A DNA stretch of 64,000 nt from Vicugna vicugna (lineage: Eukaryota), in the NCBI GenBank assembly GCA_013265495.1, contig MU062295.1, positions 930,001-994,000 of the forward strand, in the 5' to 3' direction. The notes beneath the pieces were generated by a model. The model did no database searches and was not told the DNA's origin. It worked only from the letters and a program-made list of their open reading frames with translations. Below, in pieces: positions 1-64,000 of the stretch. Position 1 is the stretch's first letter. Every line of letters begins with the position of its first letter. The position numbers and the translations under genes are program-made.

Positions 1-1483
1 AGGTACATTCACAGCTAAGGCAATTGTGAATCAAAGGAACTCCTGCTTTTGTTAAAACGTAAGTTTCTATATTGCTAAGTGGTTTTTCAAGATGCTCTCA
101 TCTGCTGCGCATTTTTTTTTTTAACTTTGCAGGCTGGTGGAAGCTTAACCTTTCTCCCATGCCTCCCTATTTATCTAAATGCAGTGCTGATATGATCAGG
201 CATTTTTCACCAATTTGGGGTATAAAAGAAGGTCGCTTTCACCTAGGAGGAGCTCTTTTTATTTTTCGTATCCTCATATTTAGCCTGTCAGCCATTGACG
301 GAACTGATGCAAATCCAGGTTCAGAATAATAATATTAGTGTCTGCTGATGCTAATATTTAAAGAATTAGAATTAAAAAGAGCCTTCAAACTGTGGTTTGC
401 ATAATTTAATATGTAAGTCAGAAGTTTTGTCAGCATTTTATGGTGCTTGTTATGAAAATTTACTGAGAGAAAACTCACTTATTTTAGATTTCCTGTTGAT
501 TTGTTGAATTGTTTGACTTGACCTCTGTTGCTCTATGTATTGTTTTAAACTCTATATTCACCTCCCCCTTAGCTGTAGTTGCCTCACTTTGCCAGTGCAG
601 TAACAGTATGACATTAATTTCTTCACCTAAATTGATAAATGAAACAGTATGAAGACTTACATTTTATTACTGCCCTCTGGTATCCGTTGCTGGTAACCTG
701 GGCTCTGTAATTGGTCGCAATTTCTTTATTGAAAGTTGACATTCGTATTTATTTTATAGCTTGGTACTGTCCTGAGGTTTATAAAAATGAAATGTCATCG
801 TAATGGACGATCTGAGCACTGAGGTGCGTATTTTCATCCTACTGACAGGCATCTGCTGGCCTGTGCATTATAAGCTAATGTTCTTCAAGGTGTTTTGATG
901 GCCTTCCATTTGTATAGCACTGTTCACCTATGAGGAAAACAGTAGGGGTATCAGAGCGCTTTCCCCAGGAGCCTGTGTGAGACTCATCAGTACCAGATGA
1001 GGACGGTAACCTTCATGTCCTCACGCTCTTTCAGTTGTATCACACTGTAGGAGGCAAGCACTGCAATCTTGCAAATAATGGCCCCTACAGCCAGGACCAT
1101 ACCGGCCAGCCTTTATAGAAATAATTAAAAACATATAATGAAATTCGCAAGTGTTTCAAGGGAATGCAGTGCTACCTACTTGCAGAGAAAATAACGAGCA
1201 GTAGGATAAAGGTAGGCTTTGTGGAGGAATATAAGATGACCCTTGATGAACGGGTCAGGGTTTGAATATGAGAGCAATGAAGGAGGCATATCAAACAGGA
1301 AGGAGCAGGGGCACAGATGTAAGAGTTGTTATAGCTTCTACAAAGGACAGTGATCAGCTTCAGTTAGTACTGCTGATCCATGTTTGGAAGTACTGAAAAG
1401 TGAAATAAAGTATGATTGTGGAGAACCTTGAAAAGTAAGATTTCAGAGTAACAGTTAAGAAGGAGCATATATACAAAACCTAG

Positions 1484-1695
1484 TATTGGGGGGAGGTGGA
1501 TGGGAAGGGACAGACTGGGAGTTCAAGATTATACTGTATAGCAAAGGGAAATATATTCAAGTTCTTGTGGTAGCTCATGGGGAAAAAGAATATGAAAATG
1601 AATATATGTATATTCATGTATGACTGAAAAATTGTGTGGTACGCCAGAAACTGACACAGCATTGTAAATCGACTATAACTCAATTTAAAAAACAA
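1484..1695 (+). mobile_element. 5'-truncated L1 3'-end fragment with 9-bp TSD
   Basis: G-rich tract, L1 3'UTR tail (ctataactcaattt-A-run); TSD aaaacctag at 1475-1483 and 1696-1704. Confidence 0.8.
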
Positions 1696-1967
1696 AAAAC
1701 CTAGCATGATCTATTCAGCAAGATATATTCAGAAACAACGTGCAGATCTTAAATTGGGGGGTGGGGGCGGTGGCGGGGGAAGCAGAGCAATTCAGTACTG
1801 TTACACATAAGAACAGTTGACCGAGAAGCGTGAGACCTCTTTGATGGCCAAATGCCAGCAAATGTGAATGAACTGGTAATGATCAGGGTGGCGTCTACCA
1901 CACATAAACAAGTTTGTTAAGTAGCGGTGGGCGGAAAAAGTAGTAGCATAGAGTGGTCATATATATG

Positions 1968-2165
1968 CACTTGGGAGTTAAAAACTGGGTTCCAAGCCCA
2001 GCACTTCGGTTTACCAGTTATAAGACTTTAGATTACCTAATCTTTGTGATTGACTTCCTTCACTTGTAAAAAGGGGATAATGATAGTACCTACCTTTAGG
2101 GTGGCTGTGGGAATGAAATGTTATTTTCTATTGCACAGTAAGCCCTCATTAAATGGTAGTTAGTA
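1968..2165 (+). mobile_element. MIR SINE
   Basis: Core tgtaaaaaggggataatgatagtacctacc and ctgggttccaagccc head. Confidence 0.65.
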
Positions 2166-2979
2166 TTCATTGCTTCTTGGGGTGACAGTAAGGATTACAT
2201 GAGATAACGTATAGCAGCTGGCACATTATTGAATGAGTATTGAATGTTAGCTGCAATGTCACTGTTACCTGTACGTATGGACTGGAGATAGGTTTTGAAG
2301 ATAGGTTCAGTAGGGTAGCCGTGGGCCTGTTAGCATCCTGATGCACGCAAAGCAAGTCTGATGTTTAGCCAAAATTCTTTGACTTCTGTATATTGGAGTC
2401 AGTTGAGTGACTAGAAATCAAGCTCGGTTAGCTGACTTAACTCCAGCCCCACACAGTCCCAGCTTCAGCATATTACCACAGTATGGCAGCCAGCTTTCCA
2501 AACACCGTCAAAAACTGGGCAACAGACAGATTCCGGGAATAAGAAGGAAGTAAGACACAAGGACTGAGCACTGCTGGTGGAAGGCCTCTCCCTACTCCCT
2601 CTGTACACCCGCGTGGGCAGGAGTCCGAGCCGGAGAGGCCCGGCAGCCTGCCTTCTCTTCTGAGAAGGAAAATTTGGCCATGGATATCCTTTGAGCTGGA
2701 TAGGCCTGCTCCTCCCTTCAGCTCCTCTGCTCAGAGATAACCATCTTGGTTTTTCTCTCTGCATTTCTATTCAGCTCACTCCGGAAGGAATCCTTAGGGT
2801 CTGAAATTGCTGTGAGCAAGCAGTCTGTAATACTGTTTCCTAGACTTGAGAAAGCTTTTGTCCAAGGGCTCCCTGACCCTTACCCCAGCTGCCACTCCAT
2901 GCCAGTTGGAAGGGGCTTTCCCTGGTATACTTGGTTTGTAAATAGGCCCTGTTAGAGTTAAAGAAATCTCTGTCACTCA

Positions 2980-3180
2980 ATCAGAAATATATTTTACATC
3001 ATAGCCCAGTACACAAACACACACACATATACATAGTGTCATGAAACTATACTTACCCTTTCTACAAGCAGTGCTCTCTGCTATTTCTATTCTGTCCTTA
3101 AAAAAAAAAAAGGGTGGTTATGACCCACTAAAATGTTAAAGTACATTAATGGCTTGGAATTTAAGTTTGAAACCAGTGCT
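2980..3180. mobile_element. Old hAT-Charlie-type MITE fragment
   Basis: gacccactaaa...tttgaaa..cagtg end with internal (CA)n; a related copy in opposite orientation at ~62345-62585. Confidence 0.45.
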
Positions 3181-3595
3181 TTATATCTCCCACAGTGTTT
3201 TGAAGAGGTTATACTATTCTAGAAATGTCTGAAAGGAGGGATAAATCTTTGCACTGGGAGGACTTAACCATGGTGTTGGCTGCATAAAGGGGTGATGAGG
3301 AAGAAGATAGACATCCAAGATTAAACAATACCAGGAAACTCAAGAACAAGGCTACTTGGAGTTTCTCTCCTCCTCAGAACTGGGGCTTCAAATGAACAAA
3401 AACAATTTCTTGACAGTAGATTTAACACCCACCTGTCCCTCAGCTGAGAAAAATACTAAGCATGGATTTGCAATTCTTACTCCCACCTTAAAACCTACCT
3501 ACCCATCAAGGCCCCTGCTCAGATGCCACTCTCCTCATCAAGGCTTGCCTGACTCATCCTTGCAGTGGGTGACATGTGGTAGAGAAGGAGCGTAA

Positions 3596-3770
3596 GCTTT
3601 GGAATCAGGTAGAACTGGATTCACATCTCCACCCTTCCTATATGACACTGGGCAATCACTCAAGCTCAACTTGTATATCAGTAAAATGGGGATAATAAAA
3701 ACTTCCCTTAGAGAGTTTTCCTGAAAAGATCAAAGAAGATAACATCCTTGAAGGCTCTTTATTGCTTGCC
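3596..3770 (+). mobile_element. MIR SINE
   Basis: cagtaaaatggggataataa core and ctgggcaatcact motif. Confidence 0.6.
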
Positions 3771-4319
3771 AAATAACACATCTTCCATAGATGTTCCTTT
3801 CCTTCATTCCTCTTGGTAATCACTGTCCCTGCAGAGCATCCAGGCGCTATGTTTCCTTTGAGACATCACTCTCTACTTCATATAGCAGCCGCATACTTAC
3901 TTTATCCACCCTGTAAGACAAGCTCCCAGGGGACAGCGTCCATTGGCCATTCATAGTCTCATAATACCCAGTAGTATAGCAGAAGGCGCTCACAGAATAC
4001 TTGTTGACTTACTGAAGAACGTCATCAAAGGTAATATGACCCTGTCAAAGAAACATTTAAAGTGCTTGCACAGAAATGAACGTGATAACTGGATAAAAGC
4101 TTACAATAAAAAATAACTGATAGGATGGCACTGACCACTAAGATTGTAAACAATCAGTGACAATTTATTACACCAGTATTCATAGTTCATCCAATAAAAT
4201 GAGCAAAGAACACTGACTAGCAGAAGACATTAGCTCATATCTTCAAATATTAAGGAACTCAAGCAGCAGAGCACACCTGAGCTCTTCTTGAGTGAGCTGG
4301 AGAGGAATTTTGCCTCAGG

Positions 4320-4832
4320 ATGAATCCTGTCTGGTTTCACTCATAGATGATTTAGATGATTTTTAGAATGAGATTTGGACTTTAGACTTCAGAGTTGATA
4401 CTGAAATGAATTAAGACTTTTCGAGTTGTTAGGATGGAATGGGTGTATTTCACATGGGATAAGGATATGAATTTTGATGGGCCAGTGACAGCGTGTGAAG
4501 GACTGAATATTTACATCCTTCTAAAATTCATACATTGAAGTACTGACCCCCAATGTGGTGGCATTTGGAGGTGGGGCCTTCAGAAGGTAATTAGGATCAA
4601 ATGAGGTCATGAGAGGGGGCCCTTGTGATAGGGTTAGTACCCTTAGAAGAGATCCCAGAGAACTTGCTCTCTCTTCCTCCACATGCACNNNNNNNNNNNN
4701 NNNNNNNNNNNNNNNNNNNNNNNNNNNNNNNNNNNNNNNNNNNNNNNNNNNNNNNNNNNNNNNNNNNNNNNNNNNNNNNNNNNNNNNNNNNNNNNNNNNN
4801 NNNNNNNNNNNNNNNNNNNNNNNNNNNNNNNN
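4320..4832 (+). mobile_element. MaLR: MLT1 internal 3' end plus MLT1 LTR starting at 4494 (3' part lost in Ns)
   Basis: ggatggaatgggtgtattt...ggatatgaatttt internal end; LTR tgtgaaggactgaat...aaattcatacattgaag...ggtggggcctt...aattagg. Confidence 0.7.
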
Positions 4833-5638
4833 TAACCAGTACCTCTAGGAATGACCTGATTTTCCTGAGTGACGAAGAAAATCCTTGAGAGCGCCATGAA
4901 TCTGAAGGCTACTCAGCAGAGAAAAGATGAGGACTTGTGTGCCCTGAACTTCTCATGGAGGGGCTCTTCTGTCCTCTCCCTTCATCAGGAATAAAGACTC
5001 TAATTAGTCAGGGCAGAGTCAGAGCTTTCTAATTTGAGGGGAGGAAGGGAAAGGGTCAGTCTTCACCCTGCTTCACCTAGCCTATTTATTGTGAATATTT
5101 GGTTATCTCTTGCAGTGAAAGACAATAAAAATGATGGCCTGGTCCCCCTGCGTTCTTGCCTAGGGCACCAGAGAAATTCCGAACGAGTCCTGTCTGCCCA
5201 ATGTCCACTGCTAGATGTTTCTTTGGCCCCTTCTTGTTGCCCCAGGAGGCAACTGAGCTGCTTCCTTGGAACCCGTCAGGACTTGTCTTCTTTAGTCATC
5301 TCCCAGGTGCTAAACCACACCATCCACATCCACCCACTTCCCAATATATTAATGCGTGGACTCTGGAATTTTAACACTGCCATTTATTTCCTGAGCGGCT
5401 TTAGGCAACTCACTCAAGCCTTCCTTGTCTCGGTTTCCATATTCTGCAAAATGGGACAGTTGTTTCCACCTTTTTGTGTTGTTTTGGAGATTAATAACTT
5501 TAAATAGATTAGCATCCCATCTAATGCCGTGCCCAACAAGTGATAAACACGCAATGATTGTCAGCCATGGCCACTTTCATCTTTATCATCACCTTTGCCA
5601 GGTAGATACAAATCCTAGACCCAAAGCTGTTTAGGTGA

Positions 5639-5657
5639 TGTCCACTAGGTGGCACTA
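5639..5657 (+). promoter_or_regulatory. CTCF-type motif TGTCCACTAGGTGGCACTA
   Basis: Matches the core consensus CCASYAGRKGGCRS at every position, with typical flanks. Confidence 0.6.
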
Positions 5658-7714
5658 GCCACAGGTAAACAAAATCTACATATATACCATATTTCATCAA
5701 ATGTTTGAAAGTTCTATGAAGAGACAGAAAACTGTAATAGTAATAAGGCAGTGTGCATATATAGGGATAAATATATTGTGGCCCCAAAACTAAGCATTTG
5801 CTCCATGATAATTACCTAAAGCAGTTGTTTGAAAACAGCTACTAGTCAAACATGTTCTGGTTTGATTCCCAGACCCCAGGAGATTCTGATGCAGGAAGAT
5901 CAGCAGAGAAACAAAAACACTCCCTTTAGGTATCACGGAGTGCCAGAGTATTGTTCAGTCAGGTCCAGCTTTTGTTAGGCTGAGTAGGGTGTGATTTGGA
6001 GAAAGACCTTGCTGCAGGCCTGAGATTTTTGCGTGCTGAGGGAGGAAACTTTTGCAGGCAACCAACCCCTGACAGAGACAGAAACTTGGTTGGAAGTGCA
6101 GAAGAGTTCAGACAGAGCTTTTTGCAAGTTTTTCTATGTGATAAAGAGTATCACCAGTGCTTTTGCGAGTAGATGTGCTTTTCTGACATCTGTGAAAATG
6201 ATCTCAAGGTAGAGCAAGAACAAAATGGGCTGGACATTTGAGTTACAACACTTTCTTACTTTTCTTTCTTGTTATTCCTTTCTGTTATCCCTAAGCCTTC
6301 AAATGAAGTCTTGTTTAAAATATCTTAGTTATATTGTAGGGAGTTAAGGAAGAGATTTGTGTCCACCTTTGGGCTGAATTATTATACCCATTGGAACTGA
6401 GTTACATAAGTGAGGTGATAAAGGCTGAAACGCGAAAGCACTCAATGGGAATCCTCATTGATATTTAAAGAAATCAGATAAAAGCCTGGAATCCCTGTAG
6501 TTTCCTAGGATGGAAGGTTTTGTTGTTTGGGTATCCAAGAGCAGGGCAATCCTAGAAGACTGGCCATGGTCATACCCTAAACCAGCTGAAGGTCTGGGGG
6601 CTGCAGGCATGTCCAGAACAGGGGGAAGGTGATAGACGAAGCACACCTGGTGTAGTGACGAGAAATGCAGACAAACGGGACAGAATTATATTGGTTAAGG
6701 GAAGAGACTGACAAGAGCAGTCTGGGGAGTTGTTTCTGAGCTTTCTGTTTAGAAAGAAAATAGAGCCAGTGGCAGACCCACTTCTTCAGCTTCCTGACCC
6801 CCTACCTCCAACTCGTCTTACCTCCTTTCTACCCTAGAGGAAAGGGAATTCTTTGTCCTTATATATGCTAGATCTCTTCTGTCCAGACTCCATCAGTTAT
6901 CAGTTCCAATTCTTTCATTGCTGGCTCTAGTCTCTAGACATATTTTTTAAAAGATCAAGTCCCTACCTTTTGAAACAAAACAAAACTCTCTCTTCATTTA
7001 GCATCCTGTAGTTACTGTCCTGTTCTTTCTTCCCTTTGCAGCCACGCTTCTAGAAAGAGCAGTCTCCCTGGCTCCACTCCCTCTCTTCCCTTTCTATTCC
7101 CCACCCTGCAATCCAGCCATTTTGCCCACACCCACCTGCAAATGCCCCCACGGAGGTGAGCAGGGAAATTCTTCCTGTCAAAGTCATTGGGTGGTTATCA
7201 GCAGGAACTCTAAGCCGGCTGCAACGTTTGCAGCTGTTAACATTTATCCAGTAATTACTGAGCTCCTGCTGTGTGTTTGACACTGTTCTAAGCACAGTGG
7301 TGTCTCAAGGGTGCAGTCAGGTCCTGCTGCCATCAGAGTGTCCTGGCCGGGGCCTGGGCTGGGGTGTGGGGAGCCCTGCAGCTTGGATTGGCGGGGCAGC
7401 AGGCTCTTGTGAAAGCGCCAGCCTTTGACTGCCTTCTCCGCCTGCATGACGGTGTGAATTCCAGACTGCCTGCGCAAATGTTATTTTCATCATATTGTTA
7501 ACCACTCTTTTATCAATGTAGTATCTTAAAATTGCTGAAAATGTGTTATTTTAGGAGGAAATGACCACTCCCCCAACAAAGCCTGCCTTCTGTCCTCTCG
7601 TAGCTTGATCTCTGGTGGGGTGAAACTCACAGTACCCATGTAAACATTTAATTTCAGAGAACTGTAAATACTGTGAAGGAAATAGAGCAGGACAACATGA
7701 CATAAAGCACTTAA

Positions 7715-8045
7715 TAAGCTCTGAAGGCTCATACTCCCTCCAAATTCGTAAGTTGAAATCCTTACCCCAAGGTGATGATTAGGAGATGGGGCCTTTGGAA
7801 AGCGATTAGGTCTTAAGGTGAAGCCCTCATGAGTAGGATCAGTGCCCTAATAAAAGAGGCCCCACAGGGATGCCTTGCCCATTCCTGCCATGTAACGACA
7901 CAGTGAGAAGGCACCTGTCGTGGCCCAGGAAGTGGGCCCTCCCCAGACGCTGATCAGCCTCCAGAACTATGAGAAAGATATGTTTGTTGTTTGTAAGTCA
8001 CCAAGTTGATGGCTTTTTTGTGATAGCCACCCAAACAAACAGACC
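7715..8045 (+). mobile_element. MLT1 (MaLR) solo LTR
   Basis: ccaaattcgtaagttgaaatcctt...ggggcctttgg...cagcctccagaactatgaga...tgttgtttgtaagtcacc. Confidence 0.75.
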
Positions 8046-8069
8046 GGCAGCTGTGGCACTGGGAGAACT

Positions 8070-8430
8070 GGGTTGGAGTATGGTCAAAGAAGGCCTCTTT
8101 GAGAAGATGACATTTAAGCTGACACTTAAAAAATGAAAAGGTTTGGAAAAACCTGGGGGAAAGCCTGCCAGGCAGAGGGAAGAGTAAATGGAAAGGCACC
8201 GAAGAACTTGGACTGTTGGGGAACTGGGAGGAGAGCCGTGTGCCTGGAGCTTCAGGACATGACAGTGGATAGAAAGAAGCCTGGACGAGGTGGGCCTTGT
8301 TTATCAGATGGGGGATGCTGTTGGCAGGTAGAGAGACCCCAGATGGGAAAGCCCATCAAAGTGTGGGCAAGCCCTCGCAAACTTGTGGGTCCTTGCCTGC
8401 CGTTGAGAAAGAATTCTCACTAGAGGCAGA
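8070..8430 (-). mobile_element. L2 LINE fragment
   Basis: ggtcaaagaaggcctctttgagaagatgacatttaagctga is the reverse complement of an L2 3' motif. Confidence 0.6.
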
Positions 8431-10039
8431 GGGACAACATCGGGGGATGGGAATAAAGACCTGCTTTATTGATCAGAGAGAGAAGGTGGGGGAAGGCAAA
8501 AAAAAAAAAAAAAAAGCACTTGAGCAGGGAGCCGTCAGCGAGGGAGCTGGATGAGACAGCTCCAGCCCCCATCCGGCCACGGGGTCTTTTATTGGGTGGC
8601 TCTGCCATCGTGACCATCACTCAGGTGGTGCCAATCATTTTGTTACTGGCTCTTTCCTGCCATGGAGCTCAGCCCAAAAACTTTGGCAGATGGAAGAGAG
8701 CAAAGAAAGAGATACCAGGGTATGTCCTTGGGATCAGTGCAGCAGTTGTGGCGTGTTGTATGGTTACATCCTTGGAATCAAGGTGCCAGCTCTGGGAAGA
8801 GAGGAACAACTTGTTTTTTAACAGCCTGGTGTTTTCTTTCCCTTGTTAATCAGCCAGGATCAGTAAGCCTGCCTGCTCACCTCGCACAGTCACTGGAGCA
8901 GGTGTAAGTGCTAATAGATAAGATTCAGGAGAGAGAGGAACTGAGGTGCAGAAGAGGGTGGGACTCCACTACACACGTGGAGGAGTTTGCTTTGATAAGA
9001 GCAGAAACGCACATACCTTTTAAAGCTTTTCCCCCTTTTCTCAGTGTCACTCCTGATTCTCTGCCTTCCTCTCTGATTCTTCTCAGTCTCCCCTTTCATT
9101 TCTTCGTTAGCAGGGTTCTGTCCAACTATCCTCTTTACATCTTCCTTAGACAGTCTTTCGCCCAAGCACATCAGCCTGGACCACTCGCATGGACTTCATA
9201 CTCTCATATCCAACTATAGTTCTTAATCTCCCAAATTATATCTCCAGCCCAGACCTGTCCTCTGACCTGATTTAGCTGTTTATTTGACCCGTCTGCTTGG
9301 ATAGAGGCATCTTGAATTTAATGTGTCCAAAATTGGGATTCTTGAGTCTTCTCCACACACAAAACGCAGCACTGAATAGGGCGTGGCAGACGTGGAGGGT
9401 GGTGGGTGCTCACCGATGGCCCAGGTTCCACCTCTCCTTGTAACCTCCACCCTCATTCTCTGCTACAGACTCAAAGTGTTTTCATTCTTACGTGTCGTAA
9501 GCATTGCTAGAGCGCACCAGTACTGTGAACTCTCCTTCCTTTCCTAGACATCATATTTATTTATATAAGAGGATTATATTTATCCACGTCCTTGGAGGTA
9601 GACTTGGCTGTAGCTCTTACCTTGGCCACTGATATGTAAGTGAAAATTATACGTATTGCTTCTGGGTGGACATATTTAAGATTAGGTGCACAATTCTCCT
9701 TGTTGTCTTTTTTTCCCTTCTTTATTACAAGGTTTTATCATTTATCGAGACATAGATGCCTAAAATCAAAGCAGCCTGGAATGCTGAGCCATTACATGGG
9801 AAAAAATTGCCCAGGGAGTCACTTGAACATGCAGCAAATGTTGAGCAAAAAGGGAAAAACAAACAAAAAAAGACCTTTGTTGTGTAAGTCACTGAGGTTT
9901 TTGCTCTTTTTTTAGTTCTCAGGTGTGTCCATGTGCGTGTATCTTAGGTTACCACATATAATTCAACATGCCCTGGCTGACAGAAATGCTCTGCAAAGTC
10001 AGTATTTAAAACAGATCTCTTCTAGCCTCTACTTCCAAC

Positions 10040-10930
10040 TAGATAGCCACCCCCCAAGCCTCTTCTAACTAGAAACTGGAGCTGCCAGTGTCCCCAATCT
10101 GATCCTCTTCAGCTCTCTCCAGTTTCAGTTATCATCTACTTAGTTGCTTAATCCTAGATCCAAAAACAGAAATCATCTTCATTCCTCCCTCGTCCCTCAC
10201 TCCCACAGTCTGATCAACAGGTTTTTGTCAGTATGTCTCCGATTTGTCCTGGACGTCTGCAATAGCTTTCTTCCTGTTCCTGCGTCCAGTCTTAAAATAC
10301 CTACAATACCCTCGAAATCAGATGTGAATAAAGGATCTCCAGGAGGCCTTCTTCCTCCCGCCCTTGCCCCCAGCCACCTCCCAGCTCCTCTTCCTGTAGG
10401 CAACCGACATGACCAGAGCCTGTATGATTCCTTGAGATGCTCTCTGCATGTGAAAACAAACAAGTCTGTACATCTCCCAGAGTAATCTTCCAAAAACACA
10501 AAACTGGCCGTATCTCCCCTAGTTTAAGGCCTTTCAGTGCCTTCCGGTTACAAAGCCTTGAGTATTTAGGACCCTGCGTTGGCAGCCTCCTCAGTCCTGC
10601 TGATCTTTCAGTCCCAAATGACTGCTTCTCAGCTGAGATTGTTCCTGCCTCAGGGCTCTTCCCTCTACCGTCCCCAGCTTGGACAGTTTCCCCCCAGGTC
10701 TGTGTCATTCTCCAAGAGGCAAGGCCCTCTGTTTGTCGCCTTCAAGCCCCCACCACAAGCAGTCAGTGTATCTTTATTGGGATGTTTACCTGCTGATCAA
10801 CCATCTCCCACATTAGACTCTGTCTCCTGAGAATAGAGATGGTCCCTTATTTTGTTTACCACTTACTGTAGCCCCAGCCTCTAGTTCCCTGCCTGTCACT
10901 GAAGAGGCACTTCAGTAAAGAACTGATGGA
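10040..10930 (+). mobile_element. L2 LINE fragment
   Basis: C/T-rich L2 3' region (ccagagtaatcttccaaaaacac..., gggctcttccctct..., L2 terminus near 10900). Confidence 0.6.
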
Positions 10931-12134
10931 GAAGCATGTGCCCTGATTAAAAAAGAAAAAGAAAAAAAGAAAAAAAGAAAAAAAGACAGGTGAAACTAAA
11001 AAAAGAAATTGGCCCCAGCTATTTAAGCAGGCAAATCTGGCCTCTGTGTTGTTTCTACCCCCGAGTATAGATTTTTATCCTGAGCCTTGTCACACTGCGT
11101 GTCTGCTGGCTGCGTCTCTGCCACCCGGTGTGGAGAGCAGAGCGGGCCTCACCCCCAAAGGGTGGAAGCCTTCGGTCCTTTGGGAGGAGGTGACAGCAAG
11201 CACAGAATGCTTGTGTGCCAGACCTTGTATTTTGTCACAGACATTTAATAACTAGTTTAAACAGAAATATTAAGCAATCACTTCATCCTTTGTTTTAGGC
11301 ACCAGAAGTTCCTTTGTTTTTTTAACCAGCAAGTAAAACCAGAAAAGACAGCAGCTCCCGCATAAGAAACAGTATAACGTGTCTGTGACGAAACATTAAT
11401 GCCACAAACTTGAATCAGTATCTGCTTCTGCCTTCAGTGTTTTAACACAGCACATACTTTCCTAATCATAAAAGTAATGTCTCAGATAGATAACAGAATA
11501 CTAGTATTGTCTTAAAGGGATAAACTGGGGAAATAAAAATTACATCCATGGAACAAGGTTTTTATTTCTAAATCACAAAAGCTAATCTTTCATCTGTTTC
11601 CCTGTCCTTGGAAACCAAACAACAAAAGCTGCATTCATCTCTACTTTAATTTCTCCTGAATTTATTTCTAGGTATCCAAGTCAGCTGATTGGATTAGCTA
11701 GGTAATGTAACCCAGCCATTTTGCCTTTATCTCTTACCAGAGTAGAGGATAAAATCCAAGCTCCTTAATGTAACATATAAGGTCTCTCGTAATCTGGCCC
11801 CAGTCTACCTCCCAACCTCGTTTCCCACCACTGCCTTCCCTTACCCATTTTATTGGGAGCTTACCGGAGAAAGGTCGTGGGCACACAAATGTGTTCCGAT
11901 GGTCCAGACCTCTCTTCACCTGAATACTTCTGTGCCAGGGTATAGCAGGATGCCCGTATATGATACAGGCTTGGAGGAATGAGTTAAAGGATCCTGAAAT
12001 CACAAAGTGATGAGCTAGGAAGTGAATTCACCTGAAAGGGGTAGGGTTGCCTGCTCTGATCAACACACAGAGAGCAGAACCCATCCTCAGTGTGTAGCCG
12101 TGTCCCCTAGCTCACAGGTGCCTTGCAGAGAGCT

Positions 12135-12460
12135 TCAGTGAACTAACTGTATCCCTCCCCCAAACTTACATGTTGAAACCATAGTCCCAAAGTGATGGTA
12201 TTTGGAGACGGGGTGTTGGGGAGGTAGTGGAGCCCTCACGATGGGATGAGTGCCTTGCAGGTAGAGAGCTAGCTGGGTGAGGACACCCTCTGAGCGCCCT
12301 CTGTAAACCAGGAAGAGGGCATTTCCCAAGAACCTGCCTATGCTGGCACACTGGTCTCAGACCTTTACCCTTCAGAACTATGAGAAGTAAATAGAAATGT
12401 TTGTTGTTTAAGCTGTTCGACCTATAGTAATTTGTTACAGCAGTCTGAACTGACTAGGAC
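12135..12460 (+). mobile_element. MLT1 (MaLR) solo LTR
   Basis: caaacttacatgttgaaacc...ggtatttggagacgggg...cttcagaactatgaga...tttgttacagcagtctgaactgactaggaca. Confidence 0.75.
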
Positions 12461-12689
12461 AAGAACCCTACGTGGTCTCCATCCTGAAGCGTCTCCACCA
12501 CCTTGTAGCTCTGGTTGGTCAAGGACTTGTATCTTTCTTTTACATTCAGAGGGTGATCTTTAGATCCTCCTCCTGTGCGGCCTACAACTCCTCCATGACT
12601 GGGATAGTAATGAGTAAAACTGGAGAAAATTGCAGACAAAGTCTAAATTGGCATATTAGGCAAGTCAGCCTATCCTAGCCGCAGGAAGT

Positions 12690-13080
12690 GTAGTATCAGA
12701 GGTGCTTCTGCAACTCAGAATGTCCTTGTCGGTCACAGGGAGTCTGGGAGTGGTGCGACGTGGTAAGGTGTATCTGCACGAGGCGGGCTTTTTTAAAAGG
12801 GCCCTCGGGAGGTGTCTTGTGCTGATGGCACAGCTGTGCATCTTGATCGTGGTGGTGTTTACATAAAGCTATACTTGGGATAAATTGCATAGAGCTTCGC
12901 GCATGCATGGTGACTTGTGAATAAGCCCTATGGTGTATACCAATGCCAGTTTCCAGGGTTTTATACTATACTGTAGTTATGCACGATGTTAACACTGGGG
13001 GAGGCTGGGTGAAGGGTGCATGGGAGCCGTGCCATACAGATTCCTGTGAATCCATAATCATTTCAAAGTAAAAGTGGTTT
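12690..13080 (+). mobile_element. Old L1M (L1MC/MD-like) 3' end
   Basis: gatgttaacactgggggaggctgggtgaagggt...tgaatccataatcatttcaaagtaaaag. Confidence 0.6.
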
Positions 13081-13819
13081 TTTTTTTCTTTTTTAAGCAT
13101 AATGGGGAGGGACTCAGAATACTGAAGCACTTGATCTAAAACAGTGCATTGGGACTGGCCTTTAAGCTAGATCTTATGCAAAAACAGTTCCTCTGTGTCT
13201 AGATTTAAAGATGTTCCTGAAGAAAGGGATGAAGTGGGCTACCTTAGCAGATGCAAAATGAGTGCAGAGTCTAGAAGGGCCTTCAGCTCCTTGGAGCTCT
13301 GTGAGCATCCAGGTGAATCCCCAGCTGCTTTTCTGGAGACCTGCAGGGAGAGCAGGCAGACGGGCTGGTGAGTTGTGGTAGGCCATAGGAAGAGGGCTGA
13401 AGGCCCAGGAAACTGGATGTCTTGTTTACTCAGGTGACTGCCGTCCTCAAACCATGCTGGCTTTACTCAGCATCACTGCAGCTGAATTCAGTTTTCCAAC
13501 AGTACCAGTCATCTACTGTGCTCCTGGTACTCCTCACTCTTCTAGAGCTTGGAATCTGTCCAGGAACAAAACAAAGATCCCTTCCCTGGTGGAGCTTCTG
13601 TTTTAGCACAAGGGAGGAGGCAGGGAGAGAAAATAAGCAGTCCTGGGTGGGTTATAGAGCATACTAGAAGGTGGTAACTATTATGGAGGAAAAAAATAGG
13701 ACCAGGTGGGGGGACCTAGAATTCAGGAAATGGTGTAATGTGTGGGAGAGGGAGTGTTGCTAAATACTCTGAGTTCTCAAATGATGTGATTGTATTGCAA
13801 CCAATCCCCTGTTTGAATT

Positions 13820-14095
13820 TTCTTTTTCTACTACCAGATTCTCTCCCTCATCATTCCTTTCTGCTTTTCCCTGATTTCCTGTCTCTTCTCTCCTTCATTT
13901 TAACCTTCCTTTTTTCTCTTTCTTCAATTAATTCACCCTTTCTTTTTTCTTTTCTAATTCCCCCTTTCTTATTTACCTATCCTCTCTGGCGCCATTTTCT
14001 TCATCAGTGGCTCTTTAATCTTTTTCCTTATCTTCCTTTCCTTCCTCCCTCATCATTTTTATTTTTCTCTCCCATTCTTTCTGGCTATTTGTCCT
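13820..14095 (+). repeat. Pyrimidine-rich low-complexity tract
   Basis: About 270 bp dominated by C/T, with no clear repeat unit. Confidence 0.7.
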
Positions 14096-15380
14096 TATGT
14101 GGCTTTTCTGTGGAACTGAAGTTCATATGATTCAAGTTCATGTGGCTTTTGTCATATTGTTTGCGTGATAAATGCTTTCTATTCTAAATGAAACCAAACT
14201 TTCTTTAGGAACCCAGCAGGATGCAAATGGAAACAAGCCCTGATTTACTGACTCTCACCTCATCTGTTCACGCAGGTCTAAGCCCCAAATATTTCTGGAA
14301 GTTCCAGTAAGTTCCTGACATGTGTTCATGAGCAAGTCTGTTCTACCAAGGACTGCTGTCCTCCATGCACTCTTTCAGGGGACCATCGTTAAGACCTGAG
14401 GTATCTCCAGAGCTCTAGGTTTGCCTGGAGACTAGGGCAGAATGCCTTCCTTTGTCTTTGTCTTTGGAATTATATTGTTATAATGGTTGCCAAGAGTATT
14501 GCATGTGCCCCATCCTTTTATACGGATCTTGGTAAAGCAGCTTTTTTGGATTATATTTTTACAGCTTCATTTCTTCATAGGACCCAAATGTGAGATCTGG
14601 CTTAGAACATACTCCAGAATGACAGGCACGGTATTACCCCCAATCACCTCGTCCACCAACAACTCAGCCTTGTTACTGGGTCAGCTCTTTAAGTCTGCTC
14701 CTTCTTGCTTTAGAATGAATATCTCTAGCCCAGGAGGCTTCTCAGTCATTACACAGACTTCCATTTAGCCTGGCCCATCAGTGTCAGTGCCTGGACACAT
14801 CTCAGTTCCAAGAAGACACAACTTGACTTCAACTCAGGAGTCCCCCCCTGAAAGTTCATGAGGCAGACAAGTTGAAATTTACATTTCTAATTTAAAAAAC
14901 CACACAAAGATAAAAATCATGTTGCTTTTGTATTTTATATCATCTAGTAAGATATAACCATGATTAATTTTTGTAGGTTTCAACATGTATTATTTCATTT
15001 AATTTTTAAGTTGAGTGTCATTGGTCCCTGATGAAAATTTTTGCTAATTCTAGAAAATATACTAAGAATTATGATTGCTAGAAATTGAGAGGCTCTTCTA
15101 AAATGTGTATGGAAATGCAGAGGGCTAGGCATATAGTAGAAAAAACTGGGTGCTAGTTATGTTTTGCTTATTGATCTGGGTGCTAGCTATACTGGTGTGC
15201 TTGTTTTGTGAAAATTCTTCATGTGGTATGCTACACTTTGTAACATTTTTATGTGTATGTCGCACCAGAGAGAAAATTTTGCTTAAAATAATGAAATAAA
15301 AAATAAGCTGGAAATATTTGGGTAAGAATTACAAGATTGAACTTAGATATTTGTACCATCATTTATTGCATTAAGTCTTT

Positions 15381-15447
15381 TTCTCTTTTTTTGGTGGGGA
15401 AAGAGGTAATTAGGTTTTTTATTTATTTTTAATAGAGGTACTGGGGA
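15381..15447 (-). mobile_element. 5'-truncated camelid tRNA-Ala SINE
   Basis: Only tccccagtacctc plus the aaacctaattacctc tail; perfect 12-bp TSD cattaagtcttt at 15369-15380 and 15448-15459. Confidence 0.85.
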
Positions 15448-15542
15448 CATTAAGTCTTTACAAAAAGAAATCACACACAAACAGATGAAAGTAGAGCTAT
15501 AAAGAATACATCAAAATGATGACTGATTACCAAGTACTGACA

Positions 15543-16615
15543 CACTGCACAGCACAGGAGACCACTGACAAAATGAAAACCTACTGAATGGGAGAATGTA
15601 TTTGCAATGATATGACCAATAAAGGGTTAGTGTTCAAAATATATAAACAACTCATACAACTCAGTATCAAAAAAACAAACCACCCAGTCAAAAAATGGGC
15701 AGAAGACCTGAATAGACATTTTTCTAAAGAAGACATCCAGATGGCCAGCAGACACATGAAAAGATGCCCAGTGTCATCGATCATCAGAGGAATGCAAATC
15801 AAAACCACGAGATACTAACTCACACCTGCCAGAATGGCNNNNNNNNNNNNNNNNNNNNNNNNNNNNNNNNNNNNNNNNNNNNNNNNNNNNNNNNNNNNNN
15901 NNNNNNNNNNNNNNNNNNNNNNNNNNNNNNNNNNNNNNNNNNNNNNNNNNNNNNNNNNNNNNNNNNNNNNNNNNNNNNNNNNNNNNNNNNNNNNNNNNNN
16001 NNNNNNNNNNNNNNNNNNCAAAAACACTAATTTGAAAAGATANNNNNNNNNNNNNNNNNNNNNNNNNNNNNNNNNNNNNNNNNNNNNNNNNNNNNNNNNN
16101 NNNNNNNNNNNNNNNNNNNNNNNNNNNNNNNNNNNNNNNNNNNNNNNNNNNNNNNNNNNNNNNNNNNNNNNNNNNNNNNNNNNNNNNNNNNNNNNNNNNN
16201 NNNNNNNNNNNNNNNNNNNNNNNNNNNNNNNNNNNNNNNNNNNNNNNNNNNNNNNNNNNNNATACTTAGTGAAATAAGTCAGAGAAAGACAAAAACTGTA
16301 TGTTACCACTTATACGTGGAATCTAAAAAAATAAACAAATGAATATAACAAAATAGAAACAGACACACAGATATATTGAACAAACTAGTGGTTACCCGTG
16401 GGGAGAGAGAAAGGAGGAGGAGTAAGACAGGGGTAGGGAAATAAGAGGTACAAACTACTATGTATAAAATAAGCTACAAGGATCTGTTGTACAACACAGG
16501 GAATATAGCCAATATTTTACAATAACTTTAAGTGGAGTATAATGTATAAAAAATTTGAATCACTATGTTGAAACTAATACAATATCATAAATCAACTATA
16601 TGCCAATTAAGAAAA
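15543..16615 (+). mobile_element. 5'-truncated L1 (ORF2 C-terminus plus 3'UTR), partly N
   Basis: ORF 15588-15818 gives [25 protein letters not shown] (L1 ORF2p); 3'UTR ends aaatcaactatatgccaatt-A. Confidence 0.9.
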
Positions 16616-16652
16616 AGTAGTGGCAGACTTAAAATTTAGCATTTTTACTGTA

Positions 16653-16658
16653 TTTAAT
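16653..16658 (-). terminator. Candidate distal polyadenylation signal ATTAAA
   Basis: Last hexamer before unique sequence gives way to an L1; a U-rich tract lies 35-50 nt downstream. Confidence 0.4.
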
Positions 16659-18091
16659 AGTTTTGTTCAGAAAGGACACATCAGAGTAGTTTAAAAGGCA
16701 ACACTACATCTCAAAAAATATGCACAAATATTTCCAAATGTACATGATTTGACTTTTTCCACTTGTTATTGAAATTCATATACAATACTGGAATCATATT
16801 CTACAGGTTAAAAATATAACAAAAGCTTTAATTTCAAGTAAAATTTTCATTGACAAACAGAATTAAATGTATGTTTACTATTCACAAGATACATGGAAGA
16901 GATAGTATTTCTAGAGTGTGCTTGGGAAACAAGTCAAATAGACTGTGGTCTTACGTAGCCACAGACAGACCCAAGATTTTACAAAACTCTAGCCTTTGAA
17001 ATGTAACTTTGGTATTTCCTTCAACTAATTAAAAAAAAAATGAGCAGTGCATATTTCCTCTATTGAACAGAGGTATTCATCCATTTTCTGCAAGACTATT
17101 ATATTCACTCTTTAGAGATATGATTTGTTGTCCTTGTAAGCAGGTATAACTGTGAAAATGAGATAGTGTTATAATCCTGGTTACGCTGTACCCAACAGGG
17201 GGAGAAATCTGTTCCACATCAATTAAAGACATTATAACCCATGAGCATGAAAGACTATTAGAACACCACAGTCCATTACAACTTCCTACAATTCCAATAT
17301 GTAGTATGGGAAGGGGGATGGAGAGGACGATGAGATTCTTTTAGTCAACCAGTTTGATATGATCACTAATGATATTCCTCCAGAAGTAGACAGAGACCTT
17401 ATTTCTGATTGTGTTTAAGAAGGAAAACAGAGACAAGACATGCTGTCTTTGGACAGCCAAACACATTTGGGAATTTCACACATCTGCCAAAGGTACAATG
17501 TAATTCTCAATCAAGTTAAGACATTGTCTTAGTTGGGGACCTGAGTATTTTTCTCTAGAAAAGTACAACTTCGTTCTCTCTAGTGTGAAATATATGAGAC
17601 CAGTCCAGAGGACCAAAGCCGTACACATGGTCATCATATTCAATGCCTGAAAATTGTTGGCACTTAGAAATGATCAAGTAAAAAATATTTTCTGGCCTAA
17701 CATATGGATTTTTTTTGAACTTACATATTTTCAATGTGTTTATTCCAAACTAAGTTTTTTCCTTTGATACTGAGTTCATTTAGAATGTTTTATCTTAACC
17801 AATATAGGCAGTTTGCTTTTTAGATTTTTTTTTTGAAAGGTAGTTAGAATCAGTTAAAGATCACTTCACATCCTGCTAAAATTTTATAGAAAAATATAAA
17901 CTTGTTTCAATCACCAGTCATAAACATATCAAAACAGATTTTTGTTCCAAATAACAATTCTTGTGTTAGATTTTAAATAGACCATGCTTAAATATATCTC
18001 TACGTAATGACAATTTCTATAAACTAAGATAAAGCAAACTGCATTTTTGAACTAAAGATAGTCTGTCATATATTTTAGTTGATCTTACTAG

Positions 18092-18606
18092 TGATGGGGA
18101 AAAATCATAAATTTTCCATGGCAGTACAATCAAACTAAGACAGAAAGAAAGACAAATGACATTCCCCCTTTGTGCTCGGCCTATCCTGGTGTGCACTATT
18201 CATCTACATAATGTATTAACCAGACATCCTCAAAGCAGGAGGATGAAATCAATCTTTGAGAATAGTTTGTCCCTTTTCTTCAGATGCCAGCATTGTAATT
18301 CTGTGGTTAATATTTCTTTTTCATGTCATACAGGGGGTCACATTTACCAAAGGCTTGTTCTGTATATGCATAACTCACTAACAGATGGTTTTTGATAAAC
18401 TGCACACAGTGCTAATCTGTCAATATGGTACATAAATAATTTGTCTCCAAAAAATGTATGAAACTGCATCTCTAACTCCTGATCAATGGAGCAGTTCTCA
18501 GAGCTTCTCAGAATCTATTTCCCAGGTTATAAGCCTCAATTTGGCTGAAATAAAATTCTCTTTTCTTTTTTTCTTAGCTTGATTGTTACTTGATTTTTCA
18601 TTGACA
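18092..18606 (+). mobile_element. Solo ERV1-like LTR inside the SLC26A4 3'UTR, antisense to the gene
   Basis: TG...CA termini; 4-bp near-TSD ctag (18088-18091)/cttg (18607-18610); gagcagttctcagagct...cctcaatttggctgaAATAAAattctc (18549-18554)...ttttcattgaca LTR end. Confidence 0.7.
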
Positions 18607-19386
18607 CTTGTGATCCTTGACTATTATCGTATTGAAAAATGGTTTCTGTAAACCACAGTAATCTTATCACTTCACTTCTCTGAGTCAATATTTCTAAAAT
18701 GTTATCAGCCCAGTTCTGTAGCTTTTAAGTGAACCATTTCCTTTATTCTGAATTCTGGTTACATATCTGGTCATATATAGTAATACCTCATTATTAAGCA
18801 CTAACCAAGTACACATTAAAAAAATTTATTTTTGTATTTACCAAGAGGGATTTTTAAAGGCATGTATTGATAAGTACATTAGTAATTATAGTTCAGCATT
18901 TATTCATCGTGACCTTACACTGTGATCAGTGCAGCTCATGGGTCTCAAGGTCAGTCAGAAATAGAATTTTCTGTAGGATAATCACTCCTGACTCACCTGT
19001 CCACAGAGGCTGTTGGGCGACTCTTGCCCTAGCTGCAGGGAGGTACACGCGCACCCACGTGAACACTGTTGGCAAGTCCATGATGGGGAACAGCAGCAGA
19101 ACATCAGCAGGTCCTGGATGTTGCTAAATTCTCCTCACCATTTTGCACATTTTAGAAGTAAGCTACTCATATTATAAATAAAGCCTCAAAACAAACTTAG
19201 CGCTTTTCTTTCAATGGTTGAGAGGTTAAAAAGAAAAATCCAAGAGTTTAAAAAAATAGAACAGAAAACGAATGAGTGCTTCAAGTTCAAAGAAAATAGT
19301 CAATGCAGAAAATATTTGCATAGAATTACGTGGTAGGTAACTTTTGCTTTCCAGTCCTGGCTTAGCATGACCTCCTGAGCCCAGTT

Positions 19387-19410
19387 TCAGGAAGCAAGTC
19401 TTCGCATAGC
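19387..19410 (-). CDS. SLC26A4: Pendrin exon 21 coding part: AMRRLAS-stop
   Basis: ttcacag|GCT ATG CGA AGA CTT GCT TCC TGA. Exons 3-21 total 2179 nt; with a 164-nt exon 2 this gives a 780-aa protein. Confidence 0.96.
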   Translation of the reverse strand, partial: AMRRLAS

Positions 19411-21485
19411 CTGTGAAAGCCAAGGGGAAACAGCCTTGATGCAACTGAATTCTCTTTAAGTCTACCTTACTTTTTTTGCAACTATGTTTTTGTACTGTTG
19501 GTTACTTACATATACTCATCTTAGGTGTACAGCTTCACAATAAAAGAAGGGTAAAAACTTCATTTTGTACCTCATCATACTTTAACTGGATGTATTTTAA
19601 AAGCAATAATTACTATTTCTTGAATAATTATACTATGTACAAGACACCACTTTATTACTTTACATGCACCTATTAATTTGCATAACTCTGTGAAAAACAT
19701 GAAAAACTAAAATGAAGACAGGGTAAGTAATTTGCCCTGGGCTACCTAGCCAGTGTGTTGCAGAAGCACTCAAATCTGTCTGGTTCTAAAGCCCATACCA
19801 TTAAAACCACTCTGCCATACTGCGTCCCTATGTACAGGAACCCTACCTGAATCATGATTTTATGCAGCATCAAAAATGCTTTTATAGTGTAGCAACTTCT
19901 TAAATTCCAATTTTGATGTATGAGTTTTTACTCAGCTAAGTTGGCCCTGTATCCTCAGTCATAAGCTACTGAATCTGGAAGGACTTCCCAGCTCAATAAT
20001 GACGTTTCTGGGCTCAGTAAGCTGATGGACTAAATGCAGAACCTCCAGTAGTATATTTCTCCCATAAGAATCTTCTCTGCCTCTCATCCTCGCTGCCTGA
20101 TTTTATCATTGCAGTTTGAATGTTATTCTTTTCAACATTTTTATCAGGAAGTAGAATAAGTCAGAGAAGGCCTGCCTATCCAAATTTGCATATGGCACCC
20201 GTATGGTGTATATTTAATATGCTGGATGATAGATTCAGAAATCAAAATAATGCCAATAAACTGGAACCAATCAGCTGTAATCTAGCAGGAGAATTTGTAG
20301 TTCTGCATTAGGGTCAAAGCCAATCACATAAATATAAATGGGGGAGCCCAGCTAGACCATAGTTCATGTGAAAATGCCCAAGTCTTTTGTTGACCCCTGC
20401 TCAATAGAAGCAGAGATTCTGATGTAGTTATTATGAAAATAAACCTGCTTTTAAGTCGCAGTAATGGCAATATCTTGATGAGATCAAGGTAGGTCATAGT
20501 TGACCCTATGTGAGGTTTTGTGTCCCCTTCTTGACCAGGGATGGATTGACAAATTTCATGTCTATGAGGAACGGTGAAGAACTGGAGGAGTCTCGCGTGG
20601 GGTGGAGTCTGCTGGAGACATGAGAGCTCCTTTCAGATATTTAAGGGCTGTTCCGAGAAGGCAACACAAAGGGTCTCAGTCCACTGGGTGGTCATTGGAG
20701 AAAGACTGAGTCTAATTTGTAAGCACAATGAACACTTGGAGACTTTCAACTGTGTAACAAACTCCCTTGAAAAGCTACTTGTTGCCAATATCTGGAAATG
20801 TTCACACAAAAGCTGAGGTAATATCCTTAGGGATAAGGTAGGAGAGATTTCAGCATGGCCCAGGGTATGGGACTATTTGACTTCTAAGACTTCTTTCAAC
20901 TTTAAAATTCTATGATTTTCTTTTGTTGGTCCCATTTCACTGAATGATGGAGCCACAAAGTTCACTCAGATACTGGAAGTTTCATTCATGTTTCCTAGGA
21001 ATGGTCTGAAGCCCCAAGAACATCAGAAATACACAGAATCAGCCTGGAAATTGTGAGAGTCTCTTTTTTAAGCCATTATTAGTCAGATAAAGAAAGGTCA
21101 TGAGGTTCCTGTTCCTCACGTACTGTTTCTGAAGCTTAAGAAACTCCTGGGTTAAAAATTCCTACTATTCACCTTTCTCCTATCCAACGGAACTTAGGTC
21201 TCTGGAAGAGAAAGTATGAGAGGCCTCTGTATAAAGTCAGGACCAGCGTGTTGGCTGCTTCTAGATACTGATCACACCTGTATGCCTGGGGCAAAAGGTC
21301 CCCCCAGGTACTTAGTATCTTCAAAGGAGAATTCTTGTTTTCTATTTTCCCCGTTCAATGAAGCCATCCTCTTGGAATTTTTTTAACAATTATTTTCCCT
21401 GAGTAGTTTTTATCAGACATAGTCACTACATGTATTATTCTATTTAATCCAAAGTATTTTCTTTGAAAGAAAATAATGATCGTAC

Positions 21486-21569
21486 CTCATCTTGCACATC
21501 AAGTTCTTCTTCAATCAGCTCTGCTTCCATTAACTCGAGAGGATCTTTACAGTCCTGGATGAGGGTGAT
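21486..21569 (-). CDS. SLC26A4: Pendrin exon 20 (84 nt): [28 protein letters not shown]
   Basis: Acidic C-terminal tail; ctgtcaag acceptor, GAG|gtacga donor. Confidence 0.96.
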
Positions 21570-22196
21570 CTTGACAGAACACAGAGTATTTATTGGAAGT
21601 AAAATAGCATCAACTCACTTGGTACTAAGAATGATTTGCTGGTGCCTCTCGTCTGTAATCTGTACTTCAAAGTCCTTTTCAGCTCTCTTGTCCTTTTCTA
21701 TTTCCCACTTAGAATTTTCCCCTTATCATTTCTTCATTTCAGGTGTGAACTGGTATAGCTCTCCATTGTTTAACCTCCCTTGCAGCTCTCTTCCCCAACC
21801 TCTGAAGTGCATGCCTCTTAATGAGTCACCCCGTCTGCCTAACCGAGTCAGCAGTCAGTGGTGTTTTTCTTTCAATGGCTAAGCTAAAGCACTCAGTACA
21901 GCACTGAGGATGCAGTGAAGGCCCGGTGAAGGGTTCGTGACTGATGACAATAAACAGTCTCAGGTTGAATTGGGTGGGGCTTAATTTTATTGGAGATGGA
22001 AACCAACATGTATGGACCAAGTAGGTTGTTTGGGAAAGTTCTGCTGTTTAACAGTAGTTTGTAAAGCCAGCAGCAACCTGGACTTTGTCCTATGTACAAA
22101 GAATATCCCCGGAGCAACTCTAAATGTGTATCAAGGCAAGAGTGACATTTCAAAATGCTTCCTAGCTACTTTTCATCTCACAAATAAGTAAGCAGT

Positions 22197-22323
22197 GGGG
22201 GAGCTCATAGCTCAGTGGCAGAGTGCATGCCTAGCATACACGAGGTCCTGGGTTCAATCCCCAGTACCTCCATTAAAAAAAAAAATCCCTAGTTACTCCT
22301 ACCTCCAAAAAAGCAAATAAATA
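22197..22323 (+). mobile_element. Camelid tRNA-Ala-derived SINE (intron 19)
   Basis: tagctcagtggcagagtgcatgcctagc...ggttcaatccccagtacctcca, A-rich tail; degenerate TSD caaataa..taa.cagt. Confidence 0.9.
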
Positions 22324-23363
22324 ACCCAGTTCTCTTTATATGACCCTGCTTTGCTATTGTTATAAACGGGTTAGAGAATTTTAAGTTAGATTTAAAAAAA
22401 AAAGTTTATGAGTTTTCAAAGCTGAGCATCTTGCATGTAGTTTTTGTTTTTGTATTTAAGATCCACATTTTGGTATTTAGGACTAGTATTTTTTCCAATA
22501 GCATTAAGCAGAACAATCTCTTCACTAAAAATAGCTAAGAAGAATGTATTATTGTTTTCTAAATTAGTTTTACTTCAAATATTAACTTCCCAACTGCAGG
22601 AAGACTCTACTTATCCTACTTGGAGGAAAGAAAAAAAAAAAAAAGGAAAGCAATTTAAACTACAGTAGGCTGTGTCACTGGAATAATAATTATTGTTGTT
22701 ATTTTTATAAAGTATTTGTTTTAGTTTCTCAAATTCATGGTGAGATGAGGCTCTTGTACCAGGCTGTAGGCCCAGCCCAGTGACCCACACCAGAATGCTC
22801 AACTCTCCTGGCTGTTTTACAGGAGAAACGACAAAATATGGAGGCCTGTGGGAAATCGCGGTCTATTTTGTTTTGTGGGGAACAGTTAATTCTGGGCTGA
22901 TTGATGGCTTTTAATATTTTTCTTTTGGTTTTTCAAAGGTCACTTACACCTAATGGATCCTATTTAGAGACATTTATAATTGAGAGTTTCCAGACTGCTG
23001 AGAATTTAAAATGCAGTTTATATACGAATTACAGAAGATCCAAGATTCAGTGCCTATATTCTCAAGTCACTATAGCTAATGCCCACTTTTATTAGTAAAC
23101 TCACACGTTGGAGAATTAATACATACTAGGTACTACCAGTTACTTTCCTATAAACTGTCATATTTAGTCTTTATCGCTCCCCAGCAAGGTGCATGTTTTT
23201 ACTCCCATTTTACTGATGAGAAAACTGAGGCTATAAGAAATCAAGCAGATGGCTTGAAATCCCAGTAGGCTGGGATTCAAACCTAGATTTGTGGAATTTT
23301 TGCCATTTACAGAAAGCATGATAGTTTAGGAAAGACACATACATAGAAAGGTCGAATGCTTAC

Positions 23364-23509
23364 TGTTTCTAAGATGGAATCTTGAACCTCTTGGGATTTA
23401 ACCTGGCTCTGTAGATGGAGGACAGCATCATGGACGGTCAGGAAGAATATGTCCTTCCTAATGTTGTCATTAAAGAAGCCACATTTCTCCAGCTTTTCTA
23501 TCACATGAT
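23364..23509 (-). CDS. SLC26A4: Pendrin exon 19 (146 nt): [49 protein letters not shown]
   Basis: FLTVHDA motif (ORF 23307-23504); tttgaag acceptor, ACA|gtaagc donor. Confidence 0.98.
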
Positions 23510-23696
23510 CTTCAAAAGAAAGAGAGAATGTTTAGTCTCTAAGAAAAGACATTTTTGTAATGCCAACCAATAGTAAGTTGTGGTTCCTCCTCTTTTTAGT
23601 GTTTTGTTTTGTTTTTTTCTCATTTCCAAAATATGAGCCTGCTCTAAACAGAGTTTCTTTTCCAGTAGCCTATGGAATGGCTATACCCTAACTGGC

Positions 23697-24110
23697 TGTA
23701 GGAGACGGCCTTGTTTCCCCAGCCACGTCCCCTCTGCCGGGGACTCATTCTCCAGCTGCCCTGGGTCTGGCTGCTGATGGTTCACAGCTGTGCCCTTTTC
23801 TAGAGAACTTTCTTTCAGGACCTGGGGGGTTACACCACCCCCTTGGGGTGGCCTGCAGCCACTGACTGACTGATACGGAGGTACAAGGGCCAGCGCCCTG
23901 ACCTCGAGGAGGGGTGACCATCTGGTGCTTTTCCTGCTGTGTGCTCCCATGGACTTGGGCTAAGGTAAATTCTGAAACCATGTCTTTGTCTTCGTTTCCT
24001 GTCCTATCCTACTCCCCTTGCTCCTTCCTAAATTTTCCAGAGTGTATCTCAATAAATCACTTATGCAAGAATCTTTATCTCTATTCTTCTAGAAAACTCA
24101 GCCTAAACTC
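23697..24110 (+). mobile_element. ERVL solo LTR (LTR16/LTR33-like), intron 18
   Basis: tgtaggag start; tgactgatacggaggtacaaggg; aataaatcacttatgcaagaatc...ctagaaaactcagcctaaac end. Confidence 0.65.
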
Positions 24111-24385
24111 TAGTATTTTCCTACACGTGAACACTTGCACATAGACACAGACTCATACCGGTAGTTCCTCTAGTTCTAAGGGCTCTAAGTCATCTCCGTC
24201 TCTGATCTCTGCATGGTAATTCTCCCCATGGATCCTGCACTGCTGTCAGGACAGAGGCTTCCATGCCTTACCAGCTCTGTGGTACAAATTGGATATAATC
24301 TTTCTAGGTTCAAAAAGGCTTTCCAAGTGATTGCCTCATAGGTAGAGTTTCTGTTTGTGGCGATGAAATTTTTGAAAACAGATGT

Positions 24386-25510
24386 GATGAACATTGGAGA
24401 GCATGTAACTTTTCAAATTAGAGTTTTCGTTTTTCTNNNNNNNNNNNNNNNNNNNNNNNNNNNNNNNNNNNNNNNNNNNNNNNNNNNNNNNNNNNNNNNN
24501 NNNNNNNNNNNNNNNNNNNNNNNNNNNNNNNNNNNNNNNNNNNNNNNNNNNNNNNNNNNNNNNNNNNNNNNNNNNNNNNNNNNNNNNNNNNNNNNNNNNN
24601 NNNNNNNNNNNNNNNNNNNNNNNNNNNNNNNNNNNNNNNNNNNNNNNNNNNNNNNNNNNNNNNNNNNNNNNNNNNNNNNNNNNNNNNNNNNNNNNNNNNN
24701 NNNNNNNNNNNNNNNNNNNNNNNNNNNNNNNNNNNNNNNNNNNNNNNNNNNNNNNNNNNNNNNNNNNNNNNNNNNNNNNNNNNNNNNNNNNNNNNGANNN
24801 NNNNNNNNNNNNNNNNNNNNNNNNNNNNNNNNNNNNNNNNNNNNNNNNNNNNNNNNNNNNNNNNNNNNNNNNNNNNNNNNNNNNNNNNNNNNNNNNNNNN
24901 NNNNNNNNNNNNNNNNNNNNNNNNNNNNNNNNNNNNNNNNNNNNNNNNNNNNNNNNNNNNNTAAGACATGGAAGCAACCCAAATGTCCATCAACAGAAGA
25001 CTAGATTAAGATGTGGGGTGTGTGTATGTATATTTATAATATTCCACATATACAATGGAATATTACTCAGCCATTAAAAACTAAAATTCTGCCAATTGCA
25101 GCAATGTTGGAGGACCTAGGGAATATTATGCTTAGTGAAGTAAGTCAGAGAAAGACAAATACTGTATGAAATTACTTACATGTGTAATCTTTTTTAAAAA
25201 TACAAATGAATATATATGCAGAACAGAAACAAACCCACAGATATAGAAAAAAAAGCTTGTGGTTACCAAAAGGTCAGGGGGGGACAAATTTGGGGTATGA
25301 GATAAATAGATACAAACTACTATGTAAATAATAGGCAAGCAAGAAGGACATAGTATATAGCACAGGGAATTATAGCCATCATCTTGTAATAACCTATAAT
25401 GGAGTGTAGTCTGCTAAAACAGTAAATCACTACGATGTACACCTGAAAACAATATAATATTGTAAATCAACTATACTCTAATAAAAAAAGAAAAGAAAAA
25501 AAATTAAAAA
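24386..25510. mobile_element. L1 with 5' inversion, inserted into an older L1MB-like 3' end
   Basis: 24386-24436 is antisense ORF2 end; 24962-25490 is sense ORF2 end/3'UTR plus A-tail; host element halves at ~24340-24385 and ~25719-25830. Confidence 0.75.
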
Positions 25511-25512
25511 CT

Positions 25513-25640
25513 GGAGGATGTGGGTATAGCTTAGTGGCTGAGTGCATGCTTGGCATGCACGAGGTCCTGGATGCAGTCCCCAGTACCTCCAGTAAAATAA
25601 ATAAATACAAAATCAACAATAGCAACAACAACCAAAAAAA
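25513..25640 (+). mobile_element. Camelid tRNA-Ala-derived SINE in the L1 tail
   Basis: gggtatagcttagtggctgagtgcatgcttggcatgcacgaggtcctgg...ccccagtacctcca plus (CAA)-rich tail. Confidence 0.88.
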
Positions 25641-25936
25641 TGTTCAGTAAATGTAAAATACACACTAGATCTCAAAGACGTGGACAAAAACGAACAGTGC
25701 AAAATATCTCGGTAAAAAAAAATACATAGTTGTGATGATTGTACAGCAGTGTGAATGTACCTAATTGTACACTTGAACTTGACTAAAATGGCAAATTTTA
25801 TATTATACATCTTTTACCACAATAAAAAAAGTTTTGGGGAAAAAAGGCCTTTGGACATCATGTACTTACATTCCAAGGTAGGAGAAAGGGCTTAGGGGAA
25901 AGTCTTATAGATAGATATGTACATATATTCATTTAC

Positions 25937-25991
25937 CTTGAAGTGATGCAAAGTACACATTTACATCAATTCTTTGGAATTCTTTGACAAT
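25937..25991 (-). CDS. SLC26A4: Pendrin exon 18 (55 nt): IVKEFQRIDVNVYFASLQ
   Basis: Manual translation; tttttag acceptor, AAG|gtaaat donor. Confidence 0.96.
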
Positions 25992-26394
25992 CTAAAAATT
26001 TAAAAAGGAGAATTTGCAACAGTGAGTAACTTTATCTGCTCATAATTCAGTAGCATTCAGTTGCTTGCTCAGGAGAAACTTCCAACACTTTCACGGTTAA
26101 TCAGGAGTTTGAGGAAAGCTCATTATTAGAAAACCACAGTGGTTTTCAGCATAGTGTTAGGGGTGAAAAGACTGTATCTCAAGAGGTGGCAGCATCCAGT
26201 GCTCAGCAGGATAGCACAGAGATGCGCCATAAATATTTGTGGAAGGACGGAGAGACAGGAGGACAGAACGCTTCCTAATGCAGCCCCTGCTGATTAGAAA
26301 GAAGAGCATTAGTTTATATCTTTGAATGAAAGACGTATGGGTGTGGATATGTGGCCACCAGATTCCAAATGTAAAAACTGACCTGCAAACCAGA

Positions 26395-26575
26395 GCCTTT
26401 GTATTTTGACTGTATCAGTGTCAATATCTTGACTGTAATTTTGTACTGTAGTTTTGCAAGATGTTATCATTGAAAGAAACTGAGTAAAGGGTACAGAGGA
26501 TCTCTCTGTATTGTTTGTTACAACTTCATGGAGAGCTACGATTATCTCAAAAGAAAAAGTTTAATTTAAAAAAAT
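26395..26575 (+). mobile_element. Old L1M 3' end
   Basis: gttttgcaagatgttatcattg...aagggtacagaggatctctctgtatt...ctcaaaagaaaaagtt. Confidence 0.65.
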
Positions 26576-27649
26576 CAAGGCGCAAGACCTATGGGCAACA
26601 ATTCAATAGAACTTGAGGTTTTGGGGTGAAAGATCAAGACCTCTATGCAGGTATGTTTGGAGTTTTCAGAATTGTCATTATAACATCTGAAAGCAACTAT
26701 TTGTTAGATGTGGAAAATATCCTGGCATGAAGTTTGATGACTCTTCCCCAAAGTAATTCATTAAACCCTTTGGCCAACAAAACGGATTTGAGCCAATGCC
26801 TGGAATGAAATGCACGAAGATGAACAAGACTACGTTCTCAAATGAGCTAATAACCAGGTCTGCTCCGGGACCTGGAATAGAACCTACCAGCATATTCTCG
26901 CACGCTTTTGTCAGGTATAGTCACTTTTCCACCTGACCTGCCTAGCACCCACATCCTGGCATCATTTCCTGCCTGACAGAGGAAGCCAAGAAGCCCCAGC
27001 TAAGCTAAACCTCAGGTTGGGGTTAGTTTCAGATTATTACATCTGATTGTTGGAACCTTGAACCTGCCTGTTTCTCTGCCTGATCCTCTTGAACCTATCT
27101 GAAGCTTCACCTAAACTTGACACTCCTGGTCAGGGTGACACCCTATAGCTAGTCTGCTTTGGAGCGCTTAGTACAGTTGTTATTTGCAAGATTACTTAAC
27201 ATTTGCTTTGCCCCCCAGACTGCTTAGTCCATGAGGGTAGTGACTTCATAATTAATCTCTTGGGCCTGGCTGAGTGCTTGGCACACATGAGGCATTTCAC
27301 ATCAATTTGTTGAAAGAATCATTGAACTTGAGCTTGCATGCATACCTGGTTTCTGATATCATGAGTGTTTCTGTCCTGCATGCTCCTCGACTCTTTGACG
27401 TCATAAATGCCCAGCCTGCTTCCTGCTGATCTAACCTTGATACTGCCTGAGTTTTCCAGTCCTAACATGAACCTCATTCTGCTGCTATTCACATAATAAA
27501 AACATAACATATAATTTTGTCCTTTTTTCTTTCTTTTCACATTCCATGTCCTGTATATTCTCAGAAAAATAAAACATATGTTAATATTTGTTGAGGGATG
27601 ACTATGTTCCAGACACTCTTCATTCTTCTATTATTCATATATATGAATA

Positions 27650-27830
27650 TATTCTCATTTAATCCTCATAACAACCCCATGAAGTCAGTACCATCATTAT
27701 CCCCATATTACAGATGAAGAAATTGAGGTACAGACAGATGAAGCAACTTGCCCAAAGTCACACCACTAGTAAGTAAGTGGTAGAGCCACGATTCAACTCC
27801 AGGTAGTCTGTCTTCACAGCCTGTGCTTTA
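27650..27830 (-). mobile_element. MIR SINE
   Basis: ctcatttaatcctcataacaacccc...tacagatgaagaaattgagg...aacttgcccaaagtcacac. Confidence 0.8.
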
Positions 27831-27930
27831 AAATATCATACTCTTTTGCAAAAGCAGCTCCCTAGAAAAATTACAGAGCTCATGCAATCAGTCACCCTTT
27901 CTACAAGACTGGGCAACCCATACCATTTTA

Positions 27931-28230
<300 letters not shown>

Positions 28231-28304
28231 CTAAAGAAAGAAAACATTGCCAACTTAATTACCAATGATTTGGGATGTCTTTCAACAATTTAAAATTTCT
28301 TAAA

Positions 28305-28393
28305 GGGAACTATATTCAATACCTTGTAATAGCCTAGAATAAAAAAGAATATGAAAGGGAATATATATAATTCATATATTTTATATATATATA

Positions 28394-28425
<32 letters not shown>

Positions 28426-28508
28426 AACTGAATCACTATGCTGTATACCAGAAATTAACACAACATTGTAAATAGACTATACTTCAATTTAAAAAAATAA
28501 AATAAAAT
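28305..28508 (+). mobile_element. 5'-truncated L1 3' end with internal (TA)n(TG)n(TA)n microsatellite, intron 16
   Basis: 13-bp TSD aaaatttcttaaa at 28292-28304 and 28509-28521; L1 tail gactatacttcaattt-(AAATA)n. Confidence 0.88.
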
Positions 28509-29016
28509 AAAATTTCTTAAAAATCCTACAGACTGTTCCTTGGTAAGCAAAACGTCGAGGGGATGAACTCTTCAAGAATGAGGTTTACCTCAGCCCAAAT
28601 TTCAATGTGCTCCAGGAAGAAAAATGGATGAGTGGTGGAGCCAGAACATGCATGATTTCTGGAAGACTGTGGACCTTAGCCAAGAGATACACTGGCAGGA
28701 GAGTTTGAATAACAGATAATAGAGCTAAAGTTAATGAACTTACGAGTGCTTTCTGTTGTAGTTTTCTGGCATTGAATTAGCACTTGTTTTGCTCCTTTCG
28801 GTAAAATTAAGGTTTATTTCACGTTAGGAAAGAAAAAAATCACACCCTGTGTTTCCAAAGAGCACTGCTGGTTTCGTTTTATTCCCTCTTGCCTATAACT
28901 CAGCTGTCCTCTGACATACATATGTCATCTGCTTGTACGCATCTGAGTACCAAAGCGGGTATATTTCATTTTAGACACTAACTGCCTTAGTCTCATCTGA
29001 GAAAGTAAAGGATTTA

Positions 29017-29163
<147 letters not shown>

Positions 29164-29914
29164 TTAAAAGTTCTGGTGCCTAATGCTCATTCGTGGCAAC
29201 TGTTATCTGGAAAGCCTATTTCTCAAGTGACATTATTCTTCAATATATCCTACCAAAAAAGAAATTCTGAGGTCTGATGGAGGTCTCCACTATCAGGCCA
29301 CCCTACCCACACAGAGACTCAGCGAAGGCAGTAGCAAATTAAAGACTCCAAGACAATTGAAAAAAAAAAAAACCCAGCAAAAAATAAACTCTTGAGCTTT
29401 AAGTCTATGTTTTCCAAACTTCATTGACATCATAGAGCCCTTTTGTTATTGCAACATCTGTGAACATTCCTCTGAACCTTAGGAAAACAGTGATCTAGAG
29501 GCAAACCCCAACTTCAAAGTATAGCATGGATTTGCACCAGGATTTCCTGCTTATGTATTCCACTTAGAGTTTTTACCCTTTATTCCAGCTGGGCACACCC
29601 CCCCCCACCCAAACCCCCACTTCTGCCCATGTTCCCAGACTTTCCTCTCAGCCCACATAGTTCCCAGACACCTGACATCTTTCCTTCTGCCCAGCTGCCA
29701 CCCAAAGCCTGATCAACTAACGTGGACTGCTCCCTTCCAAGAAATCTTAACACTTAACTGTCTACACTACTTAATCTTACTTTTGGAACTTAATCAAATT
29801 CTGCCTGGAGACATCTCTTAGTGGTTTTGTGTGGCAGAGTTATTGCTACCTGGATTTTAACATATGTGTTGTTGTTGTTTTTTTCCTATCCTCAAACAGA
29901 TTGAAAGTTATTTG

Positions 29915-30064
29915 GGGGGAAGGCATAGCTCAAGTGGTAGGGTGCATGCTTGGCATGCACAAGGTCCTGGGTTCAATCCCCAGTACCTCCTCTGAAAAAT
30001 AAATACATACATAAGTAAACCTAATTACCTCCCTGCAAAAATAAACAAATAAAACTTTAAAAAA
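29915..30064 (+). mobile_element. Camelid tRNA-Ala-derived SINE, long-tail form (intron 15)
   Basis: A/B boxes, aaacctaattacctccc tail; 11-bp TSD aaagttatttg at 29904-29914 and 30065-30075. Confidence 0.93.
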
Positions 30065-30153
30065 AAAGTTATTTGAGGGCAAGGATATTTTAATTCTTAA
30101 TGTCTTGTACGAAGGGAATAGGGTATAGGGCCTGTAGGACGAATGAAGTCTCA

Positions 30154-30288
<135 letters not shown>

Positions 30289-32010
30289 CTAGCATTAAAA
30301 AAAAGAAAAGAAAGAAAGAAATTGTGTGAGTTTAAATTATTTCACGCCTCAAATATGCAATTAAGTTTTTGGCTATTCAGTGAGGAGCTGAGTTGCAGTT
30401 GCTCAGGGGAGCCAGGCGGCTGCACTCAACTGTCTTTGAAGAGGGGCTTCATTGCATCTGAGAAGCACTGGGGTTATACACACAGTCCCACAGAAGGTCA
30501 AGTTAGAAGACCTTAAAAAACAATTATTCAACCCTGTGATTTCCAGATAAAGACACTGAGGCTCAGAATGGTGATATGATTTGCCTTAAGGTCATATCAC
30601 TGGCTCTCTCTTCCCCACCCCCAAGCCAAATTCTTTTATAAAGGGGGGGGGGGCAAAATCAAGGGGACTTGCAGGAACTGAGGCCTATGATGTCATTTGC
30701 TTGTTCTTACCCTGATGCACAGTGGCCAGACCACAGGTGGACCCCACAGAATCACAGGCTTTTCTGCTTTTAGGGATCATAGTGATTTTAGTCTAGCCCC
30801 TCCAGATGAGAAAACTGAGGTCCTGAGAGGCTGCGTGACTCAGCTACTCGGCAAGGTCTCCACAAGCCAGAGCCTCAAACTCTGAACCCGAGACTCACCT
30901 AGGGTTCCCTGCCACAGAGCAAAAAGATTCGTTTCTAGAGTCATTTCTAGCTCTTGATGGTACCTGGTTCAACATAACTGAGAAAGATTATAGAAATAAA
31001 TGAAGCAGCAGCTACTGCAATTCCAGTCAGTAGCCAACATTTTTTTAATGTTAAGGTAATATTCGACTACAACTTCCTAGGATTCACATTAAAAAAAAAT
31101 TTTTTTTTGCTTTTAAAAACTATTTGTTGCTAAATTAATATTTTCTTACTTTTCTTTCTTCCTCCCTCCCTCCCTTCATTTCTTTCTAACTTTCCTTCAT
31201 GGCAGGTCCACTTTCTCCATGAGCAATTTCTCCAGTGATCACCACAGTAAATCTGGTTACCGTCTGTCACTAGAGCCTCTTTACCCATTCCTTGCTCTTC
31301 CGTGTTTTAGAAGTGTTGAGAAGAATAGGTATTCACTTTTCTTTGAATCTTTGTTAGAATTTGCCAGTAAAACAGTCTAGCCCTGGGCTTTTGTTTGTTG
31401 GGATTTTTTTTTATTACTGACTTAATCTCCTCACTAGTGATTAGTCTGTCCAGATTTTCTTTTTCTTCATGATTCAGTCTTGCAAGATTGTATGTTTCTA
31501 GGCATTTATCCTTTTTTTCTCAGTTCTACAATTTGTTGCTGTATAGTTGTTAATAGTAGTCTTTTAACGATCCTCTGAATGTCTGTGGTATTATTTGTTA
31601 AGTTTGCCTCTTTTGTTTCTGATTTTATTTATTTGAGCCCTCTCTATTTTCCTGTTTTTTTCTCAGGTGAGCCGAGCTAAAAGTTTGTCAATTTTGTCTA
31701 TCTTTTCAAAGAACCAGCTCTTTGGTTTTTTATCTTTCCTTTTCTTTTTTCTTTCTTTATTTTTTTAAGTCTGTTTCATTTGTTTCCACTCTGATCTTGA
31801 TTATTGCCTTCTTTCTACTAACCTTGGGCTCCATTTGCTCTTTCTCTAGTTCCTTTGGATGTAAATTAGACTGTTTATTTGAGATGTTTCATGTTTCTTC
31901 TGTTAGGCCTGTATTGCTGTGAACTTCCCTCTTAGAACTGCTTTTGCTGCATCTCATCAATTTCAGAATGTTGTATTTCCATTTTCACTGGTCTCGAGGT
32001 ATTTTTTTTT

Positions 32011-32133
32011 TGGGAGGTGGGAGGTAATTAGGTTTATTTATTTATTTTTTTAGATGGTGGTGCTGGGGATTGAACCCAGGACCTCATGCATGCTAGGCAT
32101 ACACTCTAACACTGAGCTATACCCTCCCTCCTT
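32011..32133 (-). mobile_element. Camelid tRNA-Ala SINE nested in L1
   Basis: TSD gaggtattttttttt on both sides (from 31996 and 32134); tail motif present. Confidence 0.9.
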
Positions 32134-33570
32134 GAGGTATTTTTTTTTTAATTCCCCTTTGGTTTCTTCATTGACCCATTGTTTGTTCGGTAACATGTGG
32201 CTTAGTCTTCATATATTTGTGATTTTGTTTTTGTTTTTAGCTTTCTTCTTATAATTGATTTCTAGTTTTTAATACCATTGTGGAAAAGATGTTTAATACC
32301 ATTTCAACCTTCTTACATGTGTTGAGACTTTGTTCTGTTCCTTTCTCTTTCTCTTGCTCTCTTCCCTGTGGTTTGATGACTTTCTTTAATGTTATATTTA
32401 GAGTCTTGTCTCATTATCTTTTGTGTACCTACTGTAGGTTTTTGCTTTGTAGTTACCATGAGGTTCACATATAGCAGCCTGTAAATCTATAAATAAAATA
32501 GCCTATTTTAAGCTGACAGCAACTTAAGTTTGAATGTACTCTAGAATGTCTACATTTTTGCTCCTCCCCCACCTTTTGTTTTAGATGTCATATTTTACAT
32601 CCTTTTGTTTTGCATATTCCTTAGCTATTTATTGTAGTTGTAATTAATTTTACTACCTTTGTCTTTTAACCTTCATGTTAGCTGTGTAAGCAGTTAACCT
32701 ACTACCTTTACTATATATTTGCCTTTACCAGTGAGATTTTTACTTTCATACATTTTCTTGTTGCTAGTTAGTGCCTTTTCCTTTCAGTTTAAAGAAATCC
32801 CTTTCACATTTTTGTGAAGCTAGTTTAGTGGAGATGAACTCCGTTAGCTTTTGCCCGGCTGGAAAACTCTTCATCTTCCCTTTGAGTCTGAATAATAACC
32901 TTGCCGGGTGGAGAATTCTTGGTTGGAAGTTTTGTCCTTTCACGATATACTCTGCGTACATCATGCCACTCCCTTCTGGCCTGCAAAGTTGCTGCTGAAA
33001 AATCAGCTGACTCTCCCACCTTGGGGGTTCCCATGTATGTAACAAGTTATTTTTCTCTTGCTATTTTTAAGATTCAGTCTTTAACTTTTGATATTTTAAT
33101 TATAATGTCTTGGTATAGATCTCTTTGGGTTCATCGTATTTGGAACTCACTGTACTTCCTGGACCTGGATGTTTGTTTCCTTCCCCAGGTTAGGGAAGTT
33201 TTCAGCCATTATTTCTTCAAAAGGTTCTCTGCCCCTCTCTCTCTCTCTCCTCCTTCTTGTTCCCCTACAATATGAATGTTATTCTGCTTGATGCTGTCTC
33301 ATAGGTCCCGTAAGCTGTCCTCACCTTCTTTTTGCTGCTCTGCTTGGGTCAGTCCCACTGCCCTGTCTTCTAGGTTGCTGGTCCATTTTTCTGCTTCATC
33401 CAGTTTGCTGCTGAACTCGTCTAGTGTATTCTTCCGTTCAGTAATTGTATTCTTCAGCTCTGTGACTTCTGTTTAGACTTTCTTATATTTTCTGTCTCTG
33501 TTGAAGTTCTCATGTGTTCATCCATTCTTCTCCTGAGTTCAGTGAGCATCTTTATAACCATTACTTTGAA

Positions 33571-33704
33571 TATTGATTGATTGATTGATTGTTTTGGAGG
33601 GAAGGTATTAGGTTTATTTATTTTTAGAGGAGGTACTGGGGATTGAACCCAGGACCTCGTGAATGCTAAGCATGCACTTCACCACTGAGCTATACTCTCC
33701 CCCC
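33571..33704 (-). mobile_element. Camelid tRNA-Ala SINE nested in L1
   Basis: Perfect 19-bp TSD ttataaccattactttgaa at 33552-33570 and 33705-33723; (ATCA)n tail. Confidence 0.93.
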
Positions 33705-35599
33705 TTATAACCATTACTTTGAACTCTTTATCAGGTAGATTACTTACCTGTTTCATTCAGATCTCTTTCTGACATTTTATCTCAGTCTTTCATTTGGAAC
33801 CTATTCCTCTGTTTCCTCATTTTGCATGATTTTCTGTTTCTGTGTATTAGGCAAAACAGCTACCTCTTCTAGTCTTAAAGGAGTGGCCTGTGTAGGAGAG
33901 GAACCTTATTGTTCAGCCTTGCCCTTGCTCTTAGTTGGCTCTCAAACCTTTGTGCTTGTCTGAGTAGCCTGGTTTATTTTTGATCTGTCCCAGTTGTTGA
34001 GGGTGTGCCAAGACCTGTCAGTGTTCCAAAGGGAGGGCTGTCAGTCAGCACCTGGTTTCAGGCTGATTGGAATCCACATCCTCAGGCAGCAGCTTTTAAA
34101 GTATGCAAGTGCACACAGTCTTGTGGGACCGTAACTGTAAACCCTGCTGACCTCCAAATCAGGAGATCTGGAGATACCTGCTGGATAATGGCTGCAAAAA
34201 CTGGAGCTTCAGATGAGTGTATAAGCTCCTTTCTGGGAGGTACCACAAGCTGCTGTGAGGCCGAGGGAAGGTGCAAGGATGGTGTCTCCCTGCCTACGTG
34301 GCCAAGAGCACCTCTGTAGCCACTACATGTGTGGCAGACCTGCAGCCTGTCCCTCAGGTTGAAGCTCTAGGATAAATAAATGGGCCTTTTTCACAGGCAG
34401 ACCAGGGTATATTTCAGTCTGCTCTGTGCGCAGTACCCTGGGTGTGGTAGACTGCCCAGGACTAGCTTTCCAATGTTTCAGTCTGGTTGGGCCCAGGCAT
34501 GCAAGCCCCTCTGGTACCCCAGGGTTAGGGAACCATGGGGCATTCCTTGTGTGGACTGTGCTGGCCTGCCTGCTTTAGTCTGGCTGCAGGAGAGGGCTGA
34601 GGGTGGGGCACTGCACAGCGTTAGCGATGCAAGAGAAGAGCACAGGGGCGGGGTTGCTGCAGCTCTACTGAAGTCGTACCTGGGTACAGCCACCTGCGCT
34701 AGCAAGGTGTGGGGAGCACGCAAACATGGAGTCTGCCAGCGCCTTCCTCCCTGACGAACATCCCAACTGGTCCTTGCCCCTCTGGCAGATGCTTTAAGAT
34801 GAGCAAATGAATTTCTTTCACATATAGTCCAGGCACTTTCAAACTGCTGCCTTCGTGTTGAGTCCCAGGATGAGTGAGTCCACAAGTGAGCCTCTCAAAG
34901 AAATATCTCATTCCCATAGCACCCCTCCCAGGGCCCCTGGATGTAGCCCCACTGGTTTCCAAAGCGAGACATTTTAGAGGCCTCGTCTCTTTGGTGCAGG
35001 TCCCAAGGGATGTGGTGCACAAACTGCCTGCTCCTGAGGGAGAAGCCCTGGACTTAGGAGATCCCTCCCTATCATGGGCTGTGGAGCCAGCAGTGGGGTT
35101 TTGGGAGACTGCATCTCTGCCTCTCCTTCTTGTCTCCTGTGGCCCTTTAATTCCTTGTTGTGGAAGAGCTGCTCATCTAGCTATCAGTTCTTTTTCAGCA
35201 AGAATTATTCCATATGTAGCTGTAGATTTGGTGTGTCCGTAGGAGGAGGTGAGTTCAGAATCTTCCTGTGCCACCATCTTGGACCAACCCCCTTTATTTT
35301 CTCTCCTTCTCAGTTTTTCATCGATGTTTCCTCTGGTGGTCACTGAGCAATCTTATTTGCAGGGAACACAAGCCCATCATTGGGTTGTTTATTTTCTTTG
35401 TTTTTTGTTTTCTGTATTAATATTATTTCTTCTGATTCCAAGGTTAGGGAAAGATGTCCAACAAGGTTCTTGGTGACAGAACATGAAAGTCTCTTCTTAG
35501 AAATGAACAAAGAAAATCTTACAAGGATTCCATACAATTTCACAGAGGATAAGGGTAACACAGTGCAGAAATAGAATTTTGTTTCTCTTACTTAAAAAA

Positions 35600-36110
35600 A
35601 CGTAATGTCTTGGCTTTCAACAGTGTTACTATAATGTGTCTAGGTGTGGACCTTAGTGTATATTGATTGAGCTCAGTGGGCGTTTTGGATTTGTACATTA
35701 TATCTTTCATCAAATTGGGGAAAATTTTGATACTAATTCAAATATTGTATCTTTTTTTCTCTCTTTTGGGGGACTCCCATCACAAATATGTTGATATGTT
35801 TTATTTTGTTCTAGAGATTTCTGAGACTCTGTCCTTTTTTGGAGGTATAATTGATGTATTACATTTGTTTCAGGTGTACAACCTGATATTTGTGTACAAT
35901 GCAAAATGATCACCACAGTAAGTCTAATTAAATGTCACCATACATAGTTACAAAATTTTGTGCGTGTGATGGCAACTTTTAGGATCTACTCTCTTAGCAA
36001 CTTTCAAATATGCAATATAGTACTGTTAACTAAGGTCACCCTACTGTGCATTACATTGCTATGACTTACGTATTTTATAACTGGAAGTTTGTACCTTTTG
36101 ACCCCCCTTC
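35600..36110 (-). mobile_element. Older L1 fragments (ORF1-region piece plus L1MA9-like 3' end)
   Basis: ataatgtgtctaggtgtggacc...; ggtataattgat...gatctactctcttagcaactttcaaat...gtaccttttgacc. Confidence 0.65.
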
Positions 36111-36422
36111 ACTTGGAGAAATAGAATTTTGATTCAACTCTGGAAATAACTGAATTGCCTATTTTTTTAAATTCCTCTTACAATGGTCTGACATTAAAAT
36201 GACATTTAACTAGCGTGGACAAAATTCATATAAACCAAGGACATCTGAGGGTACATTGGATCAAAAGTTTTCATATTACTCCCAGTGGACTTCTAGACAG
36301 ACTTTCTCAACAGAAGCCTTGCCGTTTGGCTACCTTGAGAAATGCTACAAGAGAAATACGCAACCCCGGAAAATCCAGCTTAGTGAACCCAGATCCACCA
36401 AATATCAAAAAAAGGCACTTAC

Positions 36423-36492
36423 GTTTTTATAACTCTTGGTGCTTTTGTAGATGTCTGTGCTCGGGATGCTTCCAAGGCTGTTCCATGAGGGA
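36423..36492 (-). CDS. SLC26A4: Pendrin exon 14 (70 nt): [23 protein letters not shown]
   Basis: Manual translation; ttttag acceptor, AAC|gtaagt donor. Confidence 0.96.
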
Positions 36493-38229
36493 CTAAAAGG
36501 AGAAAAACTAAGGTCAGAATTTTGTGGAACGGGCATATTTTGGAATAAAAAGAAGAAATTACGGATACTGAAGAACCCATAATTTGGGTGTTTGGGGACT
36601 CTGTCTTGAGTGTAGATGACATTTTCCAGTAGCTAACTCTGAAGTGAACAGCTGGTGTTTGCGTGGAACTGGGGGAGAAGGAGGAAGTGTGACTCTTTTC
36701 TGGTGGTGGAGAGACGTGCATGGCATCCTACTTTCATATATTTTAACACCTTATGGGATAAGCAAAGAGCTTTCACACAAGTTAAATCTTATTTAAGGAC
36801 ATAACCCTGAAAGGTCACAGTATTGCCTTCATTTTTTTTTTTACTGGCGAGTAAACAGGTTCAGAGAAGTTCAATAAAGGTGCTGGGGGGAAAAGGCAGC
36901 CCAGCCTCTAACTGTAAACCCTGGGTCCTCCCTGCCTGGTACAGCGCCTGCAACTTACTTGGGAGCTAAGCAACGCTCTGATTAATTCTGGAGAGTCTGC
37001 AGTGATCAAGTTAGTCTCTCTTCATAGAGACAGGAGTCTGGGTGGACCAGAAGTAAGTCCTTCCCAGCCACCAGGCTGCTGGTTTCCTGTCCCTGGTGCG
37101 ATCAAATAAATTCCATGATTCTTCAGGTGTGACTAAGGACAGATTGTAAATACAATTCCTGAAGAAAGAGTATCTGTTTGGGGTCCTCTCAGCCATGTGC
37201 TCTCTGGATCAGCCTTATAATTACTGGAAATTAAATACTGGGGAGGACACTGCTTTTGCTTGGCTGAAAGCCTTGTTTACCAAACCTGCAGCCAAACTGT
37301 TTCTCCACTGATTTCCCCTGGGCCTGCTGTGCTGTACTGAATTTTACCTTAAAGCTCAGCAACTGTGAAAGTCTTCCTCTACAAAACCCTTCTCTCCCCA
37401 TCACACTCACACAAGGAAAAATAAATACGGAGGCACACAAAGCACAAATGGCATCCTTTTCCAAGGACAGTTTCTGAGGGATTTCCCCACAGCAAACTGG
37501 ATACTTTGGAACCTTCGGAATTCTCCGGGCCCTTGGGCAACCATTGAAGGGTGCTGGGGGCATAAACACAAGCCCTTGGGCAGGCTCCCACCTGCCAGGG
37601 TAGGGAAGGAAGGAGGGAAGGAGAATTAGTTGCTGTAACAGGGAAGGTGGACTCATGCTAAGCTGAGGTTTTCCTGGGTTTCTTATTCCTTCATGGCCCA
37701 AGCGCAGGCAGAGAAGGGACCAGAAGTCTGGGGAAATGACGGAAATTTTGAGGAAGGAGAGAAGTTCTCCTCTGCGCTCCGTCTAGACAATTCCAGACAC
37801 CCAGGGCACCTACCAAAGGCCCCTCTAGAGACAAAACAAAATGAGGGAAGCAGCACACCCCTTCAGGCTGCCTCACGGAGCTATGACTTTAAACTGCATC
37901 TCTGTGGCTTGCACTCTGCGCATGATCTGATTATGTCGACTTCACCTGATCCGCGTGGCTTATTGGGTACATACCTTATTTGGCAGATCGGAATGAATTT
38001 TGGCTACAGTCAACTGTGTTAAAGTCTCCAGTTCTTGGTTACCTAACTTCTGGGTTACGAGCTTCCAAAGAAAATGAGCTGTAATACATTTAACAGTTGT
38101 CTGGTTCCAAGCCTTGGGCCCAGTGCCTCTCAGACTTCATCTCATTTTATAAAGAAACTACACAGCCACCTCAGTCTTTTGCTGAACCAAATGTATCTTT
38201 TAGTCTCACCATGACTCAGGAGAGAGCAC

Positions 38230-38460
38230 AGCAGTAGAGTAGGTGAATAAGTGCATAGATTTTGGGGTGAGAATCACCTGGGTTCAAATCCTGGCTCAGC
38301 CACTTACTAGCTGTGTGATCTTGGGGAAGGTTCTTAACCTTTCTGAGCTTCAATGATCTTATGCGTAGAATGGGAATAATAAAACCTATTCACAGGATTT
38401 CTTTTTTGAAGGTTAAATATAACAACGTGGGTAAAGTACCGTATGCTTAATTCATAGAAG
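38230..38460 (+). mobile_element. MIR SINE
   Basis: cctgggttcaaatcctggctcagccacttactagctgtgtgatcttgggg. Confidence 0.85.
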
Positions 38461-38553
38461 CACTCAGTATGTAGGAACCATTATGAAAGGAAGTATAAGA
38501 AATCTCAGGGTGTGCTGTCCTGTTTATAGGTAACCTGGATCTTGTATTACTCA

Positions 38554-38661
<108 letters not shown>

Positions 38662-38884
38662 CTAGGAAAATATGGAAATGGAAAGAATTATGTTAATTCT
38701 TCATCAGGTGCCATCAGGTGAGTGACTACCTGTAAAAATAATAAGATCAATTGCCCATGAACAAATCACAGCTTTTTAAAATAGCCTGACTTCATTTCAT
38801 ATTTTAAGTGGAAGTGAAAATCGGCCTTTTCAATAAAGGCCATTTAAATATTTAAATATATGTCCCATTTAAATATTTTAATGT

Positions 38885-39310
38885 AGTTTTTGAACAGGTA
38901 ATATAATAACATAGTTCAAAATCAAATTAGTATAAGAAAGGTGTGCAGTGAAAAATCTTGCTTACAGCCTTTTCCCTACTCCCAACCTGTCTCCCTTCTG
39001 CTATCTTTTATTTGTGTGTATGTGTGCACACGTGTACACTTTTTGCTCATGACTTTTCACAAATACAAGCAAATATGACTACAAAGCGTATTTTATTTCC
39101 CCATCTTTTAATGTGTTATACACAGTCTTCTGTATCGCCCTGGCATTTTTCACTTAACAATTTGTCTTGGAGGTCTTTCCATCTTGATATATAAGAAATT
39201 TTCCCATTCTTTTTATCTGTTCTGGTTTAAATTAGAGAAGAATTCAAAAGGGTTTATCTTCTTTTTTTTCAACCAGTCCTCAGAACAGTTGTAAATGTGA
39301 CTTTAATCAG
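38885..39310 (-). mobile_element. Old L1ME-type 3' region
   Basis: ttttgaacaggtaatata...agtgaaaaatctt...ttttcacttaacaat...tctttccatc. Confidence 0.55.
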
Positions 39311-39398
39311 AATTATAATGTGTGGGTTTTTGTATTTTGGCTTATTGTTTTTGCTTTGTTTGCATTTTGTTTTGTTTGTCCTTCTAAATTGGAGGATT

Positions 39399-39547
39399 TT
39401 GGGGTTTTTTATTTTTTTTTCCTCTTTTTTCTTTATGGGGAAGATAATTGGGTTTATTTATTGATATTTGGAGGAGGTACTGGGGATTGAACCCAGGACC
39501 TCGTGCATGCTAAGCATGCGCTCTACCACTGAGCTCTACCCTGCCCT
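39399..39547 (-). mobile_element. Camelid tRNA-Ala SINE (intron 12)
   Basis: Near-intact tRNA-Ala(AGC)-like body; TSD gaggatt at 39392-39398 and 39548-39554. Confidence 0.92.
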
Positions 39548-39849
39548 GAGGATTCTTTTTTAATATATATAAAGTTTGTCTGTTTTCTTTTTTGGCTTTA
39601 GAAGGCCAAGGGTATATGAGTGAGTTCTTATGGGATTCTTGCTGGAATTCCATCTTCCCAGAGATACAGGACTTTCACAAAACACAGCTCACGTGGGAGG
39701 TTTCGCAGCTTTGGCTCATCCACAAAATTCTAATTTCTGCTGTAGTCCCAAAATGCAAGTCAGACTTAGGAGATACAGGGATGGAGTAATAGGCAAGAAG
39801 CACGTAAGAAGCAATTCTTATTTCAGAGAAAAATGGGTAAGTGACTTAC

Positions 39850-39945
39850 GGCATCAGTCTTATTCTGCCTCCACAGGCGAGGTACGTCACACACCTGCAT
39901 AAACATCCCTTTCAGGTTGGCAATTACGACAGCTGCCAAGACCGA
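39850..39945 (-). CDS. SLC26A4: Pendrin exon 12 (96 nt): [32 protein letters not shown]
   Basis: Manual translation; ctggcag acceptor, GCC|gtaagt donor. Confidence 0.97.
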
Positions 39946-40080
39946 CTGCCAGGGGAGACAGGGAAGGCTGTGTTACGCTGGGGAATGGATTTCCATGTGA
40001 TGATGTTTAAATCTTTTATTTCTCTGGGGGCAGAGCAGTGAAGGGAGATTATGCAATCAGGGTGGGGAGAAGCAGGGTTA

Positions 40081-40182
<102 letters not shown>

Positions 40183-40824
40183 TCAACAGGGTTCATCCCG
40201 TCCCCTCTGGATGTCTGTCTGCTGGATATGTGCGTGAGAAAGCCCGCTGAGGGGTGCACTTGGCGCTTCCTGACCTCCCCCCTTCTGCTCAATACTGTTG
40301 AGAGAAATGAGAATTAGTTGCTAAAACTCTACAAAACTGAGGGAAAATGGAACCCATATATTTAGTAGCTGTGGCAGAGAAATTAAATGTGGAGATAGCC
40401 TATTTGACCTGGATTGCCCTTGGATATATTACAGACCTATACTTTTGGTGTCAGTTCAGGAGGGCAAACTTCTAGTCACTTGCCATACCAGGAAACAGGG
40501 ACCACCCCCCTTTCTCGACAACAGATCCTCGTAAAGTGCTTGGGAAATACATTCTCAGCACGAAACTGATTCTTCTGCATTATTGAATCAGCAGCCTGAT
40601 AACAATTCTGCTAATGCTTTTGAGCACATGGCTGCCATGAAAATCTCATAGAAAATATGCTTACCAGTCCCACTGCAAATTCACAAAACCACAGGAGCCT
40701 GCTGAGAGGTGAGACCACACATCCTCTCCCAGCTGCACAGACGCAGGCTCAGAGCTGTGCCCCGTGGCAGCCCCAGTGAAGGCGGGTCAATTAGCAGGAG
40801 AAAAGGAAGCTTCAGAAACTTTAC

Positions 40825-40857
40825 CTTCGCTGGCAAAAAAGCTCTCCTAAGATCCAT
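40825..40857 (-). CDS. SLC26A4: Candidate alternative first coding exon in intron 10: MDLRRAFLPAK, phase 0 into exon 11
   Basis: tttATGG...GCGAAG|gtaaag; 33 nt; in-frame TAA 9 nt upstream of the ATG; unique sequence. No transcript evidence available. Confidence 0.4.
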
Positions 40858-42860
40858 AAATAGTTAGGAGAGAGGCTGAGGGGGTGGGGACTATTCTCTG
40901 GTGTGATTAGATGACCAGTGGATTCTCTGCTGAGACAGCTGGGACCTGGCCGAGGTGAAGGCTAGAAGCTCTGAAACAAAGGAGAGGAGACAGGGAGCCA
41001 GAGGCAAAGCGATCAGAGGGGAAGCAGCAGAGAAGGTTGCATTGGGCACAAGTACTGCCACGTGCAAGATGCTTGAGTCAAAGGAGACGCAAAAAGCCAA
41101 TATACATAGAAAATCCGAAAACTTAAGGCAATTTCATAGTCACACTCATTCTCTCCACCTGGCAAATTGATCATGCACGTTCAGAGGACAGCTAGACCAG
41201 CCTGAGGCAGTATTATGTACATGATGTACTGAAAAGTCTGCTCTGTCCAGACAGATCTCCTTCCTAGGCAGTTTATTACCTCCCAGAACCATACCTCTGG
41301 GTTCCCAGTTCCTTGTGAGCTTTCCCCTCTCCTATCTAAGAGAAGCTAGCATCCTCTCTCCCGCCTTCCCTCCTTCCTTCCATGCAGTTTCTTAACCATA
41401 TCTATTGTCTGTCCTGAGCCATATGTATCTCACTGTGGATGTAGGGCTCTATGGACTGGTGAGAGAGATGGAGAGCTGGGGACAGGAACCATAGCCAGCT
41501 GCCCAATTCACGCCAGGAGGGTGGCCACCGACTCACCAAGCATAGGGAATAATTAGCCTGCAGTTGGGGGACCAAGATTAATTTTCATTACTATATTAAA
41601 GTCTGTGAGTGACCCATTACCTGTACTTAATTTGTAAGGAGAAATTACTTATTTTGTGGGGAATGCTGTAGATTTTATATCTCTGAGCAGACTCGATTAC
41701 TAGAAAATTAATTCTGTTGAGTGAGAAGGTAATCAGCTAGAGAGCAGTTTGTCATCAGAATTACTTTTTCATGAATCAGTAGCAGTCAGGTTGGACTGAA
41801 AGAGCAGGTTGCAGCGATGAGCTCTTCTACCATCTGCAGATGTGCTGAAAACACTTGATGCCCACCAACACTCATGCTTCTATTCGTTCACTCAGCAAAT
41901 ACATGCTGGATGTTTCACGTGTCAGGTACAACGTATGTGTCTCAGGTACTAAGACACTGTTCCTACCTGGAGAAACTAATGACTGGAATGATCAACATTT
42001 ACAAGTATGGGCAGGGATTTTACAAACATTTTCTTACTCAATCCTCACAACATCCCTATGAGATGGATTCAGTGATTATCCCCATTGCATAGATGCTGAA
42101 ACTGAGGCTCCAACATTAAAAGGGAGCATGAGAAGCCACACAAGGGAAGACCTGCCAGTTTATTTGATCATGAGTCCCTGGATTTCAGTCCAGGCATTTA
42201 GACTTTTAACCCCAGAATTTAGTATACGTTTCAGTAATTAAATATCAAGCTATTTCTGTGCTTGTTTCATTCTTCAATACTGAAATCCTGGCATCCTTCA
42301 TTCCTAAATATAATACACGCCAGTGTGTGGCAGGGGCTATTAGCTTACCAGAACACCATTATCCCCAAACCCTCTGCCAAGGAATCACTTTACATGGGCA
42401 TTCTCTCTGGGGGGCGGTGGGCAGGGTCGTATGGAGGGGGGTGTGCCTCCTCTGAGCCTGCAGGTAACAGCAGGAGTGTGGAGATCACCATGTGGGGGTC
42501 TGCCTGCATCCTCTTACAGCCGTGTGTTCTGGGGAGCTCATCAGTGCCCCATTTCCAGTGGAAGCAGCAGAAACTCTCGCTGCTGACAGCTGCCCCCGAA
42601 TATGGGCAACTCTGGAAATCACCCCCGACCTCTTCCCCTTGACCCCAGATCTGCGCTCACGCTTCCTGTTGGGGCTGTGTTGTTTTACGTGCTCCCTCAG
42701 AACCAGAAATGTTTGCAGGAAAAAAAAAAAGAATACTCCATTTTTAAAATAAAAATTCTGAAAATGAAAATTAAATTTTTGTTCAGCAGGAGCCATGAAA
42801 TGGGAAGAAGTTGATTCTTCCAACCCCGTCACAAAGACCTATTATAAATGGGAAAGTAGA

Positions 42861-42941
42861 GGGGTGGAAATAGCTCAGGGGTAGAGCGCATGCTTAGCAC
42901 GCACAAGGTCCTGGGTCCAATCCCCAGTGCCTCCATCAAAA
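42861..42941 (+). mobile_element. Camelid tRNA-Ala SINE, short-tail form (intron 10)
   Basis: tagctcaggggtagagcgcatgcttagcacgcacaaggtcctgggtccaatccccagtgcctcca; tail almost absent. Confidence 0.88.
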
Positions 42942-44001
42942 GATTTTTATTTTAATTTTTTAAAAATGGAAAGGAATACCACGGGCACTTTGGGGACAAT
43001 GAAAACTTTCCTAGGGAAGCTCAGGGTTGGAGTCAGTTATCTCAGTTACTCGCTTTCATGCTTATTTGTAAGTGTCTCTGCCTTAAAGAAACCTTATTTG
43101 AAGACCGTGTGTAAGGGCAGGGGGATGTATATGTGTGTGTATGTGTGTGTGTTACACTATTTACTTTGGGTTTGTTGTTCTTTATTGTCTCAATGAACTT
43201 TTCACTCTTCAGTAATAGTTCTTTCTGTGCTGTTAGGAGAAAACTCGCCAACAAACAGAAGCCTAGTTCCTGAGCCTGCCTCCTGCCCCATCCACTGGTT
43301 GGGCCTTGCTGACTCATATGTGGCTGGAAAGGATAGCTTCCGAGAACAGCTCCCAAACTTTCTGGCCGACTGAAGGAGGGGTTTGCCAGAGATTAACTGG
43401 GATGCTGGGTTTTGGGTCACCTTGCAAAGGCAACAACTAAAAACCACATTTAAACAGCAGGATTAAACCCACATTCAGAATGCCAGGAACAAAAATTTAC
43501 TCAGGGAGAAATGCCAAAATGTTCCAACAAAAATAACGTTGGCCAGCAAACTGCTGTTCTGTGGGACCAAACTCTTCTGGAGGAAGTCCCTGACTCTTAT
43601 AAAGGAAATATAAATTGACGCTTTTCATTTTCCTGAAAATGTAATAACTCACTCAGCCATGAAGTGCTCTTACTACCAGGCCTTCTCTATCCTCAGATAA
43701 CAAATTGGTAAAAAATCAGCATTCTTCATTACTGATTGCTTGTCAACGGTTATTTTCCCTGAAAAAGCAGGTAAGCATAGCTGTCTGCCAGCTAAGCAGG
43801 GACACAAAGAGGCTGGAGAATGGCTGCATCAGAAAACCATAAATGTTGTTGACGAGGTTTTCCGGAAGGGGGTAGATCCCGAAGAGAGATAGGCCCGAGG
43901 TGAAATCAGGTCAGAAAGGGCAAGTTTCTCTCTTCCTCAAAGGCTAATTGTCCTGCTCAGAGCTTGTGCAAGCCTTTCTGAGCCACCACTGCCCTGAGTC
44001 A

Positions 44002-44151
<150 letters not shown>

Positions 44152-44628
44152 CTAAAAGAGAGACTAGATGAGAGTGATGTTCCAAATACAGTCTTGGTAA
44201 GATCCTCACCAGGAGGGTTTAAAGAAGAACGTTAAGAAAGCCACCTCCCAAACCCACCCTGCCTGGGATCCCCAGTTTTGTTCTTACCATTAAAGGTGCT
44301 TGGAGCCCTTGAAAGACATCCACTGAGCCTGAGAGAGGCCTCACTGCTCCCAGTTGTTCTCAAGAATTGATCTTTTGCTCAAATGCTAATTTCACTTCCT
44401 GGTGAATGGCATTTGTGGAGCTCTCACATAAAACATTTTTTCTGTGGTTGGATATTTGCTACGAAGCATATTATGACTAAGAGAGCTACTATTCTGAGTA
44501 CTAATTGTCTAAGTGCTGTAATTGCTATGCTGTGTTTTCAGAAACACAGTACTTGCAGCTTTGTGAGCAGTGGAAAATGCTCACCTGGTAACATATCATA
44601 CGCTATAAAAACTGTCCTGTAGCTATTA

Positions 44629-45045
44629 CAGGCATCCCCTGCTTTTCGGAAGTTCGCTTTGCGCCACTTGGCTTTTGTGAGAGACCTACATTAGTACTTG
44701 TTTTTGCTAACTGAAGGAAATCTCAAGAGGATTTTCGCTTTCACGAAAAAGGGCGAAAGCGTTTGTTTTGCAGTAAGCCAGTACAGAGGCTGCGTGCCGC
44801 CCCCCACCCCCAAGCAGGGAGAGCGGCACCGCCAAGCTCCTTCCCCAGGAACCACACTCAGCATCTCAGCATCAAGCTGCTATCACTCTTAACTGTATTA
44901 TTGTGAACACTTGTTCTCCATCTCGGTTTATTTCGTGCATCTGTTTTCAAGATGTGTCCTAAGGTGATTGCTTCTTCACTTGACACCATTTCAGCTTAAG
45001 AAAGATTTCATGGGAACACTCTACTTTTGGACTGAGGGAGAAACC
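44629..45045. mobile_element. TcMar-Tigger-like MITE (intron 9)
   Basis: TA|caggcatcccctgcttttcggaagttcgc ... ctacttttggactgagggagaaacc|TA; degenerate terminal inverted repeats and TA flanks. Confidence 0.6.
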
Positions 45046-45284
45046 TACCACTGCACAGTGAACTGCCTCAATTTAAAATGGTCACAACATATTACTGATG
45101 TTTGTTGCATTGTTTTGCTGTATTATAACCATCACTTAAAAAAAATTACTGGGAGATACTAGATTACATGAAGAATTCTTATTCTGACTTAATATGTTAA
45201 CCTTAAATGTTACTTACGATTTGACTGAATTATTTTCTTAAATTAGGATTACTTCAACTTATTTCTTAAAAAGTAAATTGATGT

Positions 45285-45420
45285 ATACAGCAAGGACATA
45301 TAGCCAATATTTTATAATAACTATAAGTGGAGTATAACCTTTAGAACTTGTGAATCACTGTGTTATACACCTGAAACATATAATAATGTACATCAACTAT
45401 GCCTCAATTAAGAAAAATAA
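45285..45420 (+). mobile_element. Short L1 3'-end fragment within older L1ME sequence
   Basis: tatagccaatattttataataact...gtacatcaactatgcctcaatt-A. Confidence 0.75.
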
Positions 45421-45932
45421 ATGTTTTAAAAATGTAAAAAAGAACTATATCAAGCTAATACAACCCATGGGGCTTGTTTGGATACTTAGGCAAACAAAAC
45501 AACTGTTTAAAAAAAACTTTTTAAGATAATTTGAAAACTGACTAGATATTTGATGTTATTAAGGAATTACTGTTAAAATTTTTAGTTGTGAAAATGATAT
45601 TGTGGTTATACCTAGAAATGGACTGGATATTAGATGTTTTTAGGGAGTTACAGCTCGTTTTTTAATATAAGTGATGTATCATGATTGTGTTTTTTAAATG
45701 CTTATCTTTCAGAGATATATAATGAAATAAAATATGGATAAACAGTAAAATAGATTTTAAAAAGTAAAGTGATACAGCACACAGATTTCAAAATAATTTC
45801 ACATTAGCATACACAGGAGAGAAACCAACTCAATAGAGGTGGGTGGAAGAAACCAGTCCCTTCTTTAGCAGACAACAAAATCTTTTCCATTTTCTGTTTT
45901 CTCCTTATTTGCAGCCCTTCAAAACCAGTTCA

Positions 45933-46109
<177 letters not shown>

Positions 46110-47989
46110 TTAAACAAAAAATGCTGTGAAGATTTGACCACAGTGCTCTTTCCCCACCTCACCAAATGCTCTATCAATGCAGCCACAAGTCACATATGAA
46201 AGGACTTAACCCAGAAGGACAAGAGGTATGTAAGATGTATCAACTGCTTTTACAGTTTTTAATCAGAAGTTGGTGTTTTCTCACTGGCTGATTCCTTTGG
46301 CCCCTATTTGAGAGCCTACAAGTGCTGCTTTATCTATGCCTCTGACAAGAACAAACCTGTCATTACTGATTCTTTAGTACCATACAATCCCATGCCACGC
46401 CATTTCACACATTAATGTTTCCCGACACAATTTCATCTTAAAGGTTTTTGAATTTAAAAGACGTCCCAGCCAGAAAATGAGATTTACCTCGTACAAAGAG
46501 ATGTCAGGTCTGTTAAAAAGGCAAAGAATATAAGATGCTAAAATAGTGGAAAATCCATTTCTAAGAGCCATGATATTAAAATCTTCTTGAGTCCAAAAAG
46601 GATGAAATTTATGTAATTACTGGAATAGTCACAGCGACTAAGACATCCCAATGATTGTGGGTTCAAACAATTACTGTTCGACAAAACTAGAGCTACTGTA
46701 CCAACCATATAAAGAAATAAACCTTCAAGTTTATAAGCATACAGTTGTCGCTAAATATGAAAATAGAAAATTGGAGGGATGGCTTTCTTGTACCTGTATT
46801 TTGATGACTATCCATATGGTGTAATTCCAGAGGCCCCTGGCCAAAAAATACAACAAAAACCACTCTCCCTGACCTACCTCACTTAAGCCGAAAGTTCCCT
46901 TAATAGGAAACTACATTTCCCTCCTATAATTAGGAGGATATGGTAAAGTAGAAATAAGATTCTTATAGAAAACAATAGACATCTAGAGCTAGCTAATATC
47001 TTAATATTATCCAAATTAATATCCTAATCTAATATCCTACATATTGTTGAATCCACTTCTCTCTTTTTGCTGTTAAGGGAACTGACTCTCCGATAAGTGA
47101 AGTGATTTGCTCAAGGTCATTTAGTAGGTCTAGGTATGAAGTTAGCCATTAGATGATTTCCTGGGTAGCTAGGGCTGACTGGCCCTCTTAGAGCCTGCGT
47201 GTTAAGAAAAAGCCTTAGTGAGGGAATGAGGGTTTGGGTAAATCTTGGTGGGCTACTCAGAAGCTGACCAGACATGGAGAAATTGTGTATTTGGCCAGGA
47301 TAGGGGGTGGAGAGAAGGGTAAGTGGTCACGATCTGGGGGACGGTGTCATTGGGCACCGAGTGACAGTAACACATGGCTTTGACCCCCAATGAGACAAAA
47401 GGAAGATGCTTTTACTCCCTTACTGGGGGACTGAACCGGGGAGGGGTATAGAGGTGGGCTAGCGCCTCGTTTCTCTTTCTCTTTGTTCATGTTACCAGGC
47501 TTGTTTCTGTGCTACCAAAAAGCGAACAAGACCAATGGGATCATGCCTTGGGGGAGGAGCTGTAGTCCCAGGGCCAGGCAGGCTAGGTCGGCTGGCCAGT
47601 CACACCAGGTGGTCTGTCAGCGATACAGCTTGATAAGCCCCAGAGCAAGAGGCCAGAGATTCATTCTCAGCAGGAGTGCAGCCAGGAAAGCTCTGGAGAG
47701 GACCAGAAAGGATCAGCTAGGGAGCAAAACTGAGTTCCCAAAACCTCTTAACGGAGCATGGACTTCTGGGACAGCGCCTTTGCTGTGGAACTCCTCCAAG
47801 TGCTACATCCTGGAAAGCCTGACAACAGGGACCTCTAAAACGTCTTTCTTAATGTAGCTCTTTACAACTACTCAAATCATCTAATTGTTAGGGTAGAAGC
47901 GCCGTCACTCAAGTAGCCACGCTGGGTCTTTTATCATGGAATTTATGCCGGCATTAGGATTCACTATCAAAATGTTGATCCTAATGTAA

Positions 47990-48163
47990 AGTTTCCCAAA
48001 TTTACCTGATTGTTAGAATCACTTGAGGACCCTTTGAAAAATATTAAGTCCCAGGTCCCTCCCCTGGAACGCCTGACTCCATAGATTCAGGGTGGGAACC
48101 GGGAATGTGTGTTAACCAGGGTCTCCTGTGATTCTTACAAAGAAGTAAGTCTGAGAAACACTG
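47990..48163. mobile_element. MER5-like hAT MITE
   Basis: gtttcccaaattt...agaatcacttgagg...gattctt...tctgagaaacactg. Confidence 0.6.
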
Positions 48164-48668
48164 GAATGGATGATATGTAAATTAAGCACCATGTAGCCAG
48201 TTGTAATTTTTCAGTTTTTTTTTTTTAACAGATTAGAAGGAATTGTAAGAGTAATCCAATAGCAAGGCAGCAGTTCCTGGGGAATGAGCACCGGGACTTT
48301 GCCAACCCAGGGAGTTTGTACCAAGAGCATGAGAAACACAGGCTGATCCAGGTCCCTCAGCTAGTGTTGAGGGAGGGGAGACTAGTACTTACTGGTTATC
48401 TAACTGCAAGTCTAGTCGTAGATGCTATAAGTTAGTGTTACAGATCTAATAAACACCTGGGCTTCTTTTTCAACGTCCTGTGAACAAATTATAGTGTAGG
48501 GCCCTTGGTCCCCGCTGCACTATGTGAGCGACCTCTTTGGTGTTTCACCACAAGCTTCAGCTGAGATTTCGGCAGTCTGTCATTATCTCTGTGTTATAGG
48601 AGAGCCCGCCAGGGCCACAGGGCTAGATAGCGACAGAGGTGGACAAGGGACTTCAGTTCTTTACTCTT

Positions 48669-48753
48669 ATTTTTTTAATGGAGGTGCTGGGGATTGAACC
48701 CAGGACCTCCTGCATGCTAAACACATGTTCTCCGACTGAGCTATTACCCACCC
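48669..48753 (-). mobile_element. Camelid tRNA-Ala SINE, short-tail form (intron 8)
   Basis: ttttttaatggaggtgctggggattgaacccaggacctc...ctgagctattaccc. Confidence 0.9.
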
Positions 48754-49250
48754 TCTCTTTGTTCTTTTAATTCACCAAACTACCAAACATATCAAACCTC
48801 TCTTGAAGATAAAGCATTTTATTTATAAGATCAAATGATGTAACTGTTACCTAAGACTGATTAAACTAAATGGAGGAGAATTTAGGTCAGATGTCCCTTA
48901 TCCTTTAAGCAGACCGTTCTCAGTACAGTAAATGTTACTAGCCATGGTTCTCTCTATTGTATACTGTAATTATACATGTGAGTTTAAGTCAGGAGCCTGG
49001 CATTAACTGTGCCTGTCCTGCTGTGTTTTAAGAACTTAAAGAAAAAAGAGAGCATCTGGGGGCTGCTTTTAAACAAACAGCTTGATCTTTATCTACTCGC
49101 ATACTGTTTATCCGCTAGTTTGCACAAATGGGTATTTCTTTAAGAGTGTTGAAGGAGCACCAATGAAATGAAGCTTGTAATAAAAGGTTTCATTTAAATA
49201 GAAAGCACTGACAATATATCAGCATTGCCCAAGAGCAACTCCATACTCAC

Positions 49251-49333
49251 CCCCTTGGGATGGATTTAACAATGCCAGCATTAAAATTTTTTTCCAAGTT
49301 AACTCCATATGAAATGCCAGTAGCAATTATTGT
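49251..49333 (-). CDS. SLC26A4: Pendrin exon 8 (83 nt): [28 protein letters not shown]
   Basis: Manual translation; tttcag acceptor after a 95-nt intron 7; GGG|gtgagt donor. Confidence 0.97.
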
Positions 49334-49428
49334 CTGAAACAAAATGAAAGAGGTAAAAGTTCATGTGTTTTAACAATTTCTTTCCTTTCTCATGAATGCT
49401 GAATTTTCTAATTACATATTCTACTTAC

Positions 49429-49581
49429 CACAATGACTTCTATAGGAATAGGGACTGGGATTTTGTGTTTAAACCGATCATTTACTTCCTTAACTGCCAT
49501 GCAGATGATAATGGTGAGTAATCCAGCAATGAAATCAGCAAGGTTAGTGTTACCAATATTTTGAAAAATCTCAATCAGAGT
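49429..49581 (-). CDS. SLC26A4: Pendrin exon 7 (153 nt): [51 protein letters not shown]
   Basis: Manual translation; ttttgacag acceptor, GTG|gtaagt donor. Confidence 0.97.
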
Positions 49582-49853
49582 CTGTCAAAAAAAATAATTT
49601 TATATACTTCCCATATGAAAAATCATATCATCACCAAACAGCACTTAAGAATTGCATGTAAAAATCATAAAAGTGTGTTGGCTAATACAGAAACAATTAA
49701 ATACCTCCAGTCTCTGCAGTACATACACCAAGTTATTAATGATGGTTAATTTAGAGTGTAAAACTATAGGTGATTTCTGCTTTCTTATTTTTGCTTATCG
49801 GTACTTTTTACAATAAAAATGAGCTCTTTTAAAAAAGAAACTATATCATTATT

Positions 49854-49965
49854 GGGGGTGGGGGTATAGCTCAGTGGTAGAGTGTGTGCTAAGCACATGT
49901 GAGGTCCTGGGTTCAATCCCCAGTACCTCCATTAAAAAACAGGTAAAAAGATAAAAATTATAAAA
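49854..49965 (+). mobile_element. Camelid tRNA-Ala SINE (intron 6)
   Basis: A/B boxes; 11-bp TSD tatatcattat at 49842-49852 and 49966-49976. Confidence 0.92.
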
Positions 49966-52900
49966 TATATCATTATATACTGTCTTTTGCTTGCAGAGAA
50001 GCTTTAAAAGTTTATAGCTTAAGTGGTTTTACAGGTGCCATTAAATGACCTATAAATTTTTACCATGCTGATATGGTATTGTTGAGATTAAAAACTGATA
50101 AACCAAAAAGTCCCAATTAACCAGTATTTTAGGTAGAGCTCTTTACTAAACCTGAATGATACAGGTGATAATAAAAATTCTTAAAATACTTCATAGGTAG
50201 ATGCCTATGGACTGATCCATTCTTTATGGCAAAGAAAAGCTACTGAATTGATATATAGGTCAAGTATAAATTTTTGGAAATTAACTTGGTACTTAATTGA
50301 AACTTGAACTAAGATGACTGAAATAAAAATAACTCTTTCCAAGTGGACAGACAAGCCAGCTCAAGAAGAACTCGTTTTGTTTTGTAAATAGGAGGTTTCT
50401 GGGAATCAAGGGAGATTAGCAAGCGAGCATCCCAGGGGAGAACACTGGTGTCTTTGTTATAGCAACGTCAGTTCTGTAGAAGGCATGACTGAAGGAGGTA
50501 TTCCTCAATTCTTTGAGACAAGTAATCCCCCGGTGAAGGTTGCTTTTCTTTGAATATGCTTTTTATATGAAGATATAAAAAGATATGCTTTTATATGGGG
50601 ATAAAATACCACTTAAAATAATTATAACAACCAGGTAACAATTATCTATAGCAATCACTAAGAAATCTAAGAGTCATCTTGCCAGCAACCTCAACTCTTT
50701 GGAAAACATTCAGGAGTAAGGGAGCGAGAGAAGTCATTGTGCAAGCATAGTACATTCCTGCACGTGCTTGAACCAGAGTTCAAGATTCTTACTTGCAGTT
50801 TTGCTCTTGCTTTCAACCCAATACTAGCACATTTATGTTGCTTTCCAGAGTTAGTAAAAATGCGGATACATTGATAGTAACAAGGTGAAGCAAGTGGCAG
50901 CAGGGCGAAAAAAAATGGAGAAACTACCAGAAGTGGACACAACTTAGGGCATCTACGATGGGGGTAGACAGCCCCACACACCTTGGAGTCTTGAAGATAT
51001 TGCTCTCTGGCCCTTTACCTTATCAGTTTTCTAGTGATGACCCTCCTTAATTCATGAGCTAGATACAATATTTCAATTAACTGTACGATGCAGGTTTACT
51101 TTCAGGGCGTGATGGAAAAATTCAAACTCAGAAACAATCAGAATAATTATCTCAACCCTAAAACCTTTCATCTTACAAAAGTGATTACTGACAGGGTTCC
51201 CATTTAAGCTGAGAGTCACTTAGACCTTTGAATAAAAAGCATCTCTTGCAACTATGAGCTGCAAAAACCAAAATCAGTTTATATTACACAATTGCACCCA
51301 GCAAGGCATATGAATATACTAGCTGACTCTCTTAAGTTCTGCAATAGAAAGTTCAACCTATTTGGAAATAAAACTCACCCATATAAACTGAAGTAGTGAA
51401 ATTGTACTCAAAGATACAGAAATGATGCTTTAAGAAAGCACTGAAAAGTAATTCTAATTTAGTTTACTGTCAAAACACTTACTAAAATATGTTTAAAATA
51501 TGAATACGCTTATGATTCTATATTTTAGCCCAGAACAGTTCAAATCAAGATAATGAAACTTTTCAGAACTGGGTAATATTTTACTATATGTCCTATCATG
51601 CTTGGAGAATTTTAGGACCATTTCATTCAGAGAATTTCTTCCTTCTGGGTATAGGCAGCCATAAGTTAAAAATTATACCTGGTATTACATATGAGGAAAT
51701 TCATTGGTTAACTTTTGGTGCCAAGTTTTTTTTTTTTTTTTTGCCAAGTTTATTTTAATTCATCTTATCTCTACGAATATAACAAATCCTTCATAATCAC
51801 CCCTTGCTCTCAGGCATTTCCTCCTGCCGGAACTTCTGTGTGTATATAAGCGCGACCCTTAACGTGTTACTTTCCTTATTACAGTGGCTTCATTTTTACA
51901 TACTGAAATAGATTCGAAGTAATGAATCTGATCGAGCTTAGTGGTGGCTTTCAAAACTCTCACCATCTGGGCAGAACTTTTCAGTGTATTCTTCCTTCTC
52001 ATTAGGGGAAGAAATGGGGAAATAGCATCAATTTAGTAAGCAAGCAGAGAGGCTCCCCTTGTCTATGGAGACAAGCAACTCACAGAGAAGGACAGGAAAA
52101 CATAAACACTCTGAAAGGGACTGTGTGGTTTACTTACATAACTGAATAGTACACCGTGGCAGGAAGAGTATTACTAATTCTGAATTCTGCCAACACCCTG
52201 TCCTTTTCCTTTCTGCATCCCATACCCAGCCTCTCTGGTGTTTGTAAATTAAGTTTTCTATTTTTCTTTTCTTCCCCAATATTTCCTCCTCCTATTCTCT
52301 GTATTCATTATTTCCTTTGGGGGGGGGATGGAGGGGAGTGGCAGGCAGGCAATTCAAAGTACAGGCTTGTAACAAAAGGGATGTTAACTGCATTCCAGGA
52401 AAAGCATCTTACAACAATCTTACAGTCTTGCCTGGAGGGATCCACTGCTGCCCTGCATTTGTTGAAGGATTCTTTCACGAATAATTGCAACTGGTAATAT
52501 CATAAGGAGAACCCTCTGTTCAGGTACTGACTGGCTCATTCAACCCTTACGCAATTATTTCCAGATCTGTTGACTCTCTTTTTCCGGAGAAGCAAGCTAA
52601 TGTTCACCCTCACATAGGGACGATTGAAGTATCCTTATCCAACCTGGCTGGTGTGGGAGGAACTGCTTGCAGAATTCTGGGACACACTCTAACCTGAGGC
52701 TTCAAGAACAATGTTCAACAGGACATAAGTTGCATAATGATCGCATTTGGTTTAGACTAGTTTTGATGCTGTTCTAGTGTTTCCTGGTTATTTTAGTCTT
52801 TGTTGAAAGTGGGATTATTTGCAGCGAGATTCATCCTCAATATAGTCCCAGGAGACCAGAAGAACTGATTCAGCCCCCCGTCTGTAGAAGTCCAGCAACG

Positions 52901-54224
52901 GTCAGGGACCCAGGTGAACGACTGGCCTAGGCCTCCTGTGATCTCTGTGGATGCGGGCCTAGCAGTGTTCACACAGAGGCATTTGAATACACTCAGGGGT
53001 GTCTTGGTGGATGCAGGAGTCAGTGGGTTTGTACAGGGAGTAAACAATGCTTGACACATGGTAGGTTGTTAATAAATACTTCCTGAAAAGATGAATGGAT
53101 GACAATGAAGGAATAAATGAATGAACAGTTGACAGGGAAAATATGAATGCAAGAAAAAGCAAGATTCGTAGGGACGCCAAAGTGAGAGAGGCTGTTAGAT
53201 AAAGGCAGTCAGAAGGTCTCAAAGCAAACCAAGGACTTGGTAGGAAAAAAATCAACAATGACAACAATAATGATGACTTCAAAACCAGCCTGTGCTGATG
53301 TCTGCTAATAGCCTGGGTCCTTGAGAAGCGAACAGTGACCTCCACAGGGTCTGATCATCACAAGACTGGAAATAACAATAGGAGACTGAGCTCTCACTGT
53401 GAGCCCTGGAGCCTAAGGGCTTTCCACACATATTTTTGTTGAACCCTCACAATTCTACAGGCAGCTACCATTATTACTCCCATTTTACAACTGAGAACAC
53501 TGAGAGGTTAAACACGACATGCCCAGAATCACATGGGTGGGTAGGTGGTGGATCCAGGACTCCAGCTGAAGTCTATTGAAGCTCAAAGTCCATGGTCTTA
53601 ATCCCTGTGTTATACCCCCTCCTCTACCTTGTCCCATGACTTAGCACAGTACCTGGCCCGTGCTAGCACTTGGCAGTATTTGCTGAATGGCCCGAGTAAT
53701 GGGGGATTATGGCACTGTTGTGAACTTGAGCCAACTCCCCGCAACCTCACTAAGTTTTAGATATGATCACAGCCTTACATTGTTTTAGAAACTAACACCT
53801 GGCTCATTCAAGGACTCAAATGCCATTCTTAACGCTGGCACATTCTATTTGCATAGGCCCGTTCTCCCCCAGCGTGGGTGACATCATGTTACTATTATCA
53901 CCACTTCTCAAGCATCGATAACATGCTTTATATAGAACATACATTTCGATCCAAGAACTGTTGCAGATCTAATTAGTGTGATCTACATCCTCCTTTTGCA
54001 TCTCTTTTGCATGTTGAATCATCTCTGAATCTAATGTTCCTTTTCATCTATAATTGCTGAGACATTTATATTATGCATTTTATGGAATCTCACAGTTAAA
54101 AAGGGCTTTAGAGATACATCTCAAATCATTTCATTTTTATAAATAAAACAGAAAAGAAGCCTTGAGATGTGAAATAATAATTTCAAAATAATGCTTTTTT
54201 TTTTTGAGGGCTTTGTTAAGTGCC

Positions 54225-54500
54225 AGCCCCGGGGGCCAAGTGCTTCTCTTATGTCCTTATTTAACTTAACTGGTAGATATTATTACCAACCCCATTTTGC
54301 AGAGAAGGAAACTGAGGCATGGTGATATGCTCATAAAGCTAATAGTCAGGATATGAATCCCGGTCATCTTGCTCCAAAACTGAGATTTCAACTGCTATCC
54401 TCCATGATATGTCTACATGGGTCACTTCTTGTCAGAGGCAAAGTTGAGACCAGAACTCAAGTCTGTTGCCTCCCAGATCAGTCTTCACTTCACTATACCA
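54225..54500 (-). mobile_element. MIR SINE(s)
   Basis: ccccattttgcagagaaggaaactgaggc; a similar MIR lies at ~53430-53610. Confidence 0.7.
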
Positions 54501-54731
54501 CTTTGCTTTCATTAATATTTTTAAGAGCAGTGACACATCTGAAACCATTTTGATCAGTTGAGAACAATGATTTGCAAAATCCGTCTTCTTCAATGTTACT
54601 CCTGATTCTACTGCTTCTTTCAGAGAAGAACATTTTCAACGGCCCCCAAAGGCAAGAAGGAATCGTACGATCCCCAGATTCAGGTTAAACAGAAAAAGTG
54701 AATCATCCCTGGAGTAGGGAGCAACACTTAC

Positions 54732-54896
54732 ATAGATAATGGAGAGAATTCCATTATAGTTTTTGGTTGAAACGTTGAGGACGATCTTCAGCTGTGAGAC
54801 CAACACTTGGAAGGCAGCAGCTGTCGTGAATCCACCAACCAAAGGATCTGCCAAGTACCTCACTATGAATCCAATTTGCAAACCTCCAAATATCAA
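54732..54896 (-). CDS. SLC26A4: Pendrin exon 6 (165 nt): [55 protein letters not shown]
   Basis: Translation matches (ORF 54636-54905); ttccag acceptor, TAT|gtaagt donor. Confidence 0.98.
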
Positions 54897-55498
54897 CTGG
54901 AACATGAAGAAAGGAAAATTAAATGTTTGCCTGGGAGAAGAACCAACCCCTTTGAATTATTAGTAAATTAAATTTAACACCAATTAAAACTCTGGTAGCC
55001 TGCCAATACATACTTGGGGAAACAAATCTGAATTTCTTAATTCCCTATCTCCCCCCCCTTCGCCAATCTAAAATTTGAAAACCATGTGTAACATGCACCT
55101 TGAAGTATTTCTAGATATGTAACAAGAAAAGGAAAAATCCTGTAGCTTATGTCTGTGACTTTCAAGTCTCATGGCTCTGCTCACCAGAATGCCTTTTTCT
55201 CTTGATAGGTTCTTGCCCACTTCCCTTCTCTCATCGTCATTTGAATCACTTGAATCAAAAGCATGTTCTTTTACTTTTTTTTTCTCTGTCTCTGATGATT
55301 AAGTGAGCCTTAATAAGTGGGCTCTCGCTGACTATGTTAGCATCTGACCTAAAACAATATAATTTAAAAAATAACTTTGGGGAACCAGTAAGTTGATTTG
55401 TTTTGCTTTTAAATGAATCTTTAAGTCTACTTGCCTTACAATTAAGTTATTTCAAATAAAAATCATGCCAATCTATATATTCTTTGTAAACCCATTAC

Positions 55499-55683
55499 CT
55501 GTATGATTCCAACCAAAAGAGTAAGGGTGCTTGCAATCAATACTCTCGCTGTGTCTCTAGCCACAGAGTCTATCACGGTGGTATTCAGTGCAGTTCCATT
55601 ACTGCTGGTTATGAGAAAGTGTTCATCGGGGGCCATGCTCAGAACAACAGATCCCACCATTAAACTGACCACTGGGAAAGGTC
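55499..55683 (-). CDS. SLC26A4: Pendrin exon 5 (185 nt): [61 protein letters not shown]
   Basis: Translation matches; both extracellular N-glycosylation sequons (NGT, NTT) present; cccag acceptor, CAG|gtaatg donor. Confidence 0.98.
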
Positions 55684-57228
55684 CTGGGGAAAGAAGCTTC
55701 TATCAGTTAAAAAGCATTAATTGTAAATATTTAAGCTCAACATGTCTACATAGGATTGGAAGTACTGAAGTAATTAGCTGTGATTGAGAAAATACTGTTT
55801 GTTCATAAAAGAAGCTAAAAAGCAGGTATTTCAAGGCATTCATGACCCAGAAATGAGCAAGAGAGACATGTAGGTGGGTATTTATAATACAGCTTTCAGG
55901 ATGCGTTCTAAGTACTCAGAAAGGGTGTCTAACCTATCTGTATTTGATCTTCATGTGTATGGGTGAGGACGAGATGGAGGGGGGAGCTATCAGGAAAGGT
56001 TTCCTGGCAGAAATGGCATACTAGCTGAATCCTTACTTGTCCCAGCATATTTTTACTCCACATAAGTTCAATTCCTACAGTGTCCAATGTCCTGATCTCT
56101 GTAGAGCTGAGTACCTTGATCAATATCACAGGGCCAAAATTCAGATAAAGAAATAGCAAACGGAGTATAGATTTTCTCTTTTTCTCTTTCCAAGACAGAT
56201 TATTTTTTCTTATCAAATGCCAATCTGTAAGATTCTATATTTAAAAAGTACTTTTCTTCCAGCAGCTGCTTCATTCACTACTGATATTTTTATCCATGAT
56301 GATGACGATCCTATCATTTGATCATGGAAGGTTTTAACAGTTGGGAGGACTCAGGACACAAGTCCAGTAACCTGGAGTGTCTAAATGCATAGAATACCAA
56401 AGGGAAGAAAATCTGCTTCTATGTTCCTCAGCTTGTCACTCATTTGATACTGATCCATTCTGCCAGGTGAAGAAGTCCCGTCAGTCAATAACCTCTTCCT
56501 GATTCCCTTTTACAGAAAAGGCAATATGCCCACTACTGGGGGAAGTACAACTAAGGACCAGGATAGGGGTTGGGGATATAGTAGTAGATGGTTGAATTTG
56601 TTTCAAGAAGATTGTCCAGGCAGACATGTCTAGCCAGCAGATGGATGTAGGCAAAAAATTATCTCAAGTATAAATGTCAGAGTTGCAAAATAGCATTGAA
56701 ACATTCATTTACTAGAACATTCTAGCAAAAGAAAATTCAAATTTTAGGAACATTAGGAAATAAACCTATTTTGAGCCATGCCAAGAAGGAAAGTCAAGCT
56801 TAGTTTCTAAATTTTTTTGGCACGATTTTGCCAGTCTTCCAATATTAGTGACTTTAAGTATGCTCCTTAACAAAACAATGAATATGTATTTGATGAACAT
56901 AATTTAGTCAAAGCTAAGTTAATCTAGTAAAACAGTAGGTTCAAAGACCTCTTGAAGATTTCTTCCCCTTGTCATTCTTTGGAAGAGAACACTTTCTAAA
57001 TATGGATTCAAATGTATGATATTTTTGAAAATCAAAACATGCTAAGATTTGAAGGTAGGCTATAATTTTTAAACAATCTTTACAATTCTTCCTCTTCATT
57101 AAAAAAAAAAAAGAGTTAAGCATAAACCTGACTAACAGCATAGTATTCTGAAAGCTAAGAACCATTGCGTCATTGACTAGGAAGGGCTGTCAAAGCTCTT
57201 ATGTCCTACATCTCCCTGGCAAACATTA

Positions 57229-57456
<228 letters not shown>

Positions 57457-58999
57457 TTACGCTATATTCCTACTGTACAAGGAGATGCCTTTTCATAGAC
57501 CTCTTCGATTTGCAGCTCGTCCTGAGTGATCGCCTTATTTTGCATACGGTCTGTGGCTACCCTAGGAGGCAGAACATGATTCGAGTCAGCTGGGATAATG
57601 ATTGCATCTTCACGTGTCACCTGCTCAAATGAGTTGACTCCACCGATCAATAATCCAGTCATCCTCTCATTGGGTGACGTAAAGACTATGAAATAATATC
57701 CACCATCATGCTTAAGAAATAAATTATTGCCAGTACAGTTGAAACTCTCTGTATACTCTTTCTCCATCCCTTCCTGTCTCCTCCCTCCACCCTCAGAAGG
57801 CAACCACTATCCTGAACCACTCTCCTGAATTTAGTGCTTATCATTCTCAGACAGTTCTTTCTTCTTTTATATACATAGGCATTTGTGTGTCTAGTAGGAT
57901 GTTTTCTAAAATACGGGTTCAGTGGGTTGTCGCTATGGTAGCATCAAAGGAGACTTCTAGATTGTTGGTAAGGTATTTTTTTCATGTTCCTTATATGTCT
58001 TTTCTCGTTTCCCACAATGAGCATTCATTTAATCATTCATTCATTCAACAGCTATTGAGTGTGTCCCCTCCATGTGCCAGGCGCTGTTCGAGGTTTGGGG
58101 GAATACGGCAGTGGACAAAACAAAGTCTCTGCCCTTAGAGAGTTTGCATTCAAGAAGAGAAATCTGTATGACTGATGCCATTGCTTCAATATATAAATTA
58201 CAGCAAGGAATTGCAATAATCAGTTGTTCTCTAAGAAGATGGAATAAAAGACGACTCTACAAAAGGAAGACAAGAAAAGAAGGAACAGGAAATGAACTTC
58301 CAAGTCTTTCTCAAACTTCCACTTCCCTAAACTGGACTCTACAGTTCTTACAGGCCTGGGAAATGGGGACTTTTACAGTTTTCACATAGTATCCTATTTA
58401 GGGACAAATGCCACTCAAATATCCTGTAATCATATAGGAAGTTGGTACAATAATTTTGACATTATACAATTTGTAAAGAAATCTAAGCCATTGTTTTAAA
58501 CTATGGAATCTCTGTGTTGGTGCACTTCATGTGTAGAATGGTGCATATATTGATAAAGGTGGTGCCAACAACCATTTGGAAGCATCTAGAAGGCAAAAGT
58601 AGAAAGTGGAGAGTGCGTTCCCCATAGCTGTGAATAAAAATAGCACTAAAAGGGCTGCGCTTATTTCTTGCTGCCTGCTGGGAATTATTTTAAGAACAAA
58701 AGTAAAAAGACCTCGTTATCCTTAGCCTTTCTGGCTTCTCAGTAACTCTGTCGCCCTGATGAGTTCTCCTCCACTCCTCGGCTGCCCAGCCAACGGATAT
58801 GTCACAGACGTTGCCTCCGTAGAAACAGCAGCATCAGCTCTGAAATATCAATGTTGAGCCTCCGTCTCTCTGCCTACAGCCACCTAGCTCTTCCGTTCAC
58901 CTGCTTCAGAAGCCTTCCTGCAACATTTCTCTGTTCTCACGGGGCTTCTTATCCATGAACTGACCCACTTTCCCCCATCCTTGACAGCTTCCTGCCTTC

Positions 59000-60915
59000 A
59001 CTTGCCACCTTGTCCATAGAATTTTTGCAAATACCCTGAATTTCCTTGCTCCACTCCCTCTCTTCTCTCCTTTTCTTGTCCAGTGAAACCCTAATCTGGC
59101 TGAACCCAAACATCACCCTTTTCCATGCCAGCATTGGAACAGCTAGAAAACTGACATAAAGACTACATTGGGGCTGACAAGTTTCACATAAATTTCACGA
59201 TGGCCCACCCGCAATGGGCACTTAACACTGCCTGGTGATTCAATCCCATTTCCCAGGAAGTTTGCTCTTCCTATCTCTGAGCTAGATACTCAGACTTCCC
59301 CTACTTTCCTCAAACTGCCCATCCCACCCATCCCACACAGACATGGTTCACAGATGAATCTTCAACTTCATCCAAACCACAGAATCCACAAGATGTCCCT
59401 AATAGGCTTTTTACCACAATTTCAAGTCTCCTTGCATCTGCACCATTTTGTCTGTCTTTCCTCCTTTGAAAATGAAGAAACTATCCCATCTTTAGGCCCT
59501 CCCCCTTCTGTCCTTGAACATCTACACTTGCCCCTTCTCACCACTTTCAGTTGTTTCTCCTCTACCTCTTGGACTACACATCTTTCTACTAGGTCATTCC
59601 CACTGGGTCACAAATATGTTCTAGGACCTCGTATATTAAAGGAAAAATAAATCCTCCTGCCACTCTACCTTTGTCCCTTATGCCTCTGGTTACAGCCATT
59701 TGTCTACTCTGCTTCACAGCAAACCTTCTTAAAAGCATTTGTCTGTGTCTGTCTCATCATCATACTCTGCCCTCTAGAGCATTCCACGCTATCAATACCT
59801 CTATACTGAGAAAGGAAGAAAGAGAGAGAGGAAAGAAAAAGAAAGGAAAGACAAAGAGAAAGCAAGCAAGCAAGCAAGCAAGCAAACTTCTTTCTTGGCT
59901 TCTAACCCCACATTGCTTAGATTGTTCTTTTTCTCTAACTTCCTGAGCCCAACCTCTGCATGTTTCTTTGTGGGCTCTCTTTATCCTCCTCACCTTTAAG
60001 TACTCCAGCCCAATTCTCTTCCTCATCTGCCCCTTCTGCCTAGATATTCTCTGGCATTCCCATTCCTTTAAGTATCACCTCTAGAGTGATGCTTTCCTGA
60101 CTTTGATGTCTAGCCCAGACCTCTTCAATGACCTTCATGCCTCCAGTAATTCCAACTCTGTATTGAGCATCTCTGCTTAAATGTCTCATGTGCATCTCAA
60201 ATTTAACATGTCCAAAAGGAAACTTGGTTTTTCATCCCAAACCTGCTCCTCAGCCAGTCCTAATCCATCAGTATATGATCAGTAATTCTTGCTCCAAAAT
60301 ATATTTCAGATCTGTTCAGCTCCATCTCCTGCTTGACCTGCTTCAAGCTGTCTATCCTCAGGGCTGGGACTAGGGCGAGGCAAGTGAGTTGCCCAGGGCA
60401 CATTATTTCAGAAGTCTCCCTGTAAGTGACTCATCCATCTCACCCTAAACCCTGGCCCTAACCTTATCACGTTGTTTGCTCCCCCACCCTGGCCCTTTCT
60501 CCACCCACACATTAGAATTCTTCCCGTTCCTCCCTTGAAAATATTAAGCTTTTTTTGGACCTCAGGGACTTTGCACCTTTGCCTGGTACACTCTTCTTTC
60601 TGCTCCTTTACATGGTTGTCTCCTTCCCATCTTCCTGACACTGATTAAATCTCACCCCTCAGGAAGGCCTTCCCTGACCATTGTATCTAAAATAAACAGT
60701 CCCTCCCCAAATTAATCCCTATTAAAGCATATTTAATCCACCATAATAGATACCACAATCTATAATTATTTCTCTACTTCTTTGCTTATTTAATTCCTCT
60801 GTCTACTACTCAAAATGAGCTCCGGGAAGTCAGTACCTGCGCCTGTCAGTAAACCACTGAATCCCCATGGCTGGTCTTATAAATATTACTAAGTGAATGA
60901 ATGATGATGGATGAT
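59000..60915 (+). mobile_element. Long L2 LINE fragment (intron 3) with internal (GCAA)n at ~59862-59884
   Basis: C/T-rich L2 3' region; caggaaggccttccctgacc; terminal (TGAA)n at 60895-60915. Confidence 0.7.
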
Positions 60916-61019
60916 GAATGAATGTATGAATGAACCAGGTTACCCTCCTAGAAATTCACCTTACAAAGATAACTTTACAGAGATAATGTTTCTTGAAAAC
61001 ATATTCATAAATCAAGGAA

Positions 61020-61210
61020 CTGCATGGTGTATAAATTAAGATCCTAGGAATTAGACTCTGGGTTCAAATCCCAGCTCTACCATTTCCTGGCTCCACGACC
61101 TTGAGCAGGATTTAACAGATGTCTCAACTACTGAAAAGGACCTAATTATAGTTGTTGTGAGGATTAAATGAGATAACTGGCCAAAGCCCTTAGCATAGTG
61201 TCTGATAATA
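61020..61210 (+). mobile_element. MIR SINE
   Basis: gactctgggttcaaatcccagctctacc...gttgttgtgaggattaaatgaga. Confidence 0.8.
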
Positions 61211-62836
61211 AACAAAACTAAAATTAAAACTAAGTCTTTATAAGATACTTGTCTCTGAACACTTGGGAGACACAGTTTGAAATACCATTTTTCATATATA
61301 AAGATGATTCATTATCAGGAATGCAATTCAGTCCTCTTCATTAAGTGTTACAGGGCCATCTATTCTGTGTCAGCCTCATGCGAGGCACGAGCGGACCAAA
61401 CAGGAATTAGATGGTTCCCGTCCCCCGGGAGCCACCGGGTGTTGCCATGTCACAGCTACTAGAGCCCACTGCGCACACAGGCACTTGGCATCATTCAACA
61501 TAGAAGCTGCACAGCCCCGTCCAACTCCCCTGTGCACCTTTGTGATTGAAAACACAGTTGACTAGGTGGGGGCTCCACACTGAGGCCACAGCACATCCTC
61601 CTTCTCTGTGGAACTCTACATGGCCTGCTCTGAGTAATCCTGAGAGCTCCACAGGCAAATTTTGGCTCATGACATTGCATAACCATTATGACTAATTTCT
61701 GAAATAGTCCATTTCCAAGCCATCTTTCTACACACGTTTCTATTCCACCCTACTTCCCATCACTTGGCAAACTGAGACTCAACCTTCAGGGAAACAACTC
61801 TGACCACTCCTCCTCCAGGAAGCCATTCCCAGTCCCCAGGGTCGACTGCCCCTGTGTGCACTCCCTTCCCAAGCAATGTTACCCCTGCTACAGCCCTCAC
61901 ATTGAATTGTTATCTATCTCCCTCCCCATTGGACTATAATAAACACCTGGAAAGCAGGAGGTGCATCTTATTCATGTCAGTGTACCTAGTACCTGGCATA
62001 AACATATGCCTGTTCCATAAAATTACAATAAATAAATGACATTTCTGTTTTCGTGGTTCAGGGGCTTTGTAGAGTTGAGGGGAGGGCAGAAGCAAGATTA
62101 TGGGGATGGGAGATAGAGGAGAATGCCCTTACTGCTATTCACCAGCTATGCTACAGATTTCCAAGACACTCATGGAAATACAGCATAAAGGCAGTTAAAA
62201 TGAATAACCACCTAGTCTGGGACATTTTGCCAGAAAATATGGGAATGGACTAAAAAAGTGGGGGTGAGGGTAGGAGCAGGAAAAAATGCTTACGTGTAGT
62301 CCAGACTAAAATACTTTCTTCTCTTTTCCTTAAGGGAAACTTAAGTCAGTTTCAAACTGCAGGTCAAGACCATGCATGAAATGTCAAATAACTTACAGGG
62401 CTACAATCATCATTTTTTAAAAAATACAAGCAGAATAGAATAGGGCAGGATAGAAAATATCAGAGGGTATCACTTGTAGTGAAGATAAATGTTATTTCAC
62501 AAAAATTGAGATACTGATCATGTGTATGGTTCATGAAGTAATACATACTTCTTCCCATGCGCTGTGGTCAATGAAAACTGGGGAGTCATTGTTTAGGTGC
62601 TAGGGCTCTAGTTGGAGCCAGGCAGCTAGCGAAGCAGCAGGGTTTCCTAGGAAGAGTAGAAGGAAGGGACTCTCACCACTAAGGGGCAGGCTCTGAAGAG
62701 AAGATGAAGGTCTTAAAAGGTCTTAAAAGATGAGCAAGAATTTGGTGCAGACTCATGGGAGCCAGGCGGCAGTTAGGAACTGCGGCTGGAAACTGTAACG
62801 CTCAATCACTCACGAGCTAGCCCAGCAGTAGCTTAC

Positions 62837-62976
62837 CTTGTAGTGTCCCCACTAGCCCAGTACTAACTCCCGAAATGATATCACTAAGCAGCCATTCCTT
62901 GATCCGGTACTTGGGGAGCCAGTCCAAGATGGGCAGGAGAGTCTTCAGCACACCAAGGGTCCTCTTTCTTGAACAA
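62837..62976 (-). CDS. SLC26A4: Pendrin exon 3 (140 nt): [47 protein letters not shown]
   Basis: Manual translation matches the pendrin N-terminus/TM1; acceptor ttttgacag, donor AAG|gtaagc; 140 nt as in human exon 3. Not in the ORF track. Confidence 0.97.
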
Positions 62977-63574
62977 CTGTCAAAAGACAAGAAAACTAGA
63001 CTGCCAATTCAATCTCGGTCACAACCCACTGCAAATCACAAAATTTGAACCGAACTCTGCTAATGTTTCTAACTATTTAGAAAAAAGAATCGGAATTGCA
63101 TGGAAAATACTAACAGTGAAGTGCTTACCATGTTTTTGCCAAGAACTCTATTTATGTACCCTTTTAAATGCACTGTACTAGAAAACACAGGATTAAGTGT
63201 TCCCTCCCCTCTCCCACTTTCTTAATCCTCTAAGAAAATATCCCTAAACAAGAACCCATTTTCTGGTCCAGCCACAGACTGATCAATGTTGGAGTCTTTA
63301 AATGGAGATTAGTTTTCAGACTTCTAACCCAGGTGCCTTCTTCTTCTTCTATTTTGCTTTAAAGAAACATAAACAAGCTCTATCTATTTTGGCAATTGGA
63401 GCTTGGAACCAGTTTTTACAAAGCTCTTTTAACATGAATGTATATCTCACTGTCCCTTGCTATGTAGTTTTTTAAATTCAACAGCCTCTATCTAGGCAAA
63501 AGAAAAACACATATTAAAAGTAGGTGAACACTGTTTGTCTCCTGATTCAAATAAATTATTTTAAAAATTATATT

Positions 63575-63915
63575 TGAGACAATTGGAAATTTTATTGAGT
63601 CAATTTTTATATGAAGAAATTATTTTATTTTTGTGAGTGATAATGGAATTGTGGTTGTATTTTAAAAGAGTCCCTAAAAGATATATACTGAAATATAGAC
63701 GACAACAACAACAAAAACAACAACCAGCAACACTATATGGGATTTGCTGCCAAAAAAAAAAAATAGTTAAGTGAGGCAAGTGTGTGGTGATAGGTGAAAC
63801 AAGATTGAGATCATCGTTGAAGCTGGGTGATGGGTAAAAACATGGAGGGGGTTTATTACACGACCACGCCTACTTTTGAATGTATTTGAAATGTTTTATA
63901 ATGAAAGTTTTTCTT
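63575..63915 (+). mobile_element. Old L1ME-type 3' end (intron 2)
   Basis: ataatggaattgtggttgtattt...gttgaagctgggtgatggg...tgtatttgaaatgttttataatgaaag. Confidence 0.65.
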
Positions 63916-64000
63916 TTTTTTAAGAAAAAGTCTGGCAGCACCTGACAGTTCTTTTTGTTTGTGATCTCTAATTACCGGTGGCCCGTTTGGGTTTAGAACC

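Follow-up and report, generated by a model that had tools for sequence, protein, structure and literature searches.

SLC26A4, the gene encoding pendrin, is a major deafness and Pendred syndrome gene. Cells that express pendrin are FOXI1-positive, and the canonical SLC26A4 promoter, as reportedly described by Yang et al. in 2007, carries paired FOXI1 sites.

Koh et al. (Hum Genet 2026, PMC13375699) recently reported a second point of entry into the gene: in mouse and human, they found a new transcription start site and an unannotated 5′ UTR first exon between exons 10 and 11. The new exon was seen with both short and long reads, and the long reads show that it is a first exon. Translation from Met432 gives a 349-amino acid, 39-kDa pendrin in cochlea and kidney, and the short transcript was confirmed by RT-PCR in human thyroid and kidney. 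The authors noted a "small phyloP peak" (placental) directly upstream of the new start site and an exon body that is unconserved in mouse. Their short pendrin consists of TM12–14 and the STAS domain, lacks HCO3−/Cl− antiport activity, and forms homodimers; it also pairs with the long form, in heterodimers that seem less stable. The antiport activity of the long form was not detectably altered by it, with the authors' caveat that the short form was poorly expressed in their cells. Variants in exons 11–21 were argued to affect both isoforms, with worse hearing thresholds (PMC13375699). A full-text literature search returned no other paper that describes the isoform.

We analyzed a candidate for this feature in a camelid genome, which had been proposed from the DNA letters alone. 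The internal promoter and first exon are already known, and the camelid feature is the counterpart of the published one, not a discovery; a reading of sequence only had nonetheless arrived at a real, recently published internal promoter.

The camelid SLC26A4 locus and the published first exon

The window, a 64,000-nucleotide stretch of camelid DNA (camel in the comparisons below), carries SLC26A4 on its minus strand from exon 3 to the last exon, and its exon translations match Camelus ferus pendrin (P0265, 780 aa). Exons 11–21 are present and match Camelus pendrin, the frame downstream of intron 10 appears intact, and exon 11 is 84–96% identical to that of seven other species. Within intron 10, the region 40660–40900 is single-copy in the window and is not a repeat within it; an Rfam scan of the intron returned a tRNA-like SINE as its sole match. 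The features considered here are collected in Table 1.

Table 1. Features of SLC26A4 intron 10 and its flanking exons, in window coordinates; identity is the mean to camel across seven other placentals
Feature	Position	Strand	Details
SLC26A4 exon 10	44151-44038	minus	mean identity 0.92
SLC26A4 intron 10		minus	3876 nt; mean identity 0.63 overall
Acceptor-like signal	40971..41016	minus	CTGAT 41016-41012, 40-nt pyrimidine tract, CAG/AG with AG 40972-40971
Conserved block	40802..41001	minus	200 nt; mean identity 0.80, z 2.5
CACCC/GC box CCCCACCCC	40889-40881	minus	read from sequence
TATTTAT (ATAAATA on the plus strand), "forkhead" site	40862-40856	minus	read from sequence
ATG and 11 codons, MDLRRAFLPAK	ATG 40857-40855; ORF 40857..40825	minus	read from sequence
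Donor-like AAG/GTAAAG	40827..40819	minus	last exon base 40825; read from sequence
Predicted first exon	40665..40831	minus	just 3′ of block; contains primer match
Exon body (predicted)	40801-40665	minus	mean identity 0.54 (unconserved)
uORF, 13 codons, MCGLTSQQAPVVL*	40681..40722	minus	scan of predicted 5′ region
Donor CTG/GTAAGC	40667..40659	minus	last exon base 40665; read from sequence
SLC26A4 exon 11	40161-40084	minus	phase 0; first residue is 422 of P0265; mean identity 0.90
Met432 ATG, short-isoform start codon	40131-40129	minus	inside exon 11; G at −3

Neither the article by Koh et al. nor its supplements, which consist of coding constructs and R code, give exon coordinates, and we located the published exon through its primers. 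The human 5′ UTR forward primer of the short isoform, listed in their Methods, has a single match in the window, on the minus strand at 40816–40796, with three mismatches and its first 16 bases exact; none was expected by chance (100 shuffles). The match falls 3′ of the first donor (40825), within the longer exon closed by the donor after 40665; exon 11 begins 655 nt further 3′. For comparison we fetched the whole SLC26A4 loci of sheep, lynx, white rhinoceros, kangaroo rat, hare, armadillo, mouse, and aardvark. The mouse primer falls in mouse intron 10 (L007:23793–23812), 598 nt 5′ of exon 11; it begins a few bases 3′ of the conserved AAG/GTAAAG and aligns to the same columns as the camel match, and when searched directly against the window at up to three mismatches it was unmatched owing to indels. 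Because both published primers lie 3′ of the donor at 40825, the published exon reads through that donor. By these alignments, the minus-strand interval 41001–40665 is orthologous to the published intron 10 promoter and first exon. As a side observation, the mouse 5′ UTR is said to lack an ATG (PMC13375699) and ATGs occur in the mouse sequence immediately 3′ of the primer, so the published description of the exon is loose.

To place this interval in its evolutionary context, exon 10, intron 10, and exon 11 were aligned for camel, sheep, lynx, rhino, kangaroo rat, hare, armadillo, and mouse, with aardvark compared separately. This cross-mammal comparison, which the original prediction had put forward as its own check, identified a 200-nt conserved block well above the intron background (Table 1). 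No other 200-nt window of intron 10 reaches 0.75, except in an element at 42401–42152 (0.79–0.91). The block stops at about the position where the published primer starts, and the sequence 3′ of it is unconserved; Koh et al. reported this same succession of conserved peak and unconserved exon body. The aardvark retains the block (84% over 233 nt), and because it is present there we place its origin before the split between Afrotheria and Boreoeutheria. In armadillo, the block has no detectable match, though the element 42401–42152 and both exons are kept; its absence may be a natural loss. The element itself, 1.3 kb upstream in the same intron, is more strongly conserved than the block and carries an invariant CTG/GTAAGC of its own.

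We read the block at 41001–40802 as the putative proximal promoter of the short-isoform transcript. Conservation alone fits a promoter and an enhancer alike, and the block could instead be a conserved intronic element that enhances or silences the main promoter; in camelids it would then lack a start site, and the ATG and donors would be incidental. Such a role would accommodate a second, stronger conserved element in the intron, downstream donors that are not conserved in position, and the armadillo, whose lack of the block indicates that it is dispensable in at least one lineage. However, promoter activity at the orthologous place has direct evidence in mouse and RT-PCR evidence in human (PMC13375699), and camel retains the primer region together with the CACCC box and a strong donor. 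We regard an enhancer or silencer role in place of a promoter as distinctly unlikely.

Motif conservation and the upstream ATG

The original prediction was built on a handful of motifs, namely an ATG opening 11 codons with an in-frame TAA 9 nt upstream, two donors, a CACCC box, and an ATAAATA site, all of which we found in place (Table 1). From these it proposed that intron 10 harbors an internal promoter with an alternative first exon, leading to a short pendrin, a proposal that now has the support of both Koh et al. (PMC13375699) and the camel orthology. Two versions were offered. In the preferred one, the ATG at 40857 begins a coding first exon that is spliced from 40825 to exon 11 and adds MDLRRAFLPAK, giving a 370-aa pendrin; the count is correct (11 + 359, with exon 11 opening at residue 422 of the 780-aa P0265). 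In the second, the donor after 40665 is used, the same ATG begins a uORF of 58 codons whose stop lies within the exon, and Met432 starts a protein of 349 aa. These figures hold as well, and it is this second option that fits the published isoform.

The motif set alone proves nothing, because each motif is common and an ATG–donor pair is easily had by chance. The forkhead core RYAAAYA occurs seven times and CCACCC four times in intron 10, and an ATG with a phase-0 donor at least as strong as that at 40824 was present in 59% of simulated introns (500 first-order Markov simulations). Donors and acceptors were scored with approximate matrices, not with MaxEntScan, the acceptor score being a crude one. 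Of the 197 GT sites of intron 10, the donor matrix places the one at 40824 sixth and the one at 40664 in a tie for the top; the donor after 40665 is the sole site scoring at least 3.0 between the first donor (40825) and exon 11.

The region as a whole goes beyond chance: it is single-copy, carries the unique primer match, and adjoins the 200-nt conserved block. A chance grouping of an ATG, two GT sites, and two short motifs in neutral intron sequence would explain the motifs, every one of which is common, but not the unique match to a published exon primer or conservation well above the intron background in eight species, one of them an afrotherian. We give this explanation virtually no credence.

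Individual motifs were followed through the eight species that retain the block (camel, sheep, lynx, rhino, kangaroo rat, hare, mouse, and aardvark). The original prediction had suggested looking for a conserved ATG and frame, and these did not emerge: the ATG of 40857 is present in five of the eight (camel, lynx, rhino, kangaroo rat, and mouse), reads GTG in sheep and CCG in hare, is deleted in aardvark, and is in frame in two of the eight. In camel and rhino alone, 33 nt separate the ATG from the first donor; the spacing is 35 nt in lynx and mouse and 31 nt in kangaroo rat, and in these last three species the ATG is out of frame or runs into a stop. Rhino carries an identical 11-codon ORF. 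Since the frame is lost outside camel and rhino, the 11-codon extension is not a conserved coding exon.

In favor of a coding first exon are the ORF and donor themselves, which match the phase 0 of exon 11 and are preceded closely by a stop, the identical rhino ORF, and the AAG/GTAA at its end, which is invariant in all eight species with the block. Against it stand the loss of the ATG in sheep, hare, and aardvark and of the frame in lynx, mouse, and kangaroo rat, the frequency of equal or stronger ATG–donor pairs in simulated introns, the position of both published primers 3′ of its donor, and the published start codon, which is Met432 (PMC13375699). We consider the 370-aa form highly improbable.

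The case for FOXI1 in the original prediction is likewise not supported by the comparison. TATTTAT is found in three of the eight species (camel, lynx, and rhino), its place being taken by TCTCTAT in mouse, TATCTAT in kangaroo rat, TAGTTGT in sheep, TACTTCC in hare, and an 8-nt deletion in aardvark. Being absent from mouse, where the promoter is active, and limited to three of eight species, the ATAAATA cannot be a site on which FOXI1 control depends; in the three species that carry it, a TATA-like box, ~30 nt upstream of the inferred start, is an equally possible reading. No conserved forkhead core was found in the proximal region, a TGTTT at ~40976 being lost in mouse and kangaroo rat. As far as the eight sequences go, the upstream ATG and forkhead-like site of the short form are lineage accidents. 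The CACCC box is exact in six of the eight (camel, sheep, lynx, rhino, mouse, and aardvark) and degraded in kangaroo rat and hare, and is a putative binding site for an Sp/KLF-type factor.

Donor turnover is common in untranslated first exons. The donor GT after 40665 persists in camel, sheep, lynx, kangaroo rat, and aardvark and is lost in rhino, hare, and mouse; in mouse, a strong CAG/GTATGT lies 192 nt 3′ of the first donor, compared with 160 nt for the camel donor.

Exon-like borders of the conserved block

The conserved block has features at its two ends that resemble splice sites. At its 5′ end lies an acceptor-like signal (Table 1), with a CTGAT that resembles a branch site, that is the best in intron 10 by our crude score, with 90% pyrimidine and no AG for 45 nt. 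Its YAG/AG is present in all eight species, none of which has an AG in the preceding 45 nt, and CTGAY is found in six of them. At the other end, the block stops ~20 nt past the invariant AAG/GTAAAG, which lies 146 nt 3′ of the acceptor-like signal. Reading on from exon 10 into the interval, the third codon is a stop, TAG, in six of the eight species. A conserved acceptor-like and donor-like pair here flanks a stop-containing interval, as would be expected of a conserved cassette or poison exon.

These borders suggest that the block could be, instead of or in addition to a promoter, an internal 146-nt exon (40970–40825), either a stop-containing cassette that the long transcript would take up between exons 10 and 11 or a second 5′ UTR exon spliced from an upstream start. 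Such an exon could be ancient, and might serve as a cassette that tunes full-length pendrin down or as a 5′ UTR exon fed from upstream (possibly from 42401–42152); alternatively, the invariant donor-like motif at the start site might recruit U1 in support of the internal promoter. We assign these possibilities a low probability. The published data point elsewhere, in that the long reads give a first exon and the conserved peak lies upstream of the start, outside the exon (PMC13375699), and the primers fall outside the 146-nt interval. None of 14 predicted isoforms has an insert between exons 10 and 11, which is weak evidence, a non-coding cassette being invisible in protein models; CT-rich tracts and a CACCC box are, besides, ordinary components of promoters. 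We rank an internal or poison exon as a minor and rather unlikely reading because the published data argue for a first exon that starts at about the donor-like motif. The exon-like borders of the block are nonetheless unexplained by a plain promoter reading.

The predicted camel transcript and its relation to known isoforms

Returning to the promoter and first exon, we think it probable that the minus-strand interval 41001–40665 is the camel ortholog of the intron 10 promoter and untranslated first exon that lead to the 349-aa pendrin. The conserved block, with its CACCC box, would act as proximal promoter, and transcription would begin near 40831–40816, a position estimated from the primer positions and the block edge. 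The unconserved exon body (~40831–40665) would then run to a donor, in camel most likely the CTG/GTAAGC after 40665, from which the exon would be spliced to the exon 11 acceptor at 40161. We infer the start-site position, the donor used, and promoter activity in camelids from this comparison. If transcription starts near 40831 and the 40665 donor is used, the predicted 5′ UTR contains a single 13-codon uORF (Table 1), and Met432, where translation would begin, is the next AUG.

The predicted product of 349 aa would comprise the final three transmembrane helices plus the entire STAS domain, and would not transport anions but could dimerize. Residues 432–780 of P0265 correspond to positions 327–380 of the Sulfate_transp model (its last 54) and the complete STAS domain, in agreement with the TM12–14 and STAS of the paper. 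In addition to the isoform itself, the original prediction envisaged a transport-dead subunit that could co-assemble with and modulate full-length pendrin. The published data bear out the loss of transport and also the co-assembly, in the form of apparently less stable heterodimers; they do not bear out the modulation, an effect on the long form being undetectable (PMC13375699).

The matches obtained among public assembled contigs were uninformative on the 5′ UTR. An exact look-up of the camel 349-aa product found nothing among them, and that of the mouse product found a contig (L010) with bare coding sequence and 2 nt of 5′ sequence. A search with camel residues 432–780 returned no mammalian entry of 349 or 370 aa, a result that leaves room for short forms hidden in clusters led by full-length proteins. 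Other transcripts encountered were an exon 8→11 skipping form with an ORF restarting at Met432 (Logan contig L008/P0284), an exon 11-skipping form (P0285), and a mouse contig that begins within exon 10 (P0283). A tamarin gene model (P0288) has 49 residues between exons 10 and 11, partly mapping to 40771–40721, which shows only that gene predictors are also drawn to this region.

The closest described system is the short pendrin of Koh et al. (PMC13375699), with which the camel feature shares its gene, intron, and strand; the published primers fall on or next to the camel sequence. Common to both are the conserved peak followed by an unconserved untranslated exon and, as predicted for camel, the Met432 start and a 349-aa TM12–14/STAS product. 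They differ in that the camel candidate donor (after 40665) is off the mouse position, the likely mouse donor being ~45 nt further 3′, in the TATTTAT of camel, lynx, and rhino, which rodents lack, and in the upstream ATG, whose frame agrees with that of the first donor-like site in camel and rhino but in no other of the species. To the published description our comparison makes small additions, namely the age of the block (aardvark to camel), its absence from armadillo, and the reading of the ATG and forkhead-like site as accidents of lineage.

The canonical SLC26A4 promoter drives the same gene, but, in contrast to its paired FOXI1 sites, the intron 10 block has no conserved forkhead core. 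Internal promoters of other deafness genes also yield N-terminally truncated isoforms, and Koh et al. liken short pendrin to those of MYO15A and otoferlin (PMC13375699). No function has been shown for short pendrin and, unlike these N-truncated isoforms, it loses the catalytic core entirely; what it has in common with them is a shorter product of the same locus and cell-type-specific use.

A second conserved element in intron 10

Intron 10 of SLC26A4 contains, besides the block that we read as the proximal promoter of short pendrin, a second conserved element of approximately 250 nt (table), whose identity across eight placental mammals (0.79–0.91) equals the level of conservation found in coding exons. 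Armadillo and aardvark retain it at 86–88% identity. Within this element lies an invariant donor-like site, which is the joint strongest in the intron; forkhead, GATA, and CACCC cores are absent from the element, as is any Rfam match. We consider the element to be probably an intronic enhancer.

Features located in the window
Feature	Position	Strand	Description
Conserved element	42152-42401	-	Intron 10, ~250 nt; identity 0.79–0.91 across 8 placentals
Invariant donor-like site	42351-42343	-	CTG|GTAAGC, inside the conserved element
tRNA-like match	42864-42935	+	Rfam RF00005, 32.5 bits
Penultimate coding exon	21486-21614	-	Ends ...DVQDE|gt

Lineage differences in intron 10

The armadillo locus (L006; intron 10 at 28455-32694) retains exon 10, exon 11, and the element near 42.4 kb, and no match to the promoter block (41030-40780) was detectable in it. 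This could reflect loss in the lineage or an insertion that replaced the block. Sheep intron 10 (locus L001, 30041-37175) spans 7.1 kb, compared with 3.3–4.6 kb in the other species aligned, and carries an insertion of ~3.3 kb between segments aligning to camel positions 41567 and 41558. The tRNA-like match falls where the intron is least conserved and is most likely a lineage-specific, tRNA-derived SINE.

Gene models and splice variants of pendrin

In a gene model from Saguinus oedipus (hypothetical protein P0288), 49 extra residues separate exon 10 from exon 11. A portion of this insert aligns to window positions 40771-40721 in a different frame, so the model treats the untranslated first exon as a coding cassette. 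At the camel C-terminus, we rejected VRSLFSF... as an altered ending of pendrin, the open frame there being intron read-through past the penultimate coding exon.

Predicted or assembled forms P0282 (Mesoplodon X3), P0279 (Diceros), and P0285 (Logan) skip exon 11 in frame (GGKTQ|SVLAAV), which removes Met432 together with residues of TM11-12. A spliced pendrin transcript (L008, a 1394-nt Logan contig from SRR23641914) joins exon 8 to exon 11; omission of exons 9-10 shifts the frame, and the open reading frame begins again at Met432. The same short product is reached here by a second route, through splicing.
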